From Octopus sinensis (taxonomy: Eukaryota), in assembly GCF_006345805.1 (NCBI RefSeq), contig NC_043004.1, positions 104,222,001-104,286,000 of the forward strand: a stretch of DNA of 64,000 bases, given 5' to 3'. Positions 1 to 64,000 of the stretch are shown one piece after another (the first letter of the stretch is position 1; every line of letters begins with the position of its first letter). The position numbers and the translations under genes were made by a program. The notes below the pieces were generated by a model, which had not been told where the DNA came from, did not search any database, and saw only the letters and a list, made by a program, of their open reading frames with translations.

Positions 1-185
1 TGTCCCCATTACTTAGCGGTTCGGCAAAAGAGACCGATAGAATAAGTACTGGGCTTACAAAAGAATAAGTCCCGGGGTAGAGTTGCTCGATTAAAGGCGG
101 TGCTCCAGCATGGCCGCAGTCAAATGACTGAAACAAGTAAAAGAGTATATATATATATATATAACTTTATATATATATATATATA

Positions 186-570
186 TCATGGCACTCTGTC
201 GGTTATGATGATGAGGGTCCCAGTGTTGATCCGATCAACGGAACAGCCTGCTTGTGAAATTGTGCAGCTGGCTGAGCACTCGACAGACACGTGCACCCTT
301 AACATAGTTCTCGGGGGAGATTCAAGCATGACACAGAGTGTAACAAGTCTGGCCCTTTGAAATACGGGTACAACAGAAACAGAAGGAAAGAGTGAGAGTA
401 AGTTGTGTTGAAAGAGTTCAGCAGGGTTCACCACCACCCACTGCCAGAGCCTCGTGGAGCATTTTTAGGTGTTCTCACTCAATAAACACTCACAACACCC
501 AGTCTGGGAATCAAAACTGCGATCTTTCGACTGCGAGTCATCTGCCCTAAGCACTGGGCCATTGTGCCTT
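186..570 (-). mobile_element. SINE family C (tRNA-headed)
   Basis: Homologous to 17211-17400 (head) and 21729-21975 (body and tail). Confidence 0.8.
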
Positions 571-705
571 GAAAGGTTTAGACAAACAAATGAACCCCAG
601 TTCTTGTTTTTAAGTCAAGTACTAATTCTGTTGGATTCTTTTGCTGAACCGCTAAGTTACAGGGATGTAAACAAGCCAACATTATATATTACACACACAC
701 ACACC

Positions 706-744
<39 letters not shown>

Positions 745-754
<10 letters not shown>

Positions 755-1195
755 TATATAATAGGAGAGCATTGTAGTTTGCCTGAAGCATTGTGTATTG
801 TTTGTAAAGAATAAAAAGTTTTGAATGGTACAACAATGCACTATAATACAAACAATGGGCTGTGTATACCTGTTGTAATTTAATCATCCATAGTCGGATA
901 TGATATTTTGGAATAATATTCCTTCTTCAGATATTCTTAGATGGAGTCGCAGGCTTCCCCACCACCCACTGCCAGAGCCTCGCAGAGCATTTTTCGGTGT
1001 TTTCGCTCAATAAGAATATCTGAAGAAGGAATATTATTCCAAAATATCATATCAGACTATGGATGACTAAATTACAACAGGTATACACAGCCCATTGTCT
1101 GTATTATAGTGCATTGTTGTACCATTCAAAACTTTTTATTCTTTACAAACAATACACAATGCTTCAAGCAAACTACAATACTCTCCTATTATATA

Positions 1196-1205
<10 letters not shown>
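745..1205. repeat. ~195-bp inverted repeat in (TA)n, Penelope-like terminus with decayed minimal hammerhead in each arm
   Basis: 745-939 is the near-identical reverse complement of 1011-1205. The ~70-bp spacer contains a SINE fragment. Confidence 0.85.
1016..1052 (+). ncRNA. Degenerate minimal type I hammerhead ribozyme motif (mirror copy 898-934 on minus)
   Basis: ATAT-CTGAAGA-A-GGAAT(ATT)ATTCC-AAAA-TA-TC-ATAT: stem I, CUGANGA, stem II, GAAA mutated to AAAA, minimal stem III, UC. Confidence 0.55.
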
Positions 1206-1227
<22 letters not shown>

Positions 1228-1326
1228 GTAATATATAATGTACTATTCAAAACTTGTTATTCTTTACATTATATAATATATATATATGTATATGCATACA
1301 TATATACACATTTATATATATATATA

Positions 1327-1730
1327 TCACTCATCTGTCTCGTTTTATGACTACGAAGATGACTCATGAGTCCAGCTTTACTGAGGCAGGGTCTTGCACA
1401 GATATTGCATGTCAGAATCAAAGGAAGACCCTTCCCTTCTGGAAGTGTAACAGCGATGCCCTTCCTGACATCCCTCCTTACTTTCTCATGTGCAACTCGA
1501 GATTTCTCAAACGTGGCTGTCCCCTCATGCACAATCCTTCTCCACCTGCTACAATCAATAGCTATGCCTTCCCATATGTCAGGAGAGCTGCAAGCATCTC
1601 TTGAAGCCTTCAGCAAGTCCTTATACCTCTTTTTTAAAACGAGACAGATGAGTGACAACCTGGCCACTGGTGGTGGTGGTGTAACACACCATACTGATCA
1701 TATCTGTCGGGCATGTGGAAGAGAGTGTAA
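1327..1730. mobile_element. RTE-clade LINE C-terminal fragment with internal inversion
   Basis: Minus strand 1327-1635 encodes KKRYKD..WE..A.D.SRWR..V..G...FE..R...CNICARPCLSKAGLMSHLRSH-KTRQMSD. Plus strand 1635-1730 continues KTRQMSDNLATGG..HICRACGREC. A 21-bp stretch is present in inverted orientation at 1327-1347 and 1635-1655. Confidence 0.75.
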
Positions 1731-1798
1731 TATATATATATATATATATTTATGTCTCACCTATGCCAGCATGGAAAACAAACATTAAATGATGATGG

Positions 1799-1834
<36 letters not shown>

Positions 1835-3156
1835 AGAGAGAGAGACATATCTGCATACACAGACACATATATGTATAAGATGCCCACCTTGCAATAATAT
1901 GGTTATGAGTTCAGTCCACTGTGCAGTATATGGGGCAAAAATCATCCAGTATAGCCCTTGGCTGACCAGTTCCATGTAAGTGAATTATGTGATTGTGTGG
2001 AAGCTTGTTGGTTATATCTGTGTGTGTCTGTATGTATACACACACACACACATACATACATATATATATTTGTATGTAGCATATAGATTTTGTATTTGTC
2101 CCTCCCACTGCTTGACAACTAATGTTGGTTTGTTTACACCCCTGTAACTTAGTGGTTCAGCAAAAGAGACCAACAGAATAAGTACCTGACATAAAAACAA
2201 GAACTGAAGTTCATTTATTTGTCTAAACCCTTCAAGGCAGTGCCCCAGCATTAGACTGTGACCATGCTGGGGCAACCGATGGTGGTGTGTTTACGACCCC
2301 GTCACTTAGCGGTTCGGCCAAAGAGACTGATAGAATAAGTACTAAGTCCTGGGGTCGATTTGCTTGACTAAAGGCGGTGCTCCAGCATGGCTGCAGTCAA
2401 ATGACTGAAACAAATAAAAGAGATAAAAGAGATATGGTTTCTTCTTCTGTTGAGAGAGTTGTTGCAAGTGTAGAGTAGTTATTTGAAGTTTCAAATAATT
2501 ATTGCAATTTTCAGCTTCATGCTTATTAAATACCCTGCACTTTTACTTCTCTGAAAATCTACTCCTGACTCAAAATATAGCGTAGAATTCAGAAAATGCA
2601 TTAGCAGAGCTCTGGGAGGTATCCATCTATTTATGTATTCATCATAATTTGTGAATGTGTTGCTTCAAATTTCGTCTTAATTTCAAAGCCCTACATTTAA
2701 AATATATTATACAGGCCCAGGCTTGGCTGTGTTGCAAAAACTTTGCTTCCCAGAAGTATGGCTCCAGGTTCAATCCTACAGTTTGGTACTCTGGGCAAGT
2801 ATCTTCTGCTACAGCTCTGGGCCAACTAATGCCTTGCAAATAAATTTGATAATCATATAAATATGTATACATACACAAATATATACATGTGTGTATACAC
2901 ATCCATACACATATATTATTTATTTAAAGTGCACAATGCATGTATTTAAGCACTACTAATAGTTTCATATGTTGAAAAATACTCAAACATATTCTTCAGG
3001 CACCCTTTAAATAAATAATATTCATCTTTCACCAGATGGAGTACTTTTTGTTTTGAATTTTCTGTCATGGAACAGTACATTATATACATATATATATATG
3101 TACATACATACATACATATATATATACATACATATATGTGTGTGTATGTGTGTATA

Positions 3157-3189
<33 letters not shown>

Positions 3190-3337
3190 ATAGTAAGAGT
3201 CCACAGTGATCCATAGGTAGGAGAGGTACAGCTGGAGGGTAAAATGTCCAAAAGAGAATCTGTAAAGGGTAGAAAGTCCAGTGGAGAAGTTCGTATGTGA
3301 TAAGAGGTGACAGGATCAACTGATGTATGTATGTATA

Positions 3338-3417
3338 CAGGGATGGCCATAAGTCACTTTTCCCATTTCTAATAATAAAAATAAAGAAATGAGTAAAGCA
3401 ACTTATGGCCATCCCTG
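3338..3417. mobile_element. Tc1/mariner-type mini-MITE
   Basis: TA-CAGGGATGGCCATAAGT...ACTTATGGCCATCCCTG-TA. Confidence 0.8.
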
Positions 3418-3574
3418 TATGTGTGTGTGTGTTACTTTCTCCTTGCTATCACGAGATAGTTGTTAATGAATGTCACCGTCAGGCAAGAGGTGACATTTAT
3501 TTAACACTAAGGAACAATTTAATGAATATAGAACTATTAGAATCGGTTCCTAAAGAAACACTAAGTGCATCAAT

Positions 3575-3727
3575 CGGTCGCCAACCATAAGTAATAATGG
3601 AACTTATCGAAAGGAGCCAACACTTTCGTGGTATTGCCATGGGCAGTGGCGTGACTAAGGCGTTGAAACAGCCAAGCACCCTCACGTGTATCACCTGATA
3701 TTTCGGTGAGACGAACCGCTAACAGGC
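3575..3727 (-). mobile_element. CRE-clade LINE C-terminal relic
   Basis: Minus frame LAVRLTEISGDTREGAWLFQRLSHATAHGNTTKVL resembles the CRE motif GD.RE..FL.QR.S.AIQRGNA..VL. Confidence 0.55.
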
Positions 3728-3832
3728 CTAAAAAAAACACAAACTAAGTACTGAGACCGATTCCTTCATCTGCTATTCTTCAAAGTATAGCATGGCGACA
3801 GTCTAATGATTTTTCAACCAAATAAAAATACT

Positions 3833-4330
3833 AGGTGTAGGAGTGGCTATGTGGTAAGTAGCTTGTTTACCGGGTTCAGTCCCACTGCGTGGCACCTTAC
3901 TATGGCCTCGGGCCGACCAAAGCCTTATGAGTGGATTTGGTAGATGGAAACTGAAAGTGGCCCGTCGTATATATTAAGATTAATCAGCCGAAATTGCGAG
4001 GATGATCCGGTTCTTTACTGAAGATTAAAGGCTTTGAATGACCCGTCCGAGTTTTTTGTATCGTCTATCTGGATGTTTTGCGTTCTTGTCCCATTTTCTA
4101 TCTATCTATCTATCTATCTGTCTGTATGTGTGTTTGTCCCTCCAACACCGCTTGACAACCGATGCTGGTGTGTTTACGTCCCCGTAACTTAGCGGTTCGG
4201 CAAAAGAGACCGATAGAATAAGTACTAAGCTTACAAAGAATAAGTGCTGGGGTCGATTTGCTCGACTAAAGGCAGTGTTCCAGCATGGCCGCAGTCAAAT
4301 GACTGAACCAAGTAAAAGAGAGTAAAGAGT
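3833..4330 (+). mobile_element. SINE family A carrying an inserted fragment (3975-4097) homologous to 59740-59900 minus
   Basis: Head and tail of family A separated by a segment ending GTTCTTGTCCCATTT, the reverse complement of which starts the repeat at 59740. Confidence 0.75.
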
Positions 4331-5471
4331 ATACTGAAAAAATCCCAAGATTACAAAAGAAAAAAAAAACAAAAAAACGAGAAGCTGTCGATTTTGTGAA
4401 TTTCTTCAACTCATTCTGACAGACACAAATCTTCAGTCAGACGTTGGCCCTGTTAACATTCAACAAACCACATTTCTAAGCTTTACCTTTTTTTTTATTT
4501 GATTCAGTTATTGTACTGTGATCCGTGCTGAGGCACAGCCTTGATGGGTTTTCGTCGAACAAGTCAATCCCATTAAGTCTGGTACTTATTCTATCGCTCT
4601 CTTTTACCGAACCATTAAATTATGAAGACGTAAACAAACCAGCATCGGTTATCAAGAGGTGGGTGGATGGGTGGAATAAACACAAAGACACAGAAGACGG
4701 GTTTCCACACAGTTTTCGCCTACCAAATCCATTCACAAGGCGTCGGTGGGCCTGAGGCTATATATAGTACCAAATACTTACTTAAAGTGAGGGGGAACCT
4801 TCTGAAAATTAGTCCGTTTATCAGATTTTCCCTTCATCATTGATATCGGTTTTACATTCCACCCTGTAAATTATCACCAATCCAATGCAATAAACATTCG
4901 TCGAATATAATACGCAATTTTCATTCCAAATCTTTATATTTCAACTTATCTACGATCACTAGTTCTTAGCCGTCTCTGTCTCTAGATCTTATTTCAGCGG
5001 GGTTTTTTTCTTTTTTCTACTATAAGTTCCTGATCGTACATACAAGGATCCAACTTAAACGTATTCATTTTGCTTTTCTCTATACGATGGCCCAATAACA
5101 TGAACGTATCTTAATTAAATGTCAGAATAACTACCCCGGCCCCGCTCCATAGCTGGCCACCGACCAAATTCATATTTAGCTGTTTATTGACGAATGTGAA
5201 AATGGAGATCTAAACACAAAGATCGCGCGCGTGCACACGCACACAGACATATATAAAGAAATATGATAAACTAATTGTTGCCGCAGCTAAGGCAATAAAA
5301 TAAAGCGTGCACTAGCGCAGGCGTGGATGTTTGCTTCCCAAGCCAATGGTTCCGGGTTCAGTCCCACTGCATGGTACCAAGTGTCTTTTCCAAAAGCTCT
5401 GGGCTGACCAAGCCTTGTAAGTGGATTTGATGGCCGAATATATATATATACTATGTTTGTATGTTTGTGGG

Positions 5472-5632
5472 TACTACTTAAGAACAGTGGTCCCGGTGCG
5501 CGCACTCGCGCTAGCTAGTCGTAACTAGTTGATCCTACGTCTACCTAGCAAAGTAAATAAAACACAAAGGATCGACTAGTCATGACTAGCTGGTGCGGAT
5601 GCGCGCACCGGGACCACTGTTCTTAAGTAGTA
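5472..5632. mobile_element. Palindromic MITE with TA ends, nested in a SINE
   Basis: Perfect 33-bp inverted termini TACTACTTAAGAACAGTGGTCCCGGTGCGCGCA, extending imperfectly to ~65 bp. Confidence 0.8.
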
Positions 5633-8600
5633 TCATGCTTGTGTTTGACCCGTTTGAAAACCGATGTCAGTTTGTTTACAACCTCGTAACTGAGCGGTTC
5701 GTCAATAAGAAAAAGAGAGAAATGGTACCAGATCTAAAAAGAAAAATTGCCACCGGGAGTGATGTTTGACTGAAATGTTTAAGGCGCAGACCCCAGCATG
5801 GCCGCAGCCCAATGAATGAAACAAATAAAGATATAAGATTATACATATATATATATATATATATAAACCACGGTTGCTCCGGATGCAACATCAGTGAAGT
5901 TTCGAAGGCTTGGTTCCTTCAATATCAGACCTCGTGGCTCAATTGACCCACCCGGAGTTGATCAAGCCCGTTTGCAACACAGGAGCAGCAAGCCGGTGGT
6001 CTGCACTCTTGATGCAAAACCATCTTAGTAGCTTTCCCTCTTTCTTATTATATACATTTAACAAACAGTCACCAAATTACTTAGCATTTCAATAAAACAA
6101 ACATCATATTTAAATTGTTTGGTATTTTTCTTTTGTTTTGTTTCAATATCCACGTTACCCAACTGGTTTTATGAAAACGTTGATCGATCAACATCTATGC
6201 ATGTTCCGAAAAACAAAAAAAAAAAAAATGGGTGGGAAAAGTTGTGTTACTCCAAAATGCCGAAGTGCAATTAAAGACAAATCTGGACGGAATTATTTGA
6301 TGTTGCCGAAGGGATACAGCACAAGCTATATTTTAATCGAAGTGTACAGTTAATTAAATTAGACCAATATAATATTAGTATTTGTACTTATTTTATCAAC
6401 ACCAACGCGATTTGAAATCAAAATAAATTTGTGGGAAACGAAATGTTATGTAGCATGAGACATACTAACATCCATCAAACAGCTTTAATTGCATTGAAAT
6501 GAACTGATTCCAAGTTGTAGAAAGTTAACTTGTAACTACGGTTAATTCTAAAAGTAAAAATGGAGATATGTTCTCTTGCGTTCAAGGAAATTCAAAGTAA
6601 CTTTGATTTAAAAGAAATTTTAAGTAATAGTATTAATTCAGGAATTTTTTTAGATATTAGACTTTGAATTTTAAAACTTTACTTTCTTAAATTAAACTTT
6701 ATTTTATTGTTAACGTCTAGGATCCTATTTTTAATTCGCCACATTCCGTCCCTCTAATTTCGTGTTTCAAATCCTAATTTTGCATCAACCGACATTGGGT
6801 ACCGCCCCATAACATTGCTAAGAAAAGTTACAGAAAAAAGTGTAGATATTTACATATATAGAGCAAGGTCAGAGAAACTTCATTTTAAATTAACGAAGAT
6901 TTTTCCGTAGTTAAGAACTGGTTAGAGTCAAATGATAATTAGATATATTTTTAGAATGTTGGTATAAACACAACATATCGCTGACAGTTGACAAGTATGA
7001 AAGCACATATGCATCGGTATTTGAATGACGAAGCAACCAATGCAGGATTGTACTCTCCAACATTGGCTCAAACGTCTTGTACATAACTTGGGACCAGCAG
7101 GCGCTTCGGCTGTAATGCAAAAGTGGTAACGGCTTGTTAATGTGTTGCACCCTGTTCAAAGAAACAATCTTGTGTGTGTGTGCATCAGCGTTCCTCTGTA
7201 CCATTGACAAATAAAGCAGTATTTTAAGACAATGATTGCTAAAAGGCTGCAACGTACAATAGTTATCCATCTGATAAGATTAAAACATAACATTTCTGAA
7301 GTAAAAGAGAGGATTGCTAAACTTGAAGGAACCGTCAATGAAGAGCAGCTAAGAACACCTGTGAGGATAACTAGGATTGAGTTTGTATCGCCCCATTGGT
7401 TTGCAAATTATATTAGAATCGTTTAAGCGTCAGACAAAACACTTGAGGTAATTTAGTTACGGACTTATTACCAAATACAAATCCGGCAGAGGTCAATTTG
7501 GCATTTAACTAAAGTAACAGTCAAATATTTTTATTATTCCTGAAAGGCATCGTAGATTCAGATGAAGTTATAATAGATGATACAAAACAAAATATACCCT
7601 TTAAAAATCTTGTAAATTTCAGCATCTCAGGGATTTTCTAACATTATGAGTTATTTCAATATGAATATTAGTATATTATATATATATTTTTAATACTTTA
7701 CTCATAAATAATACCTAATTTGATGTTTTAATTCCAAATATTAACTATTTAGAGAAGTTTAGACTGGGTAGTACAAGCTTCCGTAGTCTGAGATTATTAC
7801 TCTTCTGGGTTACCGTAACTCTCACATCACTCTTTTTCCTCCCAAAGAAGTCGAAACGGTTTTTTTTAGATTCAAGAAAGTAAATTAAATAAATTTTCCT
7901 TCCTCGATGATTGGAATATTTTACGGGATAGAAGTTGATTATTAAAGAAGGTAAGTTCAACTTTCTGGATCGATGTTATTTCAATGAATAATAAATTGTA
8001 TGAAAACCAACTTTTGAATTTGGTAGCAACCTGTGCGATCAACTAATTAATTACTCAGAGCTGAGTAGTTAATTAGCTTTACAGACAGCATTTTAAATAA
8101 ATGTTTATTTATGTAGTTCTTTTTTTCATTTCCGTATGAATATGTTCCTCTATAAATACACAATTCCTTGTGATTTAACCTGAATTTATAAAGTGTTTCT
8201 CTTTTATTTGCCATGATCTTGGTTTGTCTTTTGGTTAAGAACTTTGATGTGAAGCAAAGGATGGAAGGAAACGATTTAATCAATATAAAACCGCCAGGAT
8301 CGGTTTCTCCAACGGAAGATTATCAAGATATAAAGTTTCTACACGGATGCCTTTGGTAATGAGAGTCAAAGACAAGGAAAAGAAAATAACCAGAATCCAA
8401 ACACGTACTTGTGTGCCAATATATATAAATATGTGTCTGTGTGTATTGTTATACATCCACACATCTAACTAAGCAGGATTTTTATGGTATCTCATTTAAT
8501 ACGGTTTATAATAAAAATTTCGAAATGTCAGGGAATAATGAAACAAAAAAAACGGGATCCCGAAATGTGTAGAGCCATAGACATAATAAATATATCTACA

Positions 8601-9129
8601 CTCACCGTTGCAGACTGTGTGTGTGTGTAGATACATTTAAATATACAATAATAGCTGCGCCTACACGAACATTCTAATTAAATATTTATTTAAAAACGAG
8701 ATATTGGGGTCTGATTGACTTCCTTGTCCTTTCCTCTCACGATCAAATAAACCTTACGGACTCAACAAGGGGGAACTTGGCACAGAGTCAATAAGTGATA
8801 GCTGAAGGTGATGGTAAATATTGATGTTGGAGAGAGAGAGAAAGAGGAAGGTTCAGAGATGATATGTAAAGCACTGGATGGGAACAACGTGTGTGTGTGT
8901 GTGTATATGCTAGTGTGTAAACGTGTGTGTAGGGAATAGTTTGTTTGATAACATTGTCTGCGTGTATGTCGGAATCAAGTGTGTTTGGATGGAGGCAAGT
9001 GCGCGCGCGCGTGCTTTGCTTGTAACATGTATTCAGGATGAATGGGTTTGTGGTTGTTGTCCAGCTCCTGATCGAGCAGACCTACGTTCAAATGATGACC
9101 AGCCATCGCTTTTCTCATATATATATATA

Positions 9130-9260
9130 CAGGGTGTCCCAAAAAAATGTATACACATAGTGGTTCGGCAAAATAGAACGATAGAATAAGTACTAGGCTT
9201 ACAAAGAATAACAAATTTACAATTATTAAAGGTGTGTATACATTTTTTTGGGACACCCTG
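9130..9260. mobile_element. Tc1/mariner-type MITE containing a SINE fragment
   Basis: 28-bp TIR CAGGGTGTCCCAAAAAAATGTATACACA flanked by TA. 9158-9211 matches the body of the major SINE. Confidence 0.85.
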
Positions 9261-9298
<38 letters not shown>

Positions 9299-10787
9299 TA
9301 CATACATACATACATACACTATGTTGTCTAGATTTTCTCTTCCTTGTTTAGGGAGTTTGATATGAGAAGCAGTGAAGCGAGATAGGAATCACTTTGGATG
9401 GAGTCCTTGCCTGTATGAAAAAAATAAACTAGCTTTCGCCACCCACCCACCCACATTTAATTTGAAAATGGATTTTAAAGTGTTTGGTACCCGACCCTTA
9501 GTTTTGACTTGTGGTGAAGCTATTTTCCCCTTCGTTTTCGTTGCCTATACAATCTCAAGGAAAGCATCGATAATAATGTCTCATGGAATTTTCTTTCATT
9601 CTGGGACCTTGTGCGTTTATATTAAAAAAAAAAAAATCAATATTTTATCAGATCTCTCACCAAGTTGATACAAGTTTCTACAATATCGAATGTTCCACGA
9701 TTGGAAAGACAACAGAATATTTATATTAAATTTTTTTACGATATGAAATGATAAATAAATGATAGATTCAATTAAGTTATATTTAAAATAAAAAATTCTT
9801 TTCTGCTTTTTATGGTACATATCTTTTTCAAAACAAATCACGATAAAATAGGAAAATTAACTAAAAACAAGGTTATATTTGTATCAATATTTATGGAAAA
9901 TTAAAAGCTAAAATCCGTATTTGAAGCGTTTTCTACGACTCTTAACAGTTCAGTTATCAATTTGGATTGAATAAATATTATATTTTCAATTATTAGTACA
10001 AAATACTATGTTTAATAGTTATTTAAAGAAAATACAATTATTTTTCTTTATTATGATTCCTTATATAGACATTGAGTCTTAGAAGTCTAATAAAACTAGG
10101 GGGCACACAACGCCTACAAGGGATTTGTGTTTAGCATTTTATAGGAAATCCCTATTTCATTAGGGAATTTTCAAAATAATTTCTTAAACGCACATCAACT
10201 ACTATAGTAATAAAAATTGCAATTAAACTTTCGATCTGAAACATAACAAATGAGATTCTTCATTTAACTATTCAAATGACGAAAAGAAAATAAGATGATA
10301 ATGATGCCATGCTGGAAATTAAAAAGGAAAAGTGCACACGGAAATGATAAGATATCTGCCCTATCGAAATAATTGATGGATTTCTTATGGCGATGGAAAT
10401 AAAAAGGAAAAAAAAGGATGATTTCAAAATTAAAACGAAGTTGATAAACAGAATAATTTAAGGAATTGAATGAAATGGAAATTGTCTTGAAAGGAAAGGG
10501 AAATGTCGATGATCCCAAAAAATTTTTTTCTCTTCAGAATTACTGGAAATCTAATATGTTGTATCCTAAATATTCTGTTTATACAGAATGTGACCACCAC
10601 GAATCTGGTGGATGAGTAGAAGTGGATGAGATATATTGATGGCTAAAAATAAATAGTTGCGATTTCTTTCCTAATAAATAATAAACACCAAGTTAATTCT
10701 AGGATATATATGTAAATGAATGGAAACGATAGATCTAGTGTGAATATTTCATATCACAGAACTGTAAATGTTATTTCATACGCACAT

Positions 10788-10818
<31 letters not shown>

Positions 10819-11559
10819 GTATATATATAATGCATTCTGCAAATGAAAAAGAAACGTTTATGGTATATTATTCGTATAGCAAGTACACATGTATCTCTGA
10901 AAGCACATTTCATATTATTTGTTCTTCGGGTGAGAGTAATATATTCTTCAAAGAAACACTTCAAGGCATGGGTCTACTTTAACTAATACTGTATCGATAT
11001 GAAACATTTTCTTTTTTTTTTAATTTGAAAATAATAATTTTTGGTCCTGGTAGTCCTAGTTTTCATTTAAAAGGGATCAATCCCAAAACAGACAAAGCTA
11101 CAGATTAGATAGGTAGGTATACATATTCTATGTATGTGTGTGCGCGCAGATGCATGTGGGGGAAATATACACACACAGACACAGGAACACACAGACACAG
11201 GAAGATACACAAACAGAAATAAAGGGAAAGAGAATTATGTGGACCCTACTGGGATTGGATTCAGTAGGCATAGATGGGAATTTAAGGAAACAAATTAATG
11301 CTTGATCGATGTAAGATCGCTAAGGTGTTAAGGATGTGATGGTTAGTTTCGTTTCATACATTTTGTTGTGGGTTAATAACGATAATTAATAAAATGAAGG
11401 AAAATACATTTTAAAGGGTTTCGTTGAGGATTTGTAGGAAAACACGCTTAACGATCTTAGATTGCAGTTACCTCCCTTCCATAAGCCTATCATCAACAGC
11501 CACAAAAGAAGAGAAAACAGCAAATTTACTGCTGCTATACAAGAAAACGAATAAATATA

Positions 11560-11728
11560 CACGTACACAACACAAGAATACGATTTAAATGAAAAATTTA
11601 ATGTCTGTACAAGTAATAAATATATAATTTTTCCAATAGAAAAATTAGATGGATTAAAACCTCCAATTATGTACAGTAGTCTTGCATCATAATAGTTGCA
11701 GCACCTGTCATTTGAGTTAATATGTACA
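11560..11728 (-). promoter_or_regulatory. jun 3' UTR end: two Pumilio elements, UGUA, ATTAAA poly(A) signal and GU-rich downstream element
   Basis: Minus strand TGTACATA at 11721-11728 and 11668-11675, TGTACA 11606-11611, ATTAAA 11597-11602, followed by TTCTTGTGTTGTGT. Confidence 0.55.
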
Positions 11729-12483
11729 GAGTTTATCAAAATTTACAAAATTTGTCGTTAGACAGAGCAAGTTCATGAATGCGATTCGTATACAAAACGT
11801 TTTGGGCTTTTTTAGAACTGTTTCAACATTATTAGCTGATCAACAGCTATGAATGTTGAGGAACAGTGTTACACAGTCAAGATCAGGAGTGTATAAGTTT
11901 TCAACCTGCAAAATATCACATCAGAAGATCTGTTTTGTTTCATTACGTTTTGTACCATCAATTCATAAGAGCACTTACTGGATGTAAGGAACACTCTGCT
12001 CCATGGTTCTTCTGCAAACCTCACCATTCTCGAATCAGGATACAAAATAAAAAGCTGGTGGTTAATAATTTGCTTCAGTTAAAAAGTCCTAAACTTAAAT
12101 GCAAAATGTAAATTTTGTTTCTTTTGTTGACTTTCTTTGTGGATGTTTTTTTTTTCTTTTTTGCAGTAATTTTTAGAAATAAGGGAAGATCTTGAGACAA
12201 ATTTAAAGTTAAGGCAAAAATACCTACTTCCCCCTTCAGTTTTCCCATCAACACTCAGTATCAACAAATACATTTAGGGATCGTTTTATCCAAGTTTGAG
12301 TCTAATACTTTTTTTTTCTCCAAATATTTTGCATAAAAAGGAAAGGAAGGTTAAAACGAATCCTGATGTTTGTGTTTAGGATACTTCTTAGAAAAAAGCG
12401 CATTTTATAACTAGTTTCCCAATCAGGAGGTAAGCATTGATTTTTTTTTCCATTTTTTTTCTCTTCAGTAAAGTTTCTTACAT

Positions 12484-13365
12484 TTAGATTATTAAATGGG
12501 GATGTGTATGAAGTATCCGACAACCATTATTTACGTGTTCGATAATTTGTTGTTTAAGTTTGCAAATGTCATCCCTGAGTGTTGTAGTCATTTGGGACAG
12601 TTCTGTATTCTGGTCCTTCAGATCTTTAACTCGATCTTCCAGTCTCGCGATGCGCTCTAGCTTTCGCGTCCGGCACTTTCGGGCAGCGATTCGGTTCCTG
12701 GCACGCTTTCGTTCTAATTTAATTCGCTCCTGTGATTCCATATTAATAGGAGAGAGCGGAGGTGTACTTCCTAAACATGGTACTGTTTGGGGTTCCTCTT
12801 TAAGTTTCACTATACCAGATTCTTCGTTTGTGTTCACTGTAGAATGATTGGATGGTGGTAGGGTAGTAGAAATGGACTGATGGGCGGACACGAGATTTGA
12901 CTGGGTATTTGTTGACCCGCGGGCATTCAGGAGGGTAGAATCGGTAGCGGTTATACTGTTCATTAAATTCCCTGGAGTATTAAGACTTTCGCTGGACGTT
13001 TGTGTGTAAGGAAAATTTGGTAAATTATACAAAGTATCTTCTCCATAGCTTTTGTGTAATTTGGCTAAGGCATCTACAAATCCCCGAGCGTAAGCTTCTT
13101 GTTCTTCTGTTACGAATTTTGGACAGAGAATTTGTGTTGGTGTTGGAGTTGTAGTGACCATTCCATTAGCCTGAATTATCATCCGTTCCAACTCCGGAGA
13201 TGCTAGTTTTAAAAGGTTTAGATCGGGTGACTGAAGAGGGTTATTAAGTTTTGCGGATTTTGCACTGCTACCGCCTGGAGTAAAGTCCAGAGTCATAGAC
13301 TTTTTAAGTCTTTTAAGCGACTCATTGCTTGGATGACACTCGTCGTGGTAAAACGTCGGTTCCAT
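12484..13365 (-). CDS. jun: Jun (AP-1 bZIP transcription factor), intronless, 293 aa
   Basis: Contains MEPTFY N-terminus, delta/JNK-docking [26 protein letters not shown] (S63/S73 equivalents), TTTPTPT (T91/T93), [23 protein letters not shown] motif, TPPLSP Fbw7 degron, basic region [17 protein letters not shown] and leucine zipper ending HVNNGC. Confidence 0.98.
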
Positions 13366-13582
13366 CTCTGTGCCTTTATTTTTTTTCTTTCCAGCAAACC
13401 TTATTTATATTATAAGCGCGGAAGTTTGCGACAGAGAAATCTGTAATAATGTAATCCGTAGAAGTGAAAGACGATAAAATGTAAAGATGGTCCTCTCTTT
13501 AGTTTTCTCGAAGTGTTCGTGAAGCTGTAGAGATATTTTCAGTTTTATTTTCACGATCCTTCCGATACTATTTCAAAATGTG

Positions 13583-13720
13583 ATCTGAGTCCAAACACTT
13601 CTTCTGACGCCCTTTATTCGAATGAGTCATCTGCTAAAAATAAAATGACATCACCAGGAAGGCTTCTGATTGGCTGACGATGACATCATTTACTATGTTC
13701 TGTAGTCGACGCTGATTGGC
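13583..13720 (-). promoter_or_regulatory. jun proximal promoter: Inr-like TCAGAT, TATA-like AATAAA, AP-1, MEF2, two TGACATCA (jun1-type), two CCAAT boxes
   Basis: Plus-strand positions: atctga 13583-13588, tttatt 13613-13618, TGAGTCA 13623-13629, CTAAAAATAA 13634-13643, TGACATCA 13646-13653 and 13681-13688, ATTGG 13669-13673 and 13715-13719. No minus-strand ATG between 13586 and the start codon. Confidence 0.75.
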
Positions 13721-13810
13721 GGGCTTTTTTTAAACGTGCACCATTTAGATGCAACGACCATGGGAAAAGTTGTGGTCCTACGTCGGCGAAGTAACTGCGT
13801 AGTACGTTTT

Positions 13811-13820
13811 CCTTATATGG
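13811..13820. promoter_or_regulatory. CArG box (SRF site) upstream of jun
   Basis: CCTTATATGG matches CC(A/T)6GG, about 230 bp upstream of the inferred TSS. Confidence 0.6.
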
Positions 13821-16074
13821 AGTATCAGCCTCTCCACATGGTGTCTCGCTGGCCAAGGTGCGAGAGACGTACTCGCTGAACCGCAACTTGCTATCAACTT
13901 GTAGTAGTCCTCCTTCCACCCCAGTTTAAAGTAAATAAATGAGTGAGTGAGAAAGAGAGGGGGATAAAGAGTTAGACAGACAGACAGAGAGAGAGAGAGA
14001 GAGAAGGCAGCAGTGTCTGCTCTACCTTTCGCTTCAGCTTCGATCTAAAACGACATTCAACCACTTAACAATTATTCCATTAAAGTATGAAAACTCAGTT
14101 TCTTTAAGTCGACAACAGCTGCCTCTCGTTAATATCCTTCACTCTGGCTACAGTTAGCAGCCATGTGTTGGCATTCCTGTTCATTCCCTGGCACCATGTC
14201 TCTTCTAAAGACAGACGGACAGGTCTCCGTCGGCCGCCACTGCTATTTCTTCTGTTCCCTTCAATGTTTGTTACCCACTGCTGCTAAACTTGCCGTTTTA
14301 GTTCTGTTTGTTTGTCGGGAGGACCGTCGTTGTTTCATGAGGATCTGTTTATTCTATGGGTACGAGAGAGAGTTCTCGATACATCGGCCGGTGGTTGTTG
14401 TTGCTGTTGTTGTTATATTACTGGGTAGGTTTTTTTGTGTGTATTGTTGTTTGAACCCCAGCACTCACCCTTAACGAGTATTTACCAGCCATTGAGACAA
14501 TCCCCTCTTATTTCGGATATGTAACCACCGCGCAATCTGTCCTGTAATTTTGATATGACAGTAGGGTGTGATTTGAGAGGAACTTGGTTGCTATTTCTAA
14601 CACGTCAAGTAACCACGTAAAAAAAGAAAGACGCTCCCTCATTGAATAATGTTGAGGTAAGTTACCGGCCAGCCATCCTCGTGGCTCGGGTTTCAATTCC
14701 AGGTGAATGACGCCGCCTCACCTTTGTCGCTAATGCCCTTGGTGAAAGCATAAATGTCACATCACCTTGATTTTGTTTTTCCTTAAAACTTCATAAAAAA
14801 TACGCCGGAATTAATAAAGATGTACAGTAATTACTGTGGAGGAATTTTTTCTGCAATTTAATAGTTGTTTGTTTTTGAAGTAGGATTGTGTAGATATTGC
14901 GAAATGATTTCTATAGCTGTCAGGTGTTGTGACGTTTCTGTGACGGGTGGGTAGTTGGTATAGGGTAGATATGAGATTGTTTTGTTGTTGGGTAGGTGTT
15001 ATGAGATTGTTTCGTGGCAAAGAAGTTCATAGACTCGGGTACAGCGGGTGCGAGCGCACTTCCTGAATTTTTATTTATTTAATTATTTTTGGTGGGGGCA
15101 AGTAATGAAAACGCTCTCAAGATCCTCCTGAAAAACTGGGTTTGCACCTTCTAAGCAAATGTTTGTTCCCGCACTTACGAGGGGCACAGTGTGTTCTGTT
15201 GATGGTTGTAAAGTTGTAAAATTCACATATCACATCAAAAATTTTAATTAGAATCAGTACTTCAGCAGCTCCTGTTTCGTAATATTGAGCAGATGTGAGT
15301 TAAACTAGCTCCTGGATAAGACGCCAAACTATACGAAGGCTAACGTTCCTAGACGATTTATATATATATATGGTACTTACGCTCTGCGGCCAGGTAAATG
15401 AACTATGACATAAAGATTTGGAAAACAGACTTATGATCCCGTAGACCAATTCCTTATGCAATCTTTGAAAAAGTTTGTTTGCAAAAAAATTCAGATGCTG
15501 TGCTTTTCGGGTTCATCTGTGGGGTTCTTATCGATATTAGCGGGCGCTTGTAATATTTATATGTATGAATATATGCATACTGTATGTATATATAAATATA
15601 TATATATATGTAATTTTTTTATCTATTTATTTATATGCACACACACATGCATGTTTAGCTTAAGTGCAAACCACGAAACTCTCTGACCTTGAGTTACAGC
15701 TAAATAAAAAGACACAAACATACACGTGTGTGTGTGTGTGTTTGTTGATGTAAATAATACATATGTAAATGTGTGTGTGTATGTGTACATAAGGATATTT
15801 AAATATAAAAAGATATGTGTGTGTGAGAGAGAGTCTGTGTGTGTATTTGTTTCACACTATTTTACAACCAGTTTTGGTTTGTTTGTGACAGTGTAACGTA
15901 GCGGTTAGATAACGGGAACCGATCAAGCTTAAAATAATAAGTGCTGGGGATATATTTGATCGACTAAACTCTTCAAGTTACTGACTCACAAATGACTTAA
16001 ATAAATGTGTATGTTACACACACGCATTCATTATATATATATTATATATATATATATTATATATATATATATAA

Positions 16075-16150
16075 TATTAAATTAGAGATAAAACCACTAT
16101 TAGGCAAATCAAACAGTGAAAATCATAAGTCAATACATAAAATTAATTTA
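16075..16150 (+). repeat. AT-rich (TA)n-associated repeat end, inverted partner at 18785-18860
   Basis: ATTAAATTAGAGATAAAACCACTATTAGGCAAATCAAACA is reverse-complemented at 18817-18857. Confidence 0.7.
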
Positions 16151-16682
16151 AAAATATAAAAGTTAAAAATTAAAAAATTATTTAAATAATTTAAACTTAT
16201 AACTTTTATATATATATACAAATATATATATATATGTATATATGTATGTATATTTTTATATTTATATATTATTTTATTAATTAATTAATTTTTTTTTAAA
16301 TATCAAAAGTATTAAAAGTTTAATAAAAGATAAATAGTAAAACACTATATATATAATATATATCTATATATATATATATATATATATATAATCTCCAAAT
16401 ATACGACGGGCTTCCATTCAGTTTCCCTCTATCAAATTCACTTGTATAGTACATGACACCATGCGAACTTGGCAGCATTGTCATGTCTACACCTATAATA
16501 TATCTGTATATATTACGAATGTGTGTGTGTGTGTGTGTATACACACACACATACATACATACATCATACATACATACATACATACATACGTACGTACGTA
16601 CGTATAAACACACACACACAGAACGATAGATTTGCACATGTATATATGTTAATGTGTAAACGCACACACACACATAGATATA

Positions 16683-16755
16683 CATCGCCTAGCTAAGTCG
16701 GTAGAGCACGAGACTCTTAATCTCGGGGTCGTGGGTTCGATCCCCACGTTGGACG
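16683..16755 (+). pseudogene. tRNA-Lys(CTT) pseudogene
   Basis: TAGCTAAGTCGGTAGAGC A CGAGA CTCTTAA TCTCG GGGTC GTGGG TTCGATC CCCAC matches metazoan tRNA-Lys-CTT. Anticodon at 16716-16718, TTTT shortly downstream. The acceptor stem (CATCGCC / GTTGGAC) does not pair. Confidence 0.8.
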
Positions 16756-16931
16756 ACTGGTTCTTTTATTATAGATGCACGCGTGGTTGTATAATAAGAA
16801 GCTTCTCAACCACATGGTTCCGGTTCAGTCCCACTGCATGGCATCTTGGGCAAGTGTCTTCTGCTATAGCCTCGGATCGACCAAAGCCTTGTAAAGAAAT
16901 TTGGCTGACGGAAACTGAAAGAAGCTCGTCG

Positions 16932-16964
<33 letters not shown>

Positions 16965-17210
16965 GTATGTATATATTTGTATATATCTTTGTGTTTGTTA
17001 TCCATCTACACTTCCACTTGACAACCGGTGCTAATGTGTTTACGTCTCGGTAACTTAGCGGTTTGTCAAAAGTATCAGGCTTTGAAAAAAATAAGTACTG
17101 GAGTCAACGCATTCGACTAGAAATTCTTCAAGGCGGTGCCCCAGCATGGCCGCAATCTAATGACAAACAGGAGAAGGCTAATATATATATATGTATGTGT
17201 GTGTGTGTGT

Positions 17211-17510
17211 GGAGGCGCAATGACTCACTGGTTAGGGCAGCGGACTCGCGGTTGGAGGATCGCGGTTTCGATTCCCAGACCGGGCGTTGTGTGTGTTTAT
17301 TGAGCGAAAACATCTAAAAGCTCCACAAGGCTCCGGCAGGGGGTGATGGCGACCCGTGTTGTACTCTTTCGCCACAACTTTCTCTCACTCTCTCTTCCTG
17401 TTTCTTGAGTAACGCTGCGATGGACTGGCGGAGGGTGGGGGACACATACGCCACAGAAACCGGGAAACCGGGCCCATGAGCCTGGCTACGCTTGAAAAGG
17501 GCGAAGTTAA
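17211..17510 (+). mobile_element. SINE family C head with a different 3' tail
   Basis: TGACTCACTGGTTAGGGC A-box-like, GGTTTCGATTCC B-box. 3' part GCTGCGATGGACTGG..CAGAAACCGG differs from the 186-570 copy. Confidence 0.75.
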
Positions 17511-17527
17511 TCGTTTTATATATATAT

Positions 17528-17599
<72 letters not shown>

Positions 17600-18054
17600 T
17601 ATATATTATTAGCCTGCGGCTATGCTGGAGCACTACCTTCGAAAGTGTAACCGAGAAAATCGTGCCTTGTACTCATTGTTAACTCTGCTACTTATTCTAC
17701 CCCACTCTTCTTTTGCCGTACGGGGACGTCAACAAACCAGCAAGGTAGGGGTAACGCAAAAACGCGCGCCCACACATATTCCTCACAGCTTTCACTTACC
17801 AAATCGCAACGAGATTCCTCAGTTTTCCATCTACCAACTACAGAAGGCATTGGCTGGCCATTGTAGAAGACGTGCTGAGGGACTGAACCCGAACATTTTT
17901 GAGTGTGTGTGTGTGCGTGTGTAAGCACTGGCATGGTTATGTGGTCAGAGAGCTTTGGAACCACGTGGTTTAGGGTTCAGCACCACTGCGCGGCACGTTG
18001 CGTACCTGTGACAGATGTGAGGGAATTTGGTAGATAGTAACTGTGGAAACCCAT

Positions 18055-18635
18055 GCCGCTACGTTCTGAGTTCAAATTCCGCCCAGGTCGACTTTGCCTT
18101 TCATTCTTTCGGGGTCGATTAAATAAGTACCAGTTACGCACTGGGGGTCGATATAATCGACTAAATCCGTTTGTCTGTCCTTGTTTGTCCCTTCTGTGTT
18201 TAGCCCCTTGAGGGTAGTAAAGAAATAGGTATCTATCTATCTCTCTTATTTCTTTACTGCCCACAAGGGGCTACATACAGAGGGCACAAACCAGGACAGA
18301 CAAACGGGTTAAGTCGATTATATCGACCCCAAAAGGAATGAAAGCAAAGTCGACCTCGGCGGAATTTGAACTCAGAACGTAGCGGCAGACGAAATGCCTA
18401 TTTCTTTACTACCCACAAGGGGCTAAACACAGAGAGGACAAACAAGGACAGACAAAGGGATTAAGTCGATTATATCGACCCCAGTGCGTAACTGGTACTT
18501 ATTTAATCGACCCAGAAAGGATGAAAGGCAAAGTCAAAGTCAACCTCGGCGGAATTTGAACTCAGAACGTAACGGCAGACGATATCCGGTTACGCATTTC
18601 GCCCGGCGTGCTAACGATTCTGCCAGCTCGCCGCC
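18055..18635. mobile_element. SINE family B (Meta-domain-like) cluster: one plus copy followed by two minus copies
   Basis: GAGTTCAAATTCC B-box and GCCTTTCAT.CTTTCGGGGTCGAT.AAATAAGTACC domain at 18055-18230 (+) and 18246-18635 (-). Confidence 0.85.
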
Positions 18636-18855
18636 TATCTAGCTTATATCTATCTATCCTTATATGCGTGTGTGTGTGTGTTTATAAATGGCTATATGCA
18701 TGTAACTTTGTGTATAATGTGTTCGTGTTCAATCTTTTATTAATCTTTTAATACTTATGATATATATTTAAAATAATATAAATTAATTAATTTTATGTAT
18801 TGGCTTAAGTTTTTCATTGTTTGATTTGCCTAATAGTGGTTTTATCTCTAATTTA

Positions 18856-18897
<42 letters not shown>

Positions 18898-20685
18898 TAT
18901 ATTATATATATATTATATTAATACACACACACACACATATATAAGCCTACATACGCATAAATGTGTATAATGTATACATTCAATATATATATATAAGAGG
19001 GAGAGAGAGAGAATTAGAAACAAGTAAATGTATTTTTTGTGAGTACACATTTGTGCGATTGTACGTGTGTAATATCACCCTCAGATGTTTACGTTTTTGA
19101 AAGAAAATGAAACGTGCTGATAAGATAGGTAAAAGCACACATGTGGGCGAAAATGCCAAAGTGACAATCTGCCGTGACTTCCCTCACATACACACGCACA
19201 GGTTTAATTTGAATCTGGCAATTAATGTATGATTGAAAGCGTGTATATAATTTTCTCAGAAAAAAAAAAAAAAAATGTTTACGTGCCGGAGGAAAATATT
19301 AAGCTGAGTTAATATCGGGACAGTTTCAGAAATCTTTTTGATGTGGCTATTGTATGTGTTTTTTTCCTTTTTGTTCTTGATCGGCGACGCACACACAGTC
19401 ACACAAACTTCTCTCGTACAGGCGCACACACACATTCGTGCTCGCACGTGTGTAGGTACATTTTTTTTACTGGTTTCAAGTCATTGGACATCGCACACGA
19501 CACAGAACTATCTTGAAGGGGTTTTTTTTTTTTTGGTTTTTTTTACTAGTTCGTTATGTGACTGCGGCTATGCTGGAGCACCGCCTTAAAGGGTTTTTTT
19601 TTAGTCGAAGAAATCGATCCCACGACTGATTCTTTGTAAGCTTGTTACTTATTCTATTGATATCTTTTGCCGAACCACTAAGTTACGTGGACGTAACCAC
19701 ACCAACATCGGTCGTCAAGCAATGATATATATATATATACGACGGGCTTCTTAAGGTTTTCGTCGACCAAATTCATTCACAAAGCTTTGGTCGGTTCGAG
19801 GCTATAGCAGAAGACGCTTGGCCAAGGTGCCATACAGTGGGACTGAACCCGAAACCGTGTTTGGGAAGCAAGTTTCTTTACCTCACAGCCACGCCTGCGC
19901 CCGTTTGGCTCGTATGTATTTTGTCGGTATCTAAGAGTCAAACTGTTAAGAACGGGTTACAAATAAACGCAAGCACAAACAACACTTGTGTTTACGCTGT
20001 AAACACAGACATTATACATACGTGCATACGACGACCGGCTTTATACATCGTTCAGTCCATTAAATTTCAACTTATCCGAAGTTACGCCAAACGACACTCG
20101 CCTAATGGGCGTCGTTCTGGGTTCGAACGCAGACACGCGTAGTTGAAAAGCGAAATTCAAAACTACATAGGCATATCTGCTCTATATTCAAATAATGTGT
20201 GTGTGAGAGAGAGAGAGAGAGGGAGACAAAGAGAGAAACACACACACACACACACAAGCATGGCTGTGTGGTCAAAAACTTTGCATCGGAGTCGCATGGT
20301 TTGGGGTTCGGCCCAACTGCGCGGCATCTTGTGCAAGTGTTTCCCCGCCGTAGTCTCGAGCGATCAGCCTTCTGAGTGAATTTGGTATCTGGAAACTGTT
20401 GAAGGCCTGTTGTATGTGTATGTGTGTGCGTGTATATGAATGTGTGTGTGTGTGTGTGTCTTATGCTTGCTTTTCCCTTCACCGCTTGACAACCGGCATT
20501 GGTTTGTTTAAGACCCTATAACCTATCGGCACGGCAGAGGGTAACGATAGAAATACTAAGGTGGTCTTGTGATTAAGCTATTTCACACAATATTATCGTC
20601 AGATTCCATTCTCGGACTTCAACAAGGCATCTAATTTCCTGCTCACATTGCTGGAAATGAGTAGCACCTGCCTGTCCTCCCCCCA

Positions 20686-20717
<32 letters not shown>

Positions 20718-20879
20718 GTACGTGCGTTTGGCTGTATGGTAAGAAGTTTGCTTCCTAACCACATGGATCCGGGTTCAGTCCCACTGCGCGACGCTTGGGG
20801 GCAAATATTTTCTATAGCCTCGGGCCAACCAAAGCCGTGTGAATATATTTGGTAGACGGAAACTGAAAGAAGCCCATCA

Positions 20880-21050
20880 GGCGCAGGAGTGGCTGTGTGG
20901 TAAGTAGCTTGCTAATCAACCACATGGTTCCGGGTTCAGTCCCACTGCGTGGCATCTTGCGCAAGTGTCTTCTACTATAGCCCCGGGCCGACCAATGCCT
21001 TGTGAGTGGATTTGGTAGACGGAAACTGAAAGAAGCCTGTCGTATATATG

Positions 21051-21083
<33 letters not shown>

Positions 21084-21276
21084 TTGTCCCCCTAGCATTG
21101 CTTGACAACCGATGCTGGTGTGTTTACGTCCCCGTCACTTAGCGGTTCGGCAAAAGAGACCGATAGAATAAGTACTGGGCTTACAAAGAATAAGTCCCGG
21201 GGTCGATTTGCTCGACTAAAGGCGGTGCTCCAGCATGGCCGCAGTCAAATGACTGAAACAAGTAAAAGAGTAAGAG
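20880..21276 (+). mobile_element. Major tRNA-headed SINE (family A, CORE-like), young full-length copy nested in an older copy (20722-21500)
   Basis: A-box TGGCTGTGTGG, B-box GGTTCAGTCC, CORE-like CTTG.GCAAGTG, internal (TA)n(TG)n, (GTAAAAGA)n tail. Dozens of full or partial copies in the window. Confidence 0.9.
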
Positions 21277-21509
21277 TATATATATATGTGTGTGTGTATG
21301 TTTGTCCCCACCATCGCTTTACAATCGGTTTTAGCTTATTTACGTCCCCGTAACTTAGCGGTTCGGCAAAAAGAGACGATCTAATAAAGTACCTGGCATA
21401 AAGAAAAAAAATGTACTGGAGTCCGTTCATTCGACTAAAAAAATTCTTCAAGACGGTGCCCCAGCATGGCCGCAATCTTATGGTTGAAACATGTAAAAGA
21501 TAACCTATA

Positions 21510-21725
21510 CAAGGAGGTGTGCTGAAAAGTTCCTAGCTTTAAGGGTGTCGCGAATGGCCAGGCTGGAGGCCCGACCTGCTGTGTTCTTTTACGGGGCTTA
21601 GAAATACTGAAGGACCGCTGCAATAAGTGTGTGAATCTGAGAGAGAGAGGAATACGTTGAATTATATCATAATTAACTGATCCTCTTGTATTTTCTTTTG
21701 CCCAAAACCAGGAACTTTTCAGTAC
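21510..21725 (+). mobile_element. mariner deletion derivative
   Basis: GTGCTGAAAAGTTCCT / AGGAACTTTTCAGTAC inverted ends. Internal DRCNKCVNLR..YVE resembles the mariner transposase C-terminus. Confidence 0.65.
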
Positions 21726-24479
21726 ATCAAAACACCTAAAGCTCCACGAGGCTCCGGCAGGGGATGGTGGTGATCCCTGCTGTACTCTTTCACCACAACT
21801 TTCTCTCACTCTTACTTCCTGTTTCTGTTGCACCTGTATTTCAAGGGGCCGGCCTTGTCGCTCTCTGTGTCACGCTGAATATCCCCGAGAACTACTTACA
21901 CGTTAATTTCACGAGCAGGCTGTTCTGTTGATTCGGATCAACCGGAACCCTCATCGTCGTAACCGATGGAGTGCTTCCATCCATTATTGGAAACGTGCGT
22001 TTGTCGATTAGCAGAGTCAAGATAAAACGCGTTACGATATTTTGCTCTCGCGCTCTGGGTTCAAATCTCGTGATAACTTAGTTTTTCATCCTTTCGGGGT
22101 CCATGGAGTACAGCTGAATTCTGTTGCAGCCCTTCTCTCCCTCTCTCTCATTCTTACTCTCTCACTGTCACATCCTTAACATTCTGCTAATTGAAGTGTG
22201 TGAGAGCCTAGAGTGTGTGTATGGCAGTGCGCCACTTCACAGGCACATAAAAGCAATTATCAAATGGAGATGATATCCAAGATTACATTATCCAGTTGGA
22301 AATTTGGCTGCTGTTTCTAGCAGTGGAGCGATTACATAGAGGCTGTCTTGTTGATTCTGGACGTAGGTGTGGTCTGAACCAATCCCTCTATAGAAGGAGG
22401 AATGAAACGGTCATTGTTGAGCACTGCTTTACATTATAAACAGCTATACTCAATATAAAGAATAATAATATAGAATGGATCTCCGTCTGTTTCGACGAGG
22501 GGTATTCTGTTTCTTGATCATTTGAACTGTCTATTCTTTGAATTAGTATGTGAGTGAGTTAGCAGCCCCGAGGCATGTGTACTTTTAGCATAATTCTCTG
22601 ATAGAATCAGAGTGTCGTGATGGGACCTCAATGTTGTGGATACGATCTGTCCGACGGGCTTCCACACAGTTTCCGTCTACCCAATTTCTCTCATGTGACA
22701 CCCGCCCGAGTTGCCATTCTGAATTCGACCCGCGATCGCATAGTTGCGAAGTGAATTTCTTAATCGTTCGGCCATACTATGTCCAACTTCATGCAGAACA
22801 GAAGCATTTAACATGATGATGATGATGATGATGATAGTTGTGGTGGTGGTTGGTAATGTTCGGCGCCTTGTTAGGTGAAATAGTTTATTACATAAAATAC
22901 TGATTGGCCCACCTCACGGTGAGTTGTTATTTTTAGCCTCAGGTCACTTCAGGACCAGGAAGAAACTTATTATCAAAGACGTCCCAGTCGTACGCATCCC
23001 ATTTTCTCTCTCTTTTTGATATCCACGCAACAAGTCCCTCCCTAAGAGTATGGTGTGATAAGGATTTAGCTTCACGGAGGTATTAAACACTCCGTTCATA
23101 TCTACTGCTCGTGTCTTATTTTGTATCTGAAGGTCAAACCCTTCGTTCCAAATTTTGGCTCAAGGCTAGCAAATTAGGGGGAAGGGCAAGTCGATTACAT
23201 CGCTCACAGTAATCAGCCTTTACTTACTTTATCGTCTCCGAAAAGATGAAAGGCAAAGTCAACTTCGATGGAATTTGAGCTCAGAACGTAAATGGCGCTG
23301 TGCATTTTGCTTTGGCTGAAATGCCACTAAGCATTTTGCCCTGCGTGCTAACGATTCTTTTCTACTCTAGGCACAAGGCCCGAAAGCTTGGTGGAGGAGA
23401 CCAGTCGATTAGATTGACTCTAGTACGCGACTGGTACTTAATTTATCAACCCCGAAAGGATGAAAGGCAAAGTCGACCTCGGCGGAATTTGAACTCAGAA
23501 CGTAACGGCAGACAAAATACCGCTAAGAATTTTGCCCGGCGTGCTAACGATCCTGCCAGCTCACCGCCTTCGCTTAAAGTATATATTGTCAGTTAATCGT
23601 GCATTATCCCTCGGATGAAATCTGTATTCTTGCATGCCTTTCCTCCACTTAGTACGGCCTGGTGGTGATGTTGATATATTGTATATACTCTCAGGCGATC
23701 GTTGCTTTGTCCTTCTGCGCACCATCGTACCATCTCAGGGCTCTTAACGCACCCTGCTTATACTGTTCATACCAACGGAAGCACATCTCTCACATTATTT
23801 AATGACTGATGCCAGTCCAACGACCATTCAAGCGGCTTCCTTGGTGTCGTGGTCCTCTCTAGTCTAGTTTAGCCAGTTCCAACACTAGCGAAGGGTCCAC
23901 ATTTCCATGGCATGCCATGTCCATATTTCTTAGATACAGACGAACAATCATATCCATAAAGGAACACTGGGCGCGCTATCTCACCCCTGTTCCTTTTTGG
24001 ATATAGGTGTCATATTCAATAGTACAGGCATCTCTGGTCACAAGAGGATTTCAAACATTTGTCTCCACTTCAACTACACAGCATTAACACGCATTCGTTC
24101 ATCTATGATAGTATCTCCATAGGATCGTATAGTAGAACCCAGCTACTTGAACTGGGTATTTTTGGTCAGTTTCTGACCATTAATATTGATGTTGCCTTCC
24201 GTCTGATGGCAGTATTCTGTATATTCAGTCTTTATAGTGTTCAACCGTGTTTCATTTATTTTCCCTGTTAAACCGAATCTTTGTCACTTCTATATTGGAG
24301 TCGTATACCTGTGGTTTGCCGTATGGTGGAATACATATCAGCATAGAAGAGCGTGCACAGGTTGAGCCTTTGGATATCAGTACTGGCCGTGTTTCATTCG
24401 CTGAATGAACAACAGAGGTGACATGGCGTATACCTGGTCAACATCATCTTCTAGGGGAAAGGTTAGCGAGACACCAATA

Positions 24480-24850
24480 GGCGTAGGAGTGGCTGTGTGG
24501 TAAGTAGCTTGCTTACGAACCACATGGTTCCGGGTTCAGTCCCACTGCGTGGCACCATGGGCAAGTGTCTTCTACTGTAGCCTCTGGCCGACCAAAGCCT
24601 TGTGAGTGGACTTAGTAGACGGAAACTGAAAGAAGCCCATCGTATATGTGTGTGTGTCCGTGTTTGCCCCCCCCACCAACAACCGATGCTGGTGTGTTTA
24701 CGTCCCCGTAACTTAGCGGTTAGGCAAAAGAGACCGATAGAATAAGTACTAGGCTTGCAAAGAATAAGTCATGGGGGCGATTTGCTCGACTAAAGGTGGT
24801 GCTCCAGCATGGCCACGGTCAAATGACTGAAACGAGTAAATGAGAAAAGA
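24480..24850 (+). mobile_element. SINE family A
   Basis: Full-length match to the 20880 copy. Confidence 0.9.
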
Positions 24851-24966
24851 GAAAGCGAGGATACCGTGCGTTATTGAAACTTTGATACGAGAATTGGACC
24901 CATCTCACATAGTAGACGTGTCTCTACGTTGTCAGTGTTTCAGTTTGTATTGCTGTCAGCAATATA

Positions 24967-25380
24967 CTCTTTACTCTTTTACTCTTTTACTTGTTTCAGT
25001 CATTTGACTGCGGCCATGCTGGAGCACCGCCTTTAGTCGAGCAAATCAACCCTGGGACTTATTCTTTGTAAGCCCAGTACTTATTCTATCGGTCTCTTTT
25101 GCCGAACCGCTAAGTGACGGGAACGTAAACACGCCAGCATCGGTTGTCAAGCAATGCTAGGGGGACAAACACAAACACACACACATACACATACACATAT
25201 ATATATATACATATATACGACAGGCTTCTTTCAGTTTCCGTCTACCAAATCCACTCACAAGGCATTGGTCGGCCCAGGGCTATAGCAGAAGACACTTGCC
25301 CAAGATGCCACGCAGTGGGACTGAACCCAGAACCATGTGGTTGGTTAGCAAGCTACTTACCACACAGCCACTCCTGCGCC
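24967..25380 (-). mobile_element. SINE family A, young copy, inverted relative to 24480-24850
   Basis: Reverse complement of the family consensus. Confidence 0.9.
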
Positions 25381-27027
25381 TATGTCCCAGAATGTCAACG
25401 AATGTTAACTGATAGACTGGTGTTCGATCTTGTAGGGATGATTTGTCTTTCACGAGTCTGACGTTAGAATATTAAGGACTTACTGTCTTTGAAAATATTA
25501 ATCCCATCACAATCTTCATTAAGTTTACAACATTCCCGCCACTTCTTGAAGTGGTCTGTTCTTTTTTATGACATCTGTTAACGAGGGGAGCTAGAATTTT
25601 CAAAAACCCTTATAAAACGCAACATTTCCTGGCTGGTGTTCCCTCGAAACCTTAGGGTTTCGCGAGAGGTCGTTAAGAGTTCTTCGGGAAATAGCCTAAT
25701 TCCATACAAATGCATGTCGCAGTCCAATGACTGAAACAAGTAAAGGAAAGAGTAGAAAGAGAATTCCGAGTAGGGGCAGGCGTGGCTGTGGTAAGAAGCT
25801 CGCATCCTAACCACATGGTTCCGGTTCAGTCCCACTGCGTGGCACCTTGGGCAAGTGTCTCTTACAATAACATCGGGCTGAATAAAGCTTTGTGATTGGA
25901 TTTGGTAGACGGAAACTGAAAGAAGCCCGTCTTATATGTGTGTGTCTGTCTGTGTTTGTGCCCCACCCCACCCCCACCTTCGCTTGACAACCGATGTTGT
26001 TGTGTTTGTGCCCCCGTAACATTAGCAGTCCGGCACGAGAGTACCATAGAATAAGTACTTGGCTTACAAAGAATAAGTCCTCAGGTTGATTTCTTCTAAA
26101 AAAAACCCTTTAAGGCAGTGCTCTAGCATGGTCGCAATCAAATGACTGAAACGTGTAAAAGAAAGAAAAAAAAAGGAATAGTCCTTGAGGTAAAAAAAAA
26201 AATGTGGCATCTATAAGTAGTTAGAATTACGTTTAAGGGAACATGGCCTCTTGATAGGAAACTAAAATGGAAAAATGCTTTGTAGTATTTAGATATGGCT
26301 CTTCACGTTCTAAGCTCCAAATTCCGCCAAGATCAACTTTGCCTTTCATTCATTGGGGGTGAATAAAATAAAATACCAGTTATGTACTGGAGTCGTTGTA
26401 ATCAACTAACTTTCTCCTCACAATATTACGGGCTTTGTGCCTATATTAGAAAAGGATAATTTCATTTACATCTCTGATGACTGGCGCTTTACATTCGTTT
26501 GTTTAATCTTCTTAGCAGTGACGTCCATAAATCTTCTGATTTTTTCCTTTAATGTAATTGTTGTATAGCGCCGGGGTGAAAACGCTTCCTGCAATACCAG
26601 AGAATATGAAGAAAACACTGCAAGTGCTTGTCCCCACGCCATCTCTCTCTCTCAGTATTTTTGTCCTCTTGTCATTTCATCGAACATAGCTGCAGGCGTT
26701 ACTTCACTACATCAAATAACGGCTTTGTGGAAAGGCATAAACACATAAACCTATCTCTCTCCTTAATAAAAATACATTTAAAATGTAAAACTATTTATAT
26801 TCCTATCTATCTGTTTCTATATCATATGTATGATTGGTTATCGGTCCATCCAACCGTTTTTGTTGTGCCTCTCTATTTCAACATCGAATCGACGAAGTAC
26901 TCTGCTGTTATTTATTTTATCGCCCCCGGATTGTTGTAAAGCAATGCTACCCCTGGCAGGAATCAAACTCACAATGTGAAACAGTATAAACTAAATAGTA
27001 GTTCTGGCATTCATCATAGTCCATCTA

Positions 27028-27595
27028 TTGTTTTTAACCCTGATCGAGTGGGCCGTTAACCAAAGGCTTTCCGCCCATGACAATCTAGCCGTCTATTCAG
27101 TATGATCAGGACAATTTTACTGAATGTATCCTTTCTTCGTTTAAGACGAAGTGTACTTTAAATGGAAATAAAATTGGTTGCTATTTCTAGCATGTCGAAG
27201 AGGCTTTGTTGTTGTTTAACCCCAGGCCAAATCTAATCAAACAAACCTATGATCAAAGTTACTCCATCTGTGACCATCCTGTCCCGTATGTCTAGGACCA
27301 CATTACTGAGTGTATCCTTTCTTCTTTTAAGACAAACCGTGTGCTTTGAGGGGGTGATTCAGTTGTTATTTCTAGCAAGTCGAGCGACCGCGTAGAGGCC
27401 CTGCTGTCACTTCGTGTGTGTGTCATTGTTTAACCACCAGCTCAGCTCTTATCAAACAAACCTATGATCACAGTTATTCCAGATAGTATTATCCAACCCG
27501 TCCCTTTCAAAAACTGTCGGGTTTGATTTGAAGGAAGTAGGTTGATATTTCTAGCTGGTCGAGTGAACCACATAGGGGCTTCCGCGTCGGCTCGT
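27028..27595 (-). repeat. Three diverged tandem copies of a ~190-bp dispersed repeat
   Basis: Recurring GTTTAACC..CAAACCTATGATCA..CTATTTCTAGC..GTCGAG units. Related fragments at 14510-14640, 22260-22350, 22925-23080. Confidence 0.65.
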
Positions 27596-27819
27596 GGTGG
27601 AATACTTTTAACTATTTTGAGTTCAAATCATGCCTAGTTTGATTATATCTTTGTTACATCCCTTCGAGGTTAATAAAGCACGTACCAGCAGGATACAACT
27701 GACAGTAGCAAAGTTATAAATACCAACACCATGTGGGACGAGAAACCACCAGGCCTGTGTGAGAAGAATACGTGGGAGGCGAAGTCGCTTGTGAAGACAG
27801 CTATTTGTCGTCGCCCTGA

Positions 27820-27873
27820 TGACGTCACAACACATACAACGTGTGACGTCACATAATTCTGAGAAATATATAA
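27820..27873. promoter_or_regulatory. Two perfect CRE palindromes and a TATA-like motif in a CpG-rich segment
   Basis: TGACGTCA at 27820-27827 and 27844-27851, TATATAA at 27867-27873. Confidence 0.5.
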
Positions 27874-28523
27874 TGGCCTGGTGGGTGCGTGGAAGGGTAC
27901 GTAAAGGAGTTTTAGAGGTAACAGCGAGCACTCTATTTTTATTTTTGATTGACCCGGAAGAATGTTCGACTCTTGTTTCGATTACCCGGTTGTGGAAAGA
28001 ATCAGTATCACTTACTCACACGTCTATTTTTTAAAAGAACTATTGTCTTAATGCTTCTAGGAATAATCAATATAGTGGTGAAAGCTGTAGATAAAGAAGC
28101 AGTTTCTAAATGCTAGTGCTGTCGAAGAGCTGCTGCTACTACTACTACTAGCTTCGAGGTGAGCGCATGAACGTCATGTAATCTCTTCCACTCCTACCGT
28201 CGCTGCTAAAATATAGGACTTTCGAGAACCCCGCCAACCCGCGAACGAAATTGTCTTTTCTTGGGATATACGTAGGCGGACTTAAAACTGGGACAGGCAG
28301 CCCACCAGTTGTGAAAAGAACAGAGGAGGAAGTGGAGGAGGTTTTATCGAAAAGATAAATGAATATTAATAAAGTTGAATTAATAGTAACAATAATAATG
28401 ATAATAATAACAAAATAATGAAGATATCGAAATAGTATAACTGACGATTCTATTCACGTCTATAGTCATTTTATAGACATATATCCGTTAATATGTACGG
28501 ATGACGGTATACACATACATAGA

Positions 28524-28560
<37 letters not shown>

Positions 28561-28739
28561 CTGTGTGTATACATCTCTATCTGTATGTTTCAGTTATAGA
28601 ATGGTTGTCATGTTGGGATATCGCCTTGAAGGGTTTGTTTACGTTATCTAATCCAGCCAACCGCTAATTTACGAAGACGTAAACAAACCAATGTCGGTTA
28701 TCAATTGATGAAAGACAAGCACAAGGATATGTATATATA

Positions 28740-29152
28740 TTTCTTTACTGCACACAAGGGGCTAAACATAGAGGGGACAAACAAGGACAAACAAAGGGAT
28801 TAAGTCGATTACATCGACACCAGTGCGAAACTGGTACTTTATTTATCGACCCTGAAAGGATGAAAGGCAAAGTCGACCTCGGAGGAATTTGAACTCAGAA
28901 CGTAAAGACGGACGAAATACCTATTTCTTTATTACCCACAAGGGGCTAAACATAGAGGGGACAAACAAGGACAGACATTGGTATTAAGTCGATTACATGG
29001 ACCCTAGTTCGTAACTGGTACTTAATTTATCAACCCCGAAAGGATGAAAGGCAAAGTCGACCTCCGGGGTATTTGAACTCAGAACGTAACGACAGACGAA
29101 ATACCGCTAAGCATTTCGCCCGGCACGCTAACGTATCTGGCAGCTCGCCGCC
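28740..29152 (-). mobile_element. SINE family B tandem dimer
   Basis: Two head-to-tail minus-strand bodies with one head. Confidence 0.85.
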
Positions 29153-29181
29153 TTATGAAATGTATATATATATATATATAT

Positions 29182-29555
29182 AGGCGCAGGAGTGGCTATG
29201 TGGTAAATAGCTTTGCTTACCAACCACATGGTCCCACTGCGTGGCACCTTAGGCAAGTGCCTTCTACTATAGCCTCGGGTCGACCAAAGCCTTAAGTGGA
29301 TTTGGTTGACGGAAACTGAAAGAAGCCCGTCGTGTGTGTATGTGTGTGTGTGTATGTGTTTGTGTGTGTCTGTCTCCCAAGTATCTCTTGACAACTGATA
29401 CTGGTGTGTTTATCTCCCTGTAACTTAGCGGTTTGGCAAAAGTGACCGATCGAATAAGTACTTGGCTTACAAAGAATAAGTCCTGGGGTTGATTTGTTTG
29501 ACTAAAGGCAGTACTCCAGCATGGCCATAATCAAATGACTGAAACAAATAAAATA
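29182..29555 (+). mobile_element. SINE family A
   Basis: Full-length, moderately diverged. Confidence 0.85.
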
Positions 29556-30174
29556 ATATATATACGTTTAACTCAAAGCATCTCCAAGAAATATTAAGAA
29601 AAGAATTTGTAAAATAATTATTTACTTTTTTTGTGGTGCAGTTTTTTTTTTCTTGTTTTATAATTCCTTGTAGCAGTTATATCCATTATTAACCTGTCTG
29701 CTTATGAACTTCTTTGAGGATCTTTTGAAATGAAAACAACCTTTATATCTAAACACTGCAAGCCCTTAGCCAAATACTAAGTTGTTAAAACCCAGGATCA
29801 TTCCACATCTCTGCTGTTATCATGAACATTATGTTGTTTGGTTTCCCTATGATGTCCTCAGGAACATTTTATTTTGACTTTACAGTATCCAGGAACCTGC
29901 TATGTATGCTGTCTAAGTAGATAATTTATTCCAGACAAAATTTTTTGTGCTTCCATTTTGTCCATGCCATTGTCTTAGGTTTCAGTAGCATGCATATGTT
30001 AACCATCAAAAATTTCTTTATAATAGGTAAGTTTCCCCATCTAAGAACTTAGTCAGTTGTTGAAAGATGCACCATAAAAAGTAAGAATTGAATGCTGAAG
30101 TAGGCCATGGTCTATAGGTTGAACCAAGCTGGTTGTGTGTTTGGAGGCAGGAAAAGTACTTTAAAAGTACTTTA

Positions 30175-30410
30175 AGGCAATGAGCTGGCTTAAACGTTAG
30201 CACACCGGGCGAAATGCTTAGCAGTATTTTGTCTGTCTTTACGTTCTGAGCTCAAATTCCGCCGAGGTCGACTTTGCCTTTCATCCTTTCAGGGTTGATT
30301 AAATAAGTACCATTTACGCACTGGGGTCGAAATAATCGACTTAATCCCCTTTGTCTGTCCTTGTTTGTCCTCTCTATGTTTAGCCCCTTGTGGGTAGTAA
30401 AGAAATAAGA
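30175..30410 (+). mobile_element. SINE family B
   Basis: Full length. AAAAGTACTTTAA repeated on both flanks (TSD). Confidence 0.85.
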
Positions 30411-33400
30411 AAAAGTACTTTAACCATATCCGTCAGCTCATCCAGGTTAGGTGAGTAATCTGGAACATAGTTCACAAAAAGCAAGCTTTTATTTTTAAGC
30501 TTCTTAGACTAGCTAACAGTATTCTTCAAGTGTTGGGCAAATATGACATAAACTAATCTGTCCTGCTATCCCACCTCACTTGTGTGTGTGTGTGTGTGTT
30601 TATTTGATCCCTGTGTCACAGGATTTAACACAGCCTTTTATAGTTATTGTCATCTCTGAATGATAACATGGCTTAGGTTTTAGATCTCTTGAAGCATTAC
30701 TATCATGTAGGAAAGATATATGATTCCTGGCAGCCTTGAAATGTGGTACCCTAATTTTTTCTTCAAAATCTAAGTTTGATTTGACACATCTCAGCTAAAT
30801 TAAAAATTTACTCCTTTATACTTCTTTATCAATAATGATTCTTTGTGAAGCTGGAAAAGCAGTCTCAGCTTTTTTACTGACCCTTGCAAGCTCCTTTTAT
30901 CAGAAAGTGATGCAATTTTGAGTGATTCTTGAAATGCTTAAGCCAGCCATGACTTACCTTGAAGTTTTCACTCTTAGTTCTAGATACCTGTTTTCTTAAC
31001 TCATTGGCATTCAAACCAGCTATATCACCTGTTTTATGTTCAAGCCAGCCTTAACTGGCCCAAATATTCTACTTGTTTTATGTTTAAACCAGCCAGGTCT
31101 AGCCTGTCACACCTACTCTACAGTGTCATTCTAAAAATAAACAGTCACGTCGTCAAAAGTTCAGAGCTATGAGATAATGCATAATTAGTTCAAAATAATG
31201 TGAACAAATAAGCATTACATTTGACAGAGTAATTCATTATACTTAAGGCTTTCATTTGCATGGCATATTGTGAATGGGCAGTAATAGTGATGTATCTGCT
31301 ATATCCACATTTTCCATTATGGTGGTTCTATTCTCAGTTAATTTTGCAACAGCCAATTTTGTATGCTTTTGAATAAAAGCTTTAATTTCTTTCAGCCTTA
31401 CTGCAAATTGTTTATACAGTTGTTGGTTTCAGTGCGAGTGTTCTTCCAATACCTACTGTTCACTGTTTTTCGTGGAATGTATGCATGTGGTGTATCTGTG
31501 TCTTCCTCCTGACCTGGTTATTAGTGTCACCATTGGGTGCATGCCACATTGCTCTTCAGGAGGTCTTGTGTAAGAACAGTTTGTCAGCTAGGATAACTTT
31601 GTGGCTGCTGACTAATTAATTCTAACTTACAGTTTATCATCATTTTTGTTCCTTATTCGAGCATGCTTTGAGTGTTCTAGTATCCTGAAATGATAAAGAC
31701 ATTTTCCTTTGGTGACTTTCTCTAGGTCTCACATACACACAACATATACACACATGTTTGTTTAAAATAAATTATCCCTTACCTATAAAACTTGGTCTTA
31801 AAAGAGAAATGCAAGGCACCCAGAACTTATCTGACAAGTTACATACATGATGAAGCGATAAACTTAATTAATTTCCGTAAAAGTAATCGTTAGCTTAGTC
31901 TTTATGTATGTCATAAATTCCATTATAAAAAATTATGTTAAACTAAACTAGAAGTTTCTCTTAAGTTAAGTTTTCATTTTTCAATTAAGAAAACAAAATT
32001 TTCAATTTGAAATTAAACATTTTTATTTTGCTTGTTTGTTTTTACATCATGAATATTTATAGCCATTATAAAGATAGAACAGTAAGTAAAACAAGAAAGA
32101 AAGGAAGAAAGAAAAAATGTTGCCTGTGAACGTGATTTTCCTTTCTCTTTTTTTTTTTTTTGACAACATATTTGACTATAAATATCCGTTTGTACAAATA
32201 CATACAAATACGCCTCTTGTTGACATACACTCATTGTACTTTCGTTATCTCCAGTTTTCTGTGTCAGTCCTAAGCAGGCAAACGATATCCAAGTCAGTTC
32301 GGTGTACGGTGACTTCAATTAGCCATTCTCTTATTACCTCTTCACTGAGTACAATTATAGTTAATGATTAGCTGAGGAAGTTTAATAATACCAATACATG
32401 CCTGGAGTTGTCTTTCATGCTCACTGAAATGATTATTAAAATTATATTTGTCATTTAGCCTCCGTAGCTTTGTTTTGTTTTTATTTTTATTGAATAAATA
32501 TTTCTTTGAATAAATATTCCCTGTTAAAGTAATGTGGTTACCCATAATACTTAGTGTAAGTTAGTCAATAGATTTTAATTACACATATCTTTCACTTGTT
32601 TCAGTCATTAGACTACGGCCATGCCTGGGCACTGTTTTGAAGAAATTTAATTGAATGAATTGACCCCAGAACTTATATTTTAAAGCTAGCTTGATACTTA
32701 TTCTATTGGTCTTTTTTGCAGAGCCACTAAGTTACAGGGATGTAAACACACAAAGACAGACACACACATACACACAAACACATAAACACACACACACACA
32801 CGCACGCACGCACTTATACACGCGCTTGCATATATGTATGTATGTATGATGGGATTCTTTCAGTTTCTGTTTACCAAATCCACTCTCAAGCTTTGGTTAG
32901 CCAGAGGCTATAAGAAGACTCGCCCAAGGTGCCACGCAGTGGGATTAAACTCTGAACCATGTGTTTGGAAAATAGATTTCTTACCACACAACCACACGCA
33001 CACACACACACCACACACACACACAAAAAGTCGTTATTGTTTAATAGTGCACAGGAAACAACCTTGGAATTGAAATTAATTTTAAAATAGAATGCAGTGG
33101 GGAGTGGATTTGGTCTTTAGCTATATGGACAACACAAAACATGTTTTGGTGTTATGAGATCTCATCAGCAAACGTAGTCTTACAGTTATTACCAGATCTT
33201 GATGTGTGTGTGTGTGTGTGTGTGTGTGTGTCATTTTAGTGAATTAAAACTGAGTGGTATCATAACTTAAAAAATAATGACTGAAATGAAGGAATATATA
33301 AGGTTACACACGCTCGCATGTACACACACACACACACACGCACGCACGTATGTACACACGCATGCACACACACACACACACACTGAGTGATTTGCATAGT

Positions 33401-33656
33401 AATGTAACAGAAATAGTAATTAAGTTACTAATTAATAAAGTTGTTAATCAAGTTATTATTAACATAATTAATGTAGGGAGCATGAAAAGGGTTTACTAGA
33501 AACAATTACGTAATGAGGGGGTGAAAAATAACATAAGTCATGTGACTTGTATTATTTTAATTTGACAAAACTGCTTTGAAGTATATTTGTTCTGACTCTT
33601 GACACTTTGAGTTCACTTCCTGTATCTTTCATCCTACTCAGGTTGATAATACAAGG

Positions 33657-33810
33657 CAAGCGTGGGTGACCTTTTTTGAGAGCGGGGAGGGCCTCATGAG
33701 ACATGGATCATCATAAGGTGGGCTGCATTACGAAAAACTTTGAAGGTAGTTTTTGATTGGAGTACTTCCATCCAGAAAGTCTCGTAGGCCATAGTTTGCC
33801 CATGACTGAT
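33657..33810. mobile_element. Decayed hAT-like MITE
   Basis: CAAGCGTGGGTGACC ... AGTTTGCCCATGACTG imperfect inverted ends. Confidence 0.4.
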
Positions 33811-34090
33811 CTAAAGTCTCAGTTAAGTACTTGGCTCAATCTAATCAACTAATCCTACCCTTTCTAGTTTGTGGCCTTGTGCCTGTGACAGAAATTATGA
33901 TTACACCAAATGCAGCAGACAACTCTGGATAAGTTTCTGCAATATTTGACCTCATCCGCAAAGTATGCACTTCATCAAATTTTGACACAAGGCCAGCAAT
34001 TCTGGAGGAGGGGTTAAGTTGATTACATCGACCCCGGTGCTCAATGGTTATTTTATTGACCCCAAAAGAATGAAAGGCAAAGTTGACTTC

Positions 34091-34320
34091 AGCGAGCTGG
34101 CAGAAACGTTAGCACGTTTGGCAAAATGCTTAGCGGTATTTTGTCTGATGCTACGTTCTGAGTTCAAATTCTGCTGAGGTCGACTTTGCCTTTCATCCTT
34201 TCGGGGTCGATTAAATAAGTACCAGTTACGCACTGGGGTCGATATAATCAACTTAATCCATTTGTCTGTCCTTGTTTGTCCCCTCTGTGTGTAGCCCCTT
34301 GTGGGTAGTAAAGAAATAAG
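34091..34320 (+). mobile_element. SINE family B inserted in an older antisense relative
   Basis: 28-bp TSD 34066-34093 / 34318-34345 with one mismatch. Confidence 0.85.
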
Positions 34321-35449
34321 AATGAAAGGCAAAGTTGACCTCAGCAGAATTTGAATTCAGATCATAAAGACAGACGAAATGTAGATAAGCATTTTACCAT
34401 GCATGATTCTGCCAACTTGCCACTTTATGATTTCAAATTTTGGCACAAGGCCAGCAATTTCCTGGGGTGGGGTGAGTTGGTTAAGTCAATAACATTGACT
34501 CCAATACTCACCTAGTACTTATTTTATTGATGCTGAAGGATGAAACGCAAAGTCGACCTCAGTGGAATTTGAACACAGATTATAAAGAAGGACAAAATGC
34601 GGCTGCTAAGCATTTTGCTTGGTGTGCTGATGATTCTGCCAGCTCACAGCCCTATACTTACCAAAGTAATAATGAGAAGATCATGAAGTCGATGTACAAG
34701 ATTGTACACCTGTTCATATAGAAAATTGAATTGTTCAGAGATCACAAAGATCATGAGATACCTAGTTCAGTTAACATCAACATGTTTAAACACGTGAATT
34801 GAATTTCTAAATGTGCTTCGATTCATCATCATCATCATCAATTAAACACCCACTTTCCCATGTTCACATGGAATCTGTTGAGACAGATTTTCTATGGCTT
34901 GATACTTTTCCTGTCACCAACCCTCACCTGTTTCCAGGTAAGGTAATATTTCCTCATAACCAGAATATCACAGAATATTGGAAATGAAGGTCACTGCTTG
35001 CATTATGGTAACATTCATTTACAACTATCACACAAAGACAAGGAGAAAATAACATAGACACACACACATATATATATAGATGACCAGCTTCTTTCAGTTT
35101 TTGTCTACCAAATCCACTCACAAGGCTTTGGTTGGCCTAGGGCTGAAGACACCAGCCTAAGTTGTAGCATATTGGGACTGATCTCAAGATTACATGGTTG
35201 AGAAATAAGCTTCTTAACCACACTGCTACATAAAGCTAAGTGAGTTTTCTTTACCATAAAATGTATTCTAGTTACTAATAAGTGTTCAAAACAGACCTAA
35301 TTCCATTTCAGAACCAAGCTTTTGTTCATTCCTCACAACACATCAAACAGAAAAAAACCCCCAAAAAACCAAAGGATCAAAGATCCTTCCCAAACCGTGG
35401 GATCATAAAGCTGGATTCCCAGATTATGAGACATATATATATATATACA

Positions 35450-35870
35450 TATTGTTGTTGGCATCGTTTTGTCTCGGGAGACAGTGGAGTTGCGCATTAA
35501 GTAATCCAGTCTGGTATTTACATTTCATGTCCTCTCCAGTTTTGCGCAGGCCTGGGCTGGATGCAACAAAATCCTGGGTAGCCCAGTTGTCAGGATTCCT
35601 CTCTCGACCTTGCTGACGTAGTCCAAAGGAGTGCAGAGCATTATGTTTGGCACCAGCATGGTTGCAGGAACTGCCGGAAGAGTGTCGAGTCGAACACTAA
35701 ACCGTCTACGGGGTTCCACTCCGGATTTCTTTGAAGGTTGTCTCCTTTCTGTAACCCTGGATAGGGGCCCATACAGGGTACTATCAGCCGGAGCCAGCTG
35801 AGCCTGGGACTCTTGTCAGGCAGGGTCGTCACTCCCTGAAGTAGTGAAGAAAATCGCTACCCATTACCTG
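35450..35870 (+). mobile_element. RTE-clade LINE 5' UTR-like fragment
   Basis: CCCAGTTGTCAG..CCTCTCTCGACCTTGCTGACGTAGTCCAAAGG..TTTGGCACCAGC..GCAGGAACTGCCGG..TCCACTCCGGATT recalls RTE 5' UTRs (from memory, not aligned). Confidence 0.5.
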
Positions 35871-35885
35871 TATATATAAAATACA

Positions 35886-35927
<42 letters not shown>

Positions 35928-36008
35928 GGAAATCTACGAAAATAAACAAAAGACGAAGGCAGGTGGTGTACAAACAAACATTAGTATAGCGCTCAGGAAT
36001 AGAAAAAG

Positions 36009-36046
36009 TCTTTTACGGTTCGAACCTACGCTCTTCCACAGAAAGA
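36009..36046 (-). ncRNA. Degenerate minimal hammerhead motif inside a (TA)n-inserted Penelope-like fragment (35925-36150)
   Basis: Minus strand TCTTT-CTGTGGA-A-GAGC(GTAG)GTTC-GAAC-CG-TA-AAAGA. Stems I and II pair, two core substitutions. Confidence 0.45.
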
Positions 36047-37394
36047 TACACAGAAAAAAACAAGGAGAGAAAAAAATGTGTGTAGTAGCTAACGATCTAT
36101 CATGGCGTCTGACTTCGGACAGAATGGTCAGACGGGAGAGGGGAAGTGGGGTATATATACTCTATTTTAGCATACATAAGAAACCCTTTTTTGTCAAAAA
36201 TTAGGTTAAAAAATATGGGAGTTTCTTATACATGGATACATGGATAGTATTATAATCTCCTTTCCCCCACCCCCTGGACTGGACTCCAGACCATCACAGG
36301 CTTAATCATTTTTGCCATATGAGTGAACTTGAATAATGTGAATTGAAGCGTTTTGCTCAAGAACAACAATGCATCACCCAGTCCAGGAATCGAAACCACA
36401 ATCTTATGATATTGAATGCAACACCCAAACCACCCAGCCATGTGCTTCCACCTCATAACATATAGTCTTTAAATTTTTGTTCATTCTTTAATTATGTACC
36501 CATATTCTGCAGGATCAACACCAAACCAGCACCACTGATAGTCAAAACTAGTTTACTTACTCCTGTAAATGCCATCAGGATACCTTAGCATTACAGTTTC
36601 ATTTATAATCTTAGTGTGTGAACATATATGCAATTGTAGACTTTGTTGCAATTTAAAAAAAAAATGCAGCTGAAGTTGGAAAATTATGTTTTGCGACTAT
36701 TCTATGTTATTTTCACCCCCCCCCACACACATGTTTGAATGTGTGCTATACACACATACACACACACACTCACATATATATATATATTTATCCACACATA
36801 CATTCATACATAAAATTTCACTAAATACGTTTTTCAAACTTAAGACACACTATAAGGTTATTATTACCCAGATTATATTAAAATATATGTATTATATATA
36901 TGTTGTATACACACACACACATGTATATTATATTTTTTATACATGTGTGTGTGTCTGCATATAATATGCCCATATGAATGTATTTATAAATTAATATGCA
37001 GATAAATATCAGATAAATGTTTGAAGTTTTAAACAGAGGTGATTGTATACAATATTACACCAAAACACACACACACACACGTTTTTACATCAAGGAAAAG
37101 ATTTTCTTGAAAATATTTTATAATGAAAACATGAATGCATTTGAGTTTAATCATTTCTTATTAATGATTTTCCATATTTCCTTACTTGTGTATTTATTTA
37201 TTTTATCAATCATTTTTGGTTTCTCTTTTGAAACAGTAACTTTCCTAAGTCTATCAACATTTCAATACTTTCTCCTCTCACCTCCAGTATTGTTGTTGCT
37301 GCTGCTGCATGCACACATGTATAGACACAGTCATACAACGGACATTGTGTCATGGCTAAAAGAGTATGATCCCAAATACAAGCAATTGAAATGT

Positions 37395-37760
37395 GGTCCC
37401 TCTCAAGGAACTCTGGACTAACATTACTCAACAGGGTGCATTGCTTGGAGATCAAGGACTCTCTCAAGGTTCAGTCACTACTTCTTCACATTGACAGGTT
37501 ACAATTCCGGTACTACTGGACATGTGATTAGAATGTTGCAGGAAAGAATTGCAAGACAGATTCTTCAAGCTGAGTCAACTAGGGATAGACCAAGGAGAAG
37601 TTGGTTGGACAATATCCAAAGTCTCAGCTGGACATGCTTGGGAATCCAGTAGGAAAGTGTAATGATGGTTGCTTCTGATTGGACCCTATGGAAGAGGTGC
37701 TTGAGGACTCTATCTCCATGACCCTTCCAAGAACAGTGGGCAGAAAAGATGGATGACTAG
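37395..37760 (+). mobile_element. Decayed RTE (Expander/Rex3-like) 3' region
   Basis: Degenerate GHVIRMLQERIARQIL..RPRRSWLDNI..LSWTCLGI..ASDWTLW. Confidence 0.6.
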
Positions 37761-38840
37761 AATGACTTTTTCCTGGAAGAATAAATTTAACCTATTTTCA
37801 TTGCGTGAATTATTGATTCTGTCTCTGACGACCTTAAAAGTAATTAGTTTCTGTTGACTTGGAGTGTACTTCTCAGTCTATAAGTGTTCACATTTGGTCT
37901 AATATAATATTGATTTTGTACCTAAAATACAAGATCAGTTCCTCTGAGGAATATCTCATCTACTGAATTATCTGCCATTCTTATAGACACATTCTGCCAT
38001 CCTCTGTATGGGTGGATGTTTGACAGAATTAGAATGTTGGACAAAATAATACTTCTCTTCATGTTCTGAGTTTATGTATGAAGTTGACTTTGCTTTCCTG
38101 TAAAAAAAAAAGTACTAGGCTCAAGATTATGACATTTTGTACTCATATAAAAAAATAAATCCTTTATAAACTCACATTTTTTTAAGAGTCACAAAAGATA
38201 GGTTTGAACCTAGAACCATATTGTATTTAGTGTGGCGTTCTACCTTTCCAGCTATTCATATTTTTAAGTAAAAACAGGAGTCCAAGGAAGTTGGTGGTGG
38301 TGGTCGGCATTTTCAAAAATTCTTGAGTTTGTGAGTTTGATTAATTCATATGTCATAGAGGACAGAAATATGATGTTTTAGGGACTGTCCCTTTGTCTGA
38401 GATAGAAGCTGATTCAGGGCTCAACCTTCATCTAAAAGTGAGAGAAAAGAGAAAAGGAAGAATTTTCTCTGTCTGATAAAGAGTTAGATGTCTCTTCTCA
38501 TCACAAAATATAATCTTATCCAAATTCTCAAGCTTCTCTCTCCAAATTTTAATTCTGCTTACTACGTTGAAACTTGTATTTTAAAATATCAAATTATTTC
38601 TCTTTTGCTATCTTTGAGATTAAAGTTTGTTTATAGTGACAGAAAAATTCTAGTTGATACACACATCATACTCGTGATTGCTGGAATATTTTATATAGTA
38701 TATAAAACACAGATAGATTTCTATCTGTGTTTGATCATAGCACTACATGCATATGTCTGTGTGTGAGTGTGTGTGTGTGTATGTGTATGTATGTGTGCGT
38801 GTATATATATATATATATATACACACATATATATATATAC

Positions 38841-38892
<52 letters not shown>

Positions 38893-38915
38893 ACACATAT
38901 ATATACACATACATA

Positions 38916-38947
<32 letters not shown>

Positions 38948-39309
38948 GAGAGAGAGAGAGATGCATACATACATACACACTCAAAGACATGTATATATCT
39001 GTAAATAAGCACTCATTATCACCTTATGCATAGACACATATATGCAAGCATAAACTTACATTAGCCACTCATATTTTTAATGGGCTTAGGATAAATATGA
39101 CAGTATATATGTACATGTATGCATATATGCACATGCATGTAATCAAAATACATATACAGATATACACGCATGTGCCAGATATCTGTGAACACACTTCAGC
39201 AGGCCTTATATGGAAGATAACATAATGCTATGTGGCATGTGCCAAATTTTAACTTGCTCTTTTCTCTTTCAGATATATTAGCATCATCAGTATAACAGAT
39301 TCCATTCTG

Positions 39310-39800
39310 ATACAGGGAATAAAAAGGCAAGCCATGCTCAAGACTCTAGTCACTAACCACATTAACTCAAAAGATCACAGCTTCTCAATTGCTCCTGGAT
39401 GCTTTGTATTCAAAATCAGGAAAGAGCTGGAGTCTTCTGGTAAGGGATGTGTTTTGTATGGTCAAAAGGCAGAAACATTCTTAGTAGTTAGACATCAACA
39501 GGATGGCTAAGTTTGTCCAGCATGTCTGTAATATCATTCATGATAACCCCAGTGGATCAATAAAAGCCATTACTGAACAACAGCTCAAGGTAGAAGAGTC
39601 CACTGTCAAACATGTAGTGCATGAGGACATCAAGTAGATGTCCTACATGATGAGGATAGGGTTGTTCATGTCCAACAAGGTCCAGGAAAACTGACCAATT
39701 ATGTGGTGCCTCTCCAACATCATATAATCTTCTTGCTGTCCTGATTTGAACCCCATAGATTTCGGCATATGAGATGTTATCAGAGAAGGAGTGGCTCAAA
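39310..39800 (+). mobile_element. Decayed Tc1/mariner-superfamily transposase fragment
   Basis: Degenerate IHDNPSGSIKAI..LKVEESTVKHVVHEDIK.SY (HTH region) and CPDLNPIDF (SPDLNP.D motif). Confidence 0.55.
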
Positions 39801-42034
39801 ACCCCACAGTATCAAAGACACACGTGGGTTGCCTTTATGAGTATGGTGATCAGCATTTTTGTTTAATGTATTGTTTTTTGAAGTATTTAGCTGAATGTGT
39901 TGGGGTTAGGGTAAGAATGGTATGAGTGTCGCAAATCCCATTTCCGTCTTCTTTAAAATTGTCTTTATGCCTGCCACCAGAACATAGCAGCAAATTGCAG
40001 ATGCTGTATTTTCCTTGAGATACCACCACGATAGTCATATCTTCTTACAAACCAATGATGGTGATGGAGACATTTCTTGGTTGCTAATCTTTCTAGAAAT
40101 AGCAGTTAAAATCTACATCAATTTACACTCCATTATCTTAAAAAAGGAAGAACAAACAGGACAATGTAGTCTTAGATGCATTGTAGTTGAAAATGAGATT
40201 GGATTGTTATAGCTAGAATACCTTTGGTCTGAGATTTTCTTGACCAAAGCTGGACTGAGGACAAAGAGCAACATTGTATTCAGCAGGACTCAGAAAGAAA
40301 TGTGTTTAGGAAAGTAGAATTTGTGTTTCACATTGTATTCTATGCTTGTTAGTCAGCTCACCTAAATGCAACAAATAGGTACCTACCGGTATTTGCTGGA
40401 TAGAATTAGTTGTGGCTTACATTAGCATCCACTGCTTTTAAGTGCATCACTCATCTCATCTGAGTTGCTTAAACCAACTGGCTTAGTGTTGATCCTACAG
40501 AATCTGTGTAGGTTATGAAAGGATGAATAGGTGCAGGCGTGGCTATGTGGTATGAAGTTTGCTTCCCAACCACATGGTTCCAGGTTCAGTCCTGCTGCAT
40601 CGCTTCTTGGGCAAGTGTCTTCCACTGTAGCCTTAAGCTGATCAAAGCCTTGTTAGTGAATTTAGTAGACAAAAACTGAAAGAAGTCCATTATGTGTGTG
40701 TGTCTAGATCTGTGTCTTTGTGTCTGTATTTGTTCCCCACCACCATTTGAGAACTGGTGTTGGTGTGTTTACATCTCTGTAACTTAGAAGTTCTGCAAAC
40801 GGTCTTGATAGAATAAGTACCAAGGTTGATTCATTTGATAGAGAATCCTCAAGGTGGTGCCCCAGCATGGCCACAGTCTGATGACTGAAATAAGTAAAAA
40901 GTAATCAAATTTGAATACTGGTAGTGACTAGGGTATATTACTTATTTTATGGTGAAGAAACTCACTTAAACTTTATGTGGCAGTCTGGCTGAGAAGCTTG
41001 CTTCCCAATCATGTGGTCTTGGGTTCCGTCCCACTGCATAGAAGGCTGACCAAAGCTTGAATAAACAGCCCGTCATGTTATATATATATGTTTTTGTGTC
41101 CTTGTGTTTGTTCCCCACTACTACTTGATATCCAGAGTTGGTTAGTTTATGTCCCTATAATTTAGCTGTTTAGCAAAAGACACTGATAGAATAAGTACCA
41201 AACTAAGTACTGGGGTTGATTTGTTTGACTAAGTCTTTTACAGTGGTGCCCCAGCATGGCATAGTCCAAAGACTGAAACAAGTAAAAGATAAAAGACCAT
41301 AGATGCAAGTTCAGTGAAATTAAATTCATGGAATATATTCCAGATCTGCCTGTTTTCACTTAGACATGGAGAGTAAAGTCAGCTTGTTTGCCTTCGATCA
41401 GTAACAGCTGTGAAATCATAATAGTAATGATGGTGAAGAAGGTGATGGTAATGATGATGATGATGATGATGATGATGCTGTTCTTAGTGAAAATAGTAGC
41501 CATATTGATTTCTGAGATAGACATTTGGCTTCTGATTTATAGGGAATAAAAGGAATGGATTGTTTTTGATGTTTTATAATATTTGATTCCTGTCTACTAC
41601 CAGGAATCAAAAATCAAAAACTGGTTGATTACATATAACAGAAATCAATAAAGGGTTTTTTTATTTCTTATATACAATGTCTGTGTTATTTTATAATAAA
41701 TTTGTAATAAAATGAAGTATTTTTGAAAATAAATTAAGAGTAAGATTAAATATTTATTCTCATAAAGACTTAATTAACTAATTTTCTTAATGGTATATGA
41801 TATAGTAGTGGTGGTGGTAGTGTGGTGGTCGTAGTAGTAGTAGTAGTTGTCATCGTGGAGCTGGTGGTTGTGGTGGTCCTTTCCAGTGCTGGCACCAAGC
41901 TTGAAATTTTGTTGGGTGGAGGCTAGTTGTTACATTAACCCCTCTGCTCAATTTGTTCTTATTTCATCAACCGTGAAAAGATGAAAGACAAAGCTGACCT
42001 CAGCAGAGTTTGAACTCAGAATGTAAAGCCAGAA

Positions 42035-42270
42035 GGTGGTGAGGTGGCAGAATCGTTAGCACGCCGGGCGAAATGCTTTGTGGTATTTCATCCGCCGCTG
42101 CGTTCTGAGTTCAAATTCCGCCGAAGTCGACTTTGCCTTTCATCCTTTTGGGGGGTCGATAAATTAAGTACCAGTTATGCACTGGGGTCGATGAAATTGA
42201 CTTAATCCGTTTGTCTGTCCTTGTTCGTCCCCTCTATGTTTAGCCCCTTGTGGGCAATAAAGAAATAAGA
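42035..42270 (+). mobile_element. SINE family B inserted in an older antisense relative
   Basis: 18-bp TSD AGAATGTAAAGCCAGAAG 42018-42035 / 42268-42285. Confidence 0.85.
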
Positions 42271-42377
42271 ATGTAAAGCCAGAAGATTTACTGCTGAGTA
42301 TTTTGTCCTGCATCATGACAATTCTGTCAGTTCACCATTTTCATAATAATGATAATAATAATAATAATAATAATAAT

Positions 42378-42586
42378 ACAGACAAATACATAACAAAAAC
42401 ACCAGGACTTACAAACACATATAACATACAGAAAATTGCACTACTAGGCACTGCACACATCCTACGCAGAACACTTTCCATACAATAACCATCAGAGCAT
42501 CACAACAAATCACAGCACATACCCAAGGCACACAGAGCTGCGCTCGGTAGTGAAGTGAAAGCACGCTATAAAAATAAAACTACTGA
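42378..42586 (+). mobile_element. R4/Dong-clade LINE 3' end inserted in (AAT)n
   Basis: Encodes IQKIALLGTAHILRRTLSIQ*, the R4/Dong C-terminal motif. (AAT)n on both sides. Confidence 0.75.
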
Positions 42587-43250
42587 ATAATAATAATAAT
42601 AATAGTATTTTTATAGATTAACTGTAATTAAAAGTATCCCTTGTCAGTATTCTACACTAATACAGTCAAGCAGTTATGCTGCTACATTGAACATAGTGTA
42701 ACACTTTCATGATCCTGTTTCTATTGAAATACTCTATTTAGGTTACACAATCATCAACTCTTTGGTGCTTTTAGCAGAGTTCACTTTGCTGGAAGCATTC
42801 AGATGTGATTCCATTTGTTTTCTCTACCCATCCATATTTTTCCTGCAAACATCAACCTGCTGATATTCAGTCTGGGCATCACCCTGTATCAGTCTCACCA
42901 TTCTGACAGGACCTGTAACAAGAATGGCTACTACTTGTCATTCTACCATTAAAAAAAAAAGGAAAAAAAGAAATTATTTACTTACATATAAATACATACA
43001 GACTGATGCTTATGTGTATATCATCGTCGACGTCGTCATTGTCATCCTCCTCTTCATCATTATCATCATTTAATGTTTGTTTTCCATGCTGGCATGGGTT
43101 GAATGACTTGACAGTAGCTGGCAAACTGGAGAGCTGCACCAGGCTCCAATCTTTTGTTTTGGCATGGTTTCTATGGCTGGATGCCCTTCCTAATGCCAAC
43201 CACTTTACGGAGTGTATTAGGTGCTTTTTATGTGGCTGCAGCAAAAGTGA

Positions 43251-43285
<35 letters not shown>

Positions 43286-43456
43286 AGAAATAAATTTTTA
43301 ATTCTCAAACGCGTGATAATGCTAATAAAATAGCATGAACAGGATAAATTATCCATATATTGCAGAAAAATACATTACCGGCCAGCCATGAATATATATA
43401 TATATAGCTTTTTTTAAATGTGTTAGAGAAAAAAGTACTCAATACCATATTGAGAC

Positions 43457-43990
43457 TACTGTATTTTCCGGTCTAAAAAACGCATTGATATTTGAGTCGC
43501 AGGGCCGAATTTGGGGGAAAATTTTGGTTTTATCCACACTCAAAGCACACCGGTGTTCAAAAGACCTATAGAGCTATGGGTCTGCAGCAAGCTTTTTTGT
43601 TGTTGATGTGTATGTAGTTTCAAAATGCCTTATTTCACAACTATGAGATGTATTGTTATTGTTATGATTTTATCTTACTATAATCAACAACGAACACATT
43701 TCATCAATATTAAAGTCTTTATTAGATTAGAAATAACATTATCAAAACATGGAGGTAAAACAAAACAAATATGCTTTGTTTTCTTCTGGGCACCAATGTA
43801 CTGTAGCAGTAGTCGTTCACATTGTTTACCAACTGACCTTTCCTCTGAAAAAAATCAGTGGAATCATTCGATTTCCATACACAAATTATTTTCCTCCTAA
43901 AAAATACACACATTAGGCACACCTTTCTCTAAGCTGCACACTCAATTTCCCAGGGAAAAATTTGCAGCTCATACACCGGAAAATACAGTA
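43457..43990. mobile_element. Tc1/mariner/pogo-type non-autonomous element
   Basis: TACTGTATTTTCCGGT ... ACCGGAAAATACAGTA inverted ends including TA. Confidence 0.7.
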
Positions 43991-44397
43991 ATCGGTTGTC
44001 TGTTACTCTGGATCACCCGAAACAGTGTCTATGTGTCTTTGTCTGTGTATGTATAGTAATGTAAAGTAAACCTTCTCTTTAACAGTGTATTGGGAAGAAG
44101 TTGTGGAAAATTTGTTAAATTGACAGTAATGAAAGTGTCAAAAAGTATTGGTGCACTTCTGACACATCCGGACTTGCAATAGTATTGTGTCTGTGGTCAG
44201 TTTCTAGAAGTGTGTCAAAAGAATTTTGACATTTTATAGTGAATAGTACTGTTAAGATGCAAGCATAAGTGAATGTAATAGTTTTGTTCATTCTTAAATG
44301 TCTAAAGCGACTTTTCCATGTCCTAAATGCTTCAGTTTCAATCTCAAATCAAGCACTTGCTAAAAATATGCAACTCTGAAATAAATATCCATATGTT

Positions 44398-44440
<43 letters not shown>

Positions 44441-44477
44441 AGATGCCTGTGAATGTGTGTGTGTGTATGTATGTATT

Positions 44478-44688
44478 CTTTTTCTTGTTTCAGTCATTTG
44501 ACTGTGGTCATGCTGGGGCACTGCCTTTAGTTGAGCAAATCAACCCCAGAGCTTATTCTTTGTAAGCCTAGTACTTATTTTATCAGTCTCTTTTGCCAAC
44601 CTGCTAAGTTACAGGGACGTAAACAAAGCAGCATCAGTTGTCAAGTGATGTTGGGGAGACAAACACAGACACACAAACGTATACACAA

Positions 44689-44731
<43 letters not shown>

Positions 44732-44880
44732 CGATGGGCTTCTTTTCAGTTTCCGTCTACCAAATCCACTCACAAGGCATTGGTCGGCCCGGGGCTATAG
44801 TAGAAGACACTTGTTCAAAGTGCCACGCGGTGGTACTGAACCCGGAACCATGTGGTTGGTAAGCAAGCTACTTACCACAC
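44478..44880 (-). mobile_element. SINE family A
   Basis: Reverse complement of consensus. Confidence 0.85.
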
Positions 44881-45184
44881 ACACACATATATATATTCAC
44901 ACACATATGAAATAACTCTTTTAGATAGCCATCCCCATGTTATGGCTACTTTCAGTTTACTGGATTTCACACTTAAAGGAATTGTAAAGTTCAACCTCCT
45001 ATTTTGGGGTACAGTAGTAATTTCACTACTTCAAAAACTTGGATACATTTTAAGAATTGAAAAACTACACTTTCTTATTAGCTAAAAGGTGGAATCTCAT
45101 TGCTTTAGCTAACATCGAGGTAGTTAACAATTTGAAAAACTATGATCACCATACATACATATGTATGTCACCATACATCTATAG

Positions 45185-45345
45185 GTATGTATGCAGTTGT
45201 TCTATGCAGATTACAAGTTCAGGTTTATACCAGTAATTATTGGGATTCTGAGATATGTAACACACTGCCTAAGTACCAATCTTGAGAAGTTAGGCTTCTC
45301 AAAACCAGAAAGGAGAAAGCTTTTTCAAAGACTACAAATCCAAGC
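45185..45345 (+). mobile_element. REL-endonuclease LINE C-terminal relic
   Basis: LFYADYKFRFIPVIIGILRYV..L..NLEKLG..LQ resembles the VP(I/V)VIGALG region of R4/NeSL elements. Confidence 0.45.
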
Positions 45346-45369
45346 TCAGATTAACATCAAAGGGTGGGT

Positions 45370-48250
45370 TGGTCTTAATTTTGCTAAGTGACAGAGGACA
45401 GCCGAAAACTGAGAGAAGTAGTGAAATCTGGCTTTTTTGTCATCAATGCATGTCCCAACAGCTATACAATCAAGGGTTTAGAAGGAAGGACTCATGTTTC
45501 ACTCTAAAAATCTAAGGGCTTTCTAAGGTTGCACGCTGTTTAATTTGCCTCCAATTTGGTATTCAAATAAGTCATGAATGGCTAAGGTCTGTTTGCGATG
45601 GTGATTTACAAACAATTCTTGTCCTGCTGTAGAAAGGTGTTATTGCTTCAATTAGTTAGTTAGTTAGTTAGTTAGTTAATTTGGCTCAAAAGCAAATAGC
45701 AAGGAAATGTAGGGGGACATGGAGTTAAGTACAGGGTGGTGTTCATGTAAAGAGTTCAGGCCACTTGAGGTCAAGGGAGGCTTTGAACAAAGCGGTCGTC
45801 GGCATCTTCACCATCTCGTCTGGCAGCTTGTTCCACGGATCCGCAACCCGGACGGAGAAAGCTCCTCTCCTTCGATTGAGATGAAATCGTCGCAGGTAGA
45901 GCTTTTCGGAATGACCCCGCAGGCGATGCTCTGGAGGAGGAGTGAAGAACAGCTCTTTCGAGAGGTTACACTTTCTGCTTATGATGTTGTGAGCGAGAAT
46001 GAGATCACCACGGCGTCGTCGTTTTTCTAGAGAATAAAGGTCGAGCGTCCTCAGCCTTTCTTCATAAGACAAATTTTTGAGACCATGAACTATGCGGGTA
46101 GCCAGCTTCTGGACTCTTTCGAGATGCTGTATGTCTTTGAGGAGATAAGGAGAAGAGGCTTGAATCCCGTACTCCAATATGGGTCTCACCAGCGTGACAT
46201 AGAGTGGTAGGAATATGGCTGCTGTGAGCATTCCAAATGACCGTCGAATCAAGAACAGAATTCCGCGTGCTTTGTTGGTGGCATGGACGCACTGGGCCGA
46301 AGGCGAAAAGGAGGAATCCACCAAGATACCCAGGTCCTTTACCTGATCGGTCCTCTCCAGCAGCAGACGACCCGGCTCGAAATCAAGTTGAGTTGCAGGA
46401 GGAGAGCCAACAGGCAGATGACAGCACTTTGACATGTTCAGACACAGGTCCCATTTGTTAGACCACTTCCAAATTTGGTGGAGGCATCGACGAAGATCCT
46501 CTATATCACCGCGAGGAGCGACCAGTTTGATATCGTCGGCAAATAGAAGGGTGTGTTGCGTGAGGTCGTCGGGCAAGTCATTTATGAAGACTAAGAACAA
46601 TAAGGGCCCAAGCACTGAACCCTGAGGCACGCCACTGCTCACACTGGAGACGTCGGACCGCGAACCATTAACTTGGACTTGGAAGGAGCGATCTGAGAGG
46701 AAGGCACCAACCCATCGTACAATATCCGGATGGAAACTATATGCTTGAAGCTTGACAAGTAATAGGCGGTGGTTTACCGAGTCAAAAGCTTTGGCAAAGT
46801 CCAATAAAACGATGTCAACAGCATCACTATCATCGAGGATGTGCGTCACCAATTCTTCCATTACCAATTACTTCAATGTCAGGTGTTATATTTCTACTGC
46901 TTCTTTTACACATTGTAGCAAGCCACCCGGTGATCTCAAATGAGCTTTCTGATAATAGAGAAGAATATATCCTCAAAAGTACAACTTTGATCCAGCGAGA
47001 ACTTATAACTTATGAAAGCAATAATCAGAGAGGATAAACCTGTTATTAGAGACTTTTGGAAGAAGTTCAACATAATGGGTGCTGCCTCTTAGGATTAAAT
47101 GAAACCCTCAACTTTGAATTATGCTTTGAAAAATATATGGCCGGACTGTACCTGTGACTTTACAAGTTTTCCACAAGTGAAAATTCAACATCAAATTCAG
47201 GAGATATTGTGACATTTACAAATTGTGTAGCATTTGAAGAGGATGATATGGTTGAATTGCTAGTGTCCCATAGAACAAGTTTATCTGACAAGGAGCTGAT
47301 GCTATTTGAACAAGAGCAGTCTGAGAATACAGAAATTCCACCAACTTCCACTTAAATTGAGCTCCTTTTGAGTGTTGGGCCTCATGGAGGCAATGACTGA
47401 GACCTTTGGCATTATGTCATGCTTGAGAAGAAGACCCATCAAGCCAAGCAAAATAGCAGTCATGGCAGATACTGGTGGCTTGTAAAAGCACCCATTACAC
47501 TCTCGGAGTGGTTGGCATTAGGAATGGCATCCAAATCATGCCAAATCAGACTGGAACCTGGTACAGCCGTCAAGTGTGCCAGCCCAGTTAAACAGTCTAA
47601 CCCATGCCAGCATGGGCAATGGACATTAAATATTGATGATGATTCACTTAGATTGACTGCAAAGAAAATTGCTAAAGGGTTGGCATAGATGAAGGGTTCT
47701 GCAAGGTTTTGCTTAAAGCAGCCCTAATTGCAAACATAACATGAAAATTACAAGAGAAGTTTATAATGTGCTCAGTTTCCTCACAGAGTTGTATAAAGAG
47801 AGGATGTGCCATAAATATCAAGCAATTTTTTAATAAGTTCTTTATCCCTCAGGTAGACGTTGATGATGATGAACCATAAGATAGAAGATAGAACCCTCAT
47901 CCTCCCAGTACCTCTCATTCCCCCACCACCCCTTACACAGTCAATTTCTTTAGTGGTAAGAACATATCCTGTTATGGTGTTATGGTTCTTATTTATTTCC
48001 TAACATATTTCTCTTCAAATGTTTCTGTATACATAATTGTCCAGTGTGTGTTTAGAAATTGATGTGGTTGTGTTGCTTGTCTTTTTTTATTGTTAATGTT
48101 GTTTCACAAAAAATTAAAAAAATAAAAATCTATTGGAACGCATTATTACTTTGTAATATGAAAATCAAGGCAAAAGGAATTTTGTCTTCCAGAATTTCAT
48201 ATTACAAGTTTTTCAGAAGTCTATTACTCATGTAATGTGGGGGATTTCCT
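45370..48250 (+). mobile_element. Decayed Tigger/pogo-like DNA transposon, interrupted by the CR1 and a short repeat
   Basis: Degenerate translations FHSKNLRAF..LPPIWYSNK before the CR1, and RDFWKKFNI, KNIWPDC, EEDDMVELLVSHRTSLSDKELMLFEQE after it, resembling Tigger/CENP-B DDE motifs. Many stops. Confidence 0.6.
45653..46866 (-). mobile_element. CR1-clade LINE, 5'-truncated, open RT/C-terminal ORF (45743-46867)
   Basis: Motifs DFAKAFDSV, SGVPQGSVLGPLLF, LFADD, LVRPILEY, LERVQ, YEERL..L.L.SLE.RR.RGDLI, WNKLP. (AACT)n tail. Probable TSD ATTGCTTCAAT 45642-45652 / ATTACTTCAAT 46867-46877. Confidence 0.93.
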
Positions 48251-49739
48251 ACATTTGCTTAATTAGTCTTTGGAACAATTAAGTTCCTGAGTCTATTTTA
48301 ATGTTTCAGTAGTACCATGTCAGCCTAATTCTCTACATGAAATTATGAAAGTAGTGCATTGTCACAATTTATTGTAGGCAGCAAAGGATCATGGGAATAA
48401 TGTTGTACTGGATTTTAAATTGTCAAATGGTTAACTATTATTTCTTACTTTGATAGTTGATGCCATCCGTGCTATGTCTGTTGAATTTTAGTTTACATTT
48501 GGTATTATTTCTAGAAATTTGTTTAAATAAAACTAAAACTATATTTAGTCATAAGAATACAAAAATACTCTTTGTCTAATTTTTCAGTGTTATTTTTATT
48601 CTTCAACTAATTCTGTTATTGTAATTAGGATGTAGGTGTGTTTATATTGCTTTTGTAATTAATCAATGTTTGGCTTGTAATTCCATTTGCTTTAATGAGG
48701 AAGAAGTAAATATATGAAACTTAAAGCGACAGAATTGAAATGCTTGGAATTTTTGCTATCTTTAAGTTACATCAACATTTTTCAAACATTTATCTACAAT
48801 CATCTCAGCAGTCGGCAGAAAGAGCTCTCCTAAAATCTCTCTCACAGAAAAGAAGTGTTTTTTTTTATCAACATCTCTCTCTCTCATACACACACACACA
48901 CAAATACACAAACACAGGTGCACATGGCTAAAAGTCTGTCCTCACTGCATGGACACAGTCAGTTGGTATCCTCTACTAACCATAGAATAGCCAGAGCCTC
49001 GTGAGTGAAACTGGGTAGATGGGAACTAGAAGAAGCTTATTGTGTGTGTTGGAGTGACTGTTTATGTGAGGAGTATATATCCCTCTCTTCTGGTTTTCAC
49101 ATATATGTGTTGATTGTAAATAGAGTTGCTATTCATAAAAGCAATGTCATTTGTATATAATCCTCCACAAAAGCATGCCTAGATTTTTTTGTTGTTTATA
49201 AGACGAGAGAAAACATTATTTTACTAGGAAGCAGTTGAGGTTTGGCAACACTGAAGGACATCTTGCTATAGAAAAATCTGCTAATCTGCATTAACTGAGA
49301 TATCATTTGAACCCATGCAAGCATGGAAAAGTAGGTAGTAAAGCAGTGATGATGCATATGTAGTAGGACTTGTTTTTCCTGTTGAGAAAAGGTTTCATAA
49401 GCAACAAACAGGATCTTTCAAACTGAATAATGACATTATGAAGAATCTAAGTAACGATGTCCAATGACAGCTTGTTAAATTCTTTGGCTGATGTCAGCAA
49501 AAATTCTAGCAAACCAGAAGTTGTTTAAAAAAAATCTGTCAAGCTTTGATTTCAGAATATCACAGCTTAGAAAAAGAAGAATGAAAGGCAGATGGCTAAT
49601 AAGACAGAACTGAACAGACAGAGAGGAGAGACGCAGTCATATTAAGTTCTGCTTAATTCAATATCAGTTGCTTTTCAATTGTTACACTGGTCAACTTAAA
49701 CATTCTGCAACACATAATGAACTAAAAAAAAAAAAAATC

Positions 49740-49899
49740 AGGAGTGGCTGAGTGGTAAGTAGCTTGCTAACCAACCACATGGTTCCGGGTTCAGTCCCAC
49801 TGCGTGGCATCTTGCGCAAGTGTCTTCTGCTATAGCCCCAGGCCAACCAATGCCTTGTGAGTGGATTTGGTAGACGGAAACTGAAAGAAGCCTGTCGTA

Positions 49900-49945
<46 letters not shown>

Positions 49946-50156
49946 CTTGTGTGTCTGTGTTTGTCCCCCTAGCATTGCTTGACAACCGATGCTGGTGTGT
50001 TTACGTCCCCGTCACTTAGCGGTTCGGCAAAAGAGACCGATAGAATAAGTACTGGGCTTCCAAAGAATAAGTCCCGGGGTTTATTTGCTCGACTAAAGGC
50101 GGTGCTCCAGCATGGCCGCAGTCAAATGACTGAAACAAGTAAAAGAGTAAAAGAGT
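49740..50156 (+). mobile_element. SINE family A, young copy
   Basis: Near-identical to the 20880 copy. Confidence 0.9.
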
Positions 50157-50467
50157 AACCTCACTTGGAGACTCCTATGTTTTCACTCACCCTTTCTTTC
50201 TTTCTCTATGTGTCTCTCTTTCATCTACTCACAAGTTGTGCTGTCCAGTTACATTACTAAGATAAGCACAACATCCTCTTCAAGAATCAGGTCCCAATGT
50301 TAATCTCATTTTTCCAACTCAATTTTGGTATTTTCTTTTCTTGGAAGAGTCGTGTTCCATTTTTAACCATTAGAAATAAAACTAATGATGAGCTTAAATG
50401 ACAGACTACTCAAATTTCTCTTTCATATTTTCCTCATTGTCAAATGAATCTTATTGATAAATATATG

Positions 50468-50655
50468 CGGGTGGCACGTAAAAAGCACCCACTACACTCA
50501 CGGAGTGGTTGGTGTTAGGAAGGGCATCCAGCCGTAGAAACACTGCCAGATCTGACTGGGCCTGATGAAGCCTTCCGGCTTCACAGACCCCAGTTGAACC
50601 GTCCAACCCATGCTAGCATGGAAAACGGACGCTAAATGATGATGATGATGATGAT
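50468..50655 (+). mobile_element. Short non-LTR-type repeat with (TGA)n tail (family D)
   Basis: GTTAGGAAGGGCATCCAGCC..CCAACCCATGC.AGCATGGAAAA..TAAATGATGATG. Relatives at 43040-43245 (-), 47365-47643, 1757-1800, 60925-60980 (-). Confidence 0.75.
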
Positions 50656-51049
50656 ATGTGTATGTGTGTGTAATGCAGAAAGAAGGGTTTAGAAGTTCAT
50701 TTTCCAACCACATGAGTGGCAACCTGAGCTGATGGATTTGGTTGGTGGAAACTGAAAGAAGCTCATATGTGAGTGTGTGTGTGTGTGTGTACACATACAA
50801 TAATGCCATTGAGAGGAAGGCCTCAAAATGGCACACATTCTCCCCTGATGACCCCATAAGCTTGCTAACATCTGGTTTGCAGAGCTTTCAAATGTTAGCA
50901 CTTGCTTTCAAAAAAATCTGAAAATATGACTGAAAGGGTTCCTTTGTATTGCTCAATTCCATTTTTTGGCTGATTTCCCACACTACTTGAATATGTTATT
51001 GTGGCATTCTTTTACAGCTAGATGGCCTACCTGTTACTAAACTATTACC

Positions 51050-51490
51050 TGTTTTCAAGTAGGGGGATCTTTAATTTCATATATCTTCAAAGGCATGAAG
51101 TGAGCAGACGATTTGTCGACATAAGTGACAACGGCACCATTCACAGCTAACAACTTCCATGGAGCACAAACGTAAAGTGCAAACTTAGAGTAAACAGCCA
51201 AATGCATGACAGTCATCTTTCTCAGCTTCTTCATTGTCAATGGCATTTCTGACCGTCTGACCGCTCAGATGACGATTCAGCCCCTCTGCAAATCTGTTTG
51301 ATTTGAAGCAAAGGTGACAAACGAAAATTGTAACTTTCACAGGATTGATCCGATCACTTTGTGGAATGTGATTCTTGTGAACTATTGTATGTCTCTTCAG
51401 ACCCAAATTCAACTTGTAAGTCCTTTCACTCACTAAGCACATCAAATCACCGGGTCTAGGAGGAAGGATGCTGCATATCTTTCATGGGAC
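51050..51490 (-). mobile_element. Decayed LINE 3' end with C2H2-like fingers (probably RTE)
   Basis: CLVSERTYKLNLGLKRHTIVH and FVCHLCFKSNRFAEGLNRHL, degenerate fingers like those of the RTE at 1327-1730. Confidence 0.4.
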
Positions 51491-52284
51491 TTTGTGATGG
51501 TTGTCATACCCAGCCTCAGAAAGGAGTACACAGCCACACATTTCACACCTCCAACTTTTTGTTCTCATAGAGGTTCTCATGCATGCATGCATACATACAT
51601 ACGCACATGCTTATGCGCGCACACACACACACACACACAAACAAACAAACAAGTATGCACACATATAAACACATACACACGCACACATGCACTCACAAAT
51701 CTTTGGCTGGTCTGGGGTTATAAAAGTCACTTGTCTTTGAGATTTTCTTTCTAATCAAGTCTAATACAATTTATTAAATATTATATGCATATTCTATAAT
51801 TGTTTTTATTCATCACAATCTTTTGTTTCAATCTTTAGACTGCGTCCATGCTGGAGCACGACCTTGAAGAATTTGTTTCAGTTGAATGAATTAACCCCTA
51901 TTCTTAATTTCCTTTTGTTTTTAAGCCTGTTACTTATCCTGTTATCAGTCCTTTTTCCTGAACCCCTAAGTTACAAGGATGTAAATACACCAACACTGGG
52001 TGTCACATAGTGGGGTATGGGGACAAGCACAAGCACAAAAGCACACAGATACATAGGTATGTAGGGGAAGGTAAGTCCTTATAAAAAGCCTGAAGTGCAG
52101 TTAACATTCTATTGTGTCACTGGTTTTGTAGCTGATTGCTTTGAAAAGTGGGTTTATTGCTGTAGAACACTTTAACCACTCGAAACAAATTCACACACAG
52201 GAACTTCTTGGACTCTTGGAATATTTACATGGACTTAATGGGTTTAGGAAGTGGTTTAAGTTGGTCACGAGTTTACTTCCACCT

Positions 52285-52600
52285 TGTATGTATGTGTGTG
52301 TGCATGTATGTATGTATGTATGTATGTACGTATGTATGTATGTATGTGTGTGTATGTATGTATGCATGTTGTATGTATGTATGTATGTATGAGTATGTAT
52401 GTATGTATGTGTGTGTATGTATGTGTGTATGTATGCATCTATGTATGTATGTGTGCATGTATGTATGTATGTGTGCATGTATGTATGTATGTATGTATGT
52501 ATGTGTGCATGTATGTATGTGTGTGTGTGTATGTATGTGTGTGTATGTATGTGTGTATGTGTGTGTATGTATGTGTGTGTGTATGTATGTATGTATGCAT
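52285..52600. repeat. Compound (TATG)n/(TG)n microsatellite
   Basis: Direct inspection. Similar tracts at 38755-38960 and 61900-62400. Confidence 0.95.
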
Positions 52601-53178
52601 GCATTCATGCATGTGTTTGTGTGTTATACATTTGTATACATATATGACCCAGTTCCTGACTACCAAATGTCACTCACAAGCAATTGGTCAAGCCATGATG
52701 GCACCAGCTGACTGTTAATTTGTGAACAATTCAAAGATGGTAACATAGAAGTCTGTTTAGAACAATTTTCCTAAAGGTAGGGCATGGCTGTTGGATGTGA
52801 TTTACTACAGAATGGGTTGTAAGTAAGTAACAAGTGAGCAAAGTTTCCAATTAAGTTTTAATTGAAAATTCTGTGTGCGTGCCTGTGTGTGTTATATTTA
52901 CCAACTTTATTCAGGGGGAGGGGGCACTTCTTTTTCTGTCTTTTGAAGTAGGTCAAAGAACAAAGGACAAAGAAGGTTGGTAAACTCTGGAGGAGAGGTG
53001 CCACCAGCAATGCACTGAGGTTGTTTAGTACAGTTTTGCTCAAAGTGGCAAAAACTAGGCTTTCCCTACAAAATTATTAGTAGAATTTTTTGCCACTCCT
53101 TTTTATTAATAAGAAAACAAATCAGAGTTTACAAATATAAAATCCTTCTTTTTTTGTATTCCAGAGTCATGGACAAGT

Positions 53179-53397
53179 TTAACCCTTTAGCATTTAAGCA
53201 GGCCATATCCAGCCAAAATATTCGACCTATTTTGTGTCCAAATTGGCCAGATCTAAACCTCTCACACCAGCCTTACAATATCATTCTAAAAATGAACAGT
53301 TACCTCATCAAAATTTCAAAGCTACAACATAACGCTGATTAATTCAAAACAATAAGACTAAATAAGTATTACGTTTGACAGATTACTAAAGGGTTAA
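53179..53397. mobile_element. piggyBac-type MITE (older relative at 30995-31240)
   Basis: TTAA-CCCTTTAG...CTAAAGGG-TTAA. Body is similar to 30995-31240. Confidence 0.75.
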
Positions 53398-53475
53398 AAA
53401 GTGTAAAGTCACCTTGATTTTAATAAACATGGTTATTTCTCCACTGCTATTTCAATCCCCATGGTTAGCCTTCAT

Positions 53476-55032
53476 GAGAAATACAGGTTTAGTATATTTA
53501 CCAGCATAAGTTTATTAATATATTCATCAAGAAGTGGGTGTGTGGTAAGTAGCTTGCTAACCAACCACATGGTTCCGGGTTCAGTCCCACTGCGTGCATC
53601 TTGGGCAAGTGTCTTCTGCTATAGCCCCGGCCGCCAATGCCTTGTGAGTGGATTTGGAAGACGGAAACTGAAAGAAGCCTGTCGTATTATGTATATATAT
53701 ATATATTATATATATGTATTTGTGTGTGTGTTTGGTGTCTGTGTTTGTCCCCCTAGCATTGCTTGACAACCGATGCTGGTGTGTTTACGTCCCCATCACT
53801 TAGCGGTTCGGCAAAAGAGACCGATTAGAATAAGTACTGGGCTTACAAAGAATAAGTCCCGGGTCGATTTGCTCGATTAAGGCGGTGCTCCAGCATGGCC
53901 ACAATCAAATGACTGAAACAAGTAAAAGAGTAAAAGAGTATTCTTTTATGTCCATTTCCTCTACTTGCAAAGATCGACACCATTCAGTTCCCTCATTAGG
54001 AGGAGGCCACGACTCACTTATTCAGCAGGATTTCTATGACTAGATGCCCTTCCTAACAACAACCATTTTACAAAGTTTACTGAATGCCTTCCTAGATGTA
54101 CTATCTTCTCCATGTCTTTTTGATTTGTTCTTCTTATAGTGTGCATGTATAATGTCATTTTTACTATTTTTAGATGAGTCCCAAAAATTGCCCCGTATCC
54201 TATGCAGCTGTTTTATGGATGAGAGGTCAAGTGCTGTAGGCTAGCAGCTTGATATGCATAAGTCCTCTTGGCACACAAATTGTTCCTAATAATATAATTA
54301 TTGATCATACATACACAATGCATGTGCTGTATTTGTTTGCCATTAGGCTGCGGTAAAGCACAGTGGGGATGACTCCCTCAAAGCACTGGGAATTAAAATG
54401 CCTGAAAGTCATAGACAGATCAGACTTTCAGGTCTATGACTTTCTGATGTTGTAACAGCCAGCGCTATGAGGAAATTACCCCACCGTGCTAAACTGTAGC
54501 CTACCAGCTGGTTGTTACAATGCCTCAAAGTCATAGATAGATGAGACATTTAGTTCTATGACTTTGACACCTGGCACTTTGAGAGAGTCCTCCCCACTGC
54601 GCTAAATTGCAGCCTTCTGGCAACAAGCAAGGCTCATACATTCAGTGTGTGTGTTAATGTTCACAACACTAGCACTGCTTCTAATTCCTGTTTAGATTCC
54701 TGTTCTAATTCCTGAAATATCCAGTCTGTTAGCACAAGTATATGGAAAAATTGCTTACAGTATTCTTTTATTCTTCTAACTGTTTCAGTCATTTGACTGT
54801 GGCCATGTTGAGCACTGCCTTAAAAGGGTTTTAGTCAAAGAAATCATCACCAGGATTTATTCATTGTGAGCCTAGTACTTAACTCTATTGATTTCTTTTG
54901 CTGAACTGGTAAGTTATAAGGATGTAAACACACCAACATTGGTTGTCAAAATGAAGATGAGGGTAGAAACACAAACACAGGCACAAAGATACGCACACAC
55001 AAATACATACATAAATACATACATACATACAT

Positions 55033-55072
<40 letters not shown>

Positions 55073-55693
55073 ATACATACATATATGGCTTCTTTCAGTT
55101 TCCGTCTACCAAATCAACTCACAAGACTTCGGTCAACCCAAGGCTATAGTAGAAGATACTTGCCCAAAGTTCCACACAGTGGGACTGAACCTAGAACCAT
55201 GTGGTTGGGAAGCAAGCTTCTTACCACACAGCCACACCTGTGCCTATATCAGTATTTATGTAAAGAGATCACACCACCTCATTATACCTCCTTGCCCAGC
55301 ATATGTAACTCATGCCTGATACGTGTCTTGCATTATTTAGTGACTGTTTTACCTTTAAGAAACATTTCTTTAGTCATCTAAATGAAAATTCTGTTAAACT
55401 TTTGTCTGCCGATTAGCTGTTTGCTCTGAGTGGTTGACAATAAAACCATGGAGGTTGTATGCCACACTGGTAGTTGACAGGCATTATACAAAGCTTCATA
55501 ACCAAAAAGGAGAGTTTTACATCCTCTTTTGTTTAGAATATAAACTACTAAACAGTTAGTTTAAAAGAAGATAAAATTGAAATGCAGTACATGTGTGATG
55601 TAGTTTATATATATTGAATTTATGGTTTCATATTTTATTTCAATGTACCTGTCACAGTATTGAGGTTACATGTAGAGAATCAATCATTTCCCC
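53476..55693 (+). repeat. Left arm of ~2.2 kb inverted duplication
   Basis: Reverse complement of 57171-59354 throughout, including SINEs and unique sequence. Confidence 0.95.
54337..54623. mobile_element. Fold-back MITE-like element with nested hairpins (second copy 58206-58492)
   Basis: Imperfect ~55-bp TIRs, two AAAGTCATAGA..TCTATGACTTT hairpins and a TTGTAACAGCCAGC..GCTGGTTGTTACAA hairpin. Confidence 0.6.
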
Positions 55694-56060
55694 CTCGAAA
55701 ACCAGTTTAAAATATCTTTCATAAAGTTTATGATGGAATTACTAAAATTGTTTTCTCTCTATAAAACATACTTGTAAATTAGGGATTTGTCTTAAGCATA
55801 GTGTGTCTTATATGCCAGCGATATACAGTACGTGTGTGTGTGTATCTATAATTAATGAAGAAATAAATGGGATAATTATCCTCTTATGCAGCACAACTAA
55901 TTAGCGCTCTAATAGAGCCTCAGGAATAGAAAGAACAAGGAAGAGAACAAATTTCAAAGGTCAGCGTTCATATTCACAAAATATATTTCAAAACATCGAA
56001 ATCCTCCACACCATACATAGGTGCATTCATATACACAAGATATGATATAAAAATTTGTAA

Positions 56061-56101
<41 letters not shown>

Positions 56102-56524
56102 TAGGTGCAGGAGTGGCTGTGTGGTAAGTAGCTTGCTAACCAACCACATGGTTCTGGGTTCAGTCCCACTGCGAGGCATCTTGGGCAAGTGTCTTCTGCT
56201 ATGGCCCCGGGCCGACCAATGCCTTGTGAGTGGATTTGGTAGACGGAAACTGAAAGAAGCCTGTCGTATATATGTATATATATATATATATATATGTGTG
56301 TATGTTTGTGTGTCTGTGTTTCTCCCCCTAGCATTGCTTGACAACCGATGCTGGTGTGTTTACGTCCCCGTCACTTAGTGGTTCGGCAAAAGAGACCGAT
56401 AGAATAAGTACTGGGCTTACAAAGAAAAAGTCCCGGGGTCGATTTGCTCGACTAAAGGCGGTGCTCCAGCATGGCCACAGTCAAATGACTGAAACAAGTA
56501 AAAGAGAGTAAAGAGTAAAGAGTA
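56102..56524 (+). mobile_element. SINE family A, young copy in the spacer of the large inverted repeat
   Basis: Near-identical to the 20880 copy. Confidence 0.9.
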
Positions 56525-57076
56525 TATAAAAACATAAATGTACTTGCAAGGTTGTACATATTAAAATCAATGTGGATATTAAAATATGCGGATGGTGAAT
56601 GTATAGTGGTAATCCAAATAGATGAGATTGTTGGTATAAAATGATTTTAAAAGGAATCTTGAGCAGGTACAAAGTCTGACAGCCATTTTGAGAAGATATA
56701 GGTTGGTATGGGCAAGTTAATTCCAACCATAACAATCATCTATATTTCTCTCATCAGAGTTAATCTAAAAGATTTGTAAATGAGTTATTTAAATCTTAAA
56801 GTTTTAAGCAACATGAGAAATTTAAGAATTTCTATATTATATCTTGTGTATATGATGAATCCACCTGTGTATGCTGTGGAGTATTCCAATACTTTGAAAT
56901 ATATTGAATGAATATGAACACTGACCCCTGAAATTTGTTCTCTCTTTCTTGGTCTATATACATATATATATATATATATAATATATATATATAATATATA
57001 TATATATTATATATATATATATATATAAACAAATCAAATTGCGATAAAATAAAAATAATTATAATCGATGGTATTA

Positions 57077-59099
57077 CTAACACAAGCCATATATTTTCCA
57101 GTACATTAAGGCGAAATATGTGCTAGGAACACAGAAGCTTGATAAATTTAGTGAAATGAAGATAAAAACAGGGGAAAATGATTGATTCTGTACATGTAAC
57201 TTCAATACTGTGACAGGTACATTGGAATAAAATACGAAACCAAAAATTCATTATATATAAACTACATCATACATGTACTGCCTTTCAATTTTATCTTCTT
57301 TTAAACTAACTGTTTAGTAGTTTATATTCTAAACAAAAGAGGATGTAAAACTCTCATTTTTGGTTATGAAGCTTTGTGTATCCTGTCAACTACCAGTGTG
57401 GCATACAACCTCCATGGTTTCATTGTCAACCACTCAGAGCAAATGGCTAATAGGCAGACAAGAGTTTAACAGAATTTTCATTTAGATGATTAAAGAAATG
57501 TTTCTTAAAGGTAAAACAGTCACTAAATAATGCAAGACACGTATCAGGCATGAGTTACATATGCTGGGCAAGGAGTTAGAATGAGGTGGTGTGATGCCCA
57601 GGTGTGGCTGTGTGGTAAGAAGCTTGCTTCCCAACCACATGGTTCTAGGTTCAGTCCTACTGTGTGGAACTTTGGGCAAGTATCTTCTACTATAGCCTTG
57701 GGTTGACCGAAGTCTTGTGAGTGGATTTGGTAGACGGAAACTGAAAGAAGCCATGTATGTATGTGTGTGTGTGTGTGTGTGTTTATGTATGTATGTATGT
57801 ATTTATGTATGTATTTGTGTGTGCGTATCTTTGTGCCTGTGTTTGTGTTTCTACCCTCATCTTCATTTTGACAACCAATGTTGGTGTGTTTACATCCTTA
57901 TAACTTACCAGTTCAGCAAAAGAAATCAATAGAGTTATGTACTAGGCTCACAATGAATAAATCCTGGTGTTGATTTCTTTGACTAAAACCCTTTTAAGGC
58001 AGTGCTCAGCATGGCCACAGTCAAATGACTGAAACAGTTAAAAGAATAAAAGAATACTGTAAGCAATTTTTCCATATACTTGTGCTAAAAGACTGGATAT
58101 TTCAGGAATTAGAACAGGAATTAGAACAGGAATCTAAACAGGAATTAGAAGCAGTGCTAGTGTTGTGAACATTAACACACACACTGAATGTATGAGCCTT
58201 GCTTGTTGCCAGAAGGCTGCAATTTAGCGCAGTGGGGAGGACTCTCTCAAAGTGCCAGGTGTCAAAGTCATAGAACTAAATGTCTCATCTATCTATGACT
58301 TTGAGGCATTGTAACAACCAGCTGGTAGGCTACAGTTTAGCACGGTGGGGTAATTTCCTCATAGCGCTGGCTGTTACAACATCAGAAAGTCATAGACCTG
58401 AAAGTCTGATCTGTCTATGACTTTCAGGCATTTTAATTCCCAGTGCTTTGAGGGAGTCATCCCCACTGTGCTTTACCGCAGCCTAATGGCAAACAAATAC
58501 AGCACATGCATTGTGTATGTATGATCAATAATTATATTATTAGGAACAATTTGTGTGCCAAGAGGACTTATGCATATCAAGCTGCTAGCCTACAGCACTT
58601 GACCTCTCATCCATAAAACAGCTGCATAGGATACGGGGCAATTTTTGGGACACATCTAAAAATAGTAAAAATGACATATATACATGCACACTATAAGAAG
58701 AACAAATCAAAAAGACATGGAGTAGATAGTACATCTAGGAAGGCATTCAGTAAACTGTAAAATGGTCGTTGTTAGGAAGGGCATCTAGTCATAGAAATCC
58801 TGCTGAATAAGTGAGTCATGACCTCCTCCTAAGGAGGGAACTGAATGGTGTCGATCTTTGCAAGTAGAGGAAATGGACATAAAAGAATATTCTTTTACCC
58901 TTTTACTTGTTTCAGTCATTTGACTGCGGCCATGCTGGAGCACCGCCTTTAGTCGAGCAAATCGACCCCGGGACTTATTCTTTTGTAAGCCCAGTACTTA
59001 TTCTATCGGTCTCTTTTGCCGAACCGCTAAGTGACGGGGACGTAAACACACCAGCATCGGTTGTCAAGCAATGCTAGGGGGACAAACACAGACACACAA

Positions 59100-59132
<33 letters not shown>

Positions 59133-59655
59133 CATATATACGACAGGCTTCTTTCAGTTTCCGTCAACCAAATCCACTCACAAGGCATTGGTTGGCCCGG
59201 GGCTATAGCAGAAGACACTTGCTCAAGATACCACGCAGTGGGATTGAATCCGGAACCACGTGGTTGGTTAGCAAGCTACTTACCACACACCCACTCCTTG
59301 ATGAATATATTAATATACATATGCTGGTAAATATACTAAACCTGTATTATTCTCAGACTGCAGTTTCTTTCTTTTCAGCAATAAAGATAATTTATTTGCT
59401 CAGGGAGAATTCATCAGTGAGAGCCCTGTTTTTCTGAGATCCTAACACAAGCCATATATTTTCCATATATCAGTACATTAAGGCGAAATATGTGCTAGGA
59501 ACACAGAAGCTTGATAAATTTAGTGAAATGAAGATAAAAACATTTACTAACTCGGTTATTCTCAGACTGTAGTTTCTTTCTTTTCAGCAATAAAGATAAT
59601 TTATTTGCTCAGGGAAAATTCATCAGTGAGAGCCCTGTTTTTCTGAGATCCTAAC
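57077..59655 (+). repeat. Direct duplication of two ~100-bp blocks bracketing the right arm
   Basis: Block A 57077-57170 matches 59442-59542. Block B 59347-59446 matches 59556-59655. Confidence 0.9.
57171..59354 (-). repeat. Right arm of ~2.2 kb inverted duplication
   Basis: Reverse complement of 53476-55693 with scattered substitutions and indels. Confidence 0.95.
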
Positions 59656-60142
59656 TCACTAGAAGCATGTGCTTCTAATGATTTACTCTCTCTAACTAAT
59701 CATATCACTGCGCAGACTCCGAACATATATAAAAATACAAAAATGGGACAAGAACGCAAGACATCCGGACAGTTAGGTGATACAAAAAGGGGACAACAAA
59801 ACATCCAGATGGACGATACAAAGAAAACAAGGACAGGTCATTCGGAGTTTTCTATTCTCAGTCGAGCTCCAGATTATCTTTGCAATTTCAGCTGGTTATA
59901 CTCGAGATTGCTCCAATCTGGCCAGCCCCAGGGAAAAACTAAGCTAAGAGCATTAGATTCCTTGGAAGAAAGCAGCGAATGTATACGAAAACAAGGAAGG
60001 AAAAAAACAGAAAAACGTTACACAAATACAAATGCAATTAACAGGATATAACAACAGGTGTCTTTCGACTAAGGACGAATTAAATTAAGCTGGCATGTGT
60101 GGAAGTAAAGCCTATATATATATATATATATACATACACACA

Positions 60143-60842
60143 CAGGGTGGTGCAAAAATTTGGACCCATAAGCAATTTATTATACTTCAATTTATGGTTT
60201 ATAATAAGTGTTTGAACTCATTTCCACCTTCTTCCAAACACTTTCTTACTCCAGAGGCACATGATCTTTGCACATTTCTGAGTATAGAGTTATTCCCTCA
60301 TATGGTTTCAATTTCTTGTATGATGTTATCTTTTAGTGCTTGTAATATTCTCGGTCTGTTAGCATAAACCACTGATTTAAGATGTCCCCATATGAAAAAA
60401 ATCTGACTGAAATCCGGCGATCTTGGTGGCCATTCAACCGGTCCTTGACCGTCCAATCCATTTTCTTGGAAATGTCAATCTTGGTGGCCATTCAACCGGT
60501 CCTTGACCGTCCAATCTATTTTCTTGGAAATGTATTGTCCAAAAGACTTCTTATCTTTCGTATAATGTGGCGGAGACACATCCTGTTGAAACCACATATC
60601 TCTTCAAATTGCTAATGGTACGTCATCTAGGCAAGGCACAAGGAATGTTTTTAGTAAATGATGGTATGACTCACCTGAGAAGAAATAAGGACCAATTATC
60701 GTACTTCCCCTTATGGCCAACTACACCATAATCCTTGGATAGTATTCGACATGACATGATAATTAAATGATCAAAATTATGTTTGAGATAAGAAATACTT
60801 TTTTGTAATTTCTCTATGGGCCCAGACTTTTGCACCACCCTG
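60143..60842 (-). mobile_element. Tc1/mariner internally deleted transposon
   Basis: TIR CAGGGTGGTGCAAAA.T.TGG.CCCATA at both ends. Minus strand WFQQDVSPPHY and VEWPPRSPDF..FFIWGHLKSVVYANRP. Internal ~58-bp tandem duplication at 60420-60532. Confidence 0.85.
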
Positions 60843-61005
60843 TATATATGTATGTGTGTGTGTATAAATATATACATATATATATATATTTATATATATA
60901 TATATATACACACACACATGTGTATCATCATCATCATCATCATCATCGGTTTAAACATCCGTCTTTCATGCTAGCATGGGTGGGACATATATCTATGTTA
61001 TATGA

Positions 61006-61147
61006 AATACGAAGACTGGTATGTCATTTTCTTTTAATTTAACAGTTAGTTATAGAACATAATTAGTTAGTTTTAAGTAACTAATTATGATCTATTAACT
61101 AACTGTTAAATCAAAACAAAATTTGAAGATGTACCAGTCTTCATATT
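61006..61147. repeat. ~140-bp AT-rich palindrome
   Basis: GAAGACTGGTA..TTTAACAGTTAGTTATAGA.CATAATTAGTTA / TAACTAATTATG.TCTATTAACTAACTGTTAAA..TACCAGTCTTC. Confidence 0.75.
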
Positions 61148-61638
61148 CTTTGTAATTGTTTGGAATTTACTCTCCAGAAAATATTCATAATTCAAAAAGG
61201 CAAACACGGATATACCCATCAGAGGAATTACAGCAGGATTGCCCATTCCAAGCAATCATTGAACTTTATTGTTATTTGATATGGTTAGCCGGAACCTGGA
61301 AGATACCTGTGAGCTATTACAGTACCCACCTGGATAATTTATCCCTATCTATATATCTTTTATACACACTCACGCACACACACATATGTGTATAGTTATA
61401 TCTATGTATGTATATGTATATATACGTGTGTGTGTGTGTGTCTATATGTGTGTGTTTGTGTATATGTAAGCATATTAAAAGAAGACAAAAAAAAGTGTAC
61501 TGTTATTTCATAGTGTTTTCATAATTTTGTCATACTAAAGAAATTGTTTTTGGAAAACATTATTGAAAAAAAAAAGTGAATTGATTCAAATTTCACAATT
61601 GATACATTTCTATCTACACTCACTTCCACTCTAAACAC

Positions 61639-61683
<45 letters not shown>

Positions 61684-61985
61684 GAGAGAGAGAGTGAGAG
61701 AATGTGTGCGTTGTGTTCTTTCTTTGATGCTTGGCATGTGAACAGCTCATGCCTGTGATCAAGATACACCATGGACATTATATTTCACACCCAAGTATTG
61801 GTTGTTTAAGAGCAAAGACACACGGTTGGTTGCTTTTATACAGATAGCATCTCTTTGTGATAGCATTAAGCCAGAGGATAAAAAGAATGACATTAACTAT
61901 AGTGTGTATGTGTGTGTGTATGTACGTATGTGTGTGTATATATATATCCACCACAATATATGCATGTTTGTGTGTGTATGTGTGC

Positions 61986-62030
<45 letters not shown>

Positions 62031-62348
62031 TATATATATTATAATACACACATATAATATATATATATATAATATACACCATATATATTATATATTAATA
62101 TATATTATATATATATATTATATATATATATAACATATATTACATATACACATTTACTATCTTTATATATATATATACATATATTACATATACACATTTA
62201 TATATTATATATATACATATATACATACACATGTATATACATATATATGTAATGTGTGTGTATACATGTGTGTGTGTCCATATGTATGTATATATCTTTT
62301 ATCTTTATACATATATACATATATATATTTGTATGCAGTGTGGGTGTT

Positions 62349-62401
<53 letters not shown>

Positions 62402-62997
62402 AATGTCTACTTTTAAACATTTATAGCTAAACTGAATGTAGTTGGTGGTTATTTAGCTTTGCTTGTAGAAAATTCATCTGTGTATGTGTGTGTGTGTGCT
62501 TAAAGCATATATATGTGTGTGTATATATGCATGTGGTTAAAAAATCCTGGTTGTAGACTTGGCTGTGTGTGGTTGCCAATTTCACTTCCCGACCACATGG
62601 TCTCTAGTTCAGTTTGTCTGCCTGGTTCCTTGGGCCAGTGTTTTCTACTATAGCCCTGGGATTTCCATTTGTTACATCAAGAAATTATGATAACATGAAG
62701 ACAAGAGAAGCAATTTTTCAAGCAGTGTCAACATAAAGACTAACATGGGGACAAATACACAAACTCACACAAACACACACATTTGTATGAGTATGTGCGC
62801 ATGCACACACGCACACTCACATACTCATACACCCGCTTCGTTTCTATCTTCTGTTTTCACTGAGAAGATATTAGTCTGCTTGAAGTTATAGTAACTGACA
62901 TTTGCTTAAGATGCAGTGAGACCGAAACTAGAATCACATGATTTTTTAGCGAATTTGTTAATAACAGCTCTGCCTGCAGCTGTGTATTTGTGTGTGT

Positions 62998-63028
<31 letters not shown>

Positions 63029-63257
63029 TGTTTAGGAAGCTGCAAGTTATGGCTAGTCATAGAGTAACCATTGGTTTTGCATCTATAAAGCACTTAGCAG
63101 TATAGGTGATTATACTACTAAGCAGTTTATTGGTGTGAAACCAATAGTTACTCTATGAGTGGCCACAGGTTTTAACTTACTAAAATATACATTACTACTC
63201 TAATACTTTAGCATGTGTCCCTTTTTTCAGACATATGACCTACTGGCAATATATATA

Positions 63258-63632
63258 CTCTTTTACTCTTTTACTTGTTTCAGTCATTTGACTGCGGCCA
63301 TGCTGGAGCACCACCTTTAATCGAGCAACTCGACCCCGGGACTTCTTCTTTGTAAGCCCAGTACTTATTCTATCGGTCTGTTTTGCCAAACCGCTAAGTG
63401 ACGAAGACATAAACACACCAGCGATGTCAAGCGATGTTGGGGGGACAAACACAGACATACAAACATACACACATATATATTTATACATATATACGACGGG
63501 CTTCTTTCAGTTTCCGTCTACCAGATCCACTCACAAGGCTTTGGTCAGCCCAAGGCTATAGTAGAAGACAAGGTGCCATGCAGTGGGACTGAACCTGGAA
63601 CCATGTGGTTGGTAAACAAGCTACTTACCACG
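63258..63632 (-). mobile_element. SINE family A
   Basis: Reverse complement of consensus. Confidence 0.85.
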
Positions 63633-64000
63633 TTTTTATTTAGAGAGGTATATCCATGTATAGAAGTGTGTGCGTGTATGTGTATATCATCATCATCGTC
63701 GTTGTTTTAATATTTACTTTTCCATGCTTGCTTAGATGAGGCAAGAGCATACTGGGACAAAGTTTCCTATGTCTTGTTACCAAATTATGTCACCAACTCA
63801 CACCTGTTTCTAAGTAAGGTTGTAACCTCACAGTTTATCAAACAAACAGCCCAGACATGCTTTCACAGTGGACTGCAGGCAAATGACTCTCAGACACACA
63901 TACATATTATACATTCAGGCACACACACACATACGCCCTTCCCCACATGCATGTGTTCGATGGTCTTCTTTCTGATTCTGTCTATCAAATCCGTTCACAA

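Follow-up and report, generated by a model that had tools for sequence, protein, structure and literature searches.

The jun gene and its upstream motifs

The window, i.e. the whole 64-kb (64,000-nt) stretch of Octopus sinensis DNA that was analysed, carries on its minus strand an intronless jun gene preceded by a series of short motifs (Table 1). The encoded protein belongs to the Jun family, having a Jun N-terminal domain and a C-terminal bZIP domain: Pfam PF03957 (Jun) was matched with 118.8 bits (E = 4e-34) and PF00170 (bZIP_1) with 58.8 bits (E = 6e-16), both above the cut-off. It showed 73% identity to Jun of Sepia esculenta, to which it was sister in a tree built by a quick method alone and having a backbone mostly without resolution. 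When 42 candidates in the octopus genome were scored, the bZIP end gave a single match. In a close relative, one RNA contig spanned 11668-13018 of the gene without a joint. Contigs from four runs stopped at 11579-11686, a weak hint of the 3' end, and ATTAAA at 11602 together with ATTTA sites was present in the likely 3' UTR.

Table 1 Features of the jun locus in the window.
Feature	Position	Strand	Basis
Likely 3' UTR of jun, ending below ATTAAA at 11602	11579-12483	-	Contig ends, ATTAAA, ATTTA sites
jun coding sequence, 293 aa, intronless	12484-13365	-	ORF and Pfam domains
Predicted ATG-free 5' leader, 221 nt	13366-13586	-	ATG scan
Predicted start region TCAGAT, A at 13586	13583-13588	-	Position, 32 nt below TATA slot
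TATA slot AATAAAGGGC, degenerate AATAAAG	13609-13618	-	4 nt past AP-1 site
AP-1 site TGACTCA, core element 4	13623-13629	-	Motif search
MEF2-type site TTATTTTTAG, core element 3	13634-13643	-	Motif search
CRE-like/jun1-type octamer TGATGTCA, core element 2	13646-13653	-	Reverse complement of mammalian jun1
CCAAT box GCCAATCAG, NF-Y type, core element 1	13666-13674	-	Motif search
Second CRE-like octamer TGATGTCA	13681-13688	-	Starts 15 nt above core CCAAT
Upstream CCAAT box GCCAATCAG	13712-13720	-	Motif search
CArG box CCATATAAGG, SRF type, variable upstream element	13811-13820	-	Motif search

An earlier note on this DNA had read the region as a jun promoter resembling that of vertebrate c-jun. 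The motif search, with consensus patterns for CArG, MEF2, AP-1 and CRE that we take to be the accepted ones, placed all the motifs listed there as described, on the minus strand upstream of the intronless gene. The octamer TGATGTCA occurred three times in the window, twice in the jun promoter. A grammar was taken from the window, consisting of an exact CCAAT, 15 nt, a CRE-like octamer, a MEF2 site, and an AP-1 site. The jun copy had 0 mismatches to this core grammar, and the next best of the 92 CCAAT sites in the window had 7. The octamer-to-MEF2 gap in the window was 2 nt. A CT microsatellite (13926-14013) lies just above the promoter, and a dispersed repeat matched by many unrelated contigs is located at 14552-14600. 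Elsewhere in the window, a 372-aa ORF on the minus strand (45743-46861) resembled a LINE-type reverse transcriptase, as judged by eye.

Between 13620 and the jun start codon (13365) there was no ATG; therefore, transcription from 13586 would give a 221-nt ATG-free leader, in agreement with the AUG-free leader of about 220 nt described earlier. The start at 13586 and the "Inr" are positional predictions. An RNA contig of a relative covered 13375-13570, beginning at 13570, although contigs cannot show starts. Own-species contigs (X4, X6, and X12; library type unrecorded) ran from approximately 11580-11690 (11027 for X4) to the CT repeat at 13926, spanning both gene and promoter, and listed no differences in 13583-13820, which confirms the sequence. 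Since they pass through the promoter into 13926, they fit DNA-type libraries or upstream transcription and back no start at 13586. Contigs X17, X18, and X19 stopped short of the leader, and X23 matched a repeat only.

Comparison of jun upstream regions

Loci for comparison were picked by Jun protein similarity in metagenome contigs, not by motif. The Jun alignment scan comprised at least 80 loci of the 91 confirmed. Those having the Jun N-terminus and no less than 366 nt of DNA above the ATG were kept and near-identical ones were collapsed, which gave 20 loci. Transcript-like or short contigs (approximately 340 nt or less upstream), C-terminal fragments, and duplicates were left out, the duplicates being L021, L023, and L024 (of L022), L054, L056, and L057 (of L053), L059 and L061 (of L060), L079 (of L076), and L066 (of L071). 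The fish-like loci L033 and L048 had less than 300 nt above the ORF start, and the set is thus without a vertebrate promoter. All available upstream DNA was scanned, with 400 dinucleotide shuffles per locus as the null.

The module was present with five or fewer mismatches in 13 of the 20 distinct loci and with two or fewer in ten (upstream scan with tolerated gaps of 0-12 and 2-7 nt, which were fixed after the loci had been inspected). In each of the 13 loci, 0 of 400 shuffles equalled the module score. The best score in DNA downstream of the ATG was 8 or worse, and that on the opposite strand was 9 or worse except in L007 (5). The recurring core can be written as CCAAT–15 nt–CRE-like–2 to 5 nt–MEF2–3 to 6 nt–AP-1-like–TATA. 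It was always on the jun strand, with the core CCAAT 148-370 nt above the ATG, or 977 nt in the ant. Octamer starts were offset by +20 from CCAAT in 12 of the 20 loci within 500 nt of the ATG, with another at -977 in the ant locus; an offset of -15 was found in seven of the 20, and any other offset at most once. The CRE-to-MEF2 gap was 2-5 nt in 12 of the 13 module loci and 11 nt in the echinoderm L040. The MEF2 slot of the homologous modules was occupied by CTATTTTTAG or close variants, and the octamer appeared as TGACGTCA, TGATGTCA, TGACATCA, TGATGTAA, or TTATGTCA. By eye, some loci, that of the ant among them, have a second CCAAT upstream, at a distance that was not fixed.

The AP-1 slot, 3-6 nt past MEF2, was exact in four of the 13 modules, had one mismatch (TTA(C/G)TCA) in seven, and was absent in two. 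The idea that the AP-1 site had been added in the cephalopod is thus not supported, as an AP-1 or one-mismatch site follows MEF2 in 11 of the 13 loci, including those of the ant and the echinoderm. A TATA-like box lay 2-6 nt past the AP-1 slot in 11 of the 13 module loci, where the window has GAATAAAG; its recurrence in the same slot supports the earlier TATA assignment and a start near 13586. The non-canonical TATA is not a common trait: the degenerate GAATAAAG is peculiar to the window among the compared loci, and most invertebrates have a canonical box.

The module loci represent about nine lineages, the named ones being bivalves, an annelid, an ant, and an echinoderm, and several loci share clades. 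L007 and L009 were venerid-like bivalves grouping with Mercenaria and Cyclina, L010 clustered at 90% with Jun of the siboglinid annelid Ridgeia, and L022 was identical to Jun of an attine ant. L040 was an echinoderm, its top named matches being sea urchins, sea stars, and crinoids (61-68%), with hemichordates at 55-58%. Of L018, L028, the clade of L030, L047, and L053, L070/L071, and L076, most were spiralian-like. Order and spacing were kept in the bivalves, the annelid, the ant, and the echinoderm, which supports the conservation across protostomes and deuterostomes proposed in the earlier note, more strongly than claimed there; the deuterostome side consists of one locus (L040) and printed mammalian primers. 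A local alignment of the window core with L040 gave z = 10.3, and 26 of 30 nt of the CRE-CCAAT block (13689-13660) were identical. The ant module had two mismatches; because 977 nt and four ATGs separate it from the ATG, we infer its link to the start.

The module was incomplete in L043, L051, L060, and L065. The first three keep parts of it (12, 19, and 21 of 400 shuffles, respectively), and L065 has MEF2 and AP-1-like sites past a longer spacer (by eye). In the grammar scan, the module was absent upstream of jun in L063, L075, and the anthozoan L077. L030, L043, L047, L051, L053, and L060 formed one jun clade, seemingly with several paralogues in each animal; here the module is degraded to differing degrees and the CArG box is mostly retained. 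In L018, a CCAAT–15 nt–octamer–MEF2-like unit was found in tandem, at -208 and -148 within the 300 nt above the ATG. The jun genes of L053, L065, L075, L076, and L079 matched in two parts set apart from each other, suggesting an intron within the coding region of these genes, unlike the intronless gene of the window.

The CArG box is real in the window, as the earlier note had it, but lies outside the fixed core. An exact CArG was found in six of 15 other loci, against 0.27 expected from shuffles, and five of these six were in one clade; its distance above the core CCAAT was 73-104 nt in these loci versus 147 nt in the window. Other sites were also enriched in the 250 nt above the core CCAAT: NF-kB-like sites in nine of 15 loci (2.0 expected) and CACGTG (E-box) sites in seven of 15 (0.9 expected), neither of which occurs in the window, and further CRE-like sites in 14 of 15 (1.05 expected). 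This enrichment was seen in L007, L009, L028, L030, L040, L043, L047, L053, and L076.

Genomic background and mammalian c-jun

In the 2.72-Gb octopus genome, the loose module pattern had ten copies versus 11 for a reversed-pattern control. With the AP-1 site included, only the jun copy had 0 mismatches; the other nine had 2-6, and a chance copy with two mismatches lies elsewhere in this genome (L084). CCAAT-octamer pairs numbered 333. Spacers of 11-19 nt were evenly used among the first 100, probably mostly non-promoter DNA, and the 15-nt spacer occurred in ten of them, where a flat spread would give about 11. This even use indicates that the 15-nt spacing is not a general feature of the octopus genome, and a general NF-Y/CRE spacing rule was not supported by these 100 pairs. 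The pattern had 0 matches in the prokaryote genomes scanned. Three near-identical matches on viral contigs, without jun nearby, were taken as chance.

Matches to a MEF2 exon and to NF-YA are also present in the octopus genome, the latter on two chromosomes and one small contig. The MADS box (PF00319) gave nine matches, on C9, C4, C1794, C2502, and C10832 (four on C1794, two with stops), more than one SRF and one MEF2 would give. These presumably include an SRF-like MADS box.

The mammalian c-jun promoter has an Sp1 GC box and a distal jun2 site. The GC box GGGCGG was not found in 13366-14400; both sites are outside the conserved core. A jun2-like TTACCTCA at 14660 was rejected, since it occurred in 0 of the 20 other loci. 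With the mammalian CAAT box at about -91/-87 and jun1 at about -71/-64, the spacer would again be 15 nt. Furthermore, as in the window, a jun1-type octamer is followed by MEF2 upstream of jun: mammalian primers in print contain the jun1 octamer and, after a gap of 4 nt, seven bases from the beginning of the MEF2 site (PMC3392945, PMC5706420, PMC2441799, PMC5563843), the gap in the window being 2 nt. According to published work, p38 induces c-jun through the AP-1-like and MEF2 sites (PMC2628930), and the gene is described as being induced through its AP-1 and MEF2 sites with autoregulation (PMC2628930, PMC6514070).

Several differences from mammals were also observed. The octamer is TGACATCA in mammalian c-jun and the inverted TGATGTCA in the window, whereas that of L047 has the mammalian orientation and those of L070/L071 are the full palindrome TGACGTCA. 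A single change separates TGATGTCA from this palindrome, and likewise TGACATCA, so that decay of an ancestral CRE on one strand or the other would be a simple inference. In invertebrates, a distinct AP-1-like site lies past MEF2 and often a second octamer above CCAAT, unlike in mammalian c-jun, and some invertebrate lineages have a CArG box. The mammalian c-jun grammar claimed in the earlier note is thus borne out for the jun1-MEF2 adjacency seen in the printed primers, but the octamer is inverted and the same CCAAT spacing in vertebrates is presumptive.

Proposed origin, working, and significance of the module

The preservation of order and spacing in molluscs, an annelid, an ant, and an echinoderm favours descent over convergence, and the module has very probably been inherited by descent among invertebrate bilaterians. 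Its homology to the mammalian promoter, in which the 15-nt spacer is presumed, is also probable. We consider it rather likely that the module confers signal-inducible function through NF-Y, ATF-Jun, MEF2, and AP-1 factors, as an analogy with c-jun suggests. Considered as a whole, a conserved jun promoter module working as in mammalian c-jun is the best explanation, and we hold it with good confidence.

By this analogy, NF-Y on the CCAAT box would keep the promoter open, and a Jun/ATF2- or CREB-type dimer would bind exactly 15 nt on, with MEF2 directly beside it. The fixed start-to-start distance of 20 nt, about two helical turns, would likely place NF-Y and the bZIP dimer along the same side of the helix. 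The dimer and MEF2 may be pre-bound and activated through phosphorylation by JNK, p38, or ERK5, after which new Jun/Fos would bind the AP-1 site beside the TATA slot and feed back on jun. The CArG box may add a lineage-variable SRF input.

The module might instead be inherited but read differently, for steady high expression, for a tissue-specific immune or wound response, or by other factors (CREB, ATF4, or C/EBP at the octamer; Maf or CNC at TTA(C/G)TCA). The five octamer variants among the loci and the TTA variant in seven of the 13 AP-1 slots would fit such a reading, as would the NF-kB-like (9/15) and E-box (7/15) sites enriched above the core in other animals. We nevertheless regard it as unlikely, because it is through the jun1 and MEF2 sites that kinases are described to induce mammalian c-jun (PMC2628930, PMC6514070) and the insect jun gene (jra) is described as activity-induced (PMC6514070).

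Convergence would mean that jun genes under selection for fast induction gathered common motifs, the protein geometry forcing the spacing, or that an old invertebrate module bears a separate mammalian likeness. The motifs are all short and common, the octamer orientation is unlike that of mammals, the vertebrate CCAAT spacing is presumed to match, and the anthozoan and some spiralian loci are without the module. However, the four elements share a single order, a single strand, and narrow gaps across about nine lineages, the bases between the motifs are also common to the echinoderm (the 26 of 30 above), and the 15-nt spacer is not preferred among the genome-wide pairs (first 100 of 333), so that convergence seems quite improbable. 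A chance cluster of short motifs without a promoter role would agree with the control-level frequency of the loose pattern (10 vs 11), but its probability is negligible given the recurrence above jun in 13 of 20 loci, each with 0 of 400 shuffles.

The conserved jun promoter module can be compared with a known class of bilaterian-conserved regulatory elements, namely Bicore1/2 of Clarke et al. 2012 (PMC3410860) and the 25 segments of Frith and Ni 2023 (PMC10735318). The known elements, 12 of the 25 being promoters, include many with CCAAT boxes; the 25 segments are located at developmental genes, and none is reported in fly, roundworm, or leech (PMC10735318). As in these elements, short sites are kept in order, orientation, and spacing beside orthologous genes in protostomes and deuterostomes: the jun module keeps all three in the cephalopod, bivalves, annelid, ant, and one echinoderm, on the same strand beside orthologous jun. 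It differs in lying at an immediate-early gene and in being kept in an insect (the ant). Neither main text (PMC3410860, PMC10735318) nor the text of the Frith and Ni supplement contains the word "jun", and passages of PMC13317027 and PMC5728398 say nothing of it. In the open-licence PMC and bioRxiv literature, no description of an invertebrate jun promoter module was found. Taken together, these comparisons suggest that the jun module is likely a new bilaterian-conserved regulatory element, one that stands out by the kind of gene it accompanies and by occurring in an insect.

In its most far-reaching form, the proposal would be that a core of NF-Y, ATF-Jun, MEF2, AP-1, and TATA sites at fixed spacing is about 600 million years old, homologous from octopods and ants to mammals, and functionally interchangeable between phyla. 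It would then rank as the first element at an immediate-early gene to be conserved across bilaterians, and would serve invertebrates that lack genetic tools as a portable reporter of stress or neuronal activity. All this we put forward tentatively, with somewhat more doubt than trust. The predicted use of the module as a neuronal-activity reporter, taken by itself, is possible but decidedly doubtful. A 250-bp fragment suits reporter work across species, and an activity reporter for cephalopods could come of it. Regulatory DNA is rarely conserved between protostomes and deuterostomes, and the spacing here is conserved though the spacer sequence has diverged, a situation that alignment-based surveys can miss. 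The jun grammar would extend this class to the immediate-early response, and, if true, the kinase-to-MEF2/ATF/AP-1 wiring of jun would be as old as the bilaterians.
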